Positions 1 to 64,000 of a stretch of DNA of 64,000 bases are shown here, piece by piece; within the stretch, counting starts at the first letter, position 1; each line of letters opens with the position of its first letter. The stretch covers positions 672,001-736,000 of the forward strand of contig CAVQQD010000002.1 of the NCBI GenBank assembly GCA_963714975.1. The letters are read 5' to 3'. The position numbers and the translations under genes were made by a program. The DNA comes from an uncultured Gammaproteobacteria bacterium. Lineage in GTDB: Bacteria > Pseudomonadota > Gammaproteobacteria > JAURND01. Under the pieces are notes generated by a model, which did no database searches, was not told the DNA's origin, and worked only from the letters and a program-made list of their open reading frames with translations.

Positions 1-547
1 GCAAGGCTTGGGCGCCGGTGAAGTTTAAAGCTTCATAGAAATCCCCTTCTGAAGTACCACCATCGCCACAAATACTGAGCACTGCCCGGGGTTGTTGGCG
101 CATTTTCACCGCATAAGCTACTCCTGCGGCATGTAAGTATTGGGTGGCAATGGGAACGCAATTAGGGAAATCTTCTGCCAGCGGAAAATCCGCATTGCCG
201 CGTTCATCACCGCCCCAGTACGCAAAAATGCGTGACATCGAGACGCCACGCATCATTAAAGCGCCTTGATCTCGATAGTAGGGGACGAATATATCTTGTG
301 ATTGCAGGGCTTTTCCTATGCCAATTGATATGGCCTCTTGTCCCAGTGAAGAAGCAAAAGTGCCCATTTTCCCGGTGCGTTGTAAGGCTACTGCTTTGGC
401 ATCACCTACCCGCGTTAACATCATCCAACGGTAAAGATCTAGTAATGTTTGCGAATCATTAGCAAACTCTGGCCAGGGTTGAGTGGGCTTACTGTCGGCA
501 TCCAGAAATTGTAAATATTTAACTGAGAACTCAGCGATGGTTTTCAT
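1..547 (-). CDS. pdhA: 2-oxoacid (pyruvate/branched-chain) dehydrogenase E1 alpha subunit, 3' end outside window
   Basis: Manual translation from ATG 547: MKTIAEFSVKYLQFLD...LQRTGKMGTFASSLGQEA...YYRDQG...GDGGTSEGDFYEALNF (TPP-binding GDG motif). Not in the ORF track because it runs off the window. Confidence 0.9.
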   Translation of the reverse strand, partial: MKTIAEFSVKYLQFLDADSKPTQPWPEFANDSQTLLDLYRWMMLTRVGDAKAVALQRTGKMGTFASSLGQEAISIGIGKALQSQDIFVPYYRDQGALMMRGVSMSRIFAYWGGDERGNADFPLAEDFPNCVPIATQYLHAAGVAYAVKMRQQPRAVLSICGDGGTSEGDFYEALNFTGAQAL

Positions 548-648
548 GTATGTAGTCCATTGTTTTAGTTTATACTGCGCGTCTTCTGGCATCTATGTCA
601 GGACGACGGCGTGTCAATAAACTATCATTCCTCTCAAGGAAAAGCTAT

Positions 649-1380
649 ATGTCATCAAAAGTTCAGTTGCCGAAAGTGATAGGTCATCGCGGCGCTTGCC
701 ATTTTGCTCCTGAAAATACTTTAGCTTCTTTAGCCAAGGCAAAAGAATTGGGAGTAGCCTGGGTTGAATTAGATGCGATGTTGACAGGCGACGAAGAAGT
801 GATTGTAATGCACGATCAGACAGTGAATCGTACGACTAATGGCCAAGGTGAAGTGTCGCAAATGAGCTATGCTGACCTAGCAAAATTGGATGCTGGCAGT
901 TGGTTTGGTTCAGAATTTTCTGGAGAACGAGTGCCCACCTTGAGTGATTTCCTGGGTCGTGCTGCTGAATTAGCAATCGGGGTTAATGTTGAAATTAAGT
1001 CTTATCAGGGTAGAGATCGGCAGACTGCATTTCGGGTGATTGAGATACTCAATCAGCATGATTTTACGAATGGTATTATTGTTTCGAGTTTTTCTTGGGA
1101 AAGTTTAGCCGTTGCGCGTGCGCTGAGTGAAGTTTATCCTTTGGCGATGATTCTAGATCACTGGACTGCAGATTGGCAGGAGTACATACGTCAATTGGCT
1201 TGTTTTTCCGTACACGTGGCTGCGGGAATGTTAACACCCAAAATAGTAGATCAAGTTAAATCACTTGATGTACGCTTAGCGGCTTATACGGTTAATTCAC
1301 CTGAACAGGCAGCAAAATTATTTGCCTGGGGCGTTGACGCAGTGTTTAGCGATTGTATCAATCAAGGAGATTATTTTTGA
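649..1380 (+). CDS. ugpQ: glycerophosphodiester phosphodiesterase
   Basis: VIGHRGA...APENTL, VELDA, HD..VNRTTNG, NVEIK motifs; start placed at MSSK after AAGGA. Confidence 0.9.
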   Translation: MSSKVQLPKVIGHRGACHFAPENTLASLAKAKELGVAWVELDAMLTGDEEVIVMHDQTVNRTTNGQGEVSQMSYADLAKLDAGSWFGSEFSGERVPTLSDFLGRAAELAIGVNVEIKSYQGRDRQTAFRVIEILNQHDFTNGIIVSSFSWESLAVARALSEVYPLAMILDHWTADWQEYIRQLACFSVHVAAGMLTPKIVDQVKSLDVRLAAYTVNSPEQAAKLFAWGVDAVFSDCINQGDYF

Positions 1381-3809
1381 TTACTTTACTTTGGATTATG
1401 GCATTTTTTGCGATTATTTTGCTATTAGCTTATCGTCGTGCTTCATTGTCAGTTTCGAGCATTGCCCTGTTGCTGTTTTTACTCATGGTTTCAGCATTTA
1501 GCAGCTTAGGATTAGCTGGGCAAATTATTTTGTGGCTGATTTTTCTTATTATTGCTATACCGCTTAATGTCATTCCGCTGCGCCGACGTTTATTGACCCA
1601 GCCTATTTTTTCGCTTTATCAAAAAGTAAAACCCATGGTGTCGTCCACCGAAAGAGAAGCATTATCGATTGGCACTGTGGGTTGGGAAGGGGAATTATTT
1701 AGTGGAATGCCAGATTGGAATAAATTTTCTGCTTATTCCGCACCACAACTAACAGCTGAGGAGCAAGCTTTTTTAGATACTGAGGTAGAAGAACTTTGCC
1801 GCATGATTGATAACTGGGATATTAATCATCGGCGGTTTAATTTACCTGCGGAAATGTGGGAGTTACTAAAACAAAAAGGTTTTTTTGGCTTAATTATCCC
1901 GAAAAAATATGGTGGAAAAGAATTTTCTGCCTTAGCGCATTCAGCGGTAATCGTCAAAGTAGCAGGATGTAGCACGGCTGTGGCTACAGTTATTGGTGTG
2001 CCTAATTCCTTAGGCCCAGCTGAGCTATTGTTAGAGTATGGAACCGAAGACCAAAAAAACCATTATTTGCCAGGTTTAGCTAAAGGTGAGGAAATTCCTT
2101 GTTTTGCTCTGACTAGTCCTGATGCAGGATCGGATGCCAGTGCGATGCCTGATCGGGGAATCGTTTGTAACGGCAGTTGGGAAGGACAAGAAATTTTAGG
2201 AATCCGCTTACACTGGGATAAGCGTTATATTACCTTGGCGCCAGTAGCGAGTTTATTAGGTTTGGCCTTTAAATTGTTTGATCCAGATCATCTGTTAGGT
2301 AGCAATAAAGATATCGGCATCACCTGCGCCTTAATTCCCACTCATCTCCCAGGAATTACCATTGGTCGGCGGCACTTTCCCTCGCAATGTGCATTCCCCA
2401 ATGGCCCTACCCAAGGTAAAGAGGTATTTATTCCTCTGGAGTTTATTATTGGCGGAAGAGAAATGGCAGGTAAGGGCTGGCAGATGTTAATGGAGCGGTT
2501 AGGCGTGGGCCGTTCGATTACCTTGCCCTCTTTAGTGACCGGGGGGGCCAAAATTTCTGCTTTTACAACCGGAGCTTATTCACGTATTCGTACCCAATTT
2601 CATTTAGCTTTGGGTAAATTTGAAGGAGTGGAAGAAGCTTTGGCGCGAATTGCGGGTCATACCTACATTATGGATGCTACCCGGTTATTTTGCGTTTTAG
2701 CTGTGGATCGTGGCGAACGCCCTTCAGTACCTTCGGCAATTAGCAAATATCATACGACTGAAATGGGCCGTCGCGTGATTAATGATGCTATGGATATCCA
2801 TGCTGGGAAAGGAATTTGTATGGGACCGCGCAATTATCTGGCCCAAACTTATCAAGAAACTCCAATCGGGATTACAGTTGAGGGCGCTAATATTTTGACG
2901 CGTTGTATGATGATTTTTGGCCAAGGAGTGATGCGTTGCCATCCTTATTTATTTAAGGAATTTATGGCAGCTCAGAATCCAGACCAGCAGGCAGGTTTAA
3001 TTGAGTTTGATCGAGCTTTGTGGGGACATATTGGATTTTTAATTAGTAATAAGGTGCGTGCATTTTTATTAGGTTTGACTGGAGGGCGCCTTGCGATCAC
3101 ACCCGGTACAGCGGTTAGCAAGTATTATTATCAGCAGTTAACCCGGTTTAGTGCTGCTTTTGCCTTTATTGCAGACATGACGGTGCTCAATTTAGGGGCA
3201 GAATTTAAACGGCGTGAGCATTTGTCAGGTCGCTTAGGGGATGTGCTGAGTATGCTTTATATGGGCTCCGCCGTGCTGAAGCAATTTGAAAATCAAGGGA
3301 ATCCCTCCGAAGATTCGCCCTTATTGCATTGGGCTTTTCAAACCCTATTGTATCGGTTACAGGATGCTTTGGAAGGCATTCTGGGCAATTTTCCCAGGCG
3401 GTGGCTAGGGATTACTATGCGGTGGGTGCTATTTCCGCTAGGTCGCCCTTGTAAGCCGCCCAATGATGCTTTATGCAATCAAGCGGCCAGCTTACTGGTT
3501 AGCGCGACGGCGACGCGTTACCGATTAACCCAGGGGATATACGCCACTCCAGACGCAAATAATGTAGTGGGTTTTATTGAGCAAACTCTGCTTAAGACGA
3601 TTGCAGCCGAAGCTTTATGGACAAAAATTCATCTTGCCGAAAAAGAAGGCCAGATTCAGGGGGCAAATAAGCTCGAAAAACTTGAGGCTGCCTCATCTTT
3701 AGGCATCATTAGCCCTGAAGAGATTCAACTACTGGAAGAAGTTGATCGTATGCGTAAAGAAATCGTTGCTGTAGATGACTTTCCCCCCGACTTTCCTGCC
3801 TCATTTTGA
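1353..3809 (+). CDS. fadE: acyl-CoA dehydrogenase FadE (membrane-anchored; true start may be TTG 1377)
   Basis: N-terminal TM segments, PNSLGPAELL, PCFALTSPDAGSDA, ITVEGANILTR; ~800 aa FadE length. Confidence 0.93.
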   Translation: MYQSRRLFLITLLWIMAFFAIILLLAYRRASLSVSSIALLLFLLMVSAFSSLGLAGQIILWLIFLIIAIPLNVIPLRRRLLTQPIFSLYQKVKPMVSSTEREALSIGTVGWEGELFSGMPDWNKFSAYSAPQLTAEEQAFLDTEVEELCRMIDNWDINHRRFNLPAEMWELLKQKGFFGLIIPKKYGGKEFSALAHSAVIVKVAGCSTAVATVIGVPNSLGPAELLLEYGTEDQKNHYLPGLAKGEEIPCFALTSPDAGSDASAMPDRGIVCNGSWEGQEILGIRLHWDKRYITLAPVASLLGLAFKLFDPDHLLGSNKDIGITCALIPTHLPGITIGRRHFPSQCAFPNGPTQGKEVFIPLEFIIGGREMAGKGWQMLMERLGVGRSITLPSLVTGGAKISAFTTGAYSRIRTQFHLALGKFEGVEEALARIAGHTYIMDATRLFCVLAVDRGERPSVPSAISKYHTTEMGRRVINDAMDIHAGKGICMGPRNYLAQTYQETPIGITVEGANILTRCMMIFGQGVMRCHPYLFKEFMAAQNPDQQAGLIEFDRALWGHIGFLISNKVRAFLLGLTGGRLAITPGTAVSKYYYQQLTRFSAAFAFIADMTVLNLGAEFKRREHLSGRLGDVLSMLYMGSAVLKQFENQGNPSEDSPLLHWAFQTLLYRLQDALEGILGNFPRRWLGITMRWVLFPLGRPCKPPNDALCNQAASLLVSATATRYRLTQGIYATPDANNVVGFIEQTLLKTIAAEALWTKIHLAEKEGQIQGANKLEKLEAASSLGIISPEEIQLLEEVDRMRKEIVAVDDFPPDFPASF

Positions 3810-3872
3810 AGTGAAAACGTCATCCCGTGACTTGAGTGAAAACGTCATCCCGTGACTTGATCGCGGGATCCA
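3810..3872. repeat. 25-bp tandem duplication running into a CGTC-type palindrome (GTCATCCCGTGACTTGATCGCGGGATCCA)
   Basis: AGTGAAAACGTCATCCCGTGACTTG at 3810-3834 and 3835-3859; related palindrome in the opposite orientation at 55245-55275. Confidence 0.8.
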
Positions 3873-3951
3873 TATGATTACATTTTTTCTTAAATTTTCA
3901 TTTAGTATTACAGTTGGTTCAAGGACTATTTACCATAAAAGGAAACTTTAT

Positions 3952-4107
3952 ATGTTAGGTACCATTTTGCTAATACTGCTTATATTGTTGTTAGTAGGCG
4001 CGTTGCCTGCTTGGCCTTATAGCCGAGGGTGGGGTTATTATCCAAGCGGGGGAATTGGCTTAATTGTAATCATTTTAATTATTTTATTACTTTTAGGCAG
4101 AATATGA
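3952..4107 (+). CDS. DUF3309 family small membrane protein
   Basis: MLGTILLILLILLLVGALPAWPYSRGWGYYPSGGIGL is the typical DUF3309 pattern; AAGGA SD upstream. Confidence 0.88.
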   Translation: MLGTILLILLILLLVGALPAWPYSRGWGYYPSGGIGLIVIILIILLLLGRI

Positions 4108-4119
4108 TCAGGAGGATTT

Positions 4120-4575
4120 ATGAAAAAAGTGCTGTTCTTAAGTTTTGCTTTAATTGCTCCATTATTTTTGTCTTATGGAGTTTATGGTGCTTCAAGGGAT
4201 ATGAATGATAACATGCCAATGAACGTCCAGATGACAAAGATGATAAGAGGCTTGGAAAATAATGGGTATATAGTCATCCGTGATATTAAATTTGATAACG
4301 GAGTCTATAAAGTAGATGCTATTAATGCACAAGGAAAAGATGTTGAAGCTAAAGTAAATCCAACTACGGGCATGGTGACTCAATCTGCAGATGGTAAAGT
4401 GAGGATAACTACTTTTGATGCAGCACAAAAAGTTGAAAATGCGGGATATAAAAGCATTTATTCCATTGAAGCATCAGGAGATAATTATAAAGTAAAAGCA
4501 ATACAAAGTAATGGTGATAAAATCTCCTTAACTGTGGATGGAGCTAACGGAAATATCAGGAAAGATCTATTTTAA
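4120..4575 (+). CDS. exported protein with two PepSY domains
   Basis: Signal peptide, then two repeats of LE..GY..I..I.....Y.V.A....G......V.P/D..G; AGGAGG SD. Confidence 0.8.
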   Translation: MKKVLFLSFALIAPLFLSYGVYGASRDMNDNMPMNVQMTKMIRGLENNGYIVIRDIKFDNGVYKVDAINAQGKDVEAKVNPTTGMVTQSADGKVRITTFDAAQKVENAGYKSIYSIEASGDNYKVKAIQSNGDKISLTVDGANGNIRKDLF

Positions 4576-4603
4576 AGGAATATTAAACAAAGGAGGATAT
4601 ACT

Positions 4604-4810
4604 ATGAATAAAGATGTCATTCAAGGTAATTGGCACCAAATTAAAGGTCAATTAACGCACCAATGGGGAAAGTTAACGGATGATGATGTGACGAAAATGC
4701 AGGGATCGTATGAAGAGCTTTGTGGTGTGTTACAAAAGAAATATGGTTATTCCAAGGACAATGCGGAAAAAGAGTTGAATGAATTTATCAAGAAAAATAA
4801 TTGTCACTAG
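4604..4810 (+). CDS. CsbD/YjbJ family stress protein
   Basis: MNKDVIQGNWHQIKGQL..QWGKLTDDD...G.LQKKYGY; AGGAGG SD before ATG 4604. Confidence 0.92.
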   Translation: MNKDVIQGNWHQIKGQLTHQWGKLTDDDVTKMQGSYEELCGVLQKKYGYSKDNAEKELNEFIKKNNCH

Positions 4811-4862
4811 AATAGTGATTATTGTTTGGACATTTTTTTAACTAACCAAAAGGAGAAATACC

Positions 4863-5012
4863 ATGAGTCCACTTTATCCTAAAGAACATAATCCTAGTGT
4901 CGAGAGACCTGAGCCAAATCAACCTAAACATCCTACTGAACCTCGCCGTCCTGAGCACCAAAAACCTGGTGAACCAAGAATGCCGCAGGGTGATCGTAAA
5001 AAGATGAAATAG
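4863..5012 (+). CDS. 49-aa proline-rich small protein (not in ORF track)
   Basis: AAGGAG SD then MSPLYPKEHNPSVERPEPNQPKHPTEPRRPEHQKPGEPRMPQGDRKKMK*; co-oriented with the small stress genes upstream. Confidence 0.6.
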   Translation: MSPLYPKEHNPSVERPEPNQPKHPTEPRRPEHQKPGEPRMPQGDRKKMK

Positions 5013-5040
5013 TAGTGGTTCGATGTCTGTAGATGTTCTT

Positions 5041-5190
5041 GTTGTCTCTGCAGGGATGACTGCCGTCCTCCCTGCATTTTTTCGTCCCATCTTTCCGTCC
5101 TCCCTGCATGGATGCAGGGATTCTAGCACGCAGGAAGCGAAACTTTCACATCCTTGCGATCTGGATTTTGGTATCCATTCCAGAACGACA
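5041..5190. repeat. CGTC-type palindromic (MITE/REPIN-like) element
   Basis: 5096-5189 aligns with the reverse complement of ~24256-24347 (shared GCAGGA.GCGAA.CTTTCACATCCT core and CGTC..CC.GCATG.ATGC arm). Confidence 0.75.
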
Positions 5191-5671
5191 CTAACCAAGG
5201 CACAATAAGAATTGACAAATACATTCCAGCAACCACATCGCTTAGATAATGCGCAGTAACCACAATCCGAGAAAGACTAATTACCAAAAATAAAAGCACA
5301 AAGGCAATCCAATAACGGGTAAACAAAAAACACAGCCCTAACATGAAACTGGTTATAAGCATACTGTGTCCAGAGGGAAAAGAAAGATAAGCCACTTGGC
5401 TTTTTAGCAATGTAAAACCATAGATATCATGATGAAAAAGAAGTGTGGGTCGGGCACGGCCTAATATTCTTTTTATGATGTTACAAACTACAGCATTGGT
5501 TGTAATAGATAATAATAAAAAACCGCTCATCCAACTCCAACGTTTATTTTTCAATAAAAATTTAGTCACAATAAAGAGGATTGATAGAGACAGAAAGTAA
5601 GCTGTACCATGGCCCATAGCAGTAAGTATTTTATTCATCGAGACGAAATTTCTGTTCGCCGCATATTTCAT
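5123..5671 (-). CDS. PAP2 family membrane phosphatase (true N-terminus probably lies further upstream)
   Basis: C1 KRILGRARP, C2 SFPSGHS, C3 SRIVVTAHYLSDV motifs. Confidence 0.88.
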   Translation of the reverse strand: MKYAANRNFVSMNKILTAMGHGTAYFLSLSILFIVTKFLLKNKRWSWMSGFLLLSITTNAVVCNIIKRILGRARPTLLFHHDIYGFTLLKSQVAYLSFPSGHSMLITSFMLGLCFLFTRYWIAFVLLFLVISLSRIVVTAHYLSDVVAGMYLSILIVPWLVSFWNGYQNPDRKDVKVSLPAC

Positions 5672-5833
5672 ATAAAGTGCAATGGGTTGGTCCCAGTAAA
5701 GAAAACTTAGGATACAGAAAGCTATGATAAAGCAAAAAAAATAAAAAGAATGGGTGATAGCAATAAACTTGTTGAACGAAGTGGATGAGCTATATCCTTT
5801 GTGTTTTAATAAAGTTTTAATGGCTCTATCCTT

Positions 5834-6109
5834 TTAAACTCGACTATCGGAAAGCTCAGGTAAGATCACATTAAGTTCTAATACGGAACGATTTTCATCG
5901 CGTTGCAATTCAACACTCACTTGATTTTTTTCAATATGAAGATATTCAGAAATGACCTCAATTAATTTTAGTTGTAATTCCTGAAGGTTCACCACCCCAT
6001 TTTTACGCTGGATACGTTCATGTGCGACAATAATTTGCAGCCGTTCTTTCGCTATTTCAGCGGTGTTGGGGCGGTTAAGTTTTAATTTAAAATAATCGAT
6101 TAACTTCAT
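5834..6109 (-). CDS. minE: cell division topological specificity factor MinE
   Basis: TAEIAKERLQIIVAHER...VLELNVILP; directly downstream of minD. Confidence 0.95.
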   Translation of the reverse strand: MKLIDYFKLKLNRPNTAEIAKERLQIIVAHERIQRKNGVVNLQELQLKLIEVISEYLHIEKNQVSVELQRDENRSVLELNVILPELSDSRV

Positions 6110-6942
6110 GCTAAACTGGTCTCCGTGTTAGATTTGCTTCCAAAGAGTCGTTTAAAAAATCCTTTCTTTTCGATATTTAAAAACCGATGAGGAACGGAAT
6201 CGCCCAAAAAGCGACTGACTGCATCCGAATAAGCTTGGCCAGCATCACTCATTTTATCCATAATGACTGGAATTCCAGAATTGGAGGCACGGAGTACAGC
6301 TTGAGATTCAGGGATAACCCCAAGTAAAGGAATCGATAAAATATCTTGCACGGTTTCAAGGCTAATCATATCGCCTGATTCAACGCGACGCGGGGAGTAG
6401 CGTGTAATCAATAAATGTTCTTTAGGAGCGGGCAGACCTTCTTCAACGCGTTTGGTTTTGCTGGCTAAGAGACCTAAAATTCGGTCGGAATCCCGCACCG
6501 AAGAAACTTCAGGGTTGGTGACAATAACCGCATTATCAGCAAAATACATGGCTAAATGCGCCCCACGTTCAATACCTGCCGGGGAATCGCAGACGATATA
6601 ATCAAAATCTTGTTGCAATGCATCGAGAACTTGTTGTACCCCTTCTAGAGTGAGGGCATCTTTGTCGCGGGTTTGTGAGGCAGGTAGGATATGCAAATTT
6701 TCTGTGTGCTTATCTTTAATCAATGCTTGGGAAAGCTTGGCTTCGCCATTGATTACATTGACAAAATCATAAACGACACGGCGCTCACAACCCATGATTA
6801 GGTCTAAATTACGTAAGCCGACATCAAAATCAATGATGACAGTTTTGAACCCGCGTAACGCGAGCCCGGTTCCAAAAGCAGCACTGGTGGTTGTCTTTCC
6901 TACCCCACCTTTACCTGAAGTCACAACAATAATATTGGCCAA
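6106..6942 (-). CDS. minD: septum site-determining ATPase MinD
   Basis: VTSGKGGVGKTT, DFDVGLRNLD, DSPAGIE, C-terminal amphipathic KKGFFKRLFG; TTG start at 6942 after AAGGG. Confidence 0.96.
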   Translation of the reverse strand: MANIIVVTSGKGGVGKTTTSAAFGTGLALRGFKTVIIDFDVGLRNLDLIMGCERRVVYDFVNVINGEAKLSQALIKDKHTENLHILPASQTRDKDALTLEGVQQVLDALQQDFDYIVCDSPAGIERGAHLAMYFADNAVIVTNPEVSSVRDSDRILGLLASKTKRVEEGLPAPKEHLLITRYSPRRVESGDMISLETVQDILSIPLLGVIPESQAVLRASNSGIPVIMDKMSDAGQAYSDAVSRFLGDSVPHRFLNIEKKGFFKRLFGSKSNTETSLA

Positions 6943-7010
6943 TGTTTTATCCCTTGAGTTTATTAATAAAGTCGCCATTAACTAGGCATTGGCGGCATTG
7001 TACTGCACAA

Positions 7011-7104
7011 ATCCCTTCTCCCACAATGCTTTTTTGTGGGAAAAATCCCCTCTCCCCGCCAGAGAGTAAGCGAGGAAGGTGGGAAAGGATTAGGGAGAGA
7101 GGGT
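7011..7104. repeat. boxC-like pyrimidine/purine palindromic repeats (two adjacent units)
   Basis: CCCTTCTCCCACA...TGTGGGA followed by CCCCTCTCCCC...GAAGGTGGGAAAGGATTAGGGAGAGAGGG; same family as 10061, 28003 and 38796. Confidence 0.8.
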
Positions 7105-7163
7105 ATTATTTGATTTAAATCGGTGATATTCTTACAAATTTTTATAGGGAGCTTATTTAAGGA

Positions 7164-7451
7164 ATGGTGGTTATGTCTGATAATTGTGTTGGGACTATTT
7201 TTAAATATGCGGGAATATCCGGGTCTGTGGCAGGAGTGTTTTTTTGTATGATTAATTACTTAAAAGACAAGGATAATCAAATTAGCCCCCAAGTTTACCT
7301 TAATCTCGCACTGGTGATTATTGGTGCTGCTGTAGCAGGTGGCTTGATTGGGTGGTTAAAGAATTGTTATCAGCAAAAAGATGAAGATTGGACCGATATT
7401 GTGGAGGTGGGGGAACAGATAATAGAAGAGCCTAGTAATCTTAACCCTTAG
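7164..7451 (+). CDS. hypothetical small membrane protein (two TM segments, acidic tail)
   Basis: 95-aa ORF with AAGGA SD and two hydrophobic segments; antisense to minC/minD and between them. Confidence 0.55.
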   Translation: MVVMSDNCVGTIFKYAGISGSVAGVFFCMINYLKDKDNQISPQVYLNLALVIIGAAVAGGLIGWLKNCYQQKDEDWTDIVEVGEQIIEEPSNLNP

Positions 7452-8118
7452 TTCCCTCAATACAGATCTTCTCGCCCTCTAAATAAACCTGGACCATAGG
7501 TGCAGTAATTTTTGGGATATCCTCCTGCAATTTGTAGAACCCTGCTATTGAGACCAATTCCGCCTCAAGTTGTTGGGCAAAAATGCGCGCTGTTTTATCA
7601 CCTTTTACTCCTGCTAAGGCCCGGCCACGTAAACTGCCATAAACATGAATAAAACCATCGGCAAGAATCTCAGCGCCATGGCTCACAGAAGATAAGATGA
7701 CCAAGCTACTATTGCGGGCATAAATTTGTTGCCCTGATCTTATAGGCTTATCCACCAGTAAAGTAGATAGGGGCGCAGCAACCTTGGCCTTAGCTGGGGT
7801 GGCGCTACTAGTTTGGTGAGAAAGTAAAGCCAAACCCGCGGTTTCTGCAGCCTTGTTTTGGATGGTGTTGCCATGGCGGACTCCAACTGGAATTAAACCA
7901 TGTTCGCGCAAATAATGTTGAATGGCAGTGAAGTCAACATTGGTTTCTACTTGATTAATTCTTTGCAGATCAATAACTAACGGCATGTTTTTAAATAAAT
8001 TTGGAGTTTTTTGGGCATGTCTTCTTAGATCAGCGACAAAGAGATTAAGATCGGGATTTAACAAGTGAAGCACCGTAAGGGTAATCATACTGCCTTTGAG
8101 TTCAAAAGCACTTTTCAT
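7441..8118 (-). CDS. minC: septum site-determining protein MinC
   Basis: MKSAFELKGS, PIRSGQQIYA, VSHGAEILADG.IHVYGSLRGRALAG, AELVSIAG. Start moved to ATG 8118; the ORF-track extension runs through a structured element. Confidence 0.95.
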   Translation of the reverse strand: MKSAFELKGSMITLTVLHLLNPDLNLFVADLRRHAQKTPNLFKNMPLVIDLQRINQVETNVDFTAIQHYLREHGLIPVGVRHGNTIQNKAAETAGLALLSHQTSSATPAKAKVAAPLSTLLVDKPIRSGQQIYARNSSLVILSSVSHGAEILADGFIHVYGSLRGRALAGVKGDKTARIFAQQLEAELVSIAGFYKLQEDIPKITAPMVQVYLEGEKICIEGTKG

Positions 8119-8164
8119 TTTTGCACATACCTTATGCAGGATAATCGGAATGCAAATTTTGCAC

Positions 8165-8372
8165 CAGTTTAGCGGTGAACACAAGCTGCAGACGCAACGC
8201 CTTCGGAGTCCTGCCGCTCGGTCACCCGCCGTGTGGGAAAAGGGATAAGAAGTAGCTGCCGTACCTTCCGAGGGGAGAAGGTTGGTACGGCACAAGCCGA
8301 AGGGTTGCTCGCGCGTCAGGACCCGTAGGCAAGCTGGGAGTGGCAACGTTGTAGACTGAGGCACCGGCTTTT
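8165..8372. other. GC-rich multi-hairpin intergenic element
   Basis: Stems TGCCGTACC/GGTACGGCA and GCAACGCCTTCGG/CCGAAGGGTTGC; shares a GCG(G/T)CAGGACCCG-like motif with 39131-39162 and 55422-55450. Confidence 0.55.
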
Positions 8373-8399
8373 GTTTATCATTAGCAAAAAGGAGAATTT

Positions 8400-10109
8400 A
8401 TGTCGGAAAAAATTTGGCTCAAAAATTATCCCCCTGGTGTTCCTGCGGAAATTGATTGCCATGCTTATGAATCCCTGGTCGATTTATTTGAACAATCCTG
8501 CACACAATTCGCTGATAAACCAGCACTTAGCAATTTTGGCACTACTATTAGCTATGCCAAATTAGACAGCTTAAGTCGCGATTTTGCCGCTTATTTGCAG
8601 CAAGTACTACAGATTCCGCCAGGTGAACGCATCGCTATCATGTTGCCCAACGTCATGCAATATTACGTAGCCATGTTTGGTGCTCTGCGCGCTGGTTTAA
8701 TCGTGGTGAATGTCAATCCTCTGTATACCCCACGCGAACTTACTCATCAGCTCGTTGATGCGCAAGTCACCACCATCATTATTATGGCTAATTTTGTCGA
8801 GACATTAGCTCAAAGCTTGCCTCAAACCTCATTGCAACAGGTGATTGTGACCCGCCTAGGGGATTTATTTCCCTTCCCAAAAGCGACTATTTTTAACTTT
8901 GTGCTGCGCTATATCAAAAAACAAGTGCCTGCTTGCCGTCTACCCAAGGTAATTTGGTTTAAACAGGCTTTATCCACAGGTAAAAAATGCAAGTTTGAAA
9001 AAATTGCTCTGACCCAAAAGGACATCGCCTACCTCCAGTATACTGGAGGCACTACTGGCGTCCCCAAGGCAGCAGTATTAACTCACGGCAATATGGTTGC
9101 GAATGCTGAGCAAGCTTATGCTTGGGTTATGGCGAGTAATCTACAACCAGGTAAAGAAATCATCATCGCGCCATTACCCCTGTATCACATCTTTTCCCTC
9201 ACCGCTTGTGCCTTATGTTTTTTTAAACTGGGAGGGATGGCGGTGTTGATTACTGATCCACGCGACATTAAAAACCTAGTGCGCGAACTAGAAAATACTG
9301 AATTTTCGGCGATAATTGGCATCAATACTTTGTTTGCTGCTTTGCTACATAACCGACATTTTCGCCAACTTAACTTTGCAAAATTAAAACTCGTGGTTGC
9401 AGGAGGTATGCCATTACAACGTTCTATTGCTGAGCAATGGTATCAACTTACCCATATGCCGATCCTAGAAGGTTATGGTCTCACGGAGGCTAGTCCTATT
9501 GTGACGGTGAACACTTTCAATAGTCAGGTTTTTACTGGCAGTATTGGCTTGCCTGTGCCTTCAACCGATGTAGTCATTCGCGATGATAATGCAGACTTGC
9601 CAATTGGAGTAGCGGGTGAACTATGCGTTAAAGGTCCGCAGGTGATGAAAGATTATTGGCATTATCCCGAAGAAACCAAAGCAGCCTTTACCGACGATGG
9701 CTGGTTGCGAACAGGTGATATTGCCAAACTGGATGAGGAGGGCTATGTCTACTTGTTAGATCGGAAAAAGGATATGATTTTGGTCTCTGGATTTAATGTG
9801 TATCCTAACGAAGTGGAAGAGGTATTGGTAAGTCATCCTGGGGTATTGGAAGCGGGTGTGGTGGGTATTCCCAGTGATACTACCGGGGAGGCAGTAAAAG
9901 CCTATATTGTCAGACAATCTCCCGCGTTGACTAGCAAAGAAATTATTGCTTTTTGTCATCAGCATTTGACAGGATATAAAATCCCGCGGGTGATCGAATT
10001 TGTTGATGAGCTGCCGAAGTCTTATGTGGGCAAGGTGTTACATCGAAAACTAAGAAAAATTCCCTCTCCCCCGCCCGAGCGCCAGCGAGGGAAGGTGGGA
10101 GAGGGTTAG
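8400..10109 (+). CDS. fadD: long-chain-fatty-acid--CoA ligase
   Basis: LQYTGGTTGVPK, EGYGLTEASP, GWLRTGD, RKKDMILVSGFNVYPNEVE, LPKS.VGKVL. Confidence 0.94.
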   Translation: MSEKIWLKNYPPGVPAEIDCHAYESLVDLFEQSCTQFADKPALSNFGTTISYAKLDSLSRDFAAYLQQVLQIPPGERIAIMLPNVMQYYVAMFGALRAGLIVVNVNPLYTPRELTHQLVDAQVTTIIIMANFVETLAQSLPQTSLQQVIVTRLGDLFPFPKATIFNFVLRYIKKQVPACRLPKVIWFKQALSTGKKCKFEKIALTQKDIAYLQYTGGTTGVPKAAVLTHGNMVANAEQAYAWVMASNLQPGKEIIIAPLPLYHIFSLTACALCFFKLGGMAVLITDPRDIKNLVRELENTEFSAIIGINTLFAALLHNRHFRQLNFAKLKLVVAGGMPLQRSIAEQWYQLTHMPILEGYGLTEASPIVTVNTFNSQVFTGSIGLPVPSTDVVIRDDNADLPIGVAGELCVKGPQVMKDYWHYPEETKAAFTDDGWLRTGDIAKLDEEGYVYLLDRKKDMILVSGFNVYPNEVEEVLVSHPGVLEAGVVGIPSDTTGEAVKAYIVRQSPALTSKEIIAFCHQHLTGYKIPRVIEFVDELPKSYVGKVLHRKLRKIPSPPPERQRGKVGEG

Positions 10110-10120
10110 GGAGAGGGAGA
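10061..10120. repeat. boxC-like palindromic repeat overlapping the fadD 3' end
   Basis: TCCCTCTCCCCCGCCCGAGCGCCAGCGAGGGAAGGTGGGAGAGGGTTAGGGAGAGGG; near copy at 28003-28061, inverted copy at 26235-26291. Confidence 0.85.
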
Positions 10121-10124
10121 GGAA

Positions 10125-10982
10125 ATGAAATCTGCAGGTCAACGTTTTAGAATGGCTTTAAATCAAGAGCAGCCATTGCAAATACCGGGCACGATTAATG
10201 CCTATTCTGCCCTGATGGCTGAGCGAGCAGGTTATCGCGCTATTTATTTATCAGGTGCTGGAGTTGCGAATGCCTCCTATGGTCTACCGGATTTGGGAAT
10301 GACTAATTTAACTGATGTCTTAATTGATGCTCGACGTATCATCAGTGCGACAAATCTGCCCTTGTTAGTCGACATTGATACCGGCTGGGGGTCTGTGTTA
10401 AATATAGCCAGAACCATTCGCGAAATGCAGCAAGCCGGAGTTGCTGCAGTGCATATTGAAGATCAGATTAACGAAAAGCGTTGCGGTCATCGTCCTGGTA
10501 AAGCAGTGGTAGCGATTGCTGAAATGCAAGACCGGATTAAAGCGGCGGTAGATGCCAGAACCGATGCTAACTTTGTTATTATGGCACGAACTGATGCATT
10601 ACAATCCGAAGGAATTGACGCTACTATTGAGCGAGCCTGTCGTTACCAAGAAGCTGGAGCTGATATGATTTTTGCGGAAGCTTTAGGCGAATTAGTTCAA
10701 TATCGCCGTTTTGTGGAGGAAGTGCAGTTACCTCTATTGGCCAATATTACTGAGTTTGGGAAAACGCCTTTGTTTAGTTTAGAAGAATTGCGGAGTGTGG
10801 GAGTGAGCATGGTGTTATATCCCCTCTCTGCTTTTCGGATGATGAGTGCAGCAGCTAACACTCTTTATGTTGGGCTACGCCAAGAAAGCAGTCAGCAAAA
10901 ATTTATTCAGCAAATGCAAACGCGAGAAGAGCTGTATGATGTTTTAAATTATTATACCTATGAGAGGAAATTTAGTTCATGA
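10125..10982 (+). CDS. prpB: 2-methylisocitrate lyase
   Basis: [46 protein letters not shown]. Confidence 0.95.
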
Positions 10983-12100
10983 ATGCCAAGAAAAAACAAG
11001 GTGGGTTGGCAGGTGTCATCGCAGGACAAACTGCCATCGCTACCGTAGGCAAAGCAGGATTGGGATTAACTTATCGAGGTTATTCTATTGATGATTTAGC
11101 ACAACACGCTACTTTTGAAGAAGTTGCTTACTTGCTGATTTATGGAGAATTGCCGAATGCGAGTCAGTTGCAGAATTATCAGCAACGGTTAAAAGCCAAT
11201 CGATTTTTGCCTGATGCTTTAAAAACTGTTTTAGAGTTAATTCCTGGCCACACGCATCCGATGGATGTGTTACGCACCGGTTGCTCTGTTCTTGGGACCC
11301 TGGAGCCAGAGTCGGGTAATTTAGCAGCCTTGACTATTGCTGATCGTTTAATAGGTATTTTCCCCTCAATGCTTTTATATTGGTATCACTTTCATCAGCA
11401 GTGCATCCGCATTGATACTGAAACCCCGACTGAAACAGTGGCAGGGCATTTTCTTTATCTTCTTACTGGCAAGGCAGCGGATGAATTGCAGCAACATGCC
11501 TTGGATGTATCGCTCATTCTATATGCGGAACATGAATTTAATGCCTCGACGTTTGCGGCTCGAGTGACGACTGCGACCGGTTCCGATTTTTATTCTGCGA
11601 TTTGTTCTGCGATTGGTACCCTACGCGGAGATTTACACGGAGGTGCTAATGAAAAAGCCATGGAACTCATTGAGCGCTTTAATTCTCCTGAATCTGCTAC
11701 GGAAGGTGTGCGACGTTTGTTAGCGGAAAAATATTTAATTATGGGTTTTGGTCATCGAGTGTATACGCAATCGGACCCTCGTTCAGATATTATTAAGCCT
11801 TGGGCGAAACGCTTGGCGGATGAGACCGGAGATCAAGTCATTTATCCAGTTTCTGAGGCTATTGAAAAAGTGATGTGGGACGAGAAAAAACTTTTTCCTA
11901 ATTTAGATTTTTATAGTGCTAGTACTTATCATTTTTGTGGTATTCCCACGACAATGTTCACACCGTTATTTGTGATTGCACGTACTGCTGGCTGGGCTGC
12001 CCATATCATTGAGCAGCGGGCTAACAATAAACTAATTCGTCCTGATGCCGAATATATTGGTCCTGAGTTAAGAGAATTTAAGCAATTGGAAGAGAGATAA
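10979..12100 (+). CDS. prpC: 2-methylcitrate synthase
   Basis: [44 protein letters not shown]; overlaps prpB by ATGA. Confidence 0.94.
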
Positions 12101-13311
12101 TGCCACGCCATAAGACAGTTGCTGTACAAATAGGTTCGATGATTATTGGTGGTGACTCGCCAATCGTCGTGCAATCGATGACGGATACGGATACTGCAGA
12201 TTTAGCAGCGACCGTAAAGCAAGTAATGGCTTTGGCGCGAGCAGGCTCGGAATTGGTCCGCGTGACTGTCAATAATGAAGCCGCTGCCCAACAAGTGCCT
12301 GCCATTCGTGAGCGTTTAGATGCCATGAATTGCCAGGTACCGCTCGTGGGTGATTTTCATTATAACGGACATTTGTTGCTGGCAAAGTACCCGGCTTGTG
12401 CCGAGGCGCTCGATAAATATCGGATTAATCCGGGAAATGTCGGTTTTGCGGGAAAACGTGATAAGCAATTTGCTGAGATGATTGAGATTGCTTTAAAACA
12501 TAACAAAGCCGTGCGTATTGGGGTCAATTGGGGGAGTTTAGACAAAGCATTAGTGACGCGTTTAATGGATGAAAATGCCAAGATAGCCCAGCCAAAAACT
12601 GATAAGGAAGTGATCCAAGAGGCGTTAGTATTATCCGCGCTTGAAGGAGCAAAATTTGCTGAGTCGATTGGAATGGCTCGAAATAAGTTGGTGCTTTCTT
12701 GTAAGGTGAGTGAGGTGCAAACGTTAATTGCGGTTTACCGTGAATTAGCTGCACGCTCTGATTATGCGTTACATTTGGGACTCACGGAAGCGGGCATGGG
12801 ATCAAAGGGCATTGTAGCTTCAAGTGTGGGCATTGGAATTTTATTGCAAGCAGGTATTGGTGATACGATTCGTGCTTCGCTCACTCCTGAGCCAAATGGT
12901 GATCGGACTCAAGAAGTGATTGTCTCACAGCAGATTTTACAAACCATGGGTCTGCGTGCCTTTGCTCCTTTAATCACCGCTTGTCCCGGCTGTGGCAGGA
13001 CGACCAGTCAATTTTTTCGGGAATTAGCTGAACAAATTCAAAATTACACCCGAGAGCAAATGCCGATTTGGCGTGAAAAATACTTGGGTGTCGAGACAAT
13101 GACCGTCGCGGTGATGGGCTGCGTGGTCAACGGACCTGGAGAAAGCAAGCATGCCAATATTGGGATTAGCTTACCAGGAACCGGCGAAGAACCTGTGGCC
13201 CCGGTTTTTATCGATGGGATGAAAGCCGTCACCTTGCGTGGTGCGAATATTGCCGCAGAATTTGTGCAGTTGTTAGATCAGTATGTAAAAACCAAATACG
13301 CCTGTCGTTGA
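12100..13311 (+). CDS. ispG: (E)-4-hydroxy-3-methylbut-2-enyl-diphosphate synthase
   Basis: [48 protein letters not shown]. Confidence 0.96.
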
Positions 13312-13414
13312 ACGGCCGCCTGTCGCGTTATAGAAACCGACAAGGTCTTAATATTTAGTTAATATTGATCATTTATGATGACTTAACATTTTATCGTAAC
13401 TATCGGAGTCGTGT

Positions 13415-15172
13415 ATGAGTGAAACAAAGGTGAACGAAACAAAAGTAGAAAAACTAGAGGAATATACGTTTACAGATGTACAATCTTCTCTGAAAATTCC
13501 AGAAGGTTTAACTGATGCTTTTGAGCCGCTATCAAGATTGGTTAATGAAGATAAAAGGACAGTAGAGAGACGTGCTTTCAGGGAAACATTATCCTTTATT
13601 ATGGGGGGGATATTAAACCCTACTCAGGATGAGAAGAGTATTACTTCCAAAGAGCAGGATAGGGATAGTAATATTTCCAAAGTGGATGCTTTTATAGGGC
13701 AACTTCCAGGTGAAATAGTGTCTAAGTGGAAGTTACGAGAATTGTGGGAGCTTAAACAACGCAGTCTACGTCCTGTAGAAGCGAAACCAAAACCTAAGTC
13801 CTTTAATTATATTAATAATTATGCCATCGGAACTGCTTTTTTTTCGCTTGTTCCAGGTATTGGGTTTGGTCTATTGGATCTTTGTGGTGCAGACTCTTCT
13901 GCGGATAGAATAGATAACCTCATCAGTTATCTTTATATTAGCCTGGCTGCGGTGGCTTTTTCCTATTTAATGATTTGTCTTTATGCTCACCTAAGAAAAA
14001 CACCAGTTGAAAGTAAAGCTACAGAAGCACCCGGTGAAATTAACGTAGTTTCATTAGATTATGATGATTGTGCAGATATCATTTTTTGGGAAAAATGCAC
14101 TCCTAAATGGCGTATTTGTTATGCGGAGTCTCATTTTAAGGGTGAACTAACTCCAGAAGAACAAAAAGAATTTAATAGCTTAAATGATACAGCGAAATCC
14201 TATAGCGTAATGGAGGAAAAGCTATCCTTAGGATTGAAGGATACGTTGAATGCTCTTTTCAAGAAACATGCGGATAAATTTCGAGATAAATTAATATCTC
14301 TAGCCAAGAATAGATCGCTTGAATTTTTTACATTGTCAAATAGACTGTCCTTAAAACGAGAGCGAGAAAATGTGCAGGAGAAGGGAAGTGGATCTAGTTT
14401 TAAAAACTATAGTGACTTATGTGAGACAGAGAATTGGCATTTCAATCAACTGTTGTTACACGATCAGATGGGTCAACTGAGCGATGGCGCTACATTATTG
14501 CAATTTTTCAATCCCAAATCTGGTTTTGTAGAAAAAAGCACAAGCACTTTTCTGAACTCATCTGAACATGAGCTTCATGATATGAACTTTTCATATTATG
14601 ATAAAGAGAAGAGTTCATCGAAAATTTTATCTATTATAAATCAGTCAAGAGCCATAGCTAAGAAACAACCGAAAGCAATAATCAATTTTTATTGTATAGA
14701 TGACAGGGGAGACCTGCTTGATGATATTAAACGTTTTTTTACTGTTTATCCGCAGCTCCTTCCTAAAAATATTAAATTGCATGTCCTACAATACATAGTT
14801 GAGGAGGATGAGCCATTTATTACGGTTTTCTCTCCTTCCCCTACTAAGGAAAATACTTTTTCGAAAAAATTGCTAACTTTTCTAGCAGTATCAGGGATTG
14901 GTTTAGGTATTGTTTCGTTGGCTAGCAAGATAAATACGCAGGATTCGAGCGCCTATTTACGCACCGAAATTTTCGATGGAAATTCTTTTAATGCAATTGA
15001 GTGTATTACAATAGCCGTGGCTTTGATGGCTATTGTTGCCATTGGGGTCAATAGTAGGCTGCAGCAATCTCATGTATCAGATGTGAGGGATGCTCCCGAG
15101 ATTGCCATCACGAAGGCACTGCGCGGCATAAACTTAGCATATCCAGATCGTTTGAAGCGTGGTGATGCCTGA
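13415..15172 (+). CDS. hypothetical multi-TM protein with HAD-like motifs, candidate secreted effector
   Basis: 585 aa; two TM pairs flank a domain containing VSLDYDDC and FYCIDDRGDLL. Confidence 0.6.
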   Translation: MSETKVNETKVEKLEEYTFTDVQSSLKIPEGLTDAFEPLSRLVNEDKRTVERRAFRETLSFIMGGILNPTQDEKSITSKEQDRDSNISKVDAFIGQLPGEIVSKWKLRELWELKQRSLRPVEAKPKPKSFNYINNYAIGTAFFSLVPGIGFGLLDLCGADSSADRIDNLISYLYISLAAVAFSYLMICLYAHLRKTPVESKATEAPGEINVVSLDYDDCADIIFWEKCTPKWRICYAESHFKGELTPEEQKEFNSLNDTAKSYSVMEEKLSLGLKDTLNALFKKHADKFRDKLISLAKNRSLEFFTLSNRLSLKRERENVQEKGSGSSFKNYSDLCETENWHFNQLLLHDQMGQLSDGATLLQFFNPKSGFVEKSTSTFLNSSEHELHDMNFSYYDKEKSSSKILSIINQSRAIAKKQPKAIINFYCIDDRGDLLDDIKRFFTVYPQLLPKNIKLHVLQYIVEEDEPFITVFSPSPTKENTFSKKLLTFLAVSGIGLGIVSLASKINTQDSSAYLRTEIFDGNSFNAIECITIAVALMAIVAIGVNSRLQQSHVSDVRDAPEIAITKALRGINLAYPDRLKRGDA

Positions 15173-15475
15173 CAGCATTACTAAGGCAATTAATAAATAT
15201 CCTGCCCATAGAGAATTATAAAGGCTATTGATTGGGATAACTAACATGAGCAGGTACATCTCGCCTCGGTTTAAGATGCGCCAAATGATAGTTTCATCTG
15301 GATCGATGACGGCTTTACGATGGTTAGCATAGGCCACTTCAAACGATGGCATAATGGCAAAGAACATTGCAAGACAAATCCATTGTGATAATGGTAGCCA
15401 TGGCGGAGTGATGGGTAGCCAAAAATAGCTAAAAAGCAGCATGAAATCAATAAATCGATCTAGGCTCCCATCTAA
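15134..15475 (-). pseudogene. duplicated 3' half of the CDP-alcohol phosphatidyltransferase gene
   Basis: LDGSLDRFIDF...TTLQTIWI is nearly identical to the C-half of 17489-18106; 15141-15475 aligns with 17523-17857. Confidence 0.88.
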
Positions 15476-15490
15476 CTTTGTGCGTAAAAA

Positions 15491-15636
15491 TCCTTCTCCC
15501 CTTGTGGGAGAAGGTGCCCGAAAGGGCGGATGAGGGGTAAACTTGGAATCAGCAAAGAGCATTTTATTAGCTAAATGCTGCTTACCCCTCACCCGCGCGC
15601 CTAACGGCGCGGCGGCCTCTCCCACAAGGGGAGAGG
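15491..15636. repeat. inverted pair of boxC-like repeats (REPIN-like doublet)
   Basis: CCTTCTCCCCTTGTGGGAGAAGGTGCC...GGCGGATGAGGGG followed by CCCCTCACCCG...CCTCTCCCACAAGGGGAGAGG. Confidence 0.82.
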
Positions 15637-15689
15637 CAAAATTGTGGTGAATGGTTGCCAACCTCTTTGTATATCAAGAGTTTGTATCG

Positions 15690-16076
15690 TTACAATCGTT
15701 TAACCTGTTTGATCTTTGCAAATTTTTCATCAAAAGTATAAAAATCTTTTGCATCAGCATTTTTAGCTGCTACTAATATCATGCAATCAGAGAAGTCAGC
15801 ATTATTTTCTTTAAAAAGTACAAGTCCTTCTAGAAAATTTTGCTCACGTTCAACAACAAAGGCAGAATTTTCGTATATTTCCTGCAAAACGACAAGAATT
15901 TGTTGTTTGGTAAGATCATAAGCTCGATCTAAAACCCATACCATTTCGATTAATACGATTTCGGATAAAAAAATATGCTTGGCTTTTTTTGCTAGGTCTC
16001 TAGATTTTTTAACTTGACTCTCATTTAAGTCATCGATAAAAATTCGAACCAGGATGTTAGTATCAATTGCTATCAT
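15690..16076 (-). CDS. vapC: PIN-domain toxin (VapC family)
   Basis: MIAIDTNILVR, LIEMVWVL, ADFSDC, YTFDEK. Confidence 0.9.
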   Translation of the reverse strand: MIAIDTNILVRIFIDDLNESQVKKSRDLAKKAKHIFLSEIVLIEMVWVLDRAYDLTKQQILVVLQEIYENSAFVVEREQNFLEGLVLFKENNADFSDCMILVAAKNADAKDFYTFDEKFAKIKQVKRL

Positions 16077-16302
16077 CACTATATCCCTTTTCAATTGCTC
16101 TTTGGATTTCCCCAAGAGAAACTTTTTTCTCGACTTTAAACATACCGAATGCTTGAGTGATGTCGTCTCTTTTTTTAAAAATCAATATCTTTTGATCCAA
16201 TGCTTCAAAAGCTACTGTATCTCCAGGATGTAAATCTAAAGCTTGTCTTAAATTAGCTGGTATGGTTACTTGACCCTTGGATGTTAGAGTTGAAGAATAC
16301 AT
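16063..16302 (-). CDS. vapB: AbrB/MazE/SpoVT family antitoxin (VapB)
   Basis: STLTSKGQVTIPANLRQALDLHPGD.V.F; GGAGG SD; overlaps the toxin start. Confidence 0.9.
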   Translation of the reverse strand: MYSSTLTSKGQVTIPANLRQALDLHPGDTVAFEALDQKILIFKKRDDITQAFGMFKVEKKVSLGEIQRAIEKGYSDDSN

Positions 16303-16318
16303 GGGGACCTCCATAAAA

Positions 16319-16367
16319 AAGTAATACATGTGTAATTAAGTATTACTTAACTCTCTTTGTATGTCAA
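16319..16367 (-). promoter_or_regulatory. sigma70 promoter with operator palindrome for vapBC
   Basis: TTGACA (minus strand 16367-16362), TAATAC-like -10 16 bp downstream, overlapped by the inverted repeat AAGTAATAC-N12-GTATTACTT. Confidence 0.6.
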
Positions 16368-16519
16368 ATATTTTTAACTAAGTAGGCTATAGATCAGCCC
16401 CTTTGTATATTAAGAGCTTTTTATGCCTTGAAAAATAATTTCAACTGTTTAAAATGACATTTGTTTAGAATGACATTTTTTCCAGTGGTTCCTATTCATT
16501 ATATTAAGGAGATTTTTTC

Positions 16520-16957
16520 ATGAAGAAATATTTAGTAATGACTGTTTTAGCTAGTGGTTTGCTTTTTGCAGTCAATAGTTTGGCTGATGACCAACTTCCA
16601 GCGAATGCCGTAAGTGCTTCTACGGTATTGGAAAATTTGCAGAAAGCAGGTTTTACTGGGGTCCGTAAAGTTAAGTTTGAAAACGATGTTTATGAGGCTG
16701 TTGCCATTAATCATGAAGGCAGACCTGTAAAAGTTGCGGTAAATCCAACGGATGGACAAGTTTCCAAGGAGTCTAAAGCAATGGCGGCGCAATTAACCAT
16801 TCTTGATGCAGCAAAAAAAGTGGAGAAGGCTGGTTATACGCATATTAGCGAGATTGAATTGGAAAAAAATAAGTTTGACGTAAAAGCTCTGGATAAGAAT
16901 GGTAAAAAAGTAGATTTAGAAGTGGATGGGCAAACTGGGAATATTAAGGAAGACTAG
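16520..16957 (+). CDS. exported protein with two PepSY domains (paralog of 4120-4575)
   Basis: Signal peptide; the LTILDAAKKVEKAGY segment matches ITTFDAAQKVENAGY of the paralog. Confidence 0.82.
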   Translation: MKKYLVMTVLASGLLFAVNSLADDQLPANAVSASTVLENLQKAGFTGVRKVKFENDVYEAVAINHEGRPVKVAVNPTDGQVSKESKAMAAQLTILDAAKKVEKAGYTHISEIELEKNKFDVKALDKNGKKVDLEVDGQTGNIKED

Positions 16958-16964
16958 GAATAAC

Positions 16965-16992
16965 ATGCCGCGGCTAGCCCGCGGCATTTTTT
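16965..16992 (+). terminator. intrinsic terminator
   Basis: ATGCCGCGG-CTAGC-CCGCGGCAT stem followed by a T-run, just after the PepSY stop codon. Confidence 0.8.
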
Positions 16993-17071
16993 GTACCTAG
17001 GATTGACGCTCTCTATAATTCATGTTAATTTGGGACATATAACGCCCGTTAATCAACTTAAGGAGGCTAAA

Positions 17072-17416
17072 ATGTCACAAATATCTGCCTTGCCTCAAGC
17101 TGTGCAAGAAGCTCTGCAAATGCTTGGCGAGCTCATACAATCCGCTCGCAGATCAGCAAATTACACCTCTGAAGAAATAGCCCAAAAAGCTGGTGTCAAT
17201 CGAAAAACCATCGCTCGTTTGGAAAAAGGTGATCCTGGTATTGGGCTGGGTTTATTTCTTAGCGTCCTTTGGTTATTAGATATTCCTTTATTACGTGGCT
17301 TTGACCTAGGCAATCGCCAATCTAGGACACAAATAGCCCTCTTATTACGTAGTTTAGGGCAAAATCAGGTTCAACGTGTTCGCCGCTCATCCAAAAGTCA
17401 CTATGACAAATCCTAA
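17072..17416 (+). CDS. XRE-family HTH protein (HipB-like antitoxin)
   Basis: LGELIQSARR...EEIAQKAGVNRKTIARLEKGDPG; AAGGAGG SD; overlaps a hipA-like start. Confidence 0.82.
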   Translation: MSQISALPQAVQEALQMLGELIQSARRSANYTSEEIAQKAGVNRKTIARLEKGDPGIGLGLFLSVLWLLDIPLLRGFDLGNRQSRTQIALLLRSLGQNQVQRVRRSSKSHYDKS

Positions 17417-17495
17417 ACAATACAGCGCCTATGTTTGGATATGGCTGCCTGGTACAGAGCATCCAGTACCCTGTGGGCAACTCACGGATCACTGA
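17403..17495 (+). pseudogene. N-terminal remnant (30 aa) of a HipA-family toxin
   Basis: MTNPKQYSAYVWIWLPGTEHPVPCGQL resembles the AYVWIWLPG..EPV.AG.L N-terminus of HipA-like kinases; truncated where it meets the convergent gene. Confidence 0.7.
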
Positions 17496-18106
17496 CCTGA
17501 ATACCGTGAAAACTTTAAACTAATCCAGATCGTCTGAAAGGTTGTAATGCCTGACAGCACTACTAAGGCAATTAATAAATATCCTGCCCATAGAGAATGA
17601 TAAAGGCTGCTGATCGGGATAAGCAGCATAAGCAGGTACATTTCACCTCGGTTTAAAATACGCCATATGATAGTTTCATCTGGATCGATTACAGCTTTGC
17701 GATGATTAGCATAGGCCACTTCAAACGATGGCATAATAGCAAAGAACATCGCAAGACAAATCCATTGTGATAATGGTAGCCATGATGTGGTGATAGGTAA
17801 CCAGAAGTAGCTAAAAAGCAGCATGAAATCAATAAATCGATCTAGACTCCCGTCTAAAAATGCTCCCCGGTAAGAAGCACAGTTTAAATGTCTAGCCAAA
17901 GCCCCATCCACTAAATCCAATATGCCAGCTAGCAGGAAAAAACTGCAGCCTAGCCATATCGCATGAGTAATGATGGCGATAAGACCAATTAAGGCAATGG
18001 GTACTGTGCTCCAAGTGTAGAAGTCTGGCGTGAAGGGCAGTTTTGAGAATATTTGGCCAATTTTGCGTGAAATGGCGGCCCAGGTTTTAGATTTCTCTTT
18101 TATCAC
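17489..18106 (-). CDS. CDP-alcohol phosphatidyltransferase family protein
   Basis: DLVDGALAR...GAFLDGSLD matches the D-x2-DG-x2-AR-x7-G-x3-D-x3-D signature; GTG 18106 overlaps the upstream TGA. Confidence 0.88.
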   Translation of the reverse strand: MIKEKSKTWAAISRKIGQIFSKLPFTPDFYTWSTVPIALIGLIAIITHAIWLGCSFFLLAGILDLVDGALARHLNCASYRGAFLDGSLDRFIDFMLLFSYFWLPITTSWLPLSQWICLAMFFAIMPSFEVAYANHRKAVIDPDETIIWRILNRGEMYLLMLLIPISSLYHSLWAGYLLIALVVLSGITTFQTIWISLKFSRYSGQ

Positions 18107-20235
18107 GATATTATACAAATCCCTCTAGCACATTGAATGAATGCAGCTGTCCCCTGGGGAAGTTCAAATTTGTCGTGGTGATTCCTTTGAAAAACCAATG
18201 ATCCTCCACTGTTGATGGCGATGCCATCAAAGTAAATTGGGTCATTAACGGTGATATTTGCGCCATTCCCTCCGACAACGAGCTGCGGGGTATTGGGCCC
18301 AATGACGATAGAGTGGTCGATATATAAGCTTGTTAGTTCGTCTACTGCAAATCCCACGGCGTTATTCTCGAAGATCGAATTACCGACATAGATGCTGAAA
18401 TTATGCGAGGATAAATTATCTGCAATTAAACCGATGCCATTGTTGCTTACATTAGAATTAATGACCGTGAGTTTCGATCGGCCAGTATCATTCAAAGCTA
18501 AAATTCCCGAAGAAATATTATTGGTAATGCTGGAGTTGGTAATAGATAGCCAGGAATTACCTAGTAGATTAAGGTTACTGTAACCTAAACCAAAATTATT
18601 AATGCTGCTGCGGTCCATCACAAAGGTCATAGTACCGGTGGTATTGGTTAATGCCACTCCCGAGCCAATCCCCAGGCCAGATAACTGCGTGCGAAGCAAG
18701 CGAATATTCATATCACCCGAGGAAAGATTTTCTGCGTTAATACCATTCGAATTACCGAACAAAGATGAGTCTTGAATCGTCACATTCAGTTGCGAATCGT
18801 CAAAGAAATTTTGGTCCAGAATTCCTATGCCAAGGTTAAAATTAGTAATGAATGAATGGTCAATCAACACTTCGACATTATCATCGATAGGATTGCTAAT
18901 TAGTATGCCAGTGCTATCAACCAGAGGACCGGCACCTTCTAAGATTAAGTTGCTTAAGCGTGTCGTCCCTTCAGTGGGAACGATGAGGGCATTATTGATA
19001 CCACTCGTATTATTTTGAACTAGATTTAAAGCAGAAAATTGATTATTCCCAAATAAATAGGCGCCATCATTGGCAAAGAAAATAACGGGTAAATTATTGT
19101 CAATGATAGTGGCAGGTTTTTTGTAGCTGTAGTCACGTCCGCTAACATTGTCGTAGGTAAAAAATAGAGCGGGTAATCCATTGCTAGGATCACCATAAAT
19201 TCCAGATTGAATAAAGAAATTACGGTTATTTAAATCATTCGCATTGTCAATATTAGTTTGATTTAAGGCGCAGCGATTTTCATAGGTGCAGTTGCCGTCT
19301 GCAACACCATTGGGCGAGAAAAAGGAAATATTAGAGAGCAATACTCCTTCTTTATCAGTTAGTTTTTTACTTTTTTCGATAGGTTGTGCCGTGGGTGAAT
19401 TACCGGCAATAGACACAAGATTACGTTGAATAGGGTCGACTAGCCGCTGGGTTAAATCGTGGGGCTTGTAGGAATAGTGGCTATTGCGGCCACCTAAGTA
19501 AAGCGTCACTCCACCCTTAAAAACATTATGCGCTTCGGAATCGTAGGTTTCACTGAGGTCAACACTGAGGTAAGAGGTGAGTGGGATGCGCAGCCTGGCA
19601 GATGCTCCAGTAAACGAATCGGCATCTTTAGGACTAAAGTGGTAGCCGCCTAGATAGAGTTCCGGATTATTTTTTAACGGGAGTCGAAACCCCACTTGAG
19701 CATCGCCACCAAATCCTACTGAATTAAAAGTATCTACGAGGCGGTCGTAGGCTTCATGATTAGTAAATCTCAGATATTTATATTCGTCTGTAGATTCAGC
19801 AAAACAAGTACCGGTGGTTGCTCGCCTCGGCCCGACTGGCACATAAAGATTTGCGCTGAAATCGATCCTATCGCCTAGTCGTTCGATTCCGGGGCTAATA
19901 AACCAAAAACCGTGAGTATCGCTGCGGTGATTGTAATCAGCAAAGACATACGCGCCCAGGATACCTGCTTGGGAGTGAAGTTGGCGAAAACCCAATCCTA
20001 GGCTGCCAGTATAATCTTGAGAATTGTGATATTGGGTTTGTGGATCCAGAAAAATAAAGCGATTGGTTTGGCCAAAAACAGGAGCTAGTATATCACCATA
20101 CCCGGTAGTGCCACTGCCGGTAAAACCACTGATGGAAACGCCTGGTGTGAGCGGAAAAGGAGTGTTATCAGAAGCAAATCCATTATGAGCTAGAAGGCAG
20201 CTACTTAACACCAGCAATTTTACCGATGACCTCAT
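18103..20235 (-). CDS. inverse autotransporter-like outer membrane protein with a beta-helix passenger
   Basis: Signal peptide; N-terminal barrel motifs GLGFRQ, LGAYVFADY, SPGIERLG...FSANLYVP, RLVDPIQRN; Asn/Gly/Ile-rich repeats (I.NS.I.NN..GI) in the C-half. Confidence 0.75.
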   Translation of the reverse strand: MRSSVKLLVLSSCLLAHNGFASDNTPFPLTPGVSISGFTGSGTTGYGDILAPVFGQTNRFIFLDPQTQYHNSQDYTGSLGLGFRQLHSQAGILGAYVFADYNHRSDTHGFWFISPGIERLGDRIDFSANLYVPVGPRRATTGTCFAESTDEYKYLRFTNHEAYDRLVDTFNSVGFGGDAQVGFRLPLKNNPELYLGGYHFSPKDADSFTGASARLRIPLTSYLSVDLSETYDSEAHNVFKGGVTLYLGGRNSHYSYKPHDLTQRLVDPIQRNLVSIAGNSPTAQPIEKSKKLTDKEGVLLSNISFFSPNGVADGNCTYENRCALNQTNIDNANDLNNRNFFIQSGIYGDPSNGLPALFFTYDNVSGRDYSYKKPATIIDNNLPVIFFANDGAYLFGNNQFSALNLVQNNTSGINNALIVPTEGTTRLSNLILEGAGPLVDSTGILISNPIDDNVEVLIDHSFITNFNLGIGILDQNFFDDSQLNVTIQDSSLFGNSNGINAENLSSGDMNIRLLRTQLSGLGIGSGVALTNTTGTMTFVMDRSSINNFGLGYSNLNLLGNSWLSITNSSITNNISSGILALNDTGRSKLTVINSNVSNNGIGLIADNLSSHNFSIYVGNSIFENNAVGFAVDELTSLYIDHSIVIGPNTPQLVVGGNGANITVNDPIYFDGIAINSGGSLVFQRNHHDKFELPQGTAAFIQCARGICIIS

Positions 20236-20464
20236 CAGAACGACTCCTTAAGAAATTCTTAACCTTATATCGAAAGCCTAAAGCGAGGTCAAGTATTTTT
20301 CGAGGAACCCCATCCCGGCCAGCGCGCGCTGGGCTCTGTGCCACCCCCTCCTGGCCCCTTTCTTCCTGACTCAGCAGGGGGGAGTGCGTTTGCTGATTAC
20401 TGTCGCTTCTGATGGATATTTTCTGTATTATGTATAGCTCTTACAGTCGTTCCAAGGTGTAACT

Positions 20465-20608
20465 ATGTCAGGCAAATTAAAAATAATGGGAGCTGGTGTT
20501 GCGGGAGCTGGGGTCTATACGATAACAGAGCTTGGATTTTTTGCTAAAAACCACCCGCCAGTTAAGGGTTTGGACTGCTGGGCAGTCGTTTATGCCTTGT
20601 TATTATAG
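20465..20608 (+). CDS. possible 47-aa small ORF or gene remnant
   Basis: AAGGTG SD then MSGKLKIMGAGVAGAGVYTITELGFFAKNHPPVKGLDCWAVVYALLL*. Confidence 0.3.
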   Translation: MSGKLKIMGAGVAGAGVYTITELGFFAKNHPPVKGLDCWAVVYALLL

Positions 20609-20765
20609 TTATGGATGACCTAAAATAACGAAGTGTTTTTCATATTTCTTGCTTATTATTGTCGCTTTTTAGAGATATTTCCTATATTATGTGTAATATT
20701 TTCTATGCTAGGGGGGCTTACTGCCGACTATCCCTCTGCTAGTGACGAGGTGACGGGTGGAGGCA

Positions 20766-20811
20766 CCCATTATCCGGCCTACGGCCACCTTCTCCCACAA
20801 GGGGAGAAGGA
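20766..20811. repeat. boxC-like repeat
   Basis: ATCCGGCCTACGGCCACCTTCTCCCACAAGGGGAGAAGG; same family as 29591 and 43880. Confidence 0.8.
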
Positions 20812-20850
20812 GTAAGGTCGCAAGTGTATGAGAGGGGAGAGGGTTTTTTT

Positions 20851-21032
20851 AACCTAGATTCGGCAGTAGAAACCGTAGCGAGAGGGATTAAGACGTTGAA
20901 GATCTTGATTATTTTTAAATTTTTTTCTTGAAGGCGTACTCACCCGTACGGTGAAAGAAAAAAATATAAAAATAAGCGAGAGATTCAATGTATTAAGCCC
21001 TCACAGTAGGTTTCTACTGCCGAATCTAGGTT
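20851..21032. mobile_element. MITE-like palindromic element with 24-bp terminal inverted repeats
   Basis: AACCTAGATTCGGCAGTAGAAACC (20851-20874) and its exact reverse complement (21009-21032); the interior is an imperfect palindrome. Confidence 0.8.
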
Positions 21033-21051
21033 TAACAGTGTGGAGAAGGTA

Positions 21052-22761
21052 ATGACACAACTAACAGGCGCTCAAGCGATTATGCAATCTTTACTCGGTG
21101 AAGGCGTCGACATTTTATTTGGTTATCCTGGAGGGGCGATTATGCCAACCTACGATGCCTTATATGATGTTCAGTCGCAATTGCGGCATATACTGGTCCG
21201 ACACGAACAAGGCGCCGTTCATGCGGCTGAGGGTTATGCCAGAGCCTGTGGTAAACCTGGGGTTTGCTTGGTCACTTCAGGCCCAGGGGCCACTAATCTT
21301 ATTACCGGCATTGCTGATGCCATGCTAGATTCTGTCCCCGTGGTATGTATTACTGGCCAAGTGAGCAGTGTTTATTTAGGAACCGATGCCTTTCAAGAAG
21401 CCGATATTATTGGAATTTCCCTTCCTGTCACCAAGTGGAATTATCAAATTACCTGCGCTGACGAAATCCCAGTGGCAATTGCGAAAGCATTTTATATTGC
21501 CCGCTCGGGTCGCCCGGGCCCGGTTTTACTCGATATGACCAAAGATGCCCAATTAGGTTTGCTGGATTTTGCTTATAAACCCTATGTAAGCCCGAAAAAA
21601 ACCCTTGACGCTACCACGAATGCTAGTCAGTGGCAGGAAAAAATAACTCATGCGATGCAATTAATTAATCAGGCAACTAAGCCATTATTATTGGTAGGGC
21701 ATGGGGTGTTATTATCTGGAGCCATGGAGGAATTAACGCAATTTGCCGAAAAAGCCAATATTCCAGTGGCTTGTACCTTGTTAGGCTTATCAGCATTTCC
21801 TACAGATCATCCTTTATACGTTGGCATGTTAGGTATGCATGGAAATTATGGTCCTAATTTATTGACTAATCAGGCCGATGTTATTATTGCAGTGGGGATG
21901 CGCTTTGATGACCGAGTGACTGGAAATTTAAATTCTTATGCCAAACAAGCTAAAATCATTCATATTGATATTGACCCGGCTGAAATTAATAAAAATGTTT
22001 CGGTCGATGTTGCCTTGTTAGCGGATGCCAAGCAGGCATTGCAAGCACTACTGCATCATGTCGACGCAACTCGTTGTCCACAACAACATGAACGGTGGAT
22101 TGGTGAGTTTAAATCTTGTTATGATCAAGAATATCAGCAGGTCATTACCCATGAAATTTCCCCCAAAGGGCCGCAAATTAAGATGGCCGCTGTGATCCAT
22201 GAATTGGCGAGAAAAACTAAGGGTGAATCTGTGCTCGTGACCGATGTTGGGCAGCATCAAATGATAGCGGCACGTTATTATCAGTTTAGAAGGACTAATG
22301 CGCATATCACTTCAGGGGGTTTAGGCACGATGGGATTTGCTTTGCCCGCAGCAATTGGGGCTAAATTGGCAAATATGTCCCAGCAGGTCATTGCAATCAT
22401 CGGGGATGGTGGTTTCCAAATGAATATCCAAGAGTTAGGCGTGATTGCTCAGGAAAGCCTGCCGGTAAAGATAATTATATTAAACAACAATCACTTGGGC
22501 ATGGTTCGACAGTGGCAGGAGTTATTTTTTGAACAACGCTATTCCTTTGTGCACTTAAAAAATCCTGATTTCATTAAAATTACTGAGGGATATGGCATTG
22601 AAGCGCATCGTATCTCTGATATTACTGATTTATCGGCAGGTTTAGATCGATTATTAGCGGCTGAAGGCCCTTATTTATTGGAAGTTGTCGTCGAAAAAGA
22701 GGAAAATATGTTCCCCATGATTCCAGCGGGAACCGGGGTAGGTGAAATTCGTTTATCATAG
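21052..22761 (+). CDS. ilvB: acetolactate synthase large subunit
   Basis: FGYPGGAIMP, RHEQGA, TSGPGATN, GMRFDDRVTG, TDVGQHQM, GDGGFQMN, LGMVRQWQE. Confidence 0.95.
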   Translation: MTQLTGAQAIMQSLLGEGVDILFGYPGGAIMPTYDALYDVQSQLRHILVRHEQGAVHAAEGYARACGKPGVCLVTSGPGATNLITGIADAMLDSVPVVCITGQVSSVYLGTDAFQEADIIGISLPVTKWNYQITCADEIPVAIAKAFYIARSGRPGPVLLDMTKDAQLGLLDFAYKPYVSPKKTLDATTNASQWQEKITHAMQLINQATKPLLLVGHGVLLSGAMEELTQFAEKANIPVACTLLGLSAFPTDHPLYVGMLGMHGNYGPNLLTNQADVIIAVGMRFDDRVTGNLNSYAKQAKIIHIDIDPAEINKNVSVDVALLADAKQALQALLHHVDATRCPQQHERWIGEFKSCYDQEYQQVITHEISPKGPQIKMAAVIHELARKTKGESVLVTDVGQHQMIAARYYQFRRTNAHITSGGLGTMGFALPAAIGAKLANMSQQVIAIIGDGGFQMNIQELGVIAQESLPVKIIILNNNHLGMVRQWQELFFEQRYSFVHLKNPDFIKITEGYGIEAHRISDITDLSAGLDRLLAAEGPYLLEVVVEKEENMFPMIPAGTGVGEIRLS

Positions 22762-22769
22762 GAACTTTT

Positions 22770-23027
22770 ATGCAATATATTTATGCCATTTCAATCATCA
22801 CTGAGAATGCCTTGCGCGTTTTGCAGCGTATGGCCGGCATTTTTGCCCGTCATCGGGTCAATATTGAACAAATGCATGTTTTTGAAACCAGCAATAAAGG
22901 GATCTCATATTTCAATGTGGTCATCCACAGTGATGATAAAACGACAACTAGAGTCATTATGCAATTACAAAGAATTTTTGAATTCGTCGAGGTCAAAATT
23001 AATAGTAAAATTGCTATTAAGCAATAA
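22770..23027 (+). CDS. ilvN: acetolactate synthase small (ACT) subunit
   Basis: EN..VLQR.AGIFAR..VNIE ACT pattern; lies between ilvB and ilvC. Confidence 0.85.
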   Translation: MQYIYAISIITENALRVLQRMAGIFARHRVNIEQMHVFETSNKGISYFNVVIHSDDKTTTRVIMQLQRIFEFVEVKINSKIAIKQ

Positions 23028-23028
23028 A

Positions 23029-23110
23029 CCATGGGCTTAATAAGCCCATGGGCAAAGCAATGGGGGTTAACCAAGGGGGAGAGAAGCAGTTCTCCCCCTT
23101 GGGCAAGCCC
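23029..23110. repeat. two intergenic hairpins
   Basis: CCATGGGCTTA-A-TAAGCCCATGG and CCAAGGGGGAGA...TCTCCCCCTTGG. Confidence 0.6.
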
Positions 23111-23170
23111 TTGGATTCATTCCAAGGACGCAGTGTAAACAATCAATCAATGAGTAAGGAGAAAAACTTC

Positions 23171-24220
23171 ATGCCTAATATCAAATTTGGTAGTGACTAT
23201 GAAAATGTGGTAACCCGTGACGAATTTCCATTAAATCGAGCTCTGGAAGTTCTCAAAGATCAAGTGATTGCGATTATAGGTTATGGGGTGCAAGGGCCTG
23301 CGCAAGCACTGAATTTAAAAGACAATGGCTTTAAGGTGATTATTGGGCAAAGACAAGATTCAGCGTCTTGGGATAAGGCAGTGAGCGATGGTTGGGTTCC
23401 TGATAAAGATTTATTTTCCATTGAAAAGGCCTGTGAAAAAGCCACTTTTATTTGCTACTTACTCTCTGATGCGGCACAAATCCAGTGGTGGTCAGAGGTC
23501 AAAAAATATTTAACTGCTGGTAAGACCCTATATTTTTCTCATGGATTTGGAGTGACCTATAGCGATAAAACCGGAATTGTCCCCCCCAAAGACATTGATG
23601 TAATTTTAGTTGCTCCTAAAGGGGCAGGTCGTAGTGTCCGTAAATTATTTTTAGCCGGGCAAGGTATTAATTCCAGCTATGCGGTATATCAGGATAATTC
23701 GGGCAATGCCAGAGAAAAAGCCTTGGCTTTTGGTATTGGCATTGGTTCGGGTTATTTATTTGAAACTACCTTTAAGAGGGAAGTATATAGTGATTTAACT
23801 GGGGAGCGCGGTACTCTGATGGGCGCTTTAGCTGGGATAATTAAGGCTCAGTACAAAGTCTTACGCAAACATGGGCATACCCCGAGTGAGGCATTTAATG
23901 AAACGGTTGAAGAACTCACCCAAAGTTTAGGACCTTTATTAGCAGAAAGCGGTATGGATTGGTTATATAGAAATTGTTCTACCACTGCCCAGCGTGGGGC
24001 ACTCGATTGGCTGCCTCGTTTTGAAGCTGCCGTCACTCCAGTTTTCGAGTCATTGTATGAAAGCGTAGAAAATGGCACAGAAGCAGAGGTTGTCATTAAG
24101 GCGAATAGCCAACCGGATTATAAGGAAAAGCTAAATCAAGAATTGGAAGTGATGGCTAATGAAGAGCTATGGCAGGCAGGTCGAGAAGTCAGAAAATTGC
24201 GTCCAGTAACTAAAACGTAA
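23171..24220 (+). CDS. ilvC: ketol-acid reductoisomerase
   Basis: IIGYGVQGPAQALNL, LYFSHGF, VAPKG, EVYSDLTGERG.LMG, NCSTTAQRGALDW; start at MPNIKFG after AAGGAG. Confidence 0.94.
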   Translation: MPNIKFGSDYENVVTRDEFPLNRALEVLKDQVIAIIGYGVQGPAQALNLKDNGFKVIIGQRQDSASWDKAVSDGWVPDKDLFSIEKACEKATFICYLLSDAAQIQWWSEVKKYLTAGKTLYFSHGFGVTYSDKTGIVPPKDIDVILVAPKGAGRSVRKLFLAGQGINSSYAVYQDNSGNAREKALAFGIGIGSGYLFETTFKREVYSDLTGERGTLMGALAGIIKAQYKVLRKHGHTPSEAFNETVEELTQSLGPLLAESGMDWLYRNCSTTAQRGALDWLPRFEAAVTPVFESLYESVENGTEAEVVIKANSQPDYKEKLNQELEVMANEELWQAGREVRKLRPVTKT

Positions 24221-24230
24221 TTACTCACGC

Positions 24231-24370
24231 CGTCGTCCTGGCATGGATGCGTAACGTCGTCCCTGCAGGATGCAGAGATCCAGTTCATCAGGATGTGAAA
24301 GATTCGCCTCCTGCGCCGTGGATCCCGGCATTCATGCCGGGACGACGTTACGCCTCCTGCAGAGACGACG
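24231..24370. repeat. CGTC-type palindromic element
   Basis: CGTCGTCC...GGACGACG arms; homologous (inverted) to 5096-5189. The ORF-track N-terminal extension of the next gene is this repeat. Confidence 0.78.
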
Positions 24371-24390
24371 TGCTTAAAATGGCGATGATT

Positions 24391-26178
24391 ATGTACCAAC
24401 TTATTGATTTTATAACTAAAAAACCAGTTCAAGCTCGAGGTTTTGTATTTACTGGAGAACAATCTCCATGGGAAGTTTCCATGGAGATGAAAGCCGTCGC
24501 GGTCAAAATAAATTTGGATTATTTTAAAACTTCTCCTCCCGGGCTTTCTAAGTATTTGCCCCTGATGCCCATTAAAGCCATAGCAAAATTTATCTCGTTA
24601 AATGAAGCCGCTACTCCTCTCATTAAAAGTAAAGTTTTAGGAGCGAAATTAAACCTAGATTTGTATTTTAAAGTAGAAGGGAAAAATCCCACCGGTTCTT
24701 TTAAAGATCGTGGTTCTGCAGTGGATATTTCCATTGCTCGTGAGTTAGGAGCGGAGGGCATTGTCCTTGCTTCGACGGGTAATATGGCAGCTTCCTGTGC
24801 TTGTTATGCCGCAGCGGCAAAAATGCCGTGTTTTATCTTAATCCCTGAAGGAGTGCCGGTAGGTAAGTTGGCGCAAGTGCTTGCTTTTGGTGGCCATGTA
24901 ATTCAGGTGAAGGGCAATTACAACGATGCGGCTCAGTTAGCGCAGAGGATCGCCGAAGAAATGGGGTTTTATTTAGCGGGCGATTATGCTTATCGAGTGG
25001 AAGGTCAAAAAACTGCCGCTTTTGAAGTCATTGATCAACTATTTTTTCAGGTACCCGATTGGGTGGTGGTGCCCATGGGTTGTGGCACTAATATTACCGC
25101 CTATGCTAAGGGGTTTAAAGATTACAAAGATTTGGGCTTAATAGAAAAACAGCCCCGATTACTGGGGATTCAGGCCGAAGGGGCGGCAGCCATTGTGCAG
25201 AGTTTTCAGGCGGGGAGAACCACCATTGAAGCGTTTTCAAGCGCTAACACTTTGGCGTCTGCCATTGCTGTGCCCAATCCTCTAGATGGAATTAAAGCTT
25301 TGGATGCGATTTATTCTTCGGAAGGCTCAGCAATGTCGGTGACTGATCAAGAAATATTGGAGGCACAATATTTGCTTTCTACCGAAGAAGGCTTGTTTGT
25401 AGAAAGCGCTTCTGCTACTACAGTGGCTGCTTTACTAAAGGCCGCAAGAAATGGCCAGGGAATTGAAGGGCGGGTGGTGTGTGTGTTAACCGGTGATGGT
25501 TTGAAAGATGCCAATGTAATCCTGCGAGCTGCGGTTAAACCGGTGACCATTTATCCAGAGATAGATGAATTTTTACTGCTCTACAAAAATAACTTTTTTA
25601 ATAATAAAAATATGATTTTTGTTGAGAAGAACCAGGTTCTTTTTGCTGCTGACCCCAGCTTAGAGCAAATTGAAGAGCAAACAATGTCTTTGCTCGGCGC
25701 GCATTATTCGCAAGAGTATTTGCTGAAGATTAAGGATATTTTGAGCAAAATTTTGCAGAAAGGAAAGAAAATCACTGTATCGGATTTCCAAGACAGTGTC
25801 CAAGATGCTTTGGGCACTCCCCACGTTTCAGGCACCGCAGTATTTTCAGTCATTGATTTTATGGTCACCACTGGGAAAGATCGGATGCCCAAGGCAACAG
25901 TCACGGTTAAAATCGGTGGACAAGAAAAAACTGCTGCCTCTGAGGGTGTTGGCCCTGTGGATGCTGTGATTAAGTCATTGATCCAAGCTTGTGGAGAAAA
26001 GATTGACTTTACCTTGACTGATTATAAGGTGGAAATTCGTAGTCAAGGGGTTGATGCAGTTGTTTATGTCGAATTGAAATTGATGAAAGGAAACAATTTT
26101 TCTTTGGGACGAGGGGTGTCACCTGATATTATCCAAGCTTCGATTGAGGCTTTTGAAGCAGCTTATAATGGCTTTTAA
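24391..26178 (+). CDS. threonine synthase-like PLP enzyme fused to a C-terminal LeuA (2-isopropylmalate synthase) regulatory domain
   Basis: KVEGKNPTGSFKDRG, ASTGNMAAS, EGQKT, VPMGCGTN, LTGDGLKD; C-terminus ATV.V...G.GPVDA...LTDYKV...G.DA...G.G.S.DIIQAS.EA. Start is one of ATG 24379, 24385 or 24391. Confidence 0.88.
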   Translation: MYQLIDFITKKPVQARGFVFTGEQSPWEVSMEMKAVAVKINLDYFKTSPPGLSKYLPLMPIKAIAKFISLNEAATPLIKSKVLGAKLNLDLYFKVEGKNPTGSFKDRGSAVDISIARELGAEGIVLASTGNMAASCACYAAAAKMPCFILIPEGVPVGKLAQVLAFGGHVIQVKGNYNDAAQLAQRIAEEMGFYLAGDYAYRVEGQKTAAFEVIDQLFFQVPDWVVVPMGCGTNITAYAKGFKDYKDLGLIEKQPRLLGIQAEGAAAIVQSFQAGRTTIEAFSSANTLASAIAVPNPLDGIKALDAIYSSEGSAMSVTDQEILEAQYLLSTEEGLFVESASATTVAALLKAARNGQGIEGRVVCVLTGDGLKDANVILRAAVKPVTIYPEIDEFLLLYKNNFFNNKNMIFVEKNQVLFAADPSLEQIEEQTMSLLGAHYSQEYLLKIKDILSKILQKGKKITVSDFQDSVQDALGTPHVSGTAVFSVIDFMVTTGKDRMPKATVTVKIGGQEKTAASEGVGPVDAVIKSLIQACGEKIDFTLTDYKVEIRSQGVDAVVYVELKLMKGNNFSLGRGVSPDIIQASIEAFEAAYNGF

Positions 26179-26181
26179 AAT

Positions 26182-26291
26182 TCCTTTTCCCCTTGTGGGA
26201 GAAGGTGCCGAAGGGCGGATGAGGGGGTAAATGGCCCCCTCTCCCTAACCCTCTCCCACCTTCCCTCGCAAGCTCGGGTGGGGGAGAGGGG
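26182..26291. repeat. two boxC-like repeats in inverted arrangement
   Basis: CCTTTTCCCCTTGTGGGAGAAGGTGCCGAAGGGCGGATGAGGGG then CCCTCTCCCTAACCCTCTCCCACC...GGGGAGAGGGG. Confidence 0.85.
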
Positions 26292-26315
26292 AAGTGTTCA
26301 TTTAGAGGATTTACC

Positions 26316-27995
26316 ATGTCACAACTTAATAAATACAGCGCCAAACTAACTCAGACACCTTCGCAAGGGGCTTCACAGGCAATGCTATATGCGACTGGTC
26401 TCACTGAGGATGATTTACGCAAAGCGCAAGTAGGTATTGCGAGCATGTGGTATGAAGGCAATCCCTGCAATATGCATCTGTTAGATTTGGCTCAACAGGT
26501 CAAGGTAGGGGTGAGGGAAGCTGATCTGGTGGGGATGCGATTTAATACCATTGGCGTCAGTGATGGTATTTCCATGGGAACAGAAGGGATGCGTTATTCT
26601 TTGCCATCACGCGATTTAATTGCCGATTCCATTGAGACCGCCATGGGGGCGCATTGGTACGATGCGCTGATCGCCATCCCAGGTTGTGATAAAAATATGC
26701 CAGGCTGCGTGATAGCGATGGCGCGTTTAAACCGTCCTAGCTTAATGATTTATGGTGGTACTATCAGAGCTGGGCACATTGACCATAACACCATCGATGT
26801 GGTGACCGCATTTCAATGTTATGGTGAATTTCTTAGTGGCAAAATAGACGATCAGCAGCGCCGGGCTATTATAAAACATGCCTGCCCAGGGGCAGGGGCT
26901 TGTGGTGGGATGTTTACTGCCAATACTATGGCCTGTGCTATTGAGGCTTTGGGTATGAGCTTACCCTATAGTTCTTCTACCCCCGCAACCGATCCAGGGA
27001 AACTGCAAGAGTGTTTGCGCGCAGGTCAGGCTATCCGATATTTACTGGAAAAAGACCTTAAGCCCAAAGATATTATGACGCGGCGCGCCTTTGAAAATGC
27101 CATGGTTTTGATTGTCATATTAGGGGGATCTACCAATGGAATCCTACATTTACTGGCGATGGCACATGCCGCAGGAGTTCCTCTGGAATTGAGTGATTTT
27201 CAAAAAGTCAGTGATCGAACCCCGTTATTAGCTGATTTTAGGCCCAGCGGAAAATTTCTCATGGAGGATTTACAACGTTATGGTGGGACGCCAGCCGTGT
27301 TAAAAATGCTATTAAAGGCGGGTCGCATCGATGGGGATTGTTTAACGGTAACCGGAAAAACTTTGGCAGAAAATCTTGCTAATGTGCCAGATTTAGCCGT
27401 GGATCAACCTATTGTTCATTCTTTTGCGAATCCATTAAAGCCGACCGGGCATTTACAAATATTAAAGGGCAATCTGGCTCCTGATGGTTCTGTGGCTAAG
27501 ATTACCGGCAAAGAGGGTTTGTATTTTAGTGGTCCTGCTCGGGTATTTGACTCAGAGCAGGCTATGGTTGAAGCATTTGAACAACAGAAAATTGCCAAGG
27601 GCGATGTGATTGTAATTCGTTATGCTGGACCCAAGGGCGGTCCAGGGATGCCGGAGATGCTAAAGCCCACTTCGATGTTGATGGGAGCTGGCTGGGGAAA
27701 AGATGTCGCATTGATTACCGATGGGCGCTTTTCAGGCGGGTCACATGGCTTTATCGTGGGTCATATTTCTCCCGAAGCCCAAGTCGGGGGTCCGATTGCT
27801 TTAATTAAGGATGGGGATCGTATTACTATTGATGTAGAGCAAAATTCTATCCAAGTGGAGTTAACGCCTGAGGAATTGGCGGAACGTTATAAATTATGGA
27901 AAATGCCTCCTTTCAAGGTAAACCAAGGCCAATTATTTAAGTACATTAAAAATGTCTCATCGGCTAGTTTAGGATGTATTACAGATGGACAGTAG
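26316..27995 (+). CDS. ilvD: dihydroxy-acid dehydratase
   Basis: [58 protein letters not shown]. Confidence 0.96.
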
Positions 27996-28002
27996 GCTTT
28001 AA

Positions 28003-28061
28003 TCCCCTCTCCCCCCCGAGCGTTAGCGAGGGAAGGTGGGAGAGGGTCAGGGAGAGGGGGT
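28003..28061. repeat. boxC-like repeat
   Basis: Near copy of 10061-10120; its purine arm sits where the SD of the next gene is expected. Confidence 0.85.
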
Positions 28062-28067
28062 ATACCA

Positions 28068-29639
28068 ATGCTAAAGCGAGATATTTCAACCACCAATGTA
28101 TTAATTGCAGCCGCTGGCGGGATGATTGGCTCTGGCTGGTTATTTAGCCCTTTTATTAGCGCACAGATGGCTGGGAGCAATGCATTAATCTGCTGGGTTA
28201 TAGCCACCATTTTCATGGTATTTGTTGCCCTGCCATTGTGTGAATTGGGTGCTATGCTGCCCATTTCCGGGGGTATGGCCAATTATCCGACTTTTACCCA
28301 TGGTAAAGAGGTGGGCTTTTTATTTGCTTGGGCTTCTTGGCTATCTTATGTGGTCATGACCCCGATTGAAATCCAAGCTATTTTGCAATATGGCAGTCAT
28401 TTCTTGCCTTGGCTCGTGATTAAAGGGGAAACCGCATTTACCTTATCTGGCTGGGGGTATGGGGTTGCTATCCTCGTGATGTTATTTGTAGTGTTGTTAA
28501 ACACCTTTGGTATTAAATTACTGGCTGAATGTAATAAATACGCTAGCATTATAAAGTTTGCTGTTCCTATTATTGCTGTTATTGCCTTGCTGCACACCTC
28601 GCATTCGTTTGCCAATATCTCTATCAATCTGCATACCAAAGCAAGCTGGATGGGTATTTTTTCCGCCTTATCGACAGGGGGAGTCATTTTTGCTTTTACT
28701 GGATTTCAAAATGGTTTGATGTTGGCGGGCGAAGTACGCAATCCACAAAGAAATATTCCTATTGCCATTTTAGGTGCTGTTTTCATTGGGTTTGTCTTGT
28801 ATTTCCTGCTGCAACTTAGTTTCCTGGCCGCCATCCCAAAGTCGCTACTTAACCATGGTTGGCATCAGCTGGCTTTCGTGGGAGATAGTGGGCCTTTAGT
28901 GGGTTTAACTTTGTTGCTTGGATTGGGGCTAGTGGCCACATTACTCATGATTGATGCCTCTTTTTCGCCTTTTGGCACTACCTTAGTGTATACGGCAGCC
29001 ACCTCGCGTATTTTATACGGCATGGCACTTAACGAACACTTACCTAAGTTCCTGCTTAAGGTTAATCGTTATCGTATCCCTTATATTACTTTGTATATCA
29101 ATTTTGTCGTGGGGATCTTATCGTTTTTGCCTTTTCCAGGATGGCAAAAAATGGTGGCATTTCTTTCCTCGGCCAGTATTCTGTCCTATGGTATTGGGCC
29201 TATTTGCTTGTTAGCATTTCGTAAGTTGCAGCCTGACAGGGCTCGGCCATTTCAATTAAGCGCAGCTGGCCCGTTGTCCTATGTGGGGTTTTATGTGTGT
29301 AATTTAATGCTGTATTGGTGTGGTTTTGACATTATTTGGAAGCTTTTTCTTGCCATTTTGGTGGGTTTACTAATTAATCGAATTTATCAACGTAAAAACC
29401 TGCTTAGCTTCAGTCGCAGCTTAACGTGGTTTTTTAGCTATCTGGCCTGTTTATTGGGACTTTCTTATTTAGGTTCTTTTGGGGGAATTAACCTGCTGTC
29501 ATTTCCTATCGATGTCTTACTCATTTTGCCATTGAGTGTGTTTATGCTCTATCTTTCCCAGCGCTGCCTGGTGACCGAGGAAGATGGATCACCCCTCATC
29601 CGCCTTCGGCACCTTCTCCCACAAGGGGAGGAGGAATAA
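28068..29639 (+). CDS. APC family amino-acid permease
   Basis: GGMIGSGWLF, ELGAMLPISGG, F.FTGF...LAGEVRNPQRNIP; many TM segments. Confidence 0.92.
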   Translation: MLKRDISTTNVLIAAAGGMIGSGWLFSPFISAQMAGSNALICWVIATIFMVFVALPLCELGAMLPISGGMANYPTFTHGKEVGFLFAWASWLSYVVMTPIEIQAILQYGSHFLPWLVIKGETAFTLSGWGYGVAILVMLFVVLLNTFGIKLLAECNKYASIIKFAVPIIAVIALLHTSHSFANISINLHTKASWMGIFSALSTGGVIFAFTGFQNGLMLAGEVRNPQRNIPIAILGAVFIGFVLYFLLQLSFLAAIPKSLLNHGWHQLAFVGDSGPLVGLTLLLGLGLVATLLMIDASFSPFGTTLVYTAATSRILYGMALNEHLPKFLLKVNRYRIPYITLYINFVVGILSFLPFPGWQKMVAFLSSASILSYGIGPICLLAFRKLQPDRARPFQLSAAGPLSYVGFYVCNLMLYWCGFDIIWKLFLAILVGLLINRIYQRKNLLSFSRSLTWFFSYLACLLGLSYLGSFGGINLLSFPIDVLLILPLSVFMLYLSQRCLVTEEDGSPLIRLRHLLPQGEEE

Positions 29640-29670
29640 GGAAGATGGCTCACCCACAAGGGAGAAGGGA
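29591..29670. repeat. boxC-like repeat plus a partial duplicate at the permease 3' end
   Basis: CCCCTCATCCGCCTTCGGCACCTTCTCCCACAAGGGGAG; GGAAGATGG(A/C)TCACCC occurs at 29579 and 29640. Confidence 0.8.
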
Positions 29671-29808
29671 GTATGTCGAAAGTTTATGAGGGGGTTATTT
29701 TTAGGTCCAATTTGTGCTATAATGCCGGCTTTGCAAGGATGAGCAAAATTAAATACTGCCAGTGAGGTGGCAATTATTCTTAATTTTTTTGTTTTGGAAA
29801 TTTAAATC

Positions 29809-30912
29809 GTGAATAAAGTAAAACGTATCAACTGGACTAATACCCTGTTCCTAACCATCACCCCTTTAATAGCCATTTTTGGAACTCTTTTTATTATTCT
29901 AAACCATCAGTTTCATTCAGGAACTGCATGGCTTGCCCTTGGTATGACTATTGTTACCGGGCTTTCCGTCACCGCAGGTTATCATCGTTTGTTTTCTCAT
30001 CGAACCTATAAAGCAAGCTGGCCAGTCCGTGTCTTTTTTCTTTTATTTGGCGCCGGGGCTTTTGAGGGTAGCGCCGTAGAATGGTGTACTGATCATCGTC
30101 GGCATCATCTTTATACCGATACCGATAAAGATCCCTACAACATTAAAAAAGGATTTTGGTATGCCCACCTTGGGTGGTTGATATTTTTGGATACGTCGAA
30201 GCGAGATTTTAATAATGTAAAGGATCTGACTAATGATCCCTTAGTAAAATTCCAGCACCGTTTTTTTGTGTTCCTTGCTTTTATTATGGGCTTTGGATTG
30301 CCCATGGCTATTGCTAGCCTTTGGGGAGATCCTTGGGGAGGCTTAATCATTGCTGGCGCCTTGCGTATTGCTTTTCTGCAGCAGATGACTTTTTGTATTA
30401 ATTCAGTCTGCCATATGTTCGGCAAACGTACTTACTCAGAAAAGCTCAGTGCTCGTGATAATTGGTTTACGGCCTTATTTACTTTTGGGGAAGGTTTCCA
30501 TAATTTTCACCATCAATTTATGTTTGATTATCGTAATGGGATTCGGTTTTACGATTTTGATCCGAGTAAATGGTTAATCCGTGGCTTGGCCTATTTAGGC
30601 TTAGTCAGTGAGCTCAAGTGTGTCAGCCAAAAGCAATTGCTGCAGTATCGGATCCGCAATGAAGAACATCAGCTCATTCATGTAGTTAAACAACATTCAG
30701 AAGCTTTGTTGCACTCGGTAGAACATTGGTTATATCCCTTGCGAGATCGTATCTTAAAAACGGCTGCTTATATTGAGCACTTAGAAATGAAGGTACATAT
30801 AGATCGGCAATACAAGCAATTAAAGGAAGCGCGCTCAGAATTACGAAAATTATTATTACACTGGAGTCAGGTAATACGAAATCCAGAATTGGTCCTTTCT
30901 CTTTCTAGCTAG
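29809..30912 (+). CDS. acyl-CoA delta-9 fatty acid desaturase
   Basis: His boxes HRLFSH, HRRHH and HNFHH; TAGYHR and NSVCH motifs; TGTGCTATAAT extended -10 upstream at ~29713. Confidence 0.92.
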   Translation: MNKVKRINWTNTLFLTITPLIAIFGTLFIILNHQFHSGTAWLALGMTIVTGLSVTAGYHRLFSHRTYKASWPVRVFFLLFGAGAFEGSAVEWCTDHRRHHLYTDTDKDPYNIKKGFWYAHLGWLIFLDTSKRDFNNVKDLTNDPLVKFQHRFFVFLAFIMGFGLPMAIASLWGDPWGGLIIAGALRIAFLQQMTFCINSVCHMFGKRTYSEKLSARDNWFTALFTFGEGFHNFHHQFMFDYRNGIRFYDFDPSKWLIRGLAYLGLVSELKCVSQKQLLQYRIRNEEHQLIHVVKQHSEALLHSVEHWLYPLRDRILKTAAYIEHLEMKVHIDRQYKQLKEARSELRKLLLHWSQVIRNPELVLSLSS

Positions 30913-30966
30913 TCGGGGGATGACACTAGCTAATCGATCGGGATGACGCCTGGGAGCATTCTATCT

Positions 30967-32019
30967 ATGTTACAAGCCTATCGAGAGCAAATTGATGATC
31001 TAGATGCCAAGCTGGTAGAAATGATGAATCAGCGCGCCCAATTGGCCCAAGCCATTGGAAAATTGAAGGCAGGCTCGGTTTATCATCCCGGTCGTGAGTT
31101 AGAAATTTTGCATCATTTACAGCAAATAAACTCAGGGCCATTATCTCACCAGGCTATTGCTCTTACATTTAAGGAATTGATATCGGCTTGTCGGGAATTG
31201 CAAGATGTTTTAACTATTAGTTATCTAGGGCCTCCTGGCACTTTTAGTCAGGCAGCGGTTTTTGCTCATTTTGGCCATGGAGTTAAATTGCATGATTGCA
31301 GTTCAATTGATGAAGTTTTTCGTAGTGTTGTATTGAAGCAAGTGCAATTGGCGGTAGTTCCGGTAGAAAATTCCACTGAAGGCGCAGTAAATAAAACCTT
31401 AGATTTACTCACAACGACAGATTTGCGCATCGTCGGAGAAATAGTATTACCGATTCGGCAGCAATTATTACGCAAGACCAGCACTCTTGAGGGGCTGGAA
31501 AAAATCTATTCGCATCCACAATCCTTGGCACAGTGCAACCAATGGCTTAATAGCCAAGTGCCAAATGTGCAACGAATTCCGGTAGAGAGCAATGCCCAAG
31601 GAGCACGTTTGGCTGCTGAAGATGCGACTGCCGCTGCTATTGCAGGTGAGGTAGCCGCTGAATTGTATCAGCTGCAGGTAGTTGCGGCCGATATTCAAGA
31701 CGACATTAATAACACGACCCGATTTTTGATTTTGGGACATTTGGATAGCGCTCCTACCGGGCAGGATAAAACCTCCTTGGTGGTGGCAATTAAAAATCGC
31801 AGTGGGGCCTTGGTCGATTTGCTCACTCCTTTGTTCCGATATAATGTCAGCATGACTAAATTAGAATCCAGGCCTGCGCATACTGCTTTATGGGAATATT
31901 TATTTTTTATTGATGTGGAAGGGCATGAAAGAGATCCTAATGTAGCGAGTGCCATTACAGAAATGGCTCAGCAAAGTATTTTTATAAAAATATTAGGGTC
32001 GTATCCAAAATATGAATAA
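30967..32019 (+). CDS. pheA: chorismate mutase/prephenate dehydratase (P-protein)
   Basis: R.QID.LD chorismate mutase N-terminus, YLGPPGTFS, VPVENSTEG, SHPQSLAQC, NTTRF, TKLESRP. Confidence 0.95.
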   Translation: MLQAYREQIDDLDAKLVEMMNQRAQLAQAIGKLKAGSVYHPGRELEILHHLQQINSGPLSHQAIALTFKELISACRELQDVLTISYLGPPGTFSQAAVFAHFGHGVKLHDCSSIDEVFRSVVLKQVQLAVVPVENSTEGAVNKTLDLLTTTDLRIVGEIVLPIRQQLLRKTSTLEGLEKIYSHPQSLAQCNQWLNSQVPNVQRIPVESNAQGARLAAEDATAAAIAGEVAAELYQLQVVAADIQDDINNTTRFLILGHLDSAPTGQDKTSLVVAIKNRSGALVDLLTPLFRYNVSMTKLESRPAHTALWEYLFFIDVEGHERDPNVASAITEMAQQSIFIKILGSYPKYE

Positions 32020-32815
32020 GCCACTGTTTGAAAAAGTAGTGATTATTGGAGTTGGGTTGATAGGAGGGTCTTTAGCTAAAGCATTAGTCGCTAATCAGGT
32101 GGTAAGTTTAGTGGTAGGAGTCGATCAAGATACGAAAGACAGCTTGCCGCAGGTTCTGGAGAAAGCGGAAGTTATTATTCTGGCAGTACCGCCGCTGCAG
32201 ATGGAGCAAGTGCTGCAGCAAATAAGCCCATTTTTAGTGGCTGATATGATAATCACTGATGTGTGCAGTGCCAAACAAAAGCCGATTGCTTGGGCAAAAG
32301 AGCATTTAAATGCTTATTATGAGCGCTTTGTTCCTGCCCATCCTATTGCCGGATCAGAAAAATCGGGAGCGTCTTATGCCGGTGCAGACTTATTTCAAAA
32401 TAAGCGCCTTATTATTACCCCAACAGCAGAGACGAATCAGCAGGCTATTGATTCTGTCAGCCAATTGTGGCAACGTTGTGGCGCTGTTGTCACCCAAATG
32501 TCTCCACAATTGCATGATTTTCTTTTTGCTTGGGTGAGCCACTTACCCCATGTTTTGGCCTTTGCTCTTTTAGACTGCATAGTGCAACAAGCGGAACTGC
32601 CTCCTTACCTGGAATATGTAGGCGCTGGATTTCGAGACTTTACCCGCATTGGCAGAAGTAACCCGGTATTGTGGCAAGAAATTTGCGCAATCAATCGAGA
32701 AGAAATTATACAGGCATTAACTCATTATCAATCCGAATTAGCGCAGGTCATTGAAGCCTTACGTCAGGGAGATGATCACAAGTTATTAACCATATTTAAG
32801 GGCGGGAATTCTTAA
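32012..32815 (+). CDS. tyrA: prephenate dehydrogenase
   Basis: IIGVGLIGGS, TDVCSAK, HPIAGSEKSG, HD...A.VSHLPH, GFRDFTRI. Confidence 0.92.
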   Translation: MNKPLFEKVVIIGVGLIGGSLAKALVANQVVSLVVGVDQDTKDSLPQVLEKAEVIILAVPPLQMEQVLQQISPFLVADMIITDVCSAKQKPIAWAKEHLNAYYERFVPAHPIAGSEKSGASYAGADLFQNKRLIITPTAETNQQAIDSVSQLWQRCGAVVTQMSPQLHDFLFAWVSHLPHVLAFALLDCIVQQAELPPYLEYVGAGFRDFTRIGRSNPVLWQEICAINREEIIQALTHYQSELAQVIEALRQGDDHKLLTIFKGGNS

Positions 32816-32875
32816 AGGCACCAGTAATTCCCGCTCTACAATAATTTGACCGACTAAACTATCAGGGGCCATCAA

Positions 32876-34177
32876 ATGAATTATCAGGTTAAACCATCTA
32901 AACTATCAGGGGTCATCAAAATACCGGCTTCCAAATCACATACCTTACGCGCTATTTTATTGGCGAGTATGGCGCAGGGGAAAAGCATCATCCGTGATTA
33001 TTTAGCTTCGCCTGATACCTGGGCTATGGTAACTGCTTGTCAACAAATTGGCGCTAAGATTCAATGTGAGCCGGCGCAACTGATTATTGAAGGTGTGGCC
33101 GGAAAACCAAGCTTACCAGATGACGTGATTAATGCGGGCAATTCTGGTCAAGTTCTGCGTTTTGTAGCCGCAATAACCGCTTTAATTCCAGGCTATACGG
33201 TATTTACCGGCGACCATTCCATCCGCTATAGTCGCCCCATGCAGCCGCTATTAAATGGCATAACTCAACTCGGTGGATTTGCCGAATCAAGCAAGGGCGA
33301 TGGCCACGCCCCTGCAATTATTAAGGGCCCGATTCAACCAGGAACCGCCCGAGTAGAGGGGCAGGATTCTCAAACTGTCTCAGCGTTGCTGATGGCAGCG
33401 GCTTTTTTACCTGGAGAAACGGTGATTGAAGTGGAACATCCTGGAGAAAAACCTTGGGTTAATTTGACCTTACATTGGTTAGCACGCCTCGGAATTGTTT
33501 GCACCCAGCAAAATTTTGAACGCTACATCGTTCGGGGTAATGCTGCTTATCACGGTTTTGATTATACTGTGGCGGGAGATTTAAGTTCGGTCGCTTTCCC
33601 TCTGGGGGCTGCCTTAATCACCGGTTCTGAAATTCAATTAGAAAATGTGGATATGAATGATCCGCAAGGCGATAAGGCTTTGGTTTATGTATTACAACAA
33701 ATGGGCGCTCGTATTGAGATTGAGCCTGCTACTAAGCGCTTGATTGTGAAGAAAAGCCCGCCTTTAATTGGTCAGACGATTGATATCAATGATTTTGTGG
33801 ATGCAATCGCTATTTTGGCGGTAGTGGGTTGCTATGCGGAAGGGAAAACAGAAATTACTGGGGCTGCCATTGCCAAACGTAAAGAGTCGAATCGGGTAGC
33901 AGCCATGGCAGCTGAATTACGCAAAATGGGCGCAAGCGTTACCGAAACCGAAGAGGGTCTCATTGTTCAGCATAGTGACTTAGTGGCAGCCGCAGTGACC
34001 AGCCATCAAGACCATCGCATTGCCATGTCCCTTGCTGTGGCAGGAATGGCCGCCAAGGGTACGACAGAAATTACCGAAGTGGATTGCGTACAAAAAAGCT
34101 ACCCCGAATTTGCCCAAGCAATGCAGCAGTTGGGAGCAGACCTAACCGTAACTCCCCCCTTTGAAAAAGGGGGGTAG
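32876..34177 (+). CDS. aroA: 3-phosphoshikimate 1-carboxyvinyltransferase (EPSP synthase)
   Basis: PASKSHT.R, GNSGQ.LRF, DSQ.VSALL, KESNR, DHRIAM, KSYPEF. Confidence 0.95.
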   Translation: MNYQVKPSKLSGVIKIPASKSHTLRAILLASMAQGKSIIRDYLASPDTWAMVTACQQIGAKIQCEPAQLIIEGVAGKPSLPDDVINAGNSGQVLRFVAAITALIPGYTVFTGDHSIRYSRPMQPLLNGITQLGGFAESSKGDGHAPAIIKGPIQPGTARVEGQDSQTVSALLMAAAFLPGETVIEVEHPGEKPWVNLTLHWLARLGIVCTQQNFERYIVRGNAAYHGFDYTVAGDLSSVAFPLGAALITGSEIQLENVDMNDPQGDKALVYVLQQMGARIEIEPATKRLIVKKSPPLIGQTIDINDFVDAIAILAVVGCYAEGKTEITGAAIAKRKESNRVAAMAAELRKMGASVTETEEGLIVQHSDLVAAAVTSHQDHRIAMSLAVAGMAAKGTTEITEVDCVQKSYPEFAQAMQQLGADLTVTPPFEKGG

Positions 34178-34185
34178 GGGGGATT
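34151..34185. repeat. CCCCCCTTT/AAAGGGGGG palindromic repeat overlapping the aroA stop
   Basis: CTCCCCCCTTTGAAAAAGGGGGGTAGGGGGATTT; inverted relative at 61987-62020. Confidence 0.7.
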
Positions 34186-34189
34186 TACC

Positions 34190-34714
34190 ATGAATATTAT
34201 TTTAATTGGTTTTAAAAAAACCGGAAAAACCACTATTGGTAAAGCATTAGCGAAAGCAATGGGAATGCAATTCCTTGATACCGATCATTGTATTGAAAAT
34301 GATTTTTATCAGACTACCGAGATGAAATTTAGTGCCCGAAAAATTTATGATTGGTTAGGAGGTGAGGCATTTCGCGGCTTAGAAAAACAAGCGATCAAGA
34401 AGTTGCTCCCGATCGAAAATGCGGTTATTTCTACGGGCGGTGGCAGTTTGGTGGATCCTGAAAATGTGGCTAGTTTAAAACAAATCGGGCAATTAATTTA
34501 TTTAAATACTCCTAGCCAAGTGTTATTGGAGCGCTTCCGCCATGGCGGCCAGTTGCCTTCATTTATCGATGAAAATGACATCGAAAATAGTTTTGAAAAA
34601 CTCTATCAAGAAAGACTAACATTGTATCAGGCGAATGCAGATATTATCCTAGATACAGGACACATGAATGTTAATCAAGTGGTTAAAGCAATCATTGCAA
34701 AGTTACGAACCTAG
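34190..34714 (+). CDS. aroK: shikimate kinase
   Basis: GFKKTGKTTIG P-loop, DTD, GGEAFRGLE, ISTGGG. Confidence 0.92.
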   Translation: MNIILIGFKKTGKTTIGKALAKAMGMQFLDTDHCIENDFYQTTEMKFSARKIYDWLGGEAFRGLEKQAIKKLLPIENAVISTGGGSLVDPENVASLKQIGQLIYLNTPSQVLLERFRHGGQLPSFIDENDIENSFEKLYQERLTLYQANADIILDTGHMNVNQVVKAIIAKLRT

Positions 34715-34725
34715 GAGTAAACCCC

Positions 34726-35826
34726 ATGTCCAGTAATTCATTTGGAAATATTTTTCGCATCACCACCTTTGGTGAATCTCATGGCAAAGGAATTGGTGTC
34801 GTGATCGATGGTTGTCCCGCAGGATTAGCCCTAGAGGATGAAGATATCAACCAAGCCTTGGCCTTACGTGCTCCAGGTCGAAATCCCTATACTTCGCCAC
34901 GACAAGAAGCGGATCGAGCCGAAATTTATTCTGGGGTTTTTCAAGGAACAACCACGGGCGCTCCCATCGCCATCATTATCCTCAATAAAGATGCCGATTC
35001 CACTAAATACGAACCGATAAAAAATTTATTGCGCCCGGGCCATGCTAATTTTACCTATCTGGAAAAGTATGGCATTTTTGACTACCGTGGCGGAGGGCGT
35101 TCCTCAGCTCGTGAAACTGCCTGTCGGGTAGCTGCTGCCGCGGTGGCGAATAAATTATTAGCAACGGCAGGTATTACGGTAGCGGCTTATTTATCTGCAG
35201 TCGCGCAAATAAAAGCCAGCGTCAAACTGGATACTCCTTTAGAGCAGTGGCTTCCCAATATTTTACAAAGCCCTATTTTTTGCCCTGATCCAGTAGCCGA
35301 AACGCAAATGCAAGACTTGATCCTAAAAGCAAAGGAGCAAGGTGATTCCTTAGGTGGGGTGGCCACATTTGTGGCGACTGGCTTACCTGTGGGCCTAGGG
35401 GATCCGATCTATGAAAAAATAGAAGCCAACCTGGCTAAAGCCATGATGAGTTTACCGGCTACTAAAGGGTTTGAAATGGGAGAGGGTTTTCATGCCGTAG
35501 AAATGCATGGTTCCGAACATAATGATCCATTTATTATGGCTGAGGCGGAGCATAAAATCAGACCGGCAAGTAATTATGCCGGCGGAACCTTGGGTGGAAT
35601 AACTACAGGCCTGCCCTTATTAGGCCGGGTAGCGTTTAAGCCGACTTCCAGCATTACCAAGCCGCAAACCACCGTCAACTTAGCAGGGGATGCTAAACCC
35701 TTTAACTTGCCTGAAGGATCACGCCATGATCCCTGTGTCGCCATTCGTGGGGTACCCTGTGTCGCGGCGATGTGCTCTTTGGTGTTGGCGGACGCACTCC
35801 TATTGAATCGTTGTGTCAGGCTATGA
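34726..35826 (+). CDS. aroC: chorismate synthase
   Basis: TTFGESHG, RPGHA, RGGGRSSARET, FKPTSSI, RHDPCV. Confidence 0.96.
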   Translation: MSSNSFGNIFRITTFGESHGKGIGVVIDGCPAGLALEDEDINQALALRAPGRNPYTSPRQEADRAEIYSGVFQGTTTGAPIAIIILNKDADSTKYEPIKNLLRPGHANFTYLEKYGIFDYRGGGRSSARETACRVAAAAVANKLLATAGITVAAYLSAVAQIKASVKLDTPLEQWLPNILQSPIFCPDPVAETQMQDLILKAKEQGDSLGGVATFVATGLPVGLGDPIYEKIEANLAKAMMSLPATKGFEMGEGFHAVEMHGSEHNDPFIMAEAEHKIRPASNYAGGTLGGITTGLPLLGRVAFKPTSSITKPQTTVNLAGDAKPFNLPEGSRHDPCVAIRGVPCVAAMCSLVLADALLLNRCVRL

Positions 35827-36932
35827 AGACCTTATTAGTTCAGGCGGTAAGACCTTATTCTATCTATATCGCACCCGGCTTGCTAGACTCCTCTTTTTTA
35901 GTTGAGAAAATCCGCCCGCTAGGGCATCGGTTTGTAATCATTAGTGATTCTCAAGTCGCCGAATTGCTAGGCGAGCCTTGGTTAATTTTCTTATGTTCCC
36001 AGGGTTTGACTGTGGGTCTCATCAAATTTCCTAGTGGAGAAGCGTTCAAAACTCGCCAGACTAAGCAGCAACTTGAGGATGAATTATTTTTATTAAGCTG
36101 CCAGCGTGATACGGTCATTTTAGCCCTGGGAGGCGGGGTGGTTACGGATTTAGCTGGTTTTGTTGCCGCTACTTATTATCGTGGTATACCGGTTGTATAT
36201 ATCCCGACCAGCTTATTGGCCATGGTCGATGCGAGCATTGGCGGGAAAACCGCAGTCGACACTCCTTATGGTAAAAATTTAATTGGGGCATTTAGTTCAC
36301 CACGAGACGTATTTATCGATCCCAGCTTATTGCAAAGCTTACCAGAGCGAGAATTACGCAATGGCGCAGTTGAAATGATTAAGCACGCATTGATTGCTGA
36401 TCCGGATTTGTTTTTGCAATTACAACAACAACGCGAAGCCTTCTTCGCCTGTGACCCATTGATTCTCCAAGATTTAATTGAACGAAATTGCCAAATAAAA
36501 CGCCATGTTGTAGAGATAGATGAAATGGAGCAAGGTTTGCGGCAATTATTAAATTTTGGGCACACGATAGGACATGCCATAGAAAATCTAGATCAGTACC
36601 AAATACAGCATGGCGAAGCCGTTGCGATCGGCCTTATTTTAGAGAGTTTTCTTTCTCACCGGCGTGGTTATTTGTCCGCGGAAAATTTAAAAAAAATTCA
36701 AGAGATTATTTTTGCTTATGGAGTTAATTTGCAAACTACTGCATTGCAAGATGAGAACGCGTTTTGGCAGGCTTTAACTTATGATAAAAAAGCCAAAGCA
36801 GGGCAGGTACAAGTCGTAATGCTCGATGACATTGGTAAACCTCATCATGAACAAAATCAGGTTACCGTCAGCATTTCTCGAGAGGAAATAGCTGTTATGT
36901 TGCGAGAATCTGCTAGTTTATTGAATCATTAA
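35823..36932 (+). CDS. aroB: 3-dehydroquinate synthase
   Basis: GE..K, LGGGVVTDLAGFVAATY.RG, PTSLLAMVDASIGGKT, LNFGHTIGHAIE, HGEAVAIG; ATG overlaps the aroC stop. Confidence 0.95.
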   Translation: MKTLLVQAVRPYSIYIAPGLLDSSFLVEKIRPLGHRFVIISDSQVAELLGEPWLIFLCSQGLTVGLIKFPSGEAFKTRQTKQQLEDELFLLSCQRDTVILALGGGVVTDLAGFVAATYYRGIPVVYIPTSLLAMVDASIGGKTAVDTPYGKNLIGAFSSPRDVFIDPSLLQSLPERELRNGAVEMIKHALIADPDLFLQLQQQREAFFACDPLILQDLIERNCQIKRHVVEIDEMEQGLRQLLNFGHTIGHAIENLDQYQIQHGEAVAIGLILESFLSHRRGYLSAENLKKIQEIIFAYGVNLQTTALQDENAFWQALTYDKKAKAGQVQVVMLDDIGKPHHEQNQVTVSISREEIAVMLRESASLLNH

Positions 36933-36957
36933 AAATCACATGATCCATATTAAAAAT

Positions 36958-36998
36958 GGTTCTATGTAGAATCGAGTGGGTAGATTCTACATAGAACC
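36958..36998. repeat. perfect 16-bp inverted repeat at the left edge of the insert (terminator or collapsed MITE)
   Basis: GGTTCTATGTAGAATC-N9-GATTCTACATAGAACC. Confidence 0.65.
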
Positions 36999-37061
36999 TA
37001 ATTTTCCCTTAATCTAGCTCTGGTACAATCTGGCTTGTACCATGAACAGAGGGTGTAAAAA

Positions 37062-38750
37062 ATGAGCACAGCAAGGTCTGAAAAATTATTGAAAGCTATC
37101 AGGCAAGATGATGCAACCGCGGTTAGACAGATAATTGCCTCTGCAGAAGAAAATATTAATCAACTATTTCCCATAGATAATTGGAGAGAAATGGTCCCAA
37201 TAACCTATGCAATCACCTTGGGGAAAACACAGGCTTTAAGTGCTTTATTAGAAGCAAAACATTTACAAGTAAACCAAATAAACCTCGAAGGAGAAGACCC
37301 TCCCTTATTTCTTGCAATGAAAAACGACCAGTTAGAGTGCTTCAAAATTTTATTAGCCGACCCGAGGGTTGATATCAATGCAACTGGCACCATGTACAAA
37401 TACACTCCATTGATTGCGAGTGTTTCAACAAAAAAAAAACAATTCTTCCAGGCTTTACTTGACTCAAAAAGAGCGAGCGAACTTGATGTAAACAAACAAT
37501 GTCAAGACACGGTAGGCTCAGCAATTGGTTGGGCTGCCTTTAGAGCTGACTTATTTTATCTGCAAAAATTGTTGCGCCACCCTAAAATAATAATACAGGA
37601 TGATCAGAATCATATTAAAGATAAACTTGATAATGAGAAGAATCTCTCCAAAGCTGAAGATTTGAGATTGCTTGAAGAAGCCGTTGCACGCGGGCGTTTG
37701 AATGCAAATACAAATGAAAATCCCCAGCCCCCTAGTGAAAATAAAGTTACTGCACTTCAGCCTATCAGCGACGAAACAAGGCCTAACAGATTACTTCAAG
37801 CAATAAATGATGATAACGAAGAGGAGATTAGGCGGATAATTACCTCAAAGGAAGAGAATATTAATAAACGATTTACTATTGATTGTGGGGACGTCATGGT
37901 TCCTTTAACCTATGCAGTTACTAAGGGCAAAGCAAAGGCTTTAAAAGCTTTATTAGAGGCAAAGGATATAGAGTTAAACCCCAAAGAAGTGTCTGGCCTC
38001 CCTTTATTTCTCGCAATGAAAAACGACCAGTTAGAGTGCTTCAAAATTTTATTAGCCGACCCGAGGGTTGATATTAATGCAACTGACACTATGTACGCCA
38101 TTACTCCCTTGATTGACAGTGTTTATAAGAAAAAAGAACTATTCTTTAAGGCCTTACTAGAATCAAAAAGAAAAATAGATGTAAACAAATCTTCTGAACT
38201 ATCCACAGCACTTGAATGTGCTTGCAAGCCTACTGAACTATTTTATCTGCAAGCGTTGTTGCGCCTTCCTGAGATAACAGTACCTGATAAATCCCTCTAT
38301 GGTTCAGATATTCAAGTTGCTGCGCACATTAGATCCAAGCTTGATACAGCGCAAAATCTCTCAAGGACTGATGATTTGAGATTTTTAGACCAAGCCATTG
38401 CATGTGGAAATCCTGACCAAGGCAAATATAAGCGTAGATCAGGCATTTTTGTAGCTGTAGCAATTCCTTTAATTTATACCATTGGAGTTATCGGAATCCC
38501 TTTGGGATTTACGCGCAAACCTCAGGAGACCTATGAAGCTTTTGAAAAATTACATTTAGACGGTTTAATAGATAACATTTCGGAGTCGACAAAGGCCCAA
38601 GTAATGGCTGGGATGATAGGAGGGGTGCTTTTAATTGCATTGTTAGTTACTGCAGGTATTTTAATTAAGAACAATCCACCACCCGCAAAAGAATCTAAGG
38701 ATGATGGTAACCATTCACCACAATTAAATGGCAGCCAAGCCTTACAATGA
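37062..38750 (+). CDS. ankyrin-repeat protein with an internal duplication and a C-terminal TM pair (candidate effector)
   Basis: Repeated P(I/L)TYA..., PLFLAMKN..ECFKILL...DINAT and TPLI motifs; two ~230-aa modules; two hydrophobic segments near the C-terminus. Confidence 0.82.
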   Translation: MSTARSEKLLKAIRQDDATAVRQIIASAEENINQLFPIDNWREMVPITYAITLGKTQALSALLEAKHLQVNQINLEGEDPPLFLAMKNDQLECFKILLADPRVDINATGTMYKYTPLIASVSTKKKQFFQALLDSKRASELDVNKQCQDTVGSAIGWAAFRADLFYLQKLLRHPKIIIQDDQNHIKDKLDNEKNLSKAEDLRLLEEAVARGRLNANTNENPQPPSENKVTALQPISDETRPNRLLQAINDDNEEEIRRIITSKEENINKRFTIDCGDVMVPLTYAVTKGKAKALKALLEAKDIELNPKEVSGLPLFLAMKNDQLECFKILLADPRVDINATDTMYAITPLIDSVYKKKELFFKALLESKRKIDVNKSSELSTALECACKPTELFYLQALLRLPEITVPDKSLYGSDIQVAAHIRSKLDTAQNLSRTDDLRFLDQAIACGNPDQGKYKRRSGIFVAVAIPLIYTIGVIGIPLGFTRKPQETYEAFEKLHLDGLIDNISESTKAQVMAGMIGGVLLIALLVTAGILIKNNPPPAKESKDDGNHSPQLNGSQALQ

Positions 38751-38795
38751 TAAATTTAGCTCTATAAAGTTTTGTGGGTAAAAACCAGTGAATGA

Positions 38796-38850
38796 TCCCT
38801 TCTCCCACAGCGATTTTCTGTGGGAGAAGGTGCCGAAGGCGGATGAGGGC
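38796..38850. repeat. boxC-like repeat
   Basis: TCCCTTCTCCCACAG...CTGTGGGAGAAGGTGCCGAAGGCGGATGAGGG. Confidence 0.82.
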
Positions 38851-38851
38851 A

Positions 38852-38955
38852 GATGTACTCCGATTTATGGATCAGGATTATGTCCCTTTCACTAACAATC
38901 AAGGTGAAAATGACATTCGTATGACCAAAGTTCAGCAAAAAATATCAGGATGTTT
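38852..38955 (+). pseudogene. IS66-family transposase fragment
   Basis: VLRFMDQDYVPFTNNQGENDIRMTKVQQKISGC matches the IS66 C-terminal VPF.NN.AE.DIRM.KV.QKISGCF motif. Confidence 0.8.
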
Positions 38956-39008
38956 AGGCGCGCATTACTATCTTGCTGAGTTTCTAATACAGTTAATTGC
39001 GCTAGCAG
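38953..39008 (-). repeat. 56-bp copy of an internal piece of the Rpn-like gene
   Basis: 53/56 identical to 42419-42474, same orientation. Confidence 0.85.
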
Positions 39009-39101
39009 GAAAGCAGGTTAGACTAGAAGCAGCAGAGGTAGGATTTTGGCGGAGCAGCCGAAATGTTGCTCTGCTGCTTCGTGCATAATCCTAGGTTTTT
39101 G

Positions 39102-39188
39102 GTGAGCTCAAACTGAACTGAAGTCCCGTCGCCCGCCTACGGGGTCCTGCCGCGCGAGCAACGGGACTTCAGTTCAGTTTGAGCTCAC
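39102..39188. repeat. hairpin element with perfect 28-bp arms
   Basis: GTGAGCTCAAACTGAACTGAAGTCCCGT (39102-39129) and its exact reverse complement (39161-39188). Confidence 0.88.
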
Positions 39189-39294
39189 GAATCTCCTAAC
39201 CTTATGTAGTAGAAAATTCGCAGCTATATACTAGACTTACACGGAATAGGTTAAGTTATATGTGGAAATTTGTGAATTTTATGGGAGGTGTGTT

Positions 39295-39432
39295 ATGAGA
39301 ATTGAGAAAAAACCTGTTAAAATTTTAGATCCAGATTATGGTCGAAAGTGGACTAATGGAAATGGACCAGGAAAAATTGATGAAAAAGAATATTTGTCGT
39401 TGTGTGAAAAGGTAAAAAAATTGGAAAAATGA
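39295..39432 (+). CDS. 45-aa candidate RiPP precursor peptide (not in ORF track)
   Basis: GGGAGGTG SD then MRIEKKPVKILDPDYGRKWTNGNGPGKIDEKEYLSLCEKVKKLEK*; directly upstream of, and co-oriented with, two YcaO genes. Confidence 0.72.
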   Translation: MRIEKKPVKILDPDYGRKWTNGNGPGKIDEKEYLSLCEKVKKLEK

Positions 39433-39468
39433 TCCGCAGGGTCAAATTAAATGCATTAACTAAATATT

Positions 39469-39493
39469 AAGCTGTCATATGACATGGCAGCTT
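39469..39493 (+). terminator. stem-loop between the peptide gene and ycaO (leaky terminator or mRNA stabiliser)
   Basis: AAGCTGTCAT-ATGAC-ATGGCAGCTT stem (one G-U pair), with only a weak T-tail. Confidence 0.55.
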
Positions 39494-39533
39494 GATTTCG
39501 TTCGTTATATAATCCGGCGGGCTTATTCCTATC

Positions 39534-40739
39534 ATGATAAATTTCGAGCGTTCCTTCTCTCCCGATAATGCAATACACTATTTTGATAATAAAGAACATA
39601 ATTTAGAGATTGATTTAATTCGTTTTGATGGTAAATACCCAGTATATAAATGTTATTTGACCGATAATAATAATTCTCATACCTATATTGGTGGCGGTGG
39701 AGGATTGGGGTCTGCGAGCCAGGCTGCTGCACTTTTTGAATCTGCACAACATTATTTTTCGACACGTGGGTTACAAGATAATCTAAAAGACATCCATTTT
39801 TTTCCTATCGTTGAAGCCCCAGAATTGGGATATCTGTCAAAAACTGAATTTTTACCGGGTAATTTATGCAACTTCCCAGATCAAGAGCTTCCTTGGTTAC
39901 AATATAAAAGTTACACGGATGAACAAATCATCTATTATCCAGTAACATTGACCGAAGTTAGGTTGCACCATTTTCCTAAATTTAAAGATTATATGGATTT
40001 TAATTGGATGAGCCATGATACTGGCATGGCCATTGGCAGTGATTTTATGGAGGCAAGTATACATGGCATCAACGAATGGATTGAACGCGAATCATATGGT
40101 TTTTTATTATTGAAGTTATTTATTAATAAATCGAATAAAAAAATTCGTTTGCTAGATCATTTCACTATCCCAGAACATTTATTTCAACTTGTGAAATATA
40201 TTGAGCAAAATTTTAGCGATGATCTATTGATCGTTGATATAACTAGCGATATAAATGTACCTGCTTTTCTTGTCTCATTTACCAAACAACCAGCAATTTT
40301 CCAACCAAGGGGAATGGCTGCCTCATTATCCAAATCTTGTGCCTTGGAACGTGCTATCTATGAAGCTTTGCAGGCACGCATGCTTTACAATGAGAAATCT
40401 AAAGAATCGGAGTTTCATTGCATTAAGTCTTTAAAAAATACTCCTTTATTGTTAAAAGCTGCAGAATGTAACCTGACAGATTTAATCAATAACGACGAAT
40501 ATGTGTCTATTAATTTTTCGCAAGTTGCTGACTATTCTTCTTTGACCGACTTATCTGAACAGCTCAATAAACTGCATAATTTATTAAGCAGTAAAGGTCT
40601 TAAGGCTTTTTATCATTACTATGCATTAACTGATCACCTGGTATGTTTAGGGGTTATTATTCCAGGGCTAGATCAGTTTTTTATGGTGAGATGTGGTAGG
40701 TTTATTATGCCAAATTCTCGAGGATTGCAACTTTTGTAA
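39534..40739 (+). CDS. YcaO-family protein A (degenerate N-terminal ATP-binding motif)
   Basis: DTGMAIG...EASIHGINEWIERES, VDITSDINVPAF, G.AAS....ALERAIYEALQ, VIIPGL. Confidence 0.88.
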   Translation: MINFERSFSPDNAIHYFDNKEHNLEIDLIRFDGKYPVYKCYLTDNNNSHTYIGGGGGLGSASQAAALFESAQHYFSTRGLQDNLKDIHFFPIVEAPELGYLSKTEFLPGNLCNFPDQELPWLQYKSYTDEQIIYYPVTLTEVRLHHFPKFKDYMDFNWMSHDTGMAIGSDFMEASIHGINEWIERESYGFLLLKLFINKSNKKIRLLDHFTIPEHLFQLVKYIEQNFSDDLLIVDITSDINVPAFLVSFTKQPAIFQPRGMAASLSKSCALERAIYEALQARMLYNEKSKESEFHCIKSLKNTPLLLKAAECNLTDLINNDEYVSINFSQVADYSSLTDLSEQLNKLHNLLSSKGLKAFYHYYALTDHLVCLGVIIPGLDQFFMVRCGRFIMPNSRGLQLL

Positions 40740-40758
40740 AAATAAAGGATAAATATTT

Positions 40759-42015
40759 ATGGATGAGAACTTTATCAATTGTGAACGCATTGTTCCTTCT
40801 ATCCAAGCTTTGAAGATTGTCATGACGGAATTAAATCATCTGGGTTTAGATTTGGAGTATAAATGTGCGGGAAATACTCTGCAAACATATCATTGCAAAT
40901 TGATTGATCCAGTGAATAATTGGATTTTTTATGGTTGTGGTAAGGGTATCGGCATCCAATCGAAGGTCAGTGCTACATTTGAGGCTCTGGAACATTATTA
41001 TTGTTATAAACTTGCTACCAATAATAAACATGATTCTTTAAAATTTATGAGTTATGCAGAGGTGTTGGGTAAAGAGTCAAATCTACCGGTATCAAATTTT
41101 TTACCTAAACGCATGATCGCAGAGGAATTTAGCAACATCACTCTGCCTTGGGTTGAATTTGTAACTTTTCAAAATAACAACGAATTTTATTATCCGTTAT
41201 TCTTAATCGAGCCCCACTATCTTAAATTTGGCGATAAATTTAATGAAGATTATTATGATTACCAGGATTTATGCTCATTAGCCTGTGACTCGGGGACAGC
41301 TTCAGGTAGTTCATTTATTGAGGCAGCGCTGCATGGACTAAATGAATGTGTTGAGCGTGATGCAACTTCAATTTTTTTAGTAGAAGCTTTCCTTAAACAA
41401 AACCCTATTCATTTAATTGATAAACTAACTTTACCTGAGAACTTGCTTCAATATGTCAAATTAATTGAGGAAGAATTTGATGATGAATTGGCAGTTGTAG
41501 ATATTACCTCTGATAGCGGTATCCCAACCTTTTGTGTAGCGTTTACTAGACAAAATGTATTGATACAACCCAAGGGATTTGGTACTTCATTAAATAAAAA
41601 TTATGCCTTGGAGCGAGCACTATTAGAATCATTACAGCCTTTGCACTTACGTAATGCAAATTTAGTGCAAATGGAAAAAATTATTTTACAAAATTTTGTG
41701 TCATATCCTAAATTACAGGCTGCAGCTATTGCAGATATAGCACAGATGGTTACGGATAAGAATTTTATTACCACTTCTTTTCAAAAATTAGCGGATCCTA
41801 TCCAAAATTATTCAGACATTTCCAGTCAATTAGTAGAAATTATCCGTAGAATAAACGCGATTGGATTAACCCCACATTACATGTATTTAACTGCAGCAGA
41901 AAATGAAGTGACTTGCTTAAAACTTATAGTTCCTGGGATGGATAACTTCTTTTTAGTTAGCGATGGAAAGTTAGTGTTGCCTGGTAAACGTAGTCTTAAA
42001 GAGAAGGATTTTTAG
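40759..42015 (+). CDS. YcaO-family protein B
   Basis: GKG....SKVSATFEALEH, DSGTASG...EAALHGLNECVERDA, VDITSDSGIPTF, ALERALLESLQ, LIVPGM. Confidence 0.92.
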   Translation: MDENFINCERIVPSIQALKIVMTELNHLGLDLEYKCAGNTLQTYHCKLIDPVNNWIFYGCGKGIGIQSKVSATFEALEHYYCYKLATNNKHDSLKFMSYAEVLGKESNLPVSNFLPKRMIAEEFSNITLPWVEFVTFQNNNEFYYPLFLIEPHYLKFGDKFNEDYYDYQDLCSLACDSGTASGSSFIEAALHGLNECVERDATSIFLVEAFLKQNPIHLIDKLTLPENLLQYVKLIEEEFDDELAVVDITSDSGIPTFCVAFTRQNVLIQPKGFGTSLNKNYALERALLESLQPLHLRNANLVQMEKIILQNFVSYPKLQAAAIADIAQMVTDKNFITTSFQKLADPIQNYSDISSQLVEIIRRINAIGLTPHYMYLTAAENEVTCLKLIVPGMDNFFLVSDGKLVLPGKRSLKEKDF

Positions 42016-42048
42016 GATGTTGAGTGAATTTGTGACTCAACAACCGAT

Positions 42049-42261
42049 CTAATCAGCAAACACCTCATCTAAGGTTTTAGCATCAAAAATACGATCAGCC
42101 CATAATAGGAGCGTATCGGCATCAGCTTGCATAACCTGGGTTAGGTAAGTGGAGGGTATCGAGTGAAAGCGACGCTGCAGCAGGCGAATTAATATAGTAG
42201 ATTCACCTTGTTGAATCCCCTCTTGTCTGCCAATACGTTGTGGGGTAGTAATATAATTCAT
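42049..42261 (-). CDS. intact internal 70-aa ORF, putative Rpn small (antitoxin-like) protein
   Basis: GAGGAGGAAAAACGT-ATG internal SD and start; MNYITTPQRIGRQEGIQQGE...LDEVFAD*. Confidence 0.5.
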   Translation of the reverse strand: MNYITTPQRIGRQEGIQQGESTILIRLLQRRFHSIPSTYLTQVMQADADTLLLWADRIFDAKTLDEVFAD

Positions 42262-42704
42262 ACGTTTTTCCTCCTCAATATGTTTTATGGCCTGATTGTA
42301 TATTGGCTCGAGTTCTTTGGGAAGGGTAATCAGCCAATCAAGCAAAGTAAATAACCGAATAATATCTTGTTTACTATAGCCTTTCTCATATAATTGGCGT
42401 GTAAGAGCCGTCTTAGCTTTTAGGCGTGCTTTACTATCTTGCTGAGTTTCTAATACAGTTAATTGCCCTAGCAGCACTATGGCAAAGCGATTGTTGGCAG
42501 CTTCAAGTTCTTGCCGACGGGTTTGATATGAACTCTTTATCCAAGGATTCGTAGTCTTTAAGACCAATCAATTTGTGTTGCAATATGGGGAAAACAAAAC
42601 TCCATAAAATCGCGAAAATAAAGGCCCAAGCTTTGTTTCCAGGGACTGTCATAATCGGGGCGAGTATCTTGTTTTTCAATAGGTGTAATTGTCTCGGTAT
42701 TCAT
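42049..42704 (-). pseudogene. Rpn/YhgA-like PD-(D/E)XK nuclease gene with a DUF4351-like C-terminus, disrupted
   Basis: From ATG 42704: ...DYDSPWKQSLGLYFRDFMEFCFPHIATQIDWS*DYESLDKE (in-frame stop). The central nuclease core is missing and the frame changes to ...ELEAANNRFAIV...EGIQQGE..ILIRLLQRRF...LDEVFAD. Confidence 0.8.
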
Positions 42705-42835
42705 CCGTTCATCTTAGAAAAAAATGAGGCTTTCGCAATACCGTAGTGGTGCCCACTTACACCCTAATGCAACACCGTTCTTGCATTTATTATATCTCGT
42801 TGAATAATAAGGAACCTCAGGTGGTGACACCTGAG

Positions 42836-42912
42836 GCGCGCGGTACGGATGTTACAAGCATCCGCGACCGAACTTCCACATGACAACTCAGTCAGGAGTT
42901 AGCCATATGACG
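42836..42912 (-). ncRNA. SymR-like antisense RNA
   Basis: Minus strand GTCATATGGCTAACTCCTG...CGGTCGCGGATGCTTGTAACATCCGTACCGCGC parallels E. coli SymR as recalled (GTCATA..GCTA.CTCC...CATCCG.ACCGCGC). It covers the SD and ATG 42907 and has its own TTGGAA-N16-TAAAAT promoter inside the ORF. Confidence 0.6.
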
Positions 42913-43743
42913 TTTTTGATTTTAGCCTATCGTTGGTTGTTTCCAAACTGCTTTTTACATTTTGCCCCTGGTTGTCGTTTTCACCTTACCTTTTTGCAAT
43001 TGCGTAATGCAGCGATTAGTAATTTGTTAACGCGCAAGGATCCTTATTGGAAAGAGCTTCCGCTGCACTTATCTGCACGATTGGCATTAGTCCGCAGAAT
43101 GGACAAATTAAAAGCGAGCCTCCAGGAAGATAAAAAAGTAGTAAGATCTTTATACCCTTTGGTGTCATACATTACTGATTTTTCTGGAATTACTAATTTT
43201 TTGCCTAAAGAAGGCAAGTTAACAAAAAACGTTTTGGATGCGGATAGCCGGGCATTAGAGCGAACAGTAACATTGTATGAACGATTTTGCTCATCTACCT
43301 CTGAAGTCAAAGAGGCAAAGGACACAGATCATAACCCCACTCTCGAAATTAAAGGCACAAAGCCTCGAGACCTTGAGCTCGTCACAGATAATTCCGGCTC
43401 TTGTTGCAATATTAAGAAGATATTAAATTTTACTGCGCAAGGCATTGTTACATTACATGTATCCTCAGCTGTGACAATTGCTGTAACGGAATTAGGAAGC
43501 GTGGTAAAGGAATCCATTGGTAGAGGTTTTTTTGCCACAGTTACTAAATTCAATGACTTAATGTTGCAATCGAACTTTACTAAGGGAATAAGCGGGGCTT
43601 ATTTTGGATTAGCAGTTATATTATTTTTACTATGGCTTGCAAATAACTATCGTAAGAATAATTATATTCAAAAGGCACAGCATAACGACTACGAACAAAG
43701 ACTGCCTACAGCTAATTCTGCTATGACTCAACAACCGATTTAA
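42907..43743 (+). CDS. hypothetical protein with C-terminal hydrophobic segments
   Basis: Long open frame; CAGGAG SD before ATG 42907; TM-like AYFGLAVILFLLWLA near the C-terminus; no family recognised. Confidence 0.55.
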   Translation: MTFLILAYRWLFPNCFLHFAPGCRFHLTFLQLRNAAISNLLTRKDPYWKELPLHLSARLALVRRMDKLKASLQEDKKVVRSLYPLVSYITDFSGITNFLPKEGKLTKNVLDADSRALERTVTLYERFCSSTSEVKEAKDTDHNPTLEIKGTKPRDLELVTDNSGSCCNIKKILNFTAQGIVTLHVSSAVTIAVTELGSVVKESIGRGFFATVTKFNDLMLQSNFTKGISGAYFGLAVILFLLWLANNYRKNNYIQKAQHNDYEQRLPTANSAMTQQPI

Positions 43744-43789
43744 TCAGCAAACACCTCATCTAAGGTTTTAGCATCCAGAAAACGATCAG
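43724..43789 (-). repeat. copy of the Rpn-like gene 3' end and its downstream bases
   Basis: 62/66 identical to 42033-42098, same orientation. Confidence 0.85.
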
Positions 43790-43879
43790 TCTGTACTAAA
43801 GCCTTTCAATGCGGTCTTGCATTTGCTATAAACTTGTTAAATAATGTGTTCCAAAATGCTGAAAGCTATCTTCAAACAT

Positions 43880-43954
43880 CCTCATCCGGCCTGCGGCCAC
43901 CTTCTCCCTAATCCCCTTCCCCTTTTTAAAGGGGAAGGGGATTAGGGAGAAGGG
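43880..43954. repeat. boxC-like repeat with an extended hairpin
   Basis: CCTCATCCGGCCTGCGGCCACCTTCTCCCTAATCCCCTTCCCCTTT...AAAGGGGAAGGGGATTAGGGAGAAGG. Confidence 0.82.
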
Positions 43955-43975
43955 ATATTAAGAGAGATAATTCTG

Positions 43976-45403
43976 ATGCGTGTTGCAAGTATTATTGCTA
44001 ATAATTATGTCACTGCTCAGCAGCAAATAGCTGAAGCGGTCCCCTATGCTGACGTGATTGAATTACGTTTAGATTATTGGTCTAGTTTAGAGATTAGTGA
44101 AGTAAAAGAATTACGCGATTCCCTCACTTTACCAGTATTATTTACCTTGCGCACGAAAAGCCAAGGGGGTCATTGCACGCTTGAAGAATCGCAGCGTTTA
44201 TTGTTGCTTGAGCAATTGGCAAGTTTATTACCAGATTATATGGATTTGGAATTTGACGTTCCGGTTGAGTTTGCGCTTGCTTTGCGAGAAGAGTTTCCAC
44301 AAATTCAATTGATTCGCTCCTACCATGATTTTACTCAGACCCCAAATAATTTAGAAGCTTTGCTGCAAAAATTATATCATCCAGCCTTTCATTTCATTAA
44401 GATCGCAGTGTTTGCGCACACTATTCTCGACACGCTGCGTTTATTGCTATTTATCCAGCAAAATAGCCAAAAATATTCACTCATTGGCATTGCTATGGGC
44501 GAGTACGGCGAAGCCAGCCGCATTCTGGCACCAATATTGGGTAGTCGATTTACTTATGGCAGTATCAATACGGAGCAAGCAGCAGCGCCAGGGCAACTTA
44601 GTTTGGCAGAATTAACTAACACCTATCGGGTGCAGTTATTAAATCGGAGCACTGCTATTTATGCTTTGCTGGGGGACCCAGTAGCTTCAAGTCGCGGACC
44701 GATCTGGCATAATGCTTATTTTGCTAGTCATGATAAAAATGCAGTGTACATTCGCCTGCGTATTCCACCGGCTGATTTAGCGGCAGCAGTTGGGTATTTA
44801 CGACAATTACCCTTTTTTGGTTTTAGTCTCACCATGCCGCTAAAAGAAGATATTTGTCCGCATTTGGATCAGATCGATGAAGCGGATAAAGCCATTGGGG
44901 CGATTAATTCTATTGTAGTTACCGATGGAAAATGGCTTGGATTTAATACTGACGGTAAGGGAGCTATTGCTGCCATTGCTCAGCAGACAAGTGTCGCGAA
45001 TAAAACCGTGGTTATTTTAGGCGCGGGTGGGTCAGCAAAAGCGATTGCATTTGAGGCCGCAAAGCAAGGTGCTAAGCTTATTGTATTAAATCGCACTCCC
45101 GAGAAAGCAGAGCAATTGGCGCGATGGCTCAAAGCTAGAGGAGGTGGATTTGATCAACGCGATGGGTTATTAACAGAGGGTTATGATGTACTGATCAATA
45201 CCTTACCTCCTGCGGTCAATAATCGTGTCGAAGATTTTCCCTTACAAGCCACGCATTTTTTGCCAGGCGCAGTGGTAATGGATATTGTTTACAACCAAGG
45301 TGACACAGCCTTTCTCAAGTTAGCTAAATTAGCTGGCTGTCGCATTGTCGACGGTAATGAGATGTTTGTCCAACAGGCACTTTTACAACAGCAACGATGG
45401 TAA
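43976..45403 (+). CDS. aroDE: bifunctional type I 3-dehydroquinate dehydratase/shikimate dehydrogenase
   Basis: IELRLD, FTLR...QGG, SYHDF, IKIA, AMG..G..SR, AAPGQ (AroD); then G.PV..S..P..HN, TMPLKE, GFNTDG, LGAGGSAKA, NRT, DIVY (AroE). Confidence 0.92.
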   Translation: MRVASIIANNYVTAQQQIAEAVPYADVIELRLDYWSSLEISEVKELRDSLTLPVLFTLRTKSQGGHCTLEESQRLLLLEQLASLLPDYMDLEFDVPVEFALALREEFPQIQLIRSYHDFTQTPNNLEALLQKLYHPAFHFIKIAVFAHTILDTLRLLLFIQQNSQKYSLIGIAMGEYGEASRILAPILGSRFTYGSINTEQAAAPGQLSLAELTNTYRVQLLNRSTAIYALLGDPVASSRGPIWHNAYFASHDKNAVYIRLRIPPADLAAAVGYLRQLPFFGFSLTMPLKEDICPHLDQIDEADKAIGAINSIVVTDGKWLGFNTDGKGAIAAIAQQTSVANKTVVILGAGGSAKAIAFEAAKQGAKLIVLNRTPEKAEQLARWLKARGGGFDQRDGLLTEGYDVLINTLPPAVNNRVEDFPLQATHFLPGAVVMDIVYNQGDTAFLKLAKLAGCRIVDGNEMFVQQALLQQQRW

Positions 45404-45465
45404 GAGGGTGACAGTACCAGGAGTTCTGAGCTAAAATTCAGGAAATTCCTTAATCAGGCCTCTTT

Positions 45466-47172
45466 ATGCAATTACCATTAGGTTATGATAATTTCAAAGC
45501 AATTATCGACAAACAACTGGATTTTGTGGATAAAAGCTTATTGATCAAAGAAATTCTTGATGACTTTGCAACACAGATCGTTGTAATCACCCGTCCGCGC
45601 CGTTTTGGCAAAACTTTAAATTTATCCATGTTGCATCACTTTTTAGCAGCAGAGGCGTATGGACAATCCACGCAGGGATTATTCGATGGCCTAAAAATTT
45701 CGGCTTTGAGCCAGGAGTATCTGCAACATCAAGGCCACTATCCCGTGATCTTTGTTACCTTTAAGGATGTTAAAGATCATGGTTTTGAAGAAGCGCTACA
45801 AAAACTAGCGATCTTAATGATGAAAGTATATGCAGAACATCGTTATTTATTAGCAAGTCCCCAATTATACGCGGCAGACAAAATATTTTATAACAATATC
45901 CTAAATCTAGAAGCCAATCAAAGCATGCTGGAAGCAGCACTAGAACGCTTAACTTTTTATCTATTTCAGCATCATGGCGTCAAACCCTGGCTGCTGATTG
46001 ATGAATACGATACGCCGATTCAATCTAGTTATTTGTATGATTATTACCGACCCATGGTAAATTGCTTACGTAATGTATTTGGCGTTGCATTAAAAACTAA
46101 TCCTTACCTGGAAAAAGCGGTGATTACCGGTATCTTGCGAGTGGCAAAAGAAAGTTTGTTTTCCGGGTTAAATAACTTAAAAGTGTACACCCTAACCAAT
46201 TCTCAATACGGGCAGTATTTTGGTTTTACTGAAGAGGAGGTCGGAAATTTATTACATAGGGCAGGATTGCAACAACAAGCTCAGGCTATTCGGGATTGGT
46301 ACAATGGCTATCAAGTAGGAACCCACACGGTTTACAATCCTTGGTCCATGGTGAATTGCATTCGCGAACAAGGCGAGTTAGCGGCTTACTGGGTCAATAC
46401 CAGTGATAACCAATTAATTAAAACCATCTTGCTTGGTTCCAGTGAAAGTTTTAGAACACAATTTGAGGATTTATTACAAAATAAAACAGTCAAAAAAATC
46501 ATCGACGAAAATATGGTATTTGATGATCTGAGAAAAAATGAAAAAGCGGCCTGGAGTTTGTTGTTTATGGCGGGCTACTTAAAGGTGATTTCTTCCGAGC
46601 GAATTGAAGCGCAATTGCATTGCCAATTAGATATTCCCAATCGCGAAGTGCGTAGTTTATATCGCGAAATTATTCGGCAATGGTTATCGAATGGTTATGG
46701 CACAGAATGGTTCGATTCCTTTTTAAATCATTTACTCACGGGTAATTTAGTCGCCTTTGAGCATGATTTAAAACATCTGGTGGAGGAAACGTTTAGCGTC
46801 CACGATGTCTCTAAAGATCCCGAAGTTTTTTATCATGGCTTTATGGTGGGTGCAACGGCGAGCCTTTACAACAATCGAAATTATGAAATTAAATCGAATC
46901 GAGAGAGTGGCTATGGTCGTTATGACTACATGATATTTTCTCATGATGAAAACAAGCCGACCATTATAATTGAACTCAAACGCGTGCCAAAAAATACTCC
47001 GAATTTAGATCAGGCATTAGAACATGCAGCACAACAAGCTTTGGAGCAAATACAATTACAAAGTTATACAACTGAAGCCAGGCAGCGAGGCAGAACTAAT
47101 ATACTAAAACTTGGTTTGGCTTTTTCGGGCAAGCAGTTTAGACTACTATCACTCTTTGAGGAACGAAAATGA
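45466..47172 (+). CDS. AAA-ATPase-like protein with a C-terminal PD-(D/E)XK nuclease domain
   Basis: VDKS, TRPRRFGKTLNLSML, LIDEYDTP, TGILRVAKES.FSGLNN, YNPWS, IPN.EV, SNRESGYGRYD, IIELK, ALEQI. Confidence 0.9.
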   Translation: MQLPLGYDNFKAIIDKQLDFVDKSLLIKEILDDFATQIVVITRPRRFGKTLNLSMLHHFLAAEAYGQSTQGLFDGLKISALSQEYLQHQGHYPVIFVTFKDVKDHGFEEALQKLAILMMKVYAEHRYLLASPQLYAADKIFYNNILNLEANQSMLEAALERLTFYLFQHHGVKPWLLIDEYDTPIQSSYLYDYYRPMVNCLRNVFGVALKTNPYLEKAVITGILRVAKESLFSGLNNLKVYTLTNSQYGQYFGFTEEEVGNLLHRAGLQQQAQAIRDWYNGYQVGTHTVYNPWSMVNCIREQGELAAYWVNTSDNQLIKTILLGSSESFRTQFEDLLQNKTVKKIIDENMVFDDLRKNEKAAWSLLFMAGYLKVISSERIEAQLHCQLDIPNREVRSLYREIIRQWLSNGYGTEWFDSFLNHLLTGNLVAFEHDLKHLVEETFSVHDVSKDPEVFYHGFMVGATASLYNNRNYEIKSNRESGYGRYDYMIFSHDENKPTIIIELKRVPKNTPNLDQALEHAAQQALEQIQLQSYTTEARQRGRTNILKLGLAFSGKQFRLLSLFEERK

Positions 47173-47996
47173 TTCTTGAGCAATCTGAATTAGGCAAAAA
47201 TGCAGCTTACGACAGTCAGTATGATCCTAGCAAACTTTTCGCATTCCCACGTAAAATAAAGCGAGAAGAAGTTGGTATTTTCGATAAATTGCCTTTTTAT
47301 GGATTTGATCTTTGGAACCATTATGAAGTTTCTTGGTTGAATGAAAAAGGCAAACCGGTGGTTGCTTTAGCCGAAATTATTTATAGTTGTGATTCGGAAA
47401 GTATTATTGAATCCAAATCGATGAAACTTTATTTTAATTCTTTTAACAACACCCACTTTAAAGATGTAAGTCAGGTACAAGCGGTTATTCAGCGGGATTT
47501 AGCAGTGCGGATTAAGGGTTCTGTTGTTACTGTGCGCATTATTCCGATTGAGCTTTTTACCGAAGATAAATTGAGTAAATTAACTGGTATTTGCCTAGAT
47601 GAATTAGATGTAGCTTGTTCGGTGTACCATACCGAGCCTAATTTTTTAGTAACGGCAAATGAATTAGTGACGGAGACAGTATATTCTCATTTGTTAAAAT
47701 CAAATTGTTTAATGACCAGTCAGCCTGATTGGTGCAGTGTACAAATCACTTATCAAGGCAAGAAAATAAATCATGCAGGATTATTGCAGTACATTGTTTC
47801 ATTTCGTAATGAAAATGAATTTCATGAACCCTGTATCGAGAAAATTTTTATGCATATTATGCAACGTTGCCAGCCGACGGACTTGACAGTATTTGGTTGG
47901 TCAACCCGCAGAGGAGGGGTGGATATTAACTCCAAACGTTCTACCCGACCCATCGATCCAAACGCAATGCCTAATAGTAGATTGTGCCGTCAATGA
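47169..47996 (+). CDS. queF: NADPH-dependent 7-cyano-7-deazaguanine reductase (long type)
   Basis: YE.SWLN.KGKP, IESKSMKLYFNS, LLKSNC..T.QPDW, EFHE.C.E, TRRGG.DIN. Confidence 0.94.
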   Translation: MILEQSELGKNAAYDSQYDPSKLFAFPRKIKREEVGIFDKLPFYGFDLWNHYEVSWLNEKGKPVVALAEIIYSCDSESIIESKSMKLYFNSFNNTHFKDVSQVQAVIQRDLAVRIKGSVVTVRIIPIELFTEDKLSKLTGICLDELDVACSVYHTEPNFLVTANELVTETVYSHLLKSNCLMTSQPDWCSVQITYQGKKINHAGLLQYIVSFRNENEFHEPCIEKIFMHIMQRCQPTDLTVFGWSTRRGGVDINSKRSTRPIDPNAMPNSRLCRQ

Positions 47997-48011
47997 GCTA
48001 TCCAATTCCGG

Positions 48012-49205
48012 CTAAAATACTTTATGCGTTAAGGCATATTCAGCCAGCAAAAACATCGAGGCGTTCCAGGTTTGACCAGGCATACCATAGGGTTCGCCGG
48101 TAATCCCATGGAACCACTCATTGAATTCCCAATTATTTTTCTGATTGGCGATTGCTAGGGCGACTAAAGCATCGATAGCTTCTTCTTTATAACCCAGCAC
48201 TCCTAACGCAATCACCCAAAAGCCACCAATAAAAGGCCACGCTCCACCATTATGATAACAATATTCACGGTTTTGCTGATGACGGACCATATAAGTTCGC
48301 CACAGCGGATCGTTCGAGGTGATGGGCGTGAGTGTCGCCTTAACGGGTATCGGGACTTCAATATGCTCGCGGAGCAAAAAGCGCACTATTTGATTACGCC
48401 GTGTGTGGTCGGGTATGCCAAATAAAATGGCCAGTAAATTACCTAAAATATCTCCTTCCTCGCCAAAAAAGGAAAAGTTTACAAAACTTAAATATAAATG
48501 CTGATAAGAGAGTTTTTTGCGCAGGTAGTGCATTAATAGGCGCAAGCGCCGATATTCAGGCAAATCTCGAGTAAATGGGTGAAATAGGTGGTTAAAATGG
48601 TGCCGCGTTTCCTGGAAGTGCGGTAATTCATAGCAGCGTTTTACTTGGTACCATAAGGCATTCGAATAAAGCACAAATCCAGAGCGAGGCATGATATCAG
48701 CCCAATCGCTTGCTTCATTTTGTTGTAACAAGTAAAGACGGGGATGCTCTTGGCAACGCAGCCAACAAAGGGCCTTAGTAATTTTTTCAGAAAGCTCCGC
48801 TTGTAAATTAATTTCGGTACGGCGGGTCACAAAATCAATAGCTAACAACCACCATAAAGTGGCATCAATACAACCTATGTACCAAAAATCTCCTTCTTTT
48901 TGGGCAGGATCAACATATTTAGGAATCTGTCCATTAGCCGCTTGATGATCAGCCAGAGTACGTAAACTGGTACAAGCCCCTTTTATTAGCTCTTCGTCTT
49001 GGGAAATGACCATGCCAAAGGCAGCAATAGCAGCATCCCGTCCAAAGATACAATGGTAATGGCGCTTATCCTCTTCAGGTTTTACATGGGCAGCAGCGAT
49101 GCCGTAAGGTGTAAGATTTTGATGTAATGTTTTGCAAGCATAATAATGGCATTCTTCTAAGAAGGCTTGAAAGTCGTTTTTTCCATGGCGTATTTCCTTT
49201 TTCAT
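48012..49205 (-). CDS. (alpha/alpha)6 glycoside hydrolase, GH100/amylo-alpha-1,6-glucosidase-like
   Basis: IFGRDA, GQIP, IDATLWW, SDWAD, YHNGG.WP, FNEW.HG, QTWNA motifs. Confidence 0.8.
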   Translation of the reverse strand: MKKEIRHGKNDFQAFLEECHYYACKTLHQNLTPYGIAAAHVKPEEDKRHYHCIFGRDAAIAAFGMVISQDEELIKGACTSLRTLADHQAANGQIPKYVDPAQKEGDFWYIGCIDATLWWLLAIDFVTRRTEINLQAELSEKITKALCWLRCQEHPRLYLLQQNEASDWADIMPRSGFVLYSNALWYQVKRCYELPHFQETRHHFNHLFHPFTRDLPEYRRLRLLMHYLRKKLSYQHLYLSFVNFSFFGEEGDILGNLLAILFGIPDHTRRNQIVRFLLREHIEVPIPVKATLTPITSNDPLWRTYMVRHQQNREYCYHNGGAWPFIGGFWVIALGVLGYKEEAIDALVALAIANQKNNWEFNEWFHGITGEPYGMPGQTWNASMFLLAEYALTHKVF

Positions 49206-49220
49206 AAGGAAATTATAGTT

Positions 49221-49254
49221 CCCTTCGAGACGCTTCGCTCCTCGGGACGAACGG
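49221..49254. repeat. short REP-like palindrome (CCGTTCGTCC family)
   Basis: CCCTTCGAGACGCTTCGCTCCTCGGGACGAACGG; single copy in this window. Confidence 0.5.
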
Positions 49255-49258
49255 TTAT

Positions 49259-49906
49259 CTATGGCAGTAGAGTAATATTCCCATCAATTGGGATATTAAT
49301 CTGGCTGCGGGGGGGGATTGTCTTAAAAATAGCCAATAAATCTTCTTTAGCTAAGCTTACACAGCCTACGGTAGGGCCATATTGCCCTGGTCCGACTAAT
49401 CGAGCAACATGTACAAAAATAGCGCTGCCTTTACCCTTAACCACGGGATGGTCATTGTAACCAATGACCGCAATCAGGTCATAGACATCATCATCCCGCC
49501 ACAACTTTTCATGGCTGGGAAGTTGTTGTCCATTGAAGCTAGAAATTTTAATGTGTTGATTATAATAAGTGGAGTTAACATCATCGGCCCAACCATCATC
49601 GGGTGTTAGGGCTTGCACTTTAAATCCGCGTTGACCCATTTTTTGCACTATGGCTATCTCATCATGAGTTAATTTATCCGGGCGATAAAAAATTGCTTGG
49701 ATAGGAAATTGCCCAGCGGGAGTTGCTTGATCACCTTCCTGTTTATCATTACGCACGCCGTTTTTGCCGACCGCGCAAGGATATATGTGATGCGTAGTAA
49801 TAACCTCGCACGTTCGCTGAGTCACTAGGGTAGGAGGCGCAGAAACAGGGCTTGCCTGCGCTAGTTGCAGAGAAAGTCCAATTAATAGGAGTAATAATTT
49901 ATTCAT
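49259..49906 (-). CDS. L,D-transpeptidase (YkuD) family protein
   Basis: Signal peptide, K.EGD..TPAG, YN..PVVKGKGSAIFVH...PTVGCV (H...GC catalytic motif). Confidence 0.87.
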   Translation of the reverse strand: MNKLLLLLIGLSLQLAQASPVSAPPTLVTQRTCEVITTHHIYPCAVGKNGVRNDKQEGDQATPAGQFPIQAIFYRPDKLTHDEIAIVQKMGQRGFKVQALTPDDGWADDVNSTYYNQHIKISSFNGQQLPSHEKLWRDDDVYDLIAVIGYNDHPVVKGKGSAIFVHVARLVGPGQYGPTVGCVSLAKEDLLAIFKTIPPRSQINIPIDGNITLLP

Positions 49907-49937
49907 CTTGACATCCTCGCTTCACTCGGGTGAGTAA

Positions 49938-52541
49938 TTATAACGCGCCTAAATATGTTTGTAGCGTCAAATTTTGGGTTGCTGGTGGAGTAGTGCGCTG
50001 TCTTAGCGAATTATCAGTCAATGATGAAGGCCCCTCAATCTTCTCGCTACTTTTATGCGATGAGTTATTGCTGATTCGTAATCGATCGCTAACTTCCTTC
50101 TCAACCTCCGGCCTTATTTCATCCTCGATACCAGAAAACCTTTTTTCTCTCTCCGCTATAATTTTCTGAGATGTGTCATTTTCATTGCATTGCTTAACAT
50201 AATCAATTACATGCATTCCAGGCTGAGTTTGTTGCCGCTGTTCTTCTGTAATGAGGTAGGACAAGGATCGTTTTAGGCTTTCTCTAGTGTTTTCTATAGT
50301 ACTTTGCCTCTGGCTTAATCGCTCTTTATCTTCTGGTTTTGCTTTGTCTGTAACGCCAGCTTCAATTAAAGCTTGTTTATACTCCGCTATTTTCATAGTT
50401 ATTTGATGTTGATACGAAGCAAGCACTGCCTCATCCATTTTCTTTGTCGCAGCTGTTCTTTCCTCCTCAGTGGTATTTTTTTTGCTATCTGCGGGCTTCG
50501 GTAATTGCTTTCGCAAGTCAGTTTGAGCTCTCGTAATCTCTTTCCGGTAATAGGGATCTATATTCAAGTCTTTCATCAGGGTTTGATTTTGTAACCACTC
50601 GGGCCAGCTTGTTTTATCAGGGTGATTTATATTGCTGAACTTTTTACTTATTTCCCACCTTTTCCAAAGTATGATAAAAAGGGCGAGAAGTGCTGCTGCT
50701 CCTACTGTAGCAGTGATTAGGCTAGCTGCTGTTTGCTCTAGTGGAATCAGATGGAAATCCAAAAAATTCATAGTGCTCGGTAAGACTGCCGTAATATCGG
50801 CAAGGATCAAAAATAAAGGTAAAGTTAGCCATCTCTCTATTTTTTCCAATTGTTGTCTTTTCGAGTAGGCAAGACAAAAACCTACGCGCGCTTTCCGCAC
50901 CGCTTCTCCATAGACTTTAATGGCCTCTTGAAATTGTTTTATTTGCGCAGGGTTCTTATAATCTAAATAAATACCCAAAGACTGTAGCCATTTATTCATA
51001 TTACTACAGAGGTGATTTAACTTCCCAATGTGGTTTTCGCCCAACATAGCATCGACGCTGCAGTACCGCATCTCATTGCCATTTTGCGCGAAAGCATCTG
51101 TAAATCCAAATGTTGCTATGCGATTAGAATGTGACTTTGTCTCTTTTGACTCAGGGCGTTTTAAAATATCTTCTTTTTTATAGCTAACTTGTTTTTGTAA
51201 TTCACTTGCTAATTTTTCTGATTCAGTTTTAAATTGCTGGAAAACCTTAGTGTTTTGTTCATCAATTGCAGTTATTTTTTTGTTTAAGAGCGCTTTCTCC
51301 AGAGTCGAATAAGCTATTCTTTCCCTAATTTTTTCCAGCCAACTCTTCCAAAAATCTTCCAGGTAAGGGAAACTGATAGAGGCAATAGGAGTGATGTTTT
51401 CTTTATGTGGTTGCAGCTCTTTTAAGCCACGAAGTATTCCCGTGTAGTATGCTGTTGGATAAATGGAATATAGTTGCATCCATCTCAGAGGAATATCCTT
51501 CCTATTATAAAATTGTTGGTAGGGCTCCAGAAATAAACCCATTCCCAGCGCTCCTATTTTATAATTAATATTTTGTTCATCGTTTAAAATCGCCATACTA
51601 GAAGTATTAATAGCACCGGCAACTACCATATTTGCTATGTGTTGGATGTAAGGTTCGGTATCCACTATCTCAATAATAGTATCTTTTCCATCTTTGATTG
51701 GCTGGTAACGACCGCCGGATAAATAATGTGGATCCTGAATTTTTTTATTTTCGGATTGCACTGCAAGGTTTCGTTCTTGCTCTTCATACTTTTTCATAGC
51801 TTCAGAAAAAGAAATAGGCTGCTCATCTGCAGGTAAAAGCTGTTTCAGCAAAAATTCATCTAAAGCGCCTTGTCTCATTGAGTCAAATTTTTTGCCACTC
51901 TCCTTGCTTTCTTTTGTTGGATTTTTTATCTCAGTTTCGTCTCTTCTAATGTGATGTAAGCGCCCGGTATTGGAAGGCGTTTGGTATTGCAGAGCAGGTT
52001 GATCAATCAAGAAGTCTATTTCAGGTGATCCGAGTTCCGTACGTGTTGAACTTTGGGGATAGCCTCCTATATGAGTGGCCCAAGCTCGACCCGTGAGTTG
52101 ACACCGGGATATTAAATCTCGGATTGTGTGCAGAATTGAGATCGGCAAATCCCCGGCGATCCCAAAATCTTCCATACCTGTGGAATTTAATCTGTGATTA
52201 CGAAATAACTGTAAATGGTAGAGTGTCACATCCTTAAAAATTTGTGGGTATTCAATAATTTCTGCAGGAGACTCAGATTTTTCAATCCTTAATTTTTTTC
52301 CCGCCAGGTGTGGATGGAGTATCTCTAAAGCATCTCGTACTGCTGGATCAGCAAAAATAAAAACCGTGGGATTCTGAGCCAGGGCAACATATTTGGGGTC
52401 CTGCTTGTCTCTTGCTTGCACAATAACCGCTTCCTGCGTTGGATCGGGGAGCATAGCTTTTTTAGTATCGGGAGGAGAAAAAAAACCTGAGGGGTTCTGG
52501 GAGTCGGGCGTTGATGGCGGCTGGGCCTTTTGGTTAGTCAT
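49938..52541 (-). CDS. large hypothetical protein with a TM pair and coiled-coil C-terminus (candidate effector)
   Basis: 867-aa ORF with a globular N-domain, two TM segments around aa 570-630 and a charged helical tail. Confidence 0.65.
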   Translation of the reverse strand: MTNQKAQPPSTPDSQNPSGFFSPPDTKKAMLPDPTQEAVIVQARDKQDPKYVALAQNPTVFIFADPAVRDALEILHPHLAGKKLRIEKSESPAEIIEYPQIFKDVTLYHLQLFRNHRLNSTGMEDFGIAGDLPISILHTIRDLISRCQLTGRAWATHIGGYPQSSTRTELGSPEIDFLIDQPALQYQTPSNTGRLHHIRRDETEIKNPTKESKESGKKFDSMRQGALDEFLLKQLLPADEQPISFSEAMKKYEEQERNLAVQSENKKIQDPHYLSGGRYQPIKDGKDTIIEIVDTEPYIQHIANMVVAGAINTSSMAILNDEQNINYKIGALGMGLFLEPYQQFYNRKDIPLRWMQLYSIYPTAYYTGILRGLKELQPHKENITPIASISFPYLEDFWKSWLEKIRERIAYSTLEKALLNKKITAIDEQNTKVFQQFKTESEKLASELQKQVSYKKEDILKRPESKETKSHSNRIATFGFTDAFAQNGNEMRYCSVDAMLGENHIGKLNHLCSNMNKWLQSLGIYLDYKNPAQIKQFQEAIKVYGEAVRKARVGFCLAYSKRQQLEKIERWLTLPLFLILADITAVLPSTMNFLDFHLIPLEQTAASLITATVGAAALLALFIILWKRWEISKKFSNINHPDKTSWPEWLQNQTLMKDLNIDPYYRKEITRAQTDLRKQLPKPADSKKNTTEEERTAATKKMDEAVLASYQHQITMKIAEYKQALIEAGVTDKAKPEDKERLSQRQSTIENTRESLKRSLSYLITEEQRQQTQPGMHVIDYVKQCNENDTSQKIIAEREKRFSGIEDEIRPEVEKEVSDRLRISNNSSHKSSEKIEGPSSLTDNSLRQRTTPPATQNLTLQTYLGAL

Positions 52542-52723
52542 AATGGTTGCTCATTTAGTAAATTCATAGTGTTAGAAGTTAGAACCAACATTACCTGATC
52601 TATCTTAACTGAATATGAACAGTAACATTTTCTAGCGGCTGGCTTCAGCGATCATTAATAACGGGGTGGGTGCTAGCAAGAGCTTCTTAGTAGCGATAAA
52701 ACCCATGTCGTATTTTCTCCAAT

Positions 52724-53416
52724 TTAAACCGAATCTGTCTTTTCTGCGAGTGCTTTGAGTAATGCCTGTGCTGCGGCGGTGGAAGATGCAGGATTCTGAC
52801 CCGTGATAAGACGACCATCAATAACTACAAAGCTTTGCCAATTGGGTGCTTGTTCAAACTGTCCACCTAAACGTTTCAGCTCATCCTCAACTAGGAACGG
52901 TACAATTTTCGTAAGCTGCACTTCTTCCTCTTCACTATTGGTAAAACCAGTTACGCGCTTAGCTTTTACCAGGGGCTCCCCTTGGTAAGTCACTTTATGG
53001 AGTACACCAGGCGCATGGCATACTAAAGCAATAAACTTACCAGAATTGTAAAAAGATTCGAGCAGAGCAATTGAATCGGGACTTTCGGCAAGATCCCACA
53101 TAGGGCCATGTCCACCCGGATAGAATACTGTATCAAAATCTTCTGCTCGCATGTCAGCAAGCTTGGCTGTTTGAGAAAATGCTTTTTGTGCTATGGCATC
53201 TTGCTTGAATCGTGTCATGGCTGGGGTCTGATTTTCCGGCAAATCACTCTTTGGATCGATAGGGGGCTGTCCACCTTGAGGAGATGCTAAGGTAAGGTTA
53301 ACACCCGCATCGCGGAAAACAAAATACGGAGCTGCAAATTCTTCTAACCAAATACCAGTCTTGCGACCTGTATTACCTAGTTGGTCGTGCGAAGTCATAA
53401 CCATCAATATATCCAT
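52724..53416 (-). CDS. DJ-1/PfpI family (type 1 glutamine amidotransferase-like) protein
   Basis: TSHDQLG.TGRKTG.WLEE.AAPY, PGGHGPMWDL, VCHAP, LITGQNPASS. Confidence 0.93.
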   Translation of the reverse strand: MDILMVMTSHDQLGNTGRKTGIWLEEFAAPYFVFRDAGVNLTLASPQGGQPPIDPKSDLPENQTPAMTRFKQDAIAQKAFSQTAKLADMRAEDFDTVFYPGGHGPMWDLAESPDSIALLESFYNSGKFIALVCHAPGVLHKVTYQGEPLVKAKRVTGFTNSEEEEVQLTKIVPFLVEDELKRLGGQFEQAPNWQSFVVIDGRLITGQNPASSTAAAQALLKALAEKTDSV

Positions 53417-53571
53417 ATTTATTTTCTCTCTTTCCGAATTAATAATTACAGGATAGCTTACATCACTATTGAGCCAGTTGATTTATTCCTAAGTGACTTA
53501 TTGCGCTATCCAGTTTATAGTATTCGCTTCTGGATGAAAGTCAACTTAAAAACCATTGGATTTAGTTAAAT

Positions 53572-54423
53572 GTGAAAGCAGCTATCCGAGGTACTGAGAT
53601 CTATTTTGATATTGCTGGTATGCAATTCGCGCCGGAGGGGAAAACTTTTGTAGAGCGACCGGTGGTATTTATGCTGCATGGAGGTCCTGGTGGGAGTCAT
53701 TTACGGTATAAGCAATTTAGCTTGGAATTACAGGAAGTAGCACAACTGGTTTTTATTGATCACCGTGGCTGTGGCCTCAGCAAAAAGACTCGTGCTGCTG
53801 ATTATACTTTAGAAAATAATATTGAAGATATTGAGGCCTTGAGGCTCTTGTTGGGCTTACAACAGATCTGTATTTTGGGTACTTCCTATGGGGGAATAGT
53901 AGGCCAGGGTTATGCGATACGCTATCCGAAAAATGTCAGTAAATTACTTTTAGTCGCTACTGCTCCCAGTTATCGATTTATTGCTGAGGCGCAGCAAATT
54001 TTACAACAGCGCGGTAATCCAGCCCAAATTGCCATGGCTAAGCACCTCTGGGAAGGTTCCTTTAAAAATGCAGCACAGGTGGAAAAATTTTTTGCCTTGA
54101 TGGATCCACTGTATTGTTTGCAGGCGGGAAAAAATAAAAATTTGCGAGCTAAATTTAAATTAGAGTGGTCGTATTTAGCTCTAAATCAAGGTTTTGCTAG
54201 TTTTTTACGTCAATTCGATTTTATTCCTCAATTGCATAAAATTTCATGTCCCACCTTAATATTGGGTGGCGAAGATGATTGGATATGTAGCCCAAGTCAG
54301 GCGAAAATTTTGGCGAAATTTATTCCTCAGGCCAGCTTGAAATTATTCAAAAATTGTAGTCATGCTATTTCTGTGGATGCACATAAAAATTACATTAAGA
54401 TAATTAAAAGGTTTTTGCTTTAG
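53572..54423 (+). CDS. alpha/beta hydrolase (proline iminopeptidase-like)
   Basis: LHGGPG, DHRGCGLS, GTSYGG nucleophile elbow, G..DWIC, catalytic H near the C-terminus. Confidence 0.88.
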   Translation: MKAAIRGTEIYFDIAGMQFAPEGKTFVERPVVFMLHGGPGGSHLRYKQFSLELQEVAQLVFIDHRGCGLSKKTRAADYTLENNIEDIEALRLLLGLQQICILGTSYGGIVGQGYAIRYPKNVSKLLLVATAPSYRFIAEAQQILQQRGNPAQIAMAKHLWEGSFKNAAQVEKFFALMDPLYCLQAGKNKNLRAKFKLEWSYLALNQGFASFLRQFDFIPQLHKISCPTLILGGEDDWICSPSQAKILAKFIPQASLKLFKNCSHAISVDAHKNYIKIIKRFLL

Positions 54424-54518
54424 CATTCTTATGCATGCATTGTCTAATGGGATTTCACTTTACATCTTTCTTAGTGTTTGCTTAAATCGCAATTCCCAAT
54501 TAACGACAAGGAAACAGT

Positions 54519-55220
54519 ATGATCTATATTCGCAAAAGTAATGAAAGGGGCAATACTCGATCTGAATGGCTAAATAGCTATCATACTTTTTCTTTTGCAG
54601 AGTATTACGATCCCAAGTTTATGGGATTTGGTAATTTGCGTGTTATCAATGAAGATACCGTGCAGCCGGACTATGGGTTTGGTCAACATCCTCATGATAA
54701 TATGGAAATTATTTCCTATGTTATTTCGGGTTCATTAGAACATAGGGACAGTATTGGAACTGGCTCAACCATAAAACCAGGTGAAATCCAAATTATGTCT
54801 GCGGGATCCGGTGTTAGGCATAGCGAATTTAATCCTTCTAAGTCGGAATTAGTACACTTTCTGCAAATTTGGATCATGCCACGAGAGAGAAATTTAAAGC
54901 CAAGCTATCAACAAACAGTAATTAATAAAATCAATAATCAACTTATTTTAATCGGTTCGGGTAATCAACATGGCTTGACCGCGGTCACTATAAATCAGCA
55001 AGTGGATTTATATGCGGCCTATCTTAACCCGGGACATTCGGTTGAGCATGATCTTAGGGCTGGGAATCTTGCGTGGGTGCAATTAATTAAAGGAAGCATT
55101 CAGCTGGGTGGGAATGAATTAAGGGCGGGGGATGGAGCGGGAATCCTCGAGGAAAAACATATGGTAATTAAATGCAGCGAAGATGCAGAATTGTTAGTAT
55201 TTGATTTAGTATCTTGTTGA
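54519..55220 (+). CDS. pirin family protein (YhhW-like)
   Basis: HTFSFA.YYDP, LRVINED, FG.HPH.NMEI, HRDSIG, MSAGSGV.HSEFN, FLQIWI.P. Confidence 0.93.
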   Translation: MIYIRKSNERGNTRSEWLNSYHTFSFAEYYDPKFMGFGNLRVINEDTVQPDYGFGQHPHDNMEIISYVISGSLEHRDSIGTGSTIKPGEIQIMSAGSGVRHSEFNPSKSELVHFLQIWIMPRERNLKPSYQQTVINKINNQLILIGSGNQHGLTAVTINQQVDLYAAYLNPGHSVEHDLRAGNLAWVQLIKGSIQLGGNELRAGDGAGILEEKHMVIKCSEDAELLVFDLVSC

Positions 55221-55244
55221 GCTCTAGAGAAGGAAGAAACTTTC

Positions 55245-55275
55245 CTGGATCCCGCGGACAAGCCGCGGGACGACG
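55245..55275. repeat. CGTC-type palindrome
   Basis: CTGGATCCCGCGGACAAGCCGCGGGACGACG; reverse-complement relative of 3843-3872. Confidence 0.78.
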
Positions 55276-55389
55276 TAATGGGGGCTAATTGACGACCATC
55301 CCTAGTGCTCAGAGTAGTGTAAATGACATTAAAAAATTTCGGAATTATAGAGAAACTGAATCATGGGTCAATGAGGTCAACACAAAAAG

Positions 55390-55476
55390 CAGCAATTCCC
55401 GCTGCTCCGTCATTTGACCGACGGGTGCCGCAGCGGCAGGACCCGTCGGGGAGCAAGGCTTCAGCGGAAATTGCTG
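55390..55476. repeat. nested hairpin element between convergent genes
   Basis: Outer stem CAGCAATTCCCGCTG/CAGCGGAAATTGCTG, inner stem CCGACGGGT/ACCCGTCGG around GCGGCAGGA. Confidence 0.65.
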
Positions 55477-55491
55477 ACCGAATTGTGTGCA

Positions 55492-56763
55492 TCAGATAGC
55501 TACTATATTCCGCAACTCATGTAAAGTTTTCCCGACTTCTAAAACATGGGTTGGCTTTTTAAGTAATTCTTGCAATTGCGGCGGGATGGGTATGGATGCC
55601 TGTATTAAAGGCTCAATGACTGTATCAAACTTCACCGGATCTGCTGTTGCTACAATGATCCAAGGTTCTGCAGAAAGTTTTTCTCTCACAAAACAAGCGG
55701 TAGCGGTGTGTGGGCAGACAATTGTGTTATGTTCCTCGTAGATGTGCTTAATAGTAGTGGCAATTTCTTCATCGCTGACACTAAAAGCCTGCACATTATT
55801 TTTAAAAGACTCAAAAGTGTTAAAGAAATATTGCAGACGCTCAAAATTACTGGGATTACCCACATCCATGGCATTCGCTAAAGTGCTAATACTTTGACGC
55901 GGTTGGTATTCCCCTGACTGTAAATAATCCGGGATAACTTTATTAGCATTGGTTGCTAACACAATTTCGCGAATTGGAAAACCCAGCATTTTTGCACAAT
56001 AGCCAGCGGTAGCATTTCCTAAATTGCCTGTTGGGACAATATAACCCGGGGCAAGCTGATGTTGCTGATAAAATTGCAGACTACTAAAGGCATAATAGGT
56101 AATTTGAGGCAAGAGTCGCCCAATATTGATGCTGTTGGCACTGCTTAAGCTGATATGCTGTTGCCACCATGGATCCCTAAAAGCTGCTTTCACCAAGGCT
56201 TGGCAATCATCAAAAGTCCCATCAACTGCTAATGCCAATACATTTTGATCCCAGCAAGTTATTTGATGCTCTTGTCGGGTTGCAATCTGGCCTTTGGGAA
56301 ATAAAATAATCACATTGACATTGGATTTTAAATAAAAAGCACTGGCAACCGCGGAACCAGTATCTCCTGAGGTTGCTACCATGATGGTGGTTTTTTGCCC
56401 AGTAGCAATGTGATTAATACACTCTGCTAAAAAACGCGCACCAAAATCTTTGAACGATAAGGTGGGTCCATGGAAAAGCTCAAGCATATAGGTGTTATGA
56501 TTTAATGAATGAAGAGGCACTGGAAAGGAAAAAGCATTAGCACACATTGCTGATAAATTTTCTGAAAGTGCATCTCCTTGAAAAAATTCTTGCAATACTT
56601 TTTCGGCAAAAGCAGGATAGCTAGGTATATCAGTAAAAGAGTTAAAATCAATTTTAGGAATGGACTCAGGAACAAACAGTCCCCCATCTTCAGCCAATCC
56701 ACAACGGATTGCTGCCGATAAAGATTTATGAATATTTTTGTCTCGTGTGCTAATGAAATTCAT
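55492..56763 (-). CDS. thrC: threonine synthase (gammaproteobacterial type)
   Basis: GLA.DGGLFVP, LELFHGPTLSFKDFGARF, ATSGDTGSAV, SANSINIGRL.PQ, VPTGNLGN, NAMDVGNPSNFER. Confidence 0.95.
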   Translation of the reverse strand: MNFISTRDKNIHKSLSAAIRCGLAEDGGLFVPESIPKIDFNSFTDIPSYPAFAEKVLQEFFQGDALSENLSAMCANAFSFPVPLHSLNHNTYMLELFHGPTLSFKDFGARFLAECINHIATGQKTTIMVATSGDTGSAVASAFYLKSNVNVIILFPKGQIATRQEHQITCWDQNVLALAVDGTFDDCQALVKAAFRDPWWQQHISLSSANSINIGRLLPQITYYAFSSLQFYQQHQLAPGYIVPTGNLGNATAGYCAKMLGFPIREIVLATNANKVIPDYLQSGEYQPRQSISTLANAMDVGNPSNFERLQYFFNTFESFKNNVQAFSVSDEEIATTIKHIYEEHNTIVCPHTATACFVREKLSAEPWIIVATADPVKFDTVIEPLIQASIPIPPQLQELLKKPTHVLEVGKTLHELRNIVAI

Positions 56764-57728
56764 AAAGCCTCTTTGACTTCAATCACCCGTGCGGGATGTT
56801 TGCTAATAGGCGAAATCCAAGTATCAGTCTTTATGCCTTGCTCATGTAATGGTTCCTGCATGGCATTGCTAATCATGACTGCTTGATGTTTATTTTCCGC
56901 GAAAGCAAAGATACTGGGTCCTGAGCCAGAAAAGGATACCCCCAGCGCTCCCGCTTGCAAGGCTGCAGCTTTAATTTGATAAAAACCCGGCACAAATTGT
57001 ACTCGCTGCGGTTCAATGAGTAGATCATCTAAAATTTTAGGCCATAATGTGCGATCATTTTTGTAGAGTGAGCTGATGAACGCTGCCAGATTAGCCGATT
57101 GCCTAACGTAGTCTTTTAAAGGCAATTGCTCTTTTAAGATGCTCCTGGCCTGATTGGTAGATACATGCAAATGAGGATGAACTAACACGCAATATACGTC
57201 TGGAATGGGTAACTGAATCACTGCAATGGGATCTGTGCATTGAATTAAAGTTAGACCTCCAAAAATGCAAGGCACTACATTATCTGCATGTTTTTGTCCG
57301 CTGGCCACCTCTTCACCTAATAGGGCATATTGCGCTAATTCATCCAGTGATAAGGCTGGATTTAGAAAAGCATTAAAAGCTGTTAGAGCTGCTACTGCTG
57401 ATGCTGCTGATCCCCCCATCCCGGAACTTAACGGAATACCTTTTTCAATGCGAATGGAAAAGCCTAGGTCTAATTGCATGGCTTGACATAATTTTTGCAC
57501 CACGACAGAGGCGGTATTTTTTTCGACGGCTAAGGGTAATTGCTCATCAGAGTTAACAAACCCAGCGGATTCAATCACAACCTTATTATCGTCGCGACGT
57601 GTTAAGGTGACGTGATCACCAACTGCTTCTAATGCAAAGCCGAGAATGTCAAAGCCCACGGCAACATTAGCGCAAGAGGCAGGGGCAAAAGCTTTTACCG
57701 AATGAATGTTTGAATTTATGGTCGACAT
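56760..57728 (-). CDS. thrB: homoserine kinase
   Basis: APAS.ANV.VGFD.LG, KGIPLSSGMGGSAAS, HADNV.P, SGSGPS. Confidence 0.95.
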   Translation of the reverse strand: MSTINSNIHSVKAFAPASCANVAVGFDILGFALEAVGDHVTLTRRDDNKVVIESAGFVNSDEQLPLAVEKNTASVVVQKLCQAMQLDLGFSIRIEKGIPLSSGMGGSAASAVAALTAFNAFLNPALSLDELAQYALLGEEVASGQKHADNVVPCIFGGLTLIQCTDPIAVIQLPIPDVYCVLVHPHLHVSTNQARSILKEQLPLKDYVRQSANLAAFISSLYKNDRTLWPKILDDLLIEPQRVQFVPGFYQIKAAALQAGALGVSFSGSGPSIFAFAENKHQAVMISNAMQEPLHEQGIKTDTWISPISKHPARVIEVKEAL

Positions 57729-57860
57729 TAATTTTACTCTATACCTGTATTGTTACTTTATATGATATTTGAAAGGATATTGTACAGCAATGAACACTTT
57801 GGCTTGGGTTTGCACTTCCTGCTAATTGACTTCAAATTTAGTTTGCATAGAATTGGATTG

Positions 57861-57936
<76 letters not shown>

Positions 57937-57997
57937 AAACTAAATTGTCATCTTATACTATAATTTGATGATATTTAAAAGGATATTCGGGTGTCAC

Positions 57998-59485
57998 ATG
58001 AATAATTCAGTTCCCTTGTTTGCTGCAGAACAGATCAAACTATTAGAACAATTGGTCATGGGGCAGCTCCAGCTGTCAGCATTTGATTTGATGGAGCGGG
58101 CTGGAGCAGCTGCTTTTAAGCTACTGAGGCAGCGTTGGCCACTGGCCCATAATATTCTGGTTTTTTGTGGTAAAGGTAATAATGGGGGTGATGGCTATGT
58201 GTTGGCTCGTCTTGCCAAAGAACAGGGCTTAAATGTATTAGTCCACCATCTTCGGGATCGAGGCAATCTGCCCGAAGCAGCCAGTGAAGCGTTACAGCGA
58301 TGTTTAATGGCCGGTGTGGATGTTCGCACTTATGTGGAAGGAGATTCTTTGCGCCCCGATGTAGTGGTGGATGCATTATTGGGGATTGGTCTGCGAGGAG
58401 AAGTGGCTGCTGACTATGCCCGCTATATCGAAGTCATCAACCAAATGCCTTGCCCGATACTAGCAATTGATGTCCCTTCGGGAATCAATGCGGACACGGG
58501 TACGGTAGGAGCTGCTGCGGTTCGAGCGACAGCGACCATCACCTTTATGGCTTATAAATTAGGTCTAGTGACTGGCAAAGCGGCTGAATGCAGTGGGGAG
58601 TTGCACTTTGAAAGTCTAGGAACTACCCATGATATGCTTACGCAATTGCCTTATACTGCTGAAACCCTAAGCACCCAAATTTTATCTGAAAGTTTGTCGC
58701 GTCGTGCTAAGAATGCGCATAAGGGCGATTTTGGTCATGTATTGGTTTTAGGGGGTAACACCGGCATGGCAGGAGCAGTGCGAATGGCGGGGGAAGCAGC
58801 AGCGCGGGTAGGCGCTGGTTTAGTCAGCGTGGCCACTCGAAAGGAACATGCGGCTATTATTGCCGCAATGCGACCGGAGCTCATGTGTCATGGCATTGAA
58901 GATGCAGCAGAATTAGAACCTTTATTCGCCAAGGCTACGGTGTTAGTACTAGGGCCTGGTTTAGGTCAGGACCAATGGGCGCAGAGGTTATTGGCAAAGA
59001 CTTTGAAAGCGCCGCAGCCCAAAGTATTGGATGCAGATGCGTTAAACCTGTTAGCAAAGAGTCCAGCACAGCAAGCTAATTGGGTTTTAACGCCTCACCC
59101 TGGAGAAGCGGCTCGTCTGCTCAATTGTACTGTTGCGGAAATTGAAGAAAATCGCTATTTATCAGTACGTCGTTTACAAGCAGCTTTTGGTGGAGTAGCG
59201 GTGTTAAAAGGTGTAGGCAGTTTAGTGCAAAGTGAAAGTGAAGTCACCGGGGTTTGCCTTGCAGGAAATCCCGGTATGGCAAGTGGAGGGATGGGTGATG
59301 TGCTTGGGGGCGCCATTGGTGGTTTATTAGCACAAGGACTTGCTTTGGAAGCAGCCGCCCGCATGGGAGTATTGATTCATTCCATAGCGGCAGATACGGC
59401 GGCACAGCCTTTGGGAGAACGGGGTTTATTGGCGAGTGATTTAATGTTGGAATTAAGAAAACAAGTCAATTGTCTGGTGGAATAG
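57998..59485 (+). CDS. nnr: bifunctional NAD(P)H-hydrate epimerase/dehydratase
   Basis: LMERAG, CGKGNNGGDG, DALLGIG, IDVPSG, HKGDFG, GPGLG, DADAL, LTPHPGEA, GGMGDVL. Confidence 0.95.
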   Translation: MNNSVPLFAAEQIKLLEQLVMGQLQLSAFDLMERAGAAAFKLLRQRWPLAHNILVFCGKGNNGGDGYVLARLAKEQGLNVLVHHLRDRGNLPEAASEALQRCLMAGVDVRTYVEGDSLRPDVVVDALLGIGLRGEVAADYARYIEVINQMPCPILAIDVPSGINADTGTVGAAAVRATATITFMAYKLGLVTGKAAECSGELHFESLGTTHDMLTQLPYTAETLSTQILSESLSRRAKNAHKGDFGHVLVLGGNTGMAGAVRMAGEAAARVGAGLVSVATRKEHAAIIAAMRPELMCHGIEDAAELEPLFAKATVLVLGPGLGQDQWAQRLLAKTLKAPQPKVLDADALNLLAKSPAQQANWVLTPHPGEAARLLNCTVAEIEENRYLSVRRLQAAFGGVAVLKGVGSLVQSESEVTGVCLAGNPGMASGGMGDVLGGAIGGLLAQGLALEAAARMGVLIHSIAADTAAQPLGERGLLASDLMLELRKQVNCLVE

Positions 59486-59492
59486 GTCCGCA

Positions 59493-59960
59493 ATGTCACA
59501 GTCATTTATTTTGGCAGATGAAGCTGCCACGCATTCCTTTGCAGCACAATTAGCCGAAGCTGTTCTTTCAATGTGGCCATTATTAAATCAACAAAAAAGT
59601 TTTAATATTTATCTTTCTGGGGAATTAGGCGCAGGTAAGACCAGTTTTGTGCGGGGTTTTTTACGAGCCATGGGTTATGAGGGAAAGGTAAAAAGCCCAA
59701 GTTATGGCTTGATTGAGCCTTATGTATTTTCGGAATACTCGGTCTTTCATTTTGATTTTTATCGGATTCAGAGTATCCAAGAATTGGCTTCCTTAGGTTT
59801 AGAAGATTATTTTAGCCAAAAAGCCATTTGTCTCATCGAATGGCCGGAGCAAGCATTCCAGCTCTTGCCCCCAGCCGATATTTTCTTGCGGATTAGCATT
59901 CAGGGGACACAACGTCGCATAGAACTTGATAAATCCTTTGGGAAGAAGGGATTGCTTTAG
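59493..59960 (+). CDS. tsaE: tRNA threonylcarbamoyladenosine biosynthesis ATPase
   Basis: LSGELGAGKT, VKSPSY, HFDFYR, LIEWPE. Confidence 0.95.
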   Translation: MSQSFILADEAATHSFAAQLAEAVLSMWPLLNQQKSFNIYLSGELGAGKTSFVRGFLRAMGYEGKVKSPSYGLIEPYVFSEYSVFHFDFYRIQSIQELASLGLEDYFSQKAICLIEWPEQAFQLLPPADIFLRISIQGTQRRIELDKSFGKKGLL

Positions 59961-60769
59961 GGACACATTTGGTAGTAACGCTTAGTTCCTTGCACAATAG
60001 CTGCCGCTAAACGCCGCTGATAGTTAATGTCGACCAGTTGGCGTTCTTGCCGCAGATTGGAAATATACCCCGTCTCCACTAGCAAAGAAGGAATATCGGG
60101 AGACTTAAGCACCACAAAACCTGCTTGCTCTACCCGACGATAATGTAAATGGGTGATCGGTGCTAACTCTGTTAGAATTAGCTGCCCCAATTCTAAGCTC
60201 ACAGCAATCGCATGATTTTGTGAAAGATCCAATAATACCGAGCGTAACAGGCGGTCTTTTTGTTCTATAAAAACCCCATCGATCAATTCAGATTGATTTT
60301 CTTTTTTAGCTAACCAGCGCACCATCTCGCTAGTAGCTCCTCGTTCCGACAAGGCAAAAACCGAAGCGCCCACTGCTGTATTGTTATAAGCAGCATCCGC
60401 ATGGATCGCCAAAAATAACTTTGGTTTGTAACGACGTGCAATCGCTAAACGTTCTCGCAAAGGAAGATAAGTGTCGCGAGAACGGGTTAAGACCGCATGA
60501 AAGCCTGGTTGTTGATTAAACTGTCGCTGCAATTGTTTAGCAATAGCAAGCGCTACATCTTTTTCTCGATGGCCAGCTTTACCTACGGCTCCTGAATCCT
60601 TTCCCCCGTGACCCGGGTCAATCACCACCACTATGGGCTGCTTGGACCGTTTCACGGTAGGTTTGGTTTTCTGCGTGGACTGCTGGGCTGCAGCTATGCA
60701 AGACAAAAGCCCAAAGATAATGATTAACAAAACAATTAACAAAAGGCGAAGGCTAAGTACAAAATACAT
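59957..60769 (-). CDS. N-acetylmuramoyl-L-alanine amidase (Amidase_3)
   Basis: VIDPGHGGKDSGA, EKDVAL, LTR..D, IHADA, VLKSPDIPSLLVETGYISN; N-terminal hydrophobic signal; start uncertain (60769 or 60817). Confidence 0.9.
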   Translation of the reverse strand: MYFVLSLRLLLIVLLIIIFGLLSCIAAAQQSTQKTKPTVKRSKQPIVVVIDPGHGGKDSGAVGKAGHREKDVALAIAKQLQRQFNQQPGFHAVLTRSRDTYLPLRERLAIARRYKPKLFLAIHADAAYNNTAVGASVFALSERGATSEMVRWLAKKENQSELIDGVFIEQKDRLLRSVLLDLSQNHAIAVSLELGQLILTELAPITHLHYRRVEQAGFVVLKSPDIPSLLVETGYISNLRQERQLVDINYQRRLAAAIVQGTKRYYQMCP

Positions 60770-60859
60770 GTGGCAAAAGTTCCATAATCGTTCAGCAGCT
60801 CTCGGCGAAATAAACATCCTGAATTTTTACACGCTAGTTCTCGCTCAGCAAGTACCAGC

Positions 60860-60954
60860 TGTGCTATAATACCCGCCCTGACTTCGCAGGAGCGGAGTCT
60901 TTTTGTCTAACAAGGAAGTTAGACTTGGCAATTAATTACCAAGGAGGGAGTATT
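60860..60954 (+). promoter_or_regulatory. rpoS promoter and 5' leader with GGA-loop hairpins
   Basis: TGTGCTATAAT extended -10; GACTTCGC-AGGA-GCGGAGTC and GTCTAAC-AAGGAA-GTTAGAC hairpins; AAGGAGG SD. Confidence 0.62.
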
Positions 60955-61953
60955 ATGCCAAAGGCCAAGAAGGCAAAGGTCACCAAGGATGAAGCAGTTG
61001 CTTCTCAGCCCCTTTCGGATTCTGAAGATCCATCCGAAGAACCGTCATTAGAGCTTGAGTTAGAAGAAGAGGAATTTGTTGAAGAAGACTTGCCACAAGA
61101 AATCCCCTTGCCTCATCACACCACTGCTTCGCCGGATGCTACCCAATTATATTTAAGTGAAATAGGCTTTGCGCCACTACTCAGCCCTGGGGAAGAACTA
61201 GAAGTCGCATTGCTAGCCAGGCAAGGGAATCCAGCAGCGCGCAAGCGGATGATTGAAAGCAATCTACGACTAGTTGTAAAAACTGCACGGCATTATTTAG
61301 GCAGGGGCTTGCTCTTTCTGGACTTAATTGAAGAAGGAAATTTGGGCCTGATGCATGCGGTTGAAAAATTTGATCCTAGCCTTGGCTTTCGGTTTTCTAC
61401 TTATGCTACCTGGTGGATTCGTCAATCTATTGAGCGTGCCATTATGAATCAACGGCGTACCATCCGCCTTCCTATCCATAAAATTAAAGAATTAAATGTT
61501 TATTTGCGAGCTGCAAGACAATTGACTCAGGAATTGGACCATGAACCCACCTGCGAAGAGATTGCCAAACGGGTGGACAAACCGCTAGAAGAAATTCAAT
61601 ATATGCTGGAGCTAAGTAAAGATACGACCTCTTTAGATGTTCCCGTGGCAAAAGATACTGAGCGATCTTTGGCTGAAACCTTGGTGGACGAAACTAATGT
61701 CGATCCGGTGGAGCTATTATCCGACGCGGATATGCATCAACATGTACATTTGTGGTTTAATGAGCTAAGCTCAAAACAAAAAGAAATTTTAGCCCGTCGC
61801 TTTGGGCTGTATGGTCATGATAAGCAAACTCTGGAAGAGGTAGGTGGGGCTATTGGCCTAACTCGAGAACGAGTGCGGCAAATTCAGATTGAGGCGATTA
61901 AAAAGTTACATGATATTGTGATTGAGCAGGGTTATGGTGAAATGAATGAATAA
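60955..61953 (+). CDS. rpoS: RNA polymerase sigma factor RpoS
   Basis: [76 protein letters not shown]. Confidence 0.95.
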
Positions 61954-61986
61954 CCATTGAATTTTTTAAATTGATCATTATATTAT

Positions 61987-62020
61987 AAATCCCCCTAACC
62001 CCTTTTTCAAAGGGGGATTT
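61987..62020. repeat. CCCC/GGGG palindromic repeat
   Basis: AAATCCCCCTAACCCCTTTTTCAAAGGGGGATTT; inverted relative of 34151-34185. Confidence 0.6.
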
Positions 62021-62041
62021 TAAATTTTGACGGAGAAAGAT

Positions 62042-63964
62042 ATGTCAATTGAAGAGCAAAAAGAAACTCTAAATTTTCAAACTGAAGTCAAACAGCTATT
62101 ACATTTGGTCACGCATTTTTTGTATAGCAACAAAGAGATTTTTTTGCGTGAGCTTATTTCTAATGCTTCTGATGCTCTTGAGAAGTTGAGCTTTGAAGCC
62201 TTGGGAGATGCTGCGTTATTTGAGAACAATTCAGAATTGAAAATATGGGTTGAGGTAGATAAACAGCAAAAAACTATTACGATTCGTGACAATGGCATTG
62301 GGATGAGCCGCGAGGAAGTGATAGAAAACTTAGGCACAATTGCTAAGTCAGGTACTCGAGAATTTCTAGCTAGGCTCACCGGGGATCAAAATAAGGATGC
62401 TAATCTGATTGGTCAATTTGGGGTAGGTTTTTATTCTGCTTTTGTGGTTGCACAAACAGTAGAAGTCTTTACTCGCCGAGCCGGAATGAATGAAAATCAG
62501 GGAGTATATTGGGCTTCTACTGGTGAAGGAGACTACACCATCCAAAATGTTATTAAAGCGGATCGGGGGACAAAGATCGTTTTACATTTGCGCGAAGATA
62601 ATGAAGAATTTTTGGATGATTGGCGCTTGCGAAGCATTATTACCAAATATTCTGATCATATACCCTTCCCGATTTTAATGCCTAAATCTGAAGTTGAGGC
62701 AGAAGAAGTCGAGAAACCGAAAAAAAAGCAAAAGCAGAAAGCAGAATCGGAATGGGAAGTAGTTAACCGTGCCACTGCTCTTTGGACTTTGCCAAAAAGT
62801 CAAATTAAAGCAGAAGAATATAATGAACTTTACAAACACATTTCTCATGATTTTGAGCCCCCGTTAGTCTATTCGCACAATAAGGTAGAGGGAAAACTGG
62901 AATACACCAGCATTCTCTTCATTCCTAGCCGAGCTCCTTATGATCTGTTGAATCGTGATAAAAAACATGGGTTAAAACTTTATGTGCGGCGGGTCTTTAT
63001 TATGGATGATGCAGAGCAATTATTGCCGCTTTATTTGCGTTTTGTCCGCGGAGTTGTTGATTCCAGTGATCTGCCTTTAAATGTCTCTCGAGAAATTTTG
63101 CAAGACAGTCATGTGATTACCAGCATTCGCTCCGGCTGCATTAAACGGGTTTTGGATATGTTGGATGATTTAGTCAGCAATGAGCCAGAAAAATACACTA
63201 CTTTTTGGGGCCAATTTGGTGCAGTCCTCAAAGAAGGTCCAGGTGAAGATTTTGCGAATCGAGAACGTTTAGCCAAGCTATTTCGTTTTGCCTCAACCAA
63301 GCTTGATACGCCAGAACAAGTAGTTTCCTTGCAAGACTATGTCGGTCGCATGTTACCGGGACAAGACAAAATATATTATATAACGGCCGATTCTTTTAAC
63401 ACGTCCCGTAATAGTCCGCACTTAGAAGTATTTCGTAAAAAAGGGATTGAGGTTTTATTATTGTTTGATCGAGTAGATGAATGGTCAACTTCCTTTTTAA
63501 CTGAATTTGAAGGTAAGTCTTTGCAATCAGTCGCTAAGGGTGGGGTCGATCTAGGAGGTTTAGAAGATAAAGAGGCCGCGGAGCAGGTGAAAGCAGCAGA
63601 AGGGGAGTTTACTACTATTTTGGAAGAGGTTAAGAAAATCTTGGGCGATAAAGTCAAGGAAGTCCGGTTAACGAATCGCTTAACCGATTCGCCTGCTTGT
63701 TTAGTCGCCGGTGAAGCTGAAATGAGTATTCATCTGCAAAATATGTTAAAAGCTGCTGGCCAAAATTTTCCAGGGAGTAAACCGATATTTGAGCTCAATC
63801 CGGAGCACAAAATCGTGCAAAAATTAAAGGCCGAGTCCGATATGGAACGTTTTGCCGAATGGACCTGGGTATTATTTGATCAAGCGCAATTGACGCAAGG
63901 AATTCCATTAGAAGATCCGGCAAGCTTTGTGAAAAAGGTTAATGCCTTATTATTGCAAGGATGA
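62042..63964 (+). CDS. htpG: molecular chaperone HtpG (Hsp90)
   Basis: [53 protein letters not shown]. Confidence 0.97.
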
Positions 63965-64000
63965 TGCTGCCGCCGGTTCTGTGTTTGATGGGGCCGACTG

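Follow-up and report, generated by a model that had tools for sequence, protein, structure and literature searches.

A threonine synthase-like protein carrying a LeuA-type regulatory domain within an ilv operon: a probable feedback-regulated threonine dehydratase in place of IlvA

Short-type (class II) threonine synthase (ThrC, EC 4.2.3.1), represented by the enzymes of A. aeolicus (2ZSJ), B. subtilis (6CGQ/6NMX), M. tuberculosis (2D1F) and T. thermophilus (1UIM/1V7C), is the near system for the protein described here. Weak threonine dehydratase activity is documented as a side reaction of threonine synthases: the accessible text of one source describes measurable activity of this kind for wild-type B. 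subtilis ThrC (bioRxiv 10.64898/2026.09.15.751699), and that of another describes deamination of threonine in vitro by Microcystis ThrC and calls Thermus ThrC dual-function (PMC12172450). The threonine dehydratase IlvA (EC 4.3.1.19; E. coli 1TDJ/9D2Q; TIGR01124 and TIGR01127) has the same superfold, and its catalytic domain is followed by an amino-acid-sensing C-terminal domain, a layout also predicted for our protein. However, the IlvA sensor is the ACT-like Thr_dehydrat_C domain (PF00585), which has no match in our protein and is replaced there by LeuA_dimer. This domain is known from LeuA (M. tuberculosis 1SR9/3FIG) and CimA (L. interrogans 3F6G/3F6H), where it likewise follows a LeuA-like helical linker; 3F6G and 3F6H are isoleucine-bound and 3FIG is leucine-bound. 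In LeuA and CimA, the domain sits on an HMGL-like TIM barrel, whereas here it sits on a pyridoxal phosphate (PLP) enzyme with no PF00682 match. Literature searches returned no paper on a ThrC-LeuA_dimer fusion, one of them giving only mammalian THNSL and unrelated papers, in agreement with an earlier remark that the architecture is uncharacterized.

The fusion gene was found in a 64,000-nucleotide stretch of DNA from an uncultured Gammaproteobacteria bacterium (hereafter, the window), whose source genome is 93.75% complete. A preliminary description of the window had proposed the order ilvB-ilvN-ilvC-fusion-ilvD-permease and a separate canonical thrB-thrC pair. Open reading frames and Pfam/NCBIfam profile matches bore out the former, and matches to TIGR00260 and NF002288 the latter. 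The features are as follows.

20848..21035, no strand assigned: near-perfect palindromic (MITE-like) repeat of 188 nt, ending 4 nt upstream of the ilvB reading frame
21040..22761, plus strand: ilvB, acetolactate synthase large subunit (TIGR00118, 734.7 bits, cut-off 538; three TPP_enzyme domains)
22770..23027, plus strand: ilvN-like small subunit of 85 aa with an ACT domain only (ACT_AHAS_ss, 44.1 bits)
23048..24220, plus strand: ilvC, ketol-acid reductoisomerase (TIGR00465, 325.2 bits, cut-off 226)
24255..24347, no strand assigned: REP-like palindromic repeat in the spacer between ilvC and the fusion gene
24391..26178, plus strand: fusion gene of 595 aa (ThrC-derived PLP domain, LeuA-type linker and LeuA_dimer)
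24592..25494, plus strand: PALP (fold-type II PLP) catalytic domain, residues 68-368 of the 595-aa form (Pfam)
25672..25770, plus strand: linker helices resembling LeuA subdomain II, residues ~428-460 (TIGR00973 match)
25771..26169, plus strand: LeuA_dimer allosteric domain, residues 461-593 (Pfam)
26316..27995, plus strand: ilvD, dihydroxy-acid dehydratase (TIGR00110, 748.7 bits, cut-off 618)
28068..29639, plus strand: APC-family amino-acid permease (AA_permease_2, 141.4 bits)
55492..56763, minus strand: canonical long-type thrC, housekeeping threonine synthase (TIGR00260, 278.7 bits)
56760..57728, minus strand: thrB, homoserine kinase (NF002288, 347.4 bits, cut-off 194)

Homologues of ilvC align from residue ~37-42 of the called reading frame, and KARI_N begins only at residue 68, so the true ilvC start is probably further downstream. 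For the permease, specific NCBIfam models all scored far below their cut-offs, and the gene is not kept beside the fusion elsewhere (the other loci gave a single, weak tblastn match). The repeat upstream of ilvB, with inverted arms of 27 nt (96%) and 59 nt (78%), occurs in ten full-length copies in the genome at 96-100% identity; it is located in the operon leader and is not part of the enzyme. No Rfam family reached its gathering score on this repeat. The region in front of ilvB likewise gave no recognized RNA leader or attenuator, the sole Rfam match being a spurious microRNA model on the palindrome. The 170-nt spacer between ilvC and the fusion gene gave 59 blastn matches genome-wide, mostly over spacer positions 35-127. 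Promoter and terminator scans gave no useful signal above the shuffled background.

Next, the integrity of the fusion was analyzed. Its reading frame spans 24247-26178 on the plus strand and is stop-free for 595 aa from position 24391. The N-terminus starting at this position (MYQL...) is kept across 18 aligned homologues, indicating that 24391 is the likely start. Other in-frame ATGs lie at 24379, 24385 and 24247, the last of which falls inside the repeat-filled spacer. On the 643-aa form starting at 24247, Pfam placed PALP at residues 116-416 (253.2 bits) and LeuA_dimer at residues 509-641 (95.8 bits, cut-off 24.9; model positions 2-128 of 131). Thus, the in-frame joining of the two domains in a single stop-free protein, and the full LeuA/CimA-type regulatory domain read from its motifs, both held. 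The short-type ThrC and LeuA motifs noted earlier (NPTGSFKDRG, ASTGN, EGQKT, G.GPVDA, LTDYKV and SPDIIQAS) are all in the translation. The linker had been likened to LeuA subdomain II; accordingly, the bacterial LeuA model TIGR00973 aligns over model positions 334-494 from residue ~428, ~30 residues before the Pfam domain, and the AlphaFold2 model of the fusion (mean pLDDT 86.9, pTM 0.81) has helices at 424-435, 441-456 and 463-475 in this region. All 120 homologues among the matches listed have both PALP and LeuA_dimer. An assembly artefact or an accidental join to a leuA remnant was ruled out by this widespread architecture and by the remoteness of the C-terminal domain from the LeuA of the same genome (24% identity over 55 residues). 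A recent duplicate of the genome's thrC was ruled out as well, since the fusion and the ThrC of the window are only 21% identical.

The catalytic domain was then aligned with five solved threonine synthases (2ZSJ, 6CGQ, 2D1F, 1UIM and 1E5X). It is 40-43% identical to the short-type enzymes, and the fold search matched the model to six solved threonine synthases of the same fold-type II PLP fold with target-normalised TM values of 0.85-0.87. The fusion retains the GSFKDRG motif with the PLP lysine (K105, aligned with Thermus K61), the EGQKT motif and R202, which corresponds to Thermus Arg160. TIGR00260 scored 238.2 bits, above its cut-off of 167.1 but well under the ~336 bits of canonical short-type proteins, and the fusion fell below the cut-off of every narrower equivalog model (e.g., PRK08197, 271 versus 303). 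In contrast, S-T-G-[ND]-T, shared by all five references, is S-T-G-N-M in the fusion, and their N-S-x-N-x-x-R is G-D-Y-(one-residue deletion)-A-Y-R, so that Thermus T88, N154 and S155 are replaced by M132, G197 and D198, with one residue deleted. Similarly, the threonine synthase motif GNAGN is changed to GCGTN. The family-specific residues of the catalytic domain are M132, G197-D198-Y199 and G230-C-G-T-N234. We take Thermus T88, N154 and S155 to be the residues that bind the substrate phosphate. Among the 120 homologues listed, S[TS]GNM was observed in 119 and GDY..R.EG in all 120; neither of the canonical forms, STGNT and NS.NP, appeared in any of them.

These features bear on two readings that keep O-phosphohomoserine as the substrate. 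The protein could be a genuine threonine synthase under branched-chain control that supplies threonine for isoleucine synthesis, deamination being left to another enzyme. This reading, the first of two offered in the preliminary description, draws on the TIGR00260 score, the shared fold and identity given above, and the database names seen for fusion homologues, all of which are "threonine synthase". Alternatively, the protein could be a phospho-lyase that converts O-phosphohomoserine to 2-oxobutanoate, phosphate and ammonia with no water added, thereby bypassing free threonine for isoleucine. The retained PLP lysine and Arg160 equivalent leave some anion binding and ThrC chemistry possible and, with the ThrC scaffold, count in favor of such a phospho-lyase. 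If the phosphate-assisted step fails, threonine synthase reportedly releases 2-oxobutanoate as a by-product, and a mammalian ThrC homologue reportedly degrades O-phosphohomoserine to 2-oxobutanoate. Nevertheless, the ThrC-conserved positions replaced in the fusion are those of the presumed phosphate site, one of them by an acidic residue, which weighs against the phospho-lyase.

In place of O-phosphohomoserine chemistry, we favor the view that the fusion takes the place of IlvA as a threonine dehydratase subject to feedback by branched-chain amino acids, and we consider this probable. It corresponds to the second reading of the preliminary description, a maker of 2-oxobutanoate in place of IlvA, and is favored by the ilv neighbors, the absence of IlvA, the separate ThrC and the replaced active-site positions. 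The fusion shares with IlvA the place in the pathway and in the operon: it lies beside ilvBNCD and is present where no other IlvA was found. It would work like IlvA without being a member of that family, to which it is only distantly related (phmmer E 1e-13 to 1e-17; TIGR01124, 127.9 versus a cut-off of 378.75; TIGR01127, 78.2 versus 411.3).

In contrast to threonine synthases, the fusion carries a 195-residue LeuA-type C-terminal module. A PDB search with these 195 residues alone gave no match. Their profile, however, matched the regulatory domain of L. interrogans citramalate synthase (3F6G/3F6H, E 4.2e-7), and in the fold search the C-terminal model aligned over 172-188 columns to M. tuberculosis LeuA, with E 1.6e-10 to the leucine-bound form. 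Against the isoleucine-bound regulatory domain of L. interrogans citramalate synthase, the target-normalised TM was 0.76 at an rmsd of 2.6 A. The module has the motifs G519-x-G-P-V-D-A525 and S577-P-D-I-I-Q-A-S584. The former corresponds to the G.GP.DA loop of LeuA and CimA and is kept in 118 of the 120 homologues listed, which speaks for a functional ligand site. Two copies of the C-terminal piece were predicted to pair, as LeuA and CimA do, through this loop, with a score of 0.60 versus 0.00 for the best of three controls, a mark reached by 20 of 30 proteins solved as one-chain pairs and by 1 of 23 solved as single chains. The pairing runs agreed in at least 98% of contacts, with a partner pLDDT of at least 80, and the predicted interface includes residues 519-524 and 577-582; since LeuA and CimA regulatory dimers are already solved, the prediction may only reflect likeness to those. 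As to the effector, pathway logic favors isoleucine. Leucine could also be the effector, as by profile the C-terminal piece scores 79.5 bits with bacterial LeuA compared with 34.3 and 22 bits with the citramalate synthase models.

To follow the genomic setting, neighborhoods of the PALP plus LeuA_dimer architecture were collected. Ilv genes lie beside the gene in 15 of 17 full-length loci of other genomes (the exceptions being L012 and L032), and they also flank the fusion in genomes G002, G005 and G090. At L025, L026 and L030, the X position of ilvB(N)C-X-ilvD is filled by close relatives (60-65% identical) that lack the C-terminal domain. This differs from threonine synthase genes, which are found with hom and thrB. 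Regulated IlvA was absent from all 23 distinct carrier genomes, as judged by TIGR01127 above its cut-off (0/23) and by Thr_dehydrat_C (0/23). In the source genome, where a threonine deaminase had been reported missing from the operon, the 93.75% complete assembly gave no Thr_dehydrat_C match. We further sampled 121 genomes of the class, one per family and at least 90% complete, 81 of which have ilvD. The fusion occurred in none of the 68 ilvD-containing genomes with the IlvA regulatory domain and in 3 of the 13 without it (one-sided Fisher p = 0.0034). Thus, IlvA and the fusion are mutually exclusive across the 23 carriers and 81 ilvD-containing genomes examined. An unregulated TdcB-like dehydratase of ~330 aa was observed in 5 of the 23 carriers and is another possible source of 2-oxobutanoate there.

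A separate canonical ThrC is present in 18 of the 23 carriers, including the source genome with its own thrB-thrC pair, and the threonine-forming step is thus already served by another enzyme in these genomes. In the remaining five carriers, the fusion is the only ThrC-like candidate, a point in favor of a genuine synthase, but thrB above its cut-off was found in none of these five. Three of them (G005, G014 and G030) keep the fusion without ThrC, without homoserine kinase above the cut-off and without homoserine dehydrogenase; hence, O-phosphohomoserine cannot be the substrate there. The absences in G014 and G030, like those in G032, come from assemblies without stated completeness, and G005 is a single contig, 96% complete, that keeps ilvB-ilvN-ilvC-fusion-ilvD intact. 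A genuine threonine synthase could not obtain its substrate in these three carriers and would moreover leave the pathway without a dehydratase, as regulated IlvA is found in no carrier and the TdcB-like enzyme in only five. We therefore disfavor the regulated synthase and regard it as very unlikely. The phospho-lyase fits the location in the operon and the complementary distribution of IlvA as well as a threonine dehydratase does, the threonine branch that would supply its substrate is present in the source genome and 17 other carriers, and hom adjoins the fusion in G032 (Peribacteria). However, it meets the same difficulty in the three carriers without an evident source of O-phosphohomoserine, the intact G005 operon in particular, and we judge it improbable.

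Other sources of 2-oxobutanoate in the source genome were also considered. Its four PALP proteins are a CBS/CysK-like enzyme, the fusion, TrpB and ThrC. The CBS-like gene adjoins a cystathionine gamma-lyase-type gene, and together these are another possible source of 2-oxobutanoate, which speaks against the replacement of IlvA by the fusion. Two HMGL-like genes were found, both away from the fusion. A citramalate route that would make the fusion needless was examined through the single LeuA-family gene, which scored below all LeuA and CimA cut-offs. It heads leuA-leuC-leuD-leuB and is probably LeuA, on which ground the citramalate route was rejected; the rejection is incomplete, as the scores below all cut-offs leave a citramalate synthase side activity possible.

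The relationship of the fusion to other ThrC-like proteins was examined in a tree of 138 representatives of the nearest clusters. The 39 proteins with the G-D-Y signature (GDY-type) form one clade with a support of 0.988 and no other type inside. This clade comprises Proteobacteria, Bdellovibrionota, candidate-phyla bacteria and many archaea, and is annotated as threonine synthase throughout. Its members score 189-235 bits with TIGR00260 compared with ~336 for canonical short-type enzymes. Of five archaeal genomes that carry a GDY-type paralogue, four encode a separate canonical ThrC as well. Both the lower scores in a separate clade and the archaeal pattern count further against a genuine synthase. 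Among the stand-alone relatives, 13 of 56 loci (L033-L088) were annotated. Three of these, from Aminicenantes, are not GDY-type: they adjoin hom and have STGNM but keep N-S, indicating that the T-to-M change alone is not diagnostic. In addition, one archaeal GDY-type gene adjoins a weak hom match, and together with the hom gene beside the Peribacteria fusion, this suggests that some lineages may tie the clade to homoserine metabolism.

The remaining 10 GDY-type stand-alone loci, archaeal and other, show neither ilv genes nor a common theme in their neighborhoods. This speaks for a reading in which the protein would act on another substrate and catalyze another reaction in or beside branched-chain metabolism, with the LeuA domain serving only as a dimerization or stability module. 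Examples would be elimination from another hydroxy or O-acyl amino acid, serine deamination or beta-replacement. Other activities have already evolved within the ThrC family, one of them being cysteate synthase (NCBIfam model TIGR03844), which is ThrC-derived and, like the fusion, a paralogue beside canonical ThrC. Cysteate synthase itself was considered since many Methanosarcinales genes appeared in the pattern search, and was ruled out, as the fusion scored 84.1 bits against a cut-off of 324.9; its genomic context also differs, and the stand-alone GDY relatives gave no match to it at E 1e-40. Against this, the gene repeatedly lies tightly between ilvC and ilvD where IlvA is absent, a combination that points to the one missing step, and the retained effector loop does not suit a purely structural module. 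Another reaction is thus unlikely in our estimate.

For a threonine dehydratase replacing IlvA, we infer the following substrate, product, effector and direction of regulation. L-threonine would most likely be bound on K105 as an external aldimine, after which the beta-hydroxyl would be eliminated and 2-aminocrotonate released, most likely to be hydrolysed to 2-oxobutanoate and ammonia. The product would then be passed to isoleucine by acetohydroxyacid synthase (AHAS, IlvBN), IlvC and IlvD, which are encoded around the fusion. The C-terminal module would most likely pair with its counterpart in a second subunit, and a branched-chain amino acid would most likely bind at or near the subunit interface, causing feedback inhibition. 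More broadly, and only tentatively, the whole GDY clade may be an unrecognized family of eliminating PLP enzymes rather than threonine synthases, one branch of which captured a LeuA sensor and so reinvented an allosteric threonine deaminase.

If the fusion is such a dehydratase, isoleucine synthesis in many bacteria would start with an enzyme annotated as threonine synthase. The bacteria concerned include Francisellaceae, relatives of Legionellales and Coxiella, Bdellovibrionota, Woesebacteria and Peribacteria; Fangia hongkongensis and Cysteiniphilum litorale are cultured carriers. Because of this annotation, pathway reconstructions record the carriers as IlvA-negative and may wrongly class them as isoleucine auxotrophs. 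The fusion would also be a clear natural case in which a side activity of ThrC, threonine dehydration, was promoted to the main activity, and in which an allosteric domain moved between unrelated catalytic folds. Such domain movement bears on the evolution of feedback control and on the engineering of amino-acid sensors. Should the wider proposal for the GDY clade hold, the committed step of isoleucine synthesis would have been solved a second time, independently and from different parts, and this would be evidence that the LeuA regulatory domain is a transferable allosteric module that can govern a catalytic fold unrelated to its usual one.

The gene under study belongs to an ilv operon, and the coordinates discussed are as follows.

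20848-21035: near-perfect palindromic element of 188 nt, separated by 4 nt from the ilvB ORF downstream
24221-24390: spacer between ilvC and the fusion gene, holding a REP-like palindromic repeat of ~93 nt
24391-26178, forward strand: fusion gene, 595 residues, stop-free translation
55492-57728, reverse strand: canonical thrB-thrC pair

The longest ORF over the fusion gene begins at 24247. Judged from the sequence, 24391 is the likely true start, because the MYQL... N-terminus is kept across 18 aligned homologues and the stretch upstream is repeat-filled spacer; the REP-like repeat accounts for the 170-nt gap after ilvC and for the spurious in-frame ATG at 24247. Pfam recognized a PALP domain (253.2 bits) and a LeuA_dimer domain (95.8 bits, cut-off 24.9; model positions 2-128 of 131) in the stop-free 595 residues, confirming the ThrC-type/LeuA_dimer fusion claimed in the preliminary description. 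The nearest NCBIfam models for the N-terminal part were threonine synthases; TIGR00260 was passed (238.2 vs cut-off 167.1) and PRK08197 scored 271, under its cut-off of 303, whereas threonine ammonia-lyase models remained far under theirs (127.9 vs 378.75). The ORFs, Pfam and NCBIfam also bore out the described gene order of ilvB, a short ilvN, ilvC, the fusion, ilvD and an APC-family permease, as well as the separate thrB-thrC pair.

Some features of the surroundings were recorded on their own account. At only 85 aa, the acetolactate synthase small subunit (22770-23027) has nothing beyond its ACT domain and resembles the short IlvM/IlvN type; the large subunit is near the AHAS II model (680 vs 738 bits). 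The 188-nt element has 10 full-length copies in the genome at 96-100% identity and was therefore called MITE-like; the ilvC-fusion spacer gave 59 blastn matches across the genome. Upstream of the operon and divergent from it, a 710-aa ORF (18103-20235, reverse strand) weakly matches an inverse-autotransporter beta-domain (31.7 bits).

Next, homologues were sought among 5.8 billion proteins, with 7999 candidates scored. Both Pfam domains are present in all 120 homologues listed (58-100% identity, 567-643 aa), and the source names of these proteins, where given, are "threonine synthase" or thrC. A library clustered at 50% identity held 14 more full-length fusion clusters (573-633 aa, 34-57% identical), and a scan of genome contigs gave 17 full-length loci from Francisellaceae, an uncultured Coxiella-labelled bin, other Gammaproteobacteria, Bdellovibrionales, a "delta proteobacterium", Woesebacteria and Peribacteria. 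The fusion is thus a real, widespread family and not peculiar to this assembly. Derivation of the C-terminal domain from the genome's own leuA, raised earlier as a possible remnant, was ruled out (24% identity over 55 residues), as was a recent copy of its own thrC as the catalytic part (21% identity).

An AlphaFold2 model of the fusion, built on 54 family members, was confident (mean pLDDT 86.9, pTM 0.81), and its N-terminal 400 residues match the fold of solved threonine synthases (target-normalised TM 0.85-0.87). Residues were compared by aligning the fusion with five of these (2ZSJ, 6CGQ, 2D1F, 1UIM and 1E5X), and Thermus numbering was taken from that alignment, in which fusion K105 corresponds to K61. 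All five share S-T-G-[ND]-T and N-S-x-N-x-x-R, and the four bacterial ones share G-N-A-G-N. In contrast, the fusion reads S-T-G-N-M, with M132 for T88; G-D-Y-(one-residue deletion)-A-Y-R, with G197 and D198 for N154 and S155; and G-C-G-T-N for G-N-A-G-N, while R160 is kept as R202. We take T88, N154 and S155 of the Thermus enzyme to be holders of the O-phosphohomoserine phosphate. Among the 120 listed homologues, S[TS]GNM occurred in 119 and GDY..R.EG in every one; canonical STGNT and NS.NP occurred in none. A tree was then calculated from the query and the best 150 representatives, leaving 138 proteins after exclusion of eight outside 300-700 aa and five with <260 aligned catalytic residues. 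All 39 G-[DN]-[YF] proteins formed one clade containing no other type (support 0.988; FastTree, midpoint root), within which the 15 fusions and eight proteins without the C-terminal domain formed a subclade of 23 (support 0.556). GDY-type proteins scored 189-235 bits with TIGR00260, compared with ~336 for canonical short-type enzymes. Cysteate synthase was rejected as their identity.

Stand-alone GDY-type genes were also seen in Methanosarcinales, Methanoperedens, Jordarchaeia and DPANN archaea (loci L033-L076, genomes G009-G013), in unrelated, uninformative contexts. The gene is a paralogue of canonical ThrC in four of five archaeal genomes checked; in the fifth, a Woesearchaeota bin, it is the sole ThrC-family gene.

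The preliminary description had offered two readings, a regulated threonine synthase dedicated to isoleucine supply and a 2-oxobutanoate-forming replacement for IlvA. The second is favoured by the ilv slot and by the lack of IlvA markers in carriers. Thus, ilvB, ilvN, ilvC or ilvD adjoins the fusion in 15/17 full-length loci from other genomes, the prevailing order being ilvB-ilvN-(ilvC)-fusion-ilvD, and no ilv neighbours were found in the remaining two (L012 and L032). The same arrangement occurs in genomes G002, G005 and G090, and close relatives lacking the LeuA domain occupy the slot at three loci (L025, L026 and L030). Neither TIGR01127 above cut-off nor a Thr_dehydrat_C domain was found in any of 23 distinct carriers, of which 20 carry the fusion and three hold the stand-alone form at that place in the ilv operon (G004 and G015, being one genome, were counted once); five carry an unregulated TdcB-like gene of ~330 aa (G002, G019, G027, G029 and G033). 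The class was also sampled with one genome per family, each at least 90% complete; of these 121 genomes, the IlvA regulatory domain was present in 73, ilvD in 81 and the fusion in three (G000, the source genome; G090; and G104, the same genome as locus L016). Among the 81 with ilvD, the fusion occurred in 0/68 with IlvA versus 3/13 without (Fisher one-sided p = 0.0034). Removing two genomes flagged unpublished (G147 and G069, both with IlvA and ilvD and without the fusion) gave 0/66 versus 3/13 (p = 0.0036).

Several observations count against this reading and the mechanism set out below, among them the uninformative archaeal contexts. The fusion still exceeds the ThrC family cut-off and keeps the PLP lysine and the Arg160 equivalent; in G032 it adjoins hom; and STGNM is shared by ThrC-like genes of Aminicenantes (L077, L080 and L088), in which N-S is retained and a homoserine dehydrogenase gene is close by. 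This subfamily retains N-S...P.R and has "SSGGH" for GNAGN. In the source genome, a CBS/cysteine-synthase-like gene followed by a cystathionine gamma-synthase/gamma-lyase family gene (G000:C2:801881-804016; L003 1480-3615) could be a reverse transsulfuration pair, and such a pair could yield some 2-oxobutanoate as a by-product. Its single LeuA-family gene falls under all cut-offs yet heads a leu operon, and the fusion's sensor domain is nearer LeuA than CimA by profile.

A separate canonical ThrC is present in 18/23 carriers. The five without it (G004, G005, G014, G030 and G032) have no thrB above cut-off, and homoserine dehydrogenase was not found in G005, G014 and G030. G005, a single contig 96% complete, retains ilvB-ilvN-ilvC-fusion-ilvD. 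Imported threonine is the simplest substrate for the fusion in such genomes, because a homoserine-derived one is unavailable. Besides its fusion, G014 has a second GDY-type gene (G014:C4:131517-132482; 408-aa ORF) in which the LeuA domain is absent.

The C-terminal module was then analyzed. Positions 334-494 of the bacterial LeuA model TIGR00973 matched fusion residues ~428-593 (79.5 bits), so the match includes the helical linker preceding the Pfam domain; citramalate synthase models scored lower (34.3 and 22 bits). A profile built from 13 C-terminal pieces matched the Leptospira interrogans citramalate synthase regulatory domain (3F6G/3F6H, confirmed to hold an isoleucine ligand; E 4.2e-7) and, weakly, M. 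tuberculosis LeuA (E 0.1). Modelled separately (pLDDT 82.2), the piece aligned over 172-188 columns with M. tuberculosis LeuA in its leucine-bound form (E 1.6e-10) and with the isoleucine-bound citramalate synthase domain at a target-normalised TM of 0.76 (rmsd 2.6 Å). It was predicted as a homodimer with a score of 0.60, versus 0.00 for the best of three controls, a value reached by 20/30 same-chain solved pairs and 1/23 solved single chains. The runs showed at least 98% contact agreement and partner pLDDT of at least 80, and both the invariant G519-D524 loop and S577-Q582 lie in the predicted interface. This predicted pairing may merely mirror likeness to LeuA and CimA regulatory dimers, since these are already solved. 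By sequence and fold, Ile, Leu and Val are all candidate ligands. In the representative library, P0257 (4736 aa) has 46 separate stretches matching query LeuA_dimer residues ~506-572 and looks like a giant repeat protein made of a LeuA_dimer-like unit.

In the final half-reaction of threonine synthase, water is added to PLP-bound aminocrotonate; reversed from threonine and followed by enamine release, it yields 2-oxobutanoate and ammonia. Threonine dehydration was measured as a side activity of wild-type B. subtilis ThrC (bioRxiv 10.64898/2026.09.15.751699) and of Microcystis ThrC, and the Thermus enzyme was termed dual-function (both PMC12172450). In the GDY branch of ilv operons, this activity would have been fixed by rebuilding the former phosphate pocket, and the LeuA-type module, paired across the dimer, would signal to the active site that a branched-chain amino acid has bound. 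We modestly favour this specific mechanism.

In the main texts of the full-text literature searched, no paper was found on a threonine synthase-LeuA domain fusion or a ThrC-type IlvA replacement, and a search on ThrC-like enzymes gave only mammalian THNSL papers and unrelated ones. The fusion gene quite probably supplies 2-oxobutanoate in IlvA's stead. The proposed function, that of a feedback-controlled 2-oxobutanoate-forming PLP enzyme, is of a class already known; building it from a ThrC core plus a LeuA sensor is a new variation.

Follow-up and report, generated by a model that had tools for sequence, protein, structure and literature searches.

A number of unusual reactions on the peptide backbone are due to YcaO enzymes, a family in which most of the stand-alone members still have no known substrate. 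A proline-rich C-terminus of the PxPxP type is a feature of the azoline-forming cyclodehydratases, and the precursor of bottromycin uses a follower peptide. According to the accessible text of one report, the bottromycin cluster contains two YcaOs, both of which are partner-free and one of which is called divergent (10.1101/2020.05.04.076059). In the accessible parts of the corresponding reports, stand-alone YcaOs of the streptamidine-type clusters and ItfB form amidines on precursors lacking Cys/Ser/Thr-rich cores (10.1101/2020.05.04.076059; PMC10352776), E. coli YcaO is described to carry out the TfuA-free thioamidation of a Gly-rich loop of uL16 (PMC13063428), and MusD is described as an example of ATP-dependent peptide cleavage driven by a YcaO (PMC10885120).

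In the present study, we analysed a window of 64,000 nucleotides from an uncultured gammaproteobacterium, in which a minimal and self-contained three-gene system of approximately 2.7 kb encodes a candidate substrate that lacks the usual nucleophiles together with two YcaO proteins, designated YcaO-A and YcaO-B. We judge the peptide and the YcaO pair to be a real YcaO-dependent peptide system, which is probably new, and the cassette product is probably an enzymatically modified peptide of an undescribed kind. The family appears to be undescribed in the literature, the supplementary YcaO network and neighbourhood tables of which (PMC13063428, 10.64898/2025.12.02.691738) could list the group. We infer from the sequences that the peptide gene and the two YcaO genes constitute a single operon with horizontal mobility, the product of which would be a ribosomally made and enzymatically modified peptide, with the small protein serving as the substrate of YcaO-B, YcaO-A as a partner or presenter, and a product other than an azoline; we assign a rough probability of 0.45 to this reading as a whole.

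The preliminary description of this DNA had proposed a 45-aa reading frame at 39295-39432 (forward strand), the translation of which gave exactly the residues quoted there, and the strong Shine-Dalgarno sequence claimed ahead of it was located as GGGAGGTG at 39283-39290 on the same strand, 4 nt 5' of the ATG and with its GGAGG core 6 nt 5'. The peptide had also been called unannotated; the reading frame is real, but several Legionella records already list a 'hypothetical protein'. The two co-oriented YcaO genes, which had been placed 19 nt apart, were both present on the forward strand at that distance, namely, those for the diverged paralog YcaO-A (39534-40739, 401 aa) and the canonical paralog YcaO-B (40759-42015, 418 aa), with scores of 102.7 and 130 bits, respectively, against the Pfam YcaO (PF02624) cut-off of 25.7 bits. 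The stem-loop reported at 39469-39493 is contained in a 13-bp hairpin (39466-39496, forward strand) found by folding of the 101-nt spacer between the peptide gene and YcaO-A, and a weak T-rich tail follows the stem. This spacer had a minimum free energy of -26.1 kcal/mol (z -2.97), a value that 2 of 200 shuffled sequences matched. The hairpin, which was not picked up by a simple terminator scan, is common to the window and its nearest relative (L031) only and is not family-wide; the same stem sequence is followed by a clearer T-tract in the relative, and a leaky terminator or attenuator is its probable role. SD-like purine runs were present 5' of the peptide start in seven other loci. Of 10 loci, 7 have A and B genes with an overlap of 4-35 nt, and 6 have a gap of -1 to 33 nt between the peptide gene and A, a spacing that suggests coupled expression of the cassette genes.

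No E1-like/ocin-ThiF partner, dehydrogenase, protease or exporter gene was found in the flanking ORFs scanned or among the conserved neighbours, in line with the earlier claim that such genes and TfuA are not adjacent; TfuA was likewise missing from the cassette, its conserved neighbours and the flanking ORFs scanned. The only TfuA of this genome adjoins a third YcaO on another contig, and TfuA was detected in three of five cassette-bearing genomes. Neither a sulfur-transfer gene nor an always-linked fourth gene accompanies the cassette, the sole conserved neighbour being a LysR regulator gene found at five loci, which lies 3' of the YcaO pair in Legionella. A 287-aa ORF at 42880-43743 was rejected as a fourth gene because it is unrelated to the Legionella LysR gene and matched no family. 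PADLOC gave no match for A or B, and Pfam, NCBIfam and PADLOC gave none for the peptide, so that a known defence system is unlikely.

Whether a conserved small ORF adjoins homologous YcaO pairs had been set as a test of the system, and a homologous ORF was found directly upstream of the pair at each of the 15 pair loci for which upstream DNA is available, and at none of the 68 single-YcaO loci. A short precursor-like gene is, therefore, co-oriented with and strictly linked to the genes of modifying enzymes, which is a RiPP-type trait. In addition, 21 peptide clusters were located on contigs equal in size to contigs with B-type matches. A profile search of 5.8 billion proteins recovered 64 other peptide clusters (E 1e-6 to 6e-18), a degree of recurrence that places the reading frame far beyond chance. 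The peptides have in common the motif [LM]-D-[KP]-D-[YF]-G-R-x4-G-x-G-[YF]-G, after which a helix follows, and D12, D14, G16, G22, G24, G26 and Y33 were invariant in 56 aligned sequences. These results substantiated the G/N/P loop anticipated in the preliminary description; the helical C-terminus also envisaged there corresponds to a helix predicted at residues 30-44, and its view that polyazole formation is unlikely agrees with the finding that none of the columns of Cys, Ser or Thr is conserved among 65 peptides. The N-terminus is variable in length and in sequence. Values of dN/dS were 0.11-0.24 for five computable pairs, with three further pairs being saturated, and on these estimates the peptide gene is under purifying selection. 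The conservation of the core and C-terminus together with a variable N-terminus is the reverse of the pattern in most RiPP precursors. No usable match to a Legionella representative of this peptide family was found in the protein atlas, and a comparison of the isoelectric points of the enzymes and peptides revealed no charge-match pattern.

YcaO-A and YcaO-B share 34% identity and separate without mixing in a tree into an A clade of 19 tips (support 0.98) and a B clade of 60 tips (support 0.67), a topology by which they are old paralogs. Two double-YcaO proteins (P0151 and P0172) were considered as A-B fusions and rejected; both halves of each are B-like and canonical, so that they belong to another lineage. 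In B, residues K62, S71, E75, E78, H79, E196, E199, R200, R286 and E290 are kept in 59-60 of 60 sequences. In B numbering, A of the window carries the replacements K62G, S71A and E78Q; the last of these is found in all seven members of subclade A1, and subclade A2 carries R286Q (11/11), K62S (10/11) and S71K (11/11). In B, the residues lost in A do not vary, and among 129 other YcaOs they are nearly constant; the substituted positions are presumably ATP/Mg-binding sites of YcaO, as reportedly described by Dunbar et al. 2014. In all of the 45 locus pairs compared, which are not independent of each other, conservation was higher in B than in A, and A is on this comparison the faster evolving paralog. 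The view of the pair as two enzymes may be too simple, since A has lost canonical residues. On the other hand, A retains E75, E188, H192, E199, E290 and Q293 in 18 of 18 sequences, which implies that its active site is still constrained and that it may be a working enzyme. By profile, the nearest solved relatives of both proteins are the YcaOs for the thioamidation of the McrA glycine (E 4.9e-21 for B and 1.2e-11 for A), and a predicted model of A gave TM values of 0.74/0.77 to 6peu.

In our main reading, the 45-aa product would be the substrate and probable precursor, its variable N-terminus would be dispensable, and the C-terminal amphipathic helix, with Y33 and L36, would be the recognition element. 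YcaO-B, as an ATP-dependent enzyme, would phosphorylate a backbone amide oxygen in the invariant loop D12-x-D14-[YF]-G16-R17-x4-G22-x-G24-x-G26, which would be the modified part of the peptide. YcaO-A, as a paralog of ancient origin whose nucleotide site is reshaped, would form a hetero-oligomer with B and mainly hold or present the peptide, thereby replacing the E1-like/RRE partner that other YcaOs need. Given that the peptides have no conserved Cys, Ser or Thr, the activated amide would not be trapped as an azoline. Such a product is unlikely, and this chemistry is further disfavoured by scores below the cut-off of TIGR03604 (SagD type; 67.5 bits for A and 79.3 for B against 219.25) and by the lack of a partner or dehydrogenase gene. 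The claim that neither YcaO ends in a PxPxP-type tail also stood, none of the C-termini of 11 A and B proteins, including those of the window, being proline-rich. Scores for the TIGR03266 equivalog (39.5 bits for A and 64.2 for B) were below its cut-off of 365 bits, and NF040716 (E. coli-type YcaO, cut-off 700 bits) gave 24 bits for B and no match for A.

Regarding the outcome of the activation, a backbone thioamide is our tentative suggestion. A second possibility, which carries considerable doubt, is that a nitrogen, such as that of Arg17 or a neighbouring backbone NH, closes an amidine-type ring; to our knowledge, the attack of an Arg or a backbone NH on a YcaO-activated amide is without precedent. 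ATP-driven cleavage appears rather unlikely. Because the cassette brings along no protease or exporter gene, its product would probably act within the cell and do so as the whole small modified protein.

An alternative that we regard as doubtful, but that survives better than the others, retains the peptide as the substrate and assumes that both YcaOs are active and modify different sites, for example, the [YF]15-G16 amide and the G22-x-G24-x-G26 loop. The altered residues of A would then reflect a different chemistry instead of a lost activity, in parallel with the independent YcaOs of bottromycin, the accessible description of which comprises two partner-free enzymes including a divergent one (10.1101/2020.05.04.076059). 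The six residues kept throughout the A sequences are consistent with this proposal, as are the retention of A as a clade of its own across the family, the presence of two separate invariant Gly-containing blocks in the peptide, and the predicted model of A with a complete and confident YcaO fold (pLDDT 90.9). However, the near-invariant residues that are lost differ between the A subclades, namely, E78 in A1 and R286, K62 and S71 in A2, a pattern more in keeping with relaxed catalytic constraint than with a single conserved new chemistry. The faster evolution of A in all 45 comparisons also speaks against a second active enzyme, and the overlapping A and B genes fit a complex.

A more specific version of the chemistry, which we consider improbable when its parts are taken jointly, assumes that a catalytic B pairs as a heterodimer with a pseudo-YcaO A, which has become the peptide-presenting subunit, with ATP-dependent ring closure in the G-x-G-x-G loop. 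The nucleophile would be the backbone NH two residues on or the guanidine of Arg17, and the product an imidazolinone- or cyclic-amidine-type ring, that is, a GFP/MIO-like chemistry performed by an enzyme. The small protein would become an intracellular cofactor or signal, which the LysR regulator may sense in Legionella.

It is also unlikely, in our estimation, that the small protein is an adaptor, regulator or decoy and that the target modified by the YcaO pair is a folded protein of the cell, for example, one of the ribosomal proteins that contain a Gly-rich loop. Beyond its N-terminus, the peptide is conserved like a small folded protein and unlike a variable RiPP core, no protease or exporter is linked to it, and E. 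coli YcaO acts on uL16 with no peptide gene nearby, as far as the accessible part of the report describes (PMC13063428). The uL16 of this organism contains R-Q-G-K-G-K-G-P-V-E-Y, which loosely resembles the G-x-G-x-G-x-[IV]-[DE] of the peptide; however, the resemblance is one of a low-complexity motif with other spacing to Arg and Tyr. The linkage of the peptide gene to the YcaO pair, which has no exception, and its first place in the operon, the usual place of a precursor, argue instead for a substrate, as does the occurrence of the cassette as a self-contained and mobile unit across very different hosts.

Evidence for this mobility was obtained from the surroundings and hosts of the cassette. 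The preliminary description stated that it is AT-richer than the aro genes and bracketed by mobile debris, and both statements were confirmed: its GC content is 0.33-0.35, against 0.43-0.49 for the aro genes, and an IS66 transposase fragment (38792-39088) lies on its left and a truncated DUF4351 fragment (42049-42567, reverse strand) on its right, with paralogs of the latter elsewhere in the genome. A 56-nt direct repeat on the forward strand has its left copy (38953-39008) within the IS66-fragment ORF and its right copy (42419-42474) within the truncated DUF4351 gene, the two being 95% identical. A palindromic repeat element (39084-39206, no strand assigned) with 53-nt arms that are 83% complementary is a copy of a dispersed family with about nine further matching places in the genome. 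The flanks of the cassette are, thus, multi-copy elements that are also present elsewhere in this genome. The window and its closest relative have only the cassette of approximately 2.7 kb (39301-42010) in common. The hosts comprise several Legionella species, Coxiella burnetii Dugway and uncultured gammaproteobacteria, which are amoeba-associated and intracellular lineages, and the flanks of three cassettes (L018, L019 and L035) have a GC content of 0.62-0.66, from which the cassette is judged to have moved into high-GC genomes and to function, self-contained, as a mobile unit in hosts of very different kinds. A plasmid collection contained no close copy (best match 29% identical). The cassette decays in some hosts, as seen from a frameshift in the A genes of L016 and L019 and from the split B gene of L021. 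These broken relatives, the low GC content relative to the flanks, the repeats and gene fragments on both sides, and the absence of the cassette from 8 same-family genomes searched and from 399 other sampled genomes of the class (E<=1e-40; one more genome was not scorable) would suit a recently acquired, silent or decaying passenger without a present function, but this is very improbable in the present genome because its three ORFs are intact and full length (A 401 aa vs 404 and B 418 aa vs 417 in relatives), the SD site and hairpin are retained, and the dN/dS of the peptide is 0.19 against that of L031.

The peptide together with A and B could bring to light either a dedicated peptide that is thioamidated without TfuA or a ring chemistry that is new, and the cassette could show whether a YcaO paralog is able to replace an E1-like/RRE partner. 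The amoeba-associated and intracellular hosts, taken together with the move into high-GC genomes, suggest a portable function of general cellular use and not a narrow antibiotic.

The cassette differs from each of the known YcaO systems. It shares the YcaO fold and, presumably, ATP-dependent amide activation with the TOMM/LAP and cyanobactin cyclodehydratases (SagD, McbD, LynD, TruD and MusD), but has no E1-like/ocin-ThiF partner or fused domain, dehydrogenase, Cys/Ser/Thr-rich core or proline-rich C-terminus. In the YcaO-TfuA thioamidation systems (thioamitides, thiovarsolins and the McrA type), TfuA adjoins YcaO, whereas the cassette is without it. The streptamidine-type clusters and ItfB are similar in their stand-alone YcaOs, of which a subset of clusters has two; however, the accessible parts of the reports describe precursors with an ALV motif or a C-terminal Phe, which differ from the cassette motif, additional amiB, amiX, amiE or radical-SAM genes, and lineages of Actinobacteria and Bacteroidales, and no sequence relation between their precursors and the cassette peptide was seen.

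The bottromycin cluster resembles the cassette in the C-terminal position in which the recognition part of the cassette peptide appears and, in the accessible description, in having two YcaO paralogs without an E1-like/RRE partner (10.1101/2020.05.04.076059). One bottromycin YcaO forms a thiazoline and the other a macroamidine. Of the cassette paralogs, one has altered canonical residues. Bottromycin clusters add methyltransferases, a P450, hydrolases, an exporter and a protease to what are only three genes here, and the N-terminal bottromycin core requires both a Cys and a free N-terminal amine, in contrast to the variable N-terminus and lack of a conserved Cys in the cassette peptide. Among solved structures, the best matches in profile and in fold are the McrA-type YcaOs (MJ1094 and that of M. 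kandleri; TIGR03266) and E. coli YcaO, which are compact and partner-free. E. coli-type YcaOs, at approximately 570-590 aa, are longer than A (401 aa) and B (418 aa). According to the accessible text, these enzymes modify a backbone amide in a Gly-containing loop, with an adjacent TfuA being dispensable (PMC13063428). Their substrates are large folded proteins encoded elsewhere, whereas the cassette combines a dedicated and invariably adjacent 45-aa gene with a duplicated enzyme.

We consider the cassette most likely to be a self-contained peptide-modification operon. The 45-aa ORF proposed in the preliminary description translates as expected from 39295-39432 (+) behind a Shine-Dalgarno sequence (GGGAGGTG, 39283-39290, +), and the two tandem YcaO genes described with it were recovered as YcaO-A (A; 401 aa, 39534-40739, +) and YcaO-B (B; 418 aa, 40759-42015, +), which lie 19 nt apart, both score far above the Pfam YcaO cut-off, and share 34% identity. 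Of 6366 candidates, 60 proteins were related to B at E<=0.001; their sources include Legionella waltersii, L. quinlivanii, further Legionella, Coxiella burnetii (Dugway), and many other assemblies.

HMMs of A, B, and the peptide were run against 85 sources, of which 18 were genome loci and 66 metagenome loci, the window being the remaining one. The A/B pair was present in 17 of these sources, and the peptide ORF was located 5' of A in all 15 pair sources with DNA upstream of A, the contig end falling inside A in the remaining two, whereas none of the 68 single-YcaO loci matched the peptide HMM. Since the loci L014 and L015, as well as L017 and L036, are near-duplicates, 13 of the 15 peptide-bearing pair loci are distinct; the conserved small ORF that had been expected beside homologous YcaO pairs is present. 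The only other recurrent neighbour was a LysR regulator 3' of B, found at five loci. In the Legionella-type loci L012-L015 and L017, a LysR-type gene follows YcaO-B (at about 7260-8580), and the window has none.

Regarding the peptide itself, no model in curated libraries (Pfam, NCBIfam) matched it. Among the 18 reference-genome loci, a small ORF immediately 5' of the YcaO pair was detected by BLAST in four and by eye in four more, with a purine-rich Shine-Dalgarno sequence 5-9 nt 5' of the start in 8/8, and D12, D14, G16, R17, G22, G24, G26, Y33, and L36 (numbering of the window peptide) were invariant in an alignment of eight peptides. The profile built from these eight, searched against 5.8 billion proteins, yielded 64 further peptide clusters (E 6e-18 to 1e-6; 37-89 aa), on which "hypothetical protein" was the sole name and 21 of which had a host contig equal in size to that of a B-type match. 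The alignment of 65 sequences gave the family pattern [YF]8-x-x-[LM]-D-[KP]-D-[YF]-G-R-x3-[VA]-G-x-G-[YF]-G-[ES]-[IFL]-[DSN]-x3-Y-x-x-L. Divergence is greatest in the window peptide, where the aromatic position 25 is occupied by Pro; L031, the closest relative of the window cassette, has Ile at this position and a B protein that is 71% identical to that of the window. The dN/dS of the peptide gene was 0.11-0.24 in five pairs, and three further pairs were saturated. An AlphaFold2 model based on 56 sequences (pLDDT 72) predicts a helix at residues 30-44 with little regular structure N-terminal to it, which agrees with the helical C-terminus suggested earlier.

In a tree of 207 YcaOs, which included similarity-search matches of 340-470 aa and locus proteins and omitted fused and short matches, A-type proteins made up two subclades of a single 19-tip clade (support 0.98), and B-type proteins formed a clade of 60 tips (support 0.67), without mixing of the two types. 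At positions near-invariant in the other 129 YcaOs (B numbering), B retains K62, S71, E75, E78, H79, E196, E199, R200, R286, and E290 in 59-60 of 60 sequences. Subclade A1, to which the window belongs, has Gln in place of E78 (7/7) and Lys in place of R200 (4/7) and R286 (4/7), while subclade A2 has Gln for R286 (11/11), Ser for K62 (10/11), and Lys for S71 (11/11), and has lost H79; E75, E188, H192, E199, E290, and Q293 are retained throughout A. The positions changed in A reportedly line the ATP/Mg site (Dunbar et al. 2014). A motif of this kind is regarded as characteristic of YcaO domains in PMC10352776. The degree of conservation was also higher for B than for A in each of the 45 pairs given by 10 loci, which are non-independent (mean identity 0.46 vs 0.37). 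In sequence, A and B are non-equivalent YcaOs.

In the mechanism that we propose, the peptide would be the substrate, its C-terminal helix would serve as the handle, and the invariant Asp/Gly/Arg loop would be the modified site. B would be the ATP-using catalyst, and A a diverged paralog working with B, most likely as the subunit that holds the peptide; we weigh this role against that of a second catalyst at about 55:45. An azoline is unlikely as the conserved product because the peptides share no nucleophilic side chain, none of the columns of the 65-peptide alignment having a conserved Cys, Ser, or Thr, in agreement with the earlier view that polyazole formation is unlikely. Published precedents for the remaining options are thioamidation of a Gly-rich loop without TfuA (PMC13063428), amidines (10.1101/2020.05.04.076059; PMC10352776), and ATP-driven cleavage (PMC10885120). 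Since no protease or exporter is linked to the cassette and peptide conservation spans the whole C-terminal two-thirds, the product is suggested to be a small modified protein that is retained intracellularly.

The stem-loop previously noted between the peptide gene and A folds as a hairpin with a 13-bp stem at 39466-39496, within a 101-nt spacer (MFE -26.1 kcal/mol, z -2.97). In the window and L031, this hairpin, with its T-rich tail, separates the peptide gene from the enzyme genes and may increase the peptide:enzyme ratio; the spacer between the peptide gene and A is just -1 to 33 nt in other loci, and 7 of 10 loci have A and B genes that overlap, by 4-35 nt. Within the region, the sequence most similar to a sigma-70 promoter (39484-39513, 10/12) lies between the hairpin and YcaO-A and could be a separate promoter for the enzymes, the number of such sites not being above that in shuffles. 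Because near-perfect long palindromes are located between the peptide gene and A in the loci L033 (573-840, MFE -190 kcal/mol) and L013 (4499-4778, -110 kcal/mol), this intergenic spot appears to tolerate repeat insertions.

The preliminary description regarded the cassette as AT-richer than the aro genes and bracketed by mobile debris, and both points were borne out. The GC content is 0.33-0.35 vs 0.43-0.49 for the flanking aro genes, and the cassette is flanked 5' by an ankyrin-repeat gene, an IS66 transposase fragment, and a palindromic element (39084-39206, 53-nt arms), and 3' by a truncated DUF4351 gene and an ORF with no family assignment. Multiple copies of the flanking elements occur in the genome; the palindromic element has approximately nine other copies, and a 31-nt sequence at 38819-38849 has at least 21 exact copies across all three contigs. 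Copies of a 56-nt direct repeat (38953-39008 and 42419-42474, 95% identical) bracket the cassette, the left being a detached fragment of a paralog and the right lying within the truncated DUF4351 gene; this suggests insertion or recombination in a repeated gene family, of which the genome contains six or more paralogous stretches. The aro run (aroC, aroB ... fused aroD-aroE; 35772-36932, 43976-45403) is broken by approximately 7 kb of low-GC, repeat-rich DNA containing the ankyrin gene, the cassette, and a 287-aa ORF without a family (42880-43743). The 562-aa ankyrin-repeat protein (37062-38750), encoded between aroB and the cassette, resembles the Dot/Icm effector AnkG/LegA7, with a score below threshold (76 bits vs a cut-off of 500).

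Since similarity between the window and L031 is confined to 39301-42010, the unit that is conserved and transferred is the cassette of approximately 2.7 kb. Searches of eight genomes of the same family and of 399 other sampled genomes of the class (E<=1e-40) did not detect it, and no close copy was detected among plasmids. In the loci L018, L019, and L035, two of which are labelled Actinomycetota MAGs, the cassette GC is 0.40-0.49 vs 0.62-0.66 in the flanks, which points to recent cross-phylum transfer or chimeric bins; a frameshift interrupts the A gene in L019 and in the locus L016.

In comparison with known YcaOs, A and B are below the NCBIfam cut-offs for the azoline (TIGR03604), McrA thioamidation (TIGR03266), and E. 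coli (NF040716) types, and neither C-terminus is proline-rich, consistent with the reported absence of a PxPxP-type tail. The best solved relative of both by profile is MJ1094 (E 4.9e-21 for B and 1.2e-11 for A), which outranks MusD, TruD, and LynD. MJ1094 is a partner-free McrA-glycine thioamidation enzyme with a compact architecture in common with the A model (pLDDT 90.9), which can be superposed from end to end on both MJ1094 (TM 0.74/0.77) and its M. kandleri counterpart; as a pointer to chemistry, this match of a predicted fold is weak. The sole TfuA of the genome adjoins a third YcaO on another contig, where a 382-aa YcaO is followed by a long TfuA-domain protein (G000:C3:472783-474238; L001, L030), and this is a separate classical thioamidation-type pair. 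TfuA is encoded somewhere in three of five cassette-bearing genomes and not in the other two. The uL16 loop of the same genome (G000:C2:207895-208281; L097), R-Q-G-K-G-K-G-P-V-E-Y, loosely resembles the G-x-G-x-G-x-[IV]-[DE] block of the peptide, which may be a chance likeness between low-complexity sequences; in E. coli, the corresponding uL16 loop is a YcaO thioamidation site (PMC13063428). The protein matches P0151 and P0172, from high-GC organisms, are single proteins of approximately 800 aa with two complete canonical YcaO domains in tandem, an architecture that is related to, yet distinct from, the A/B pair. We found no description of this family of peptides and YcaO pairs in the published literature, and supplementary tables of YcaO network papers might list the group. 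Taken together, YcaO-dependent RiPP-like systems are known, whereas the paired-paralog architecture and the nucleophile-free, Gly-rich core are probably new.
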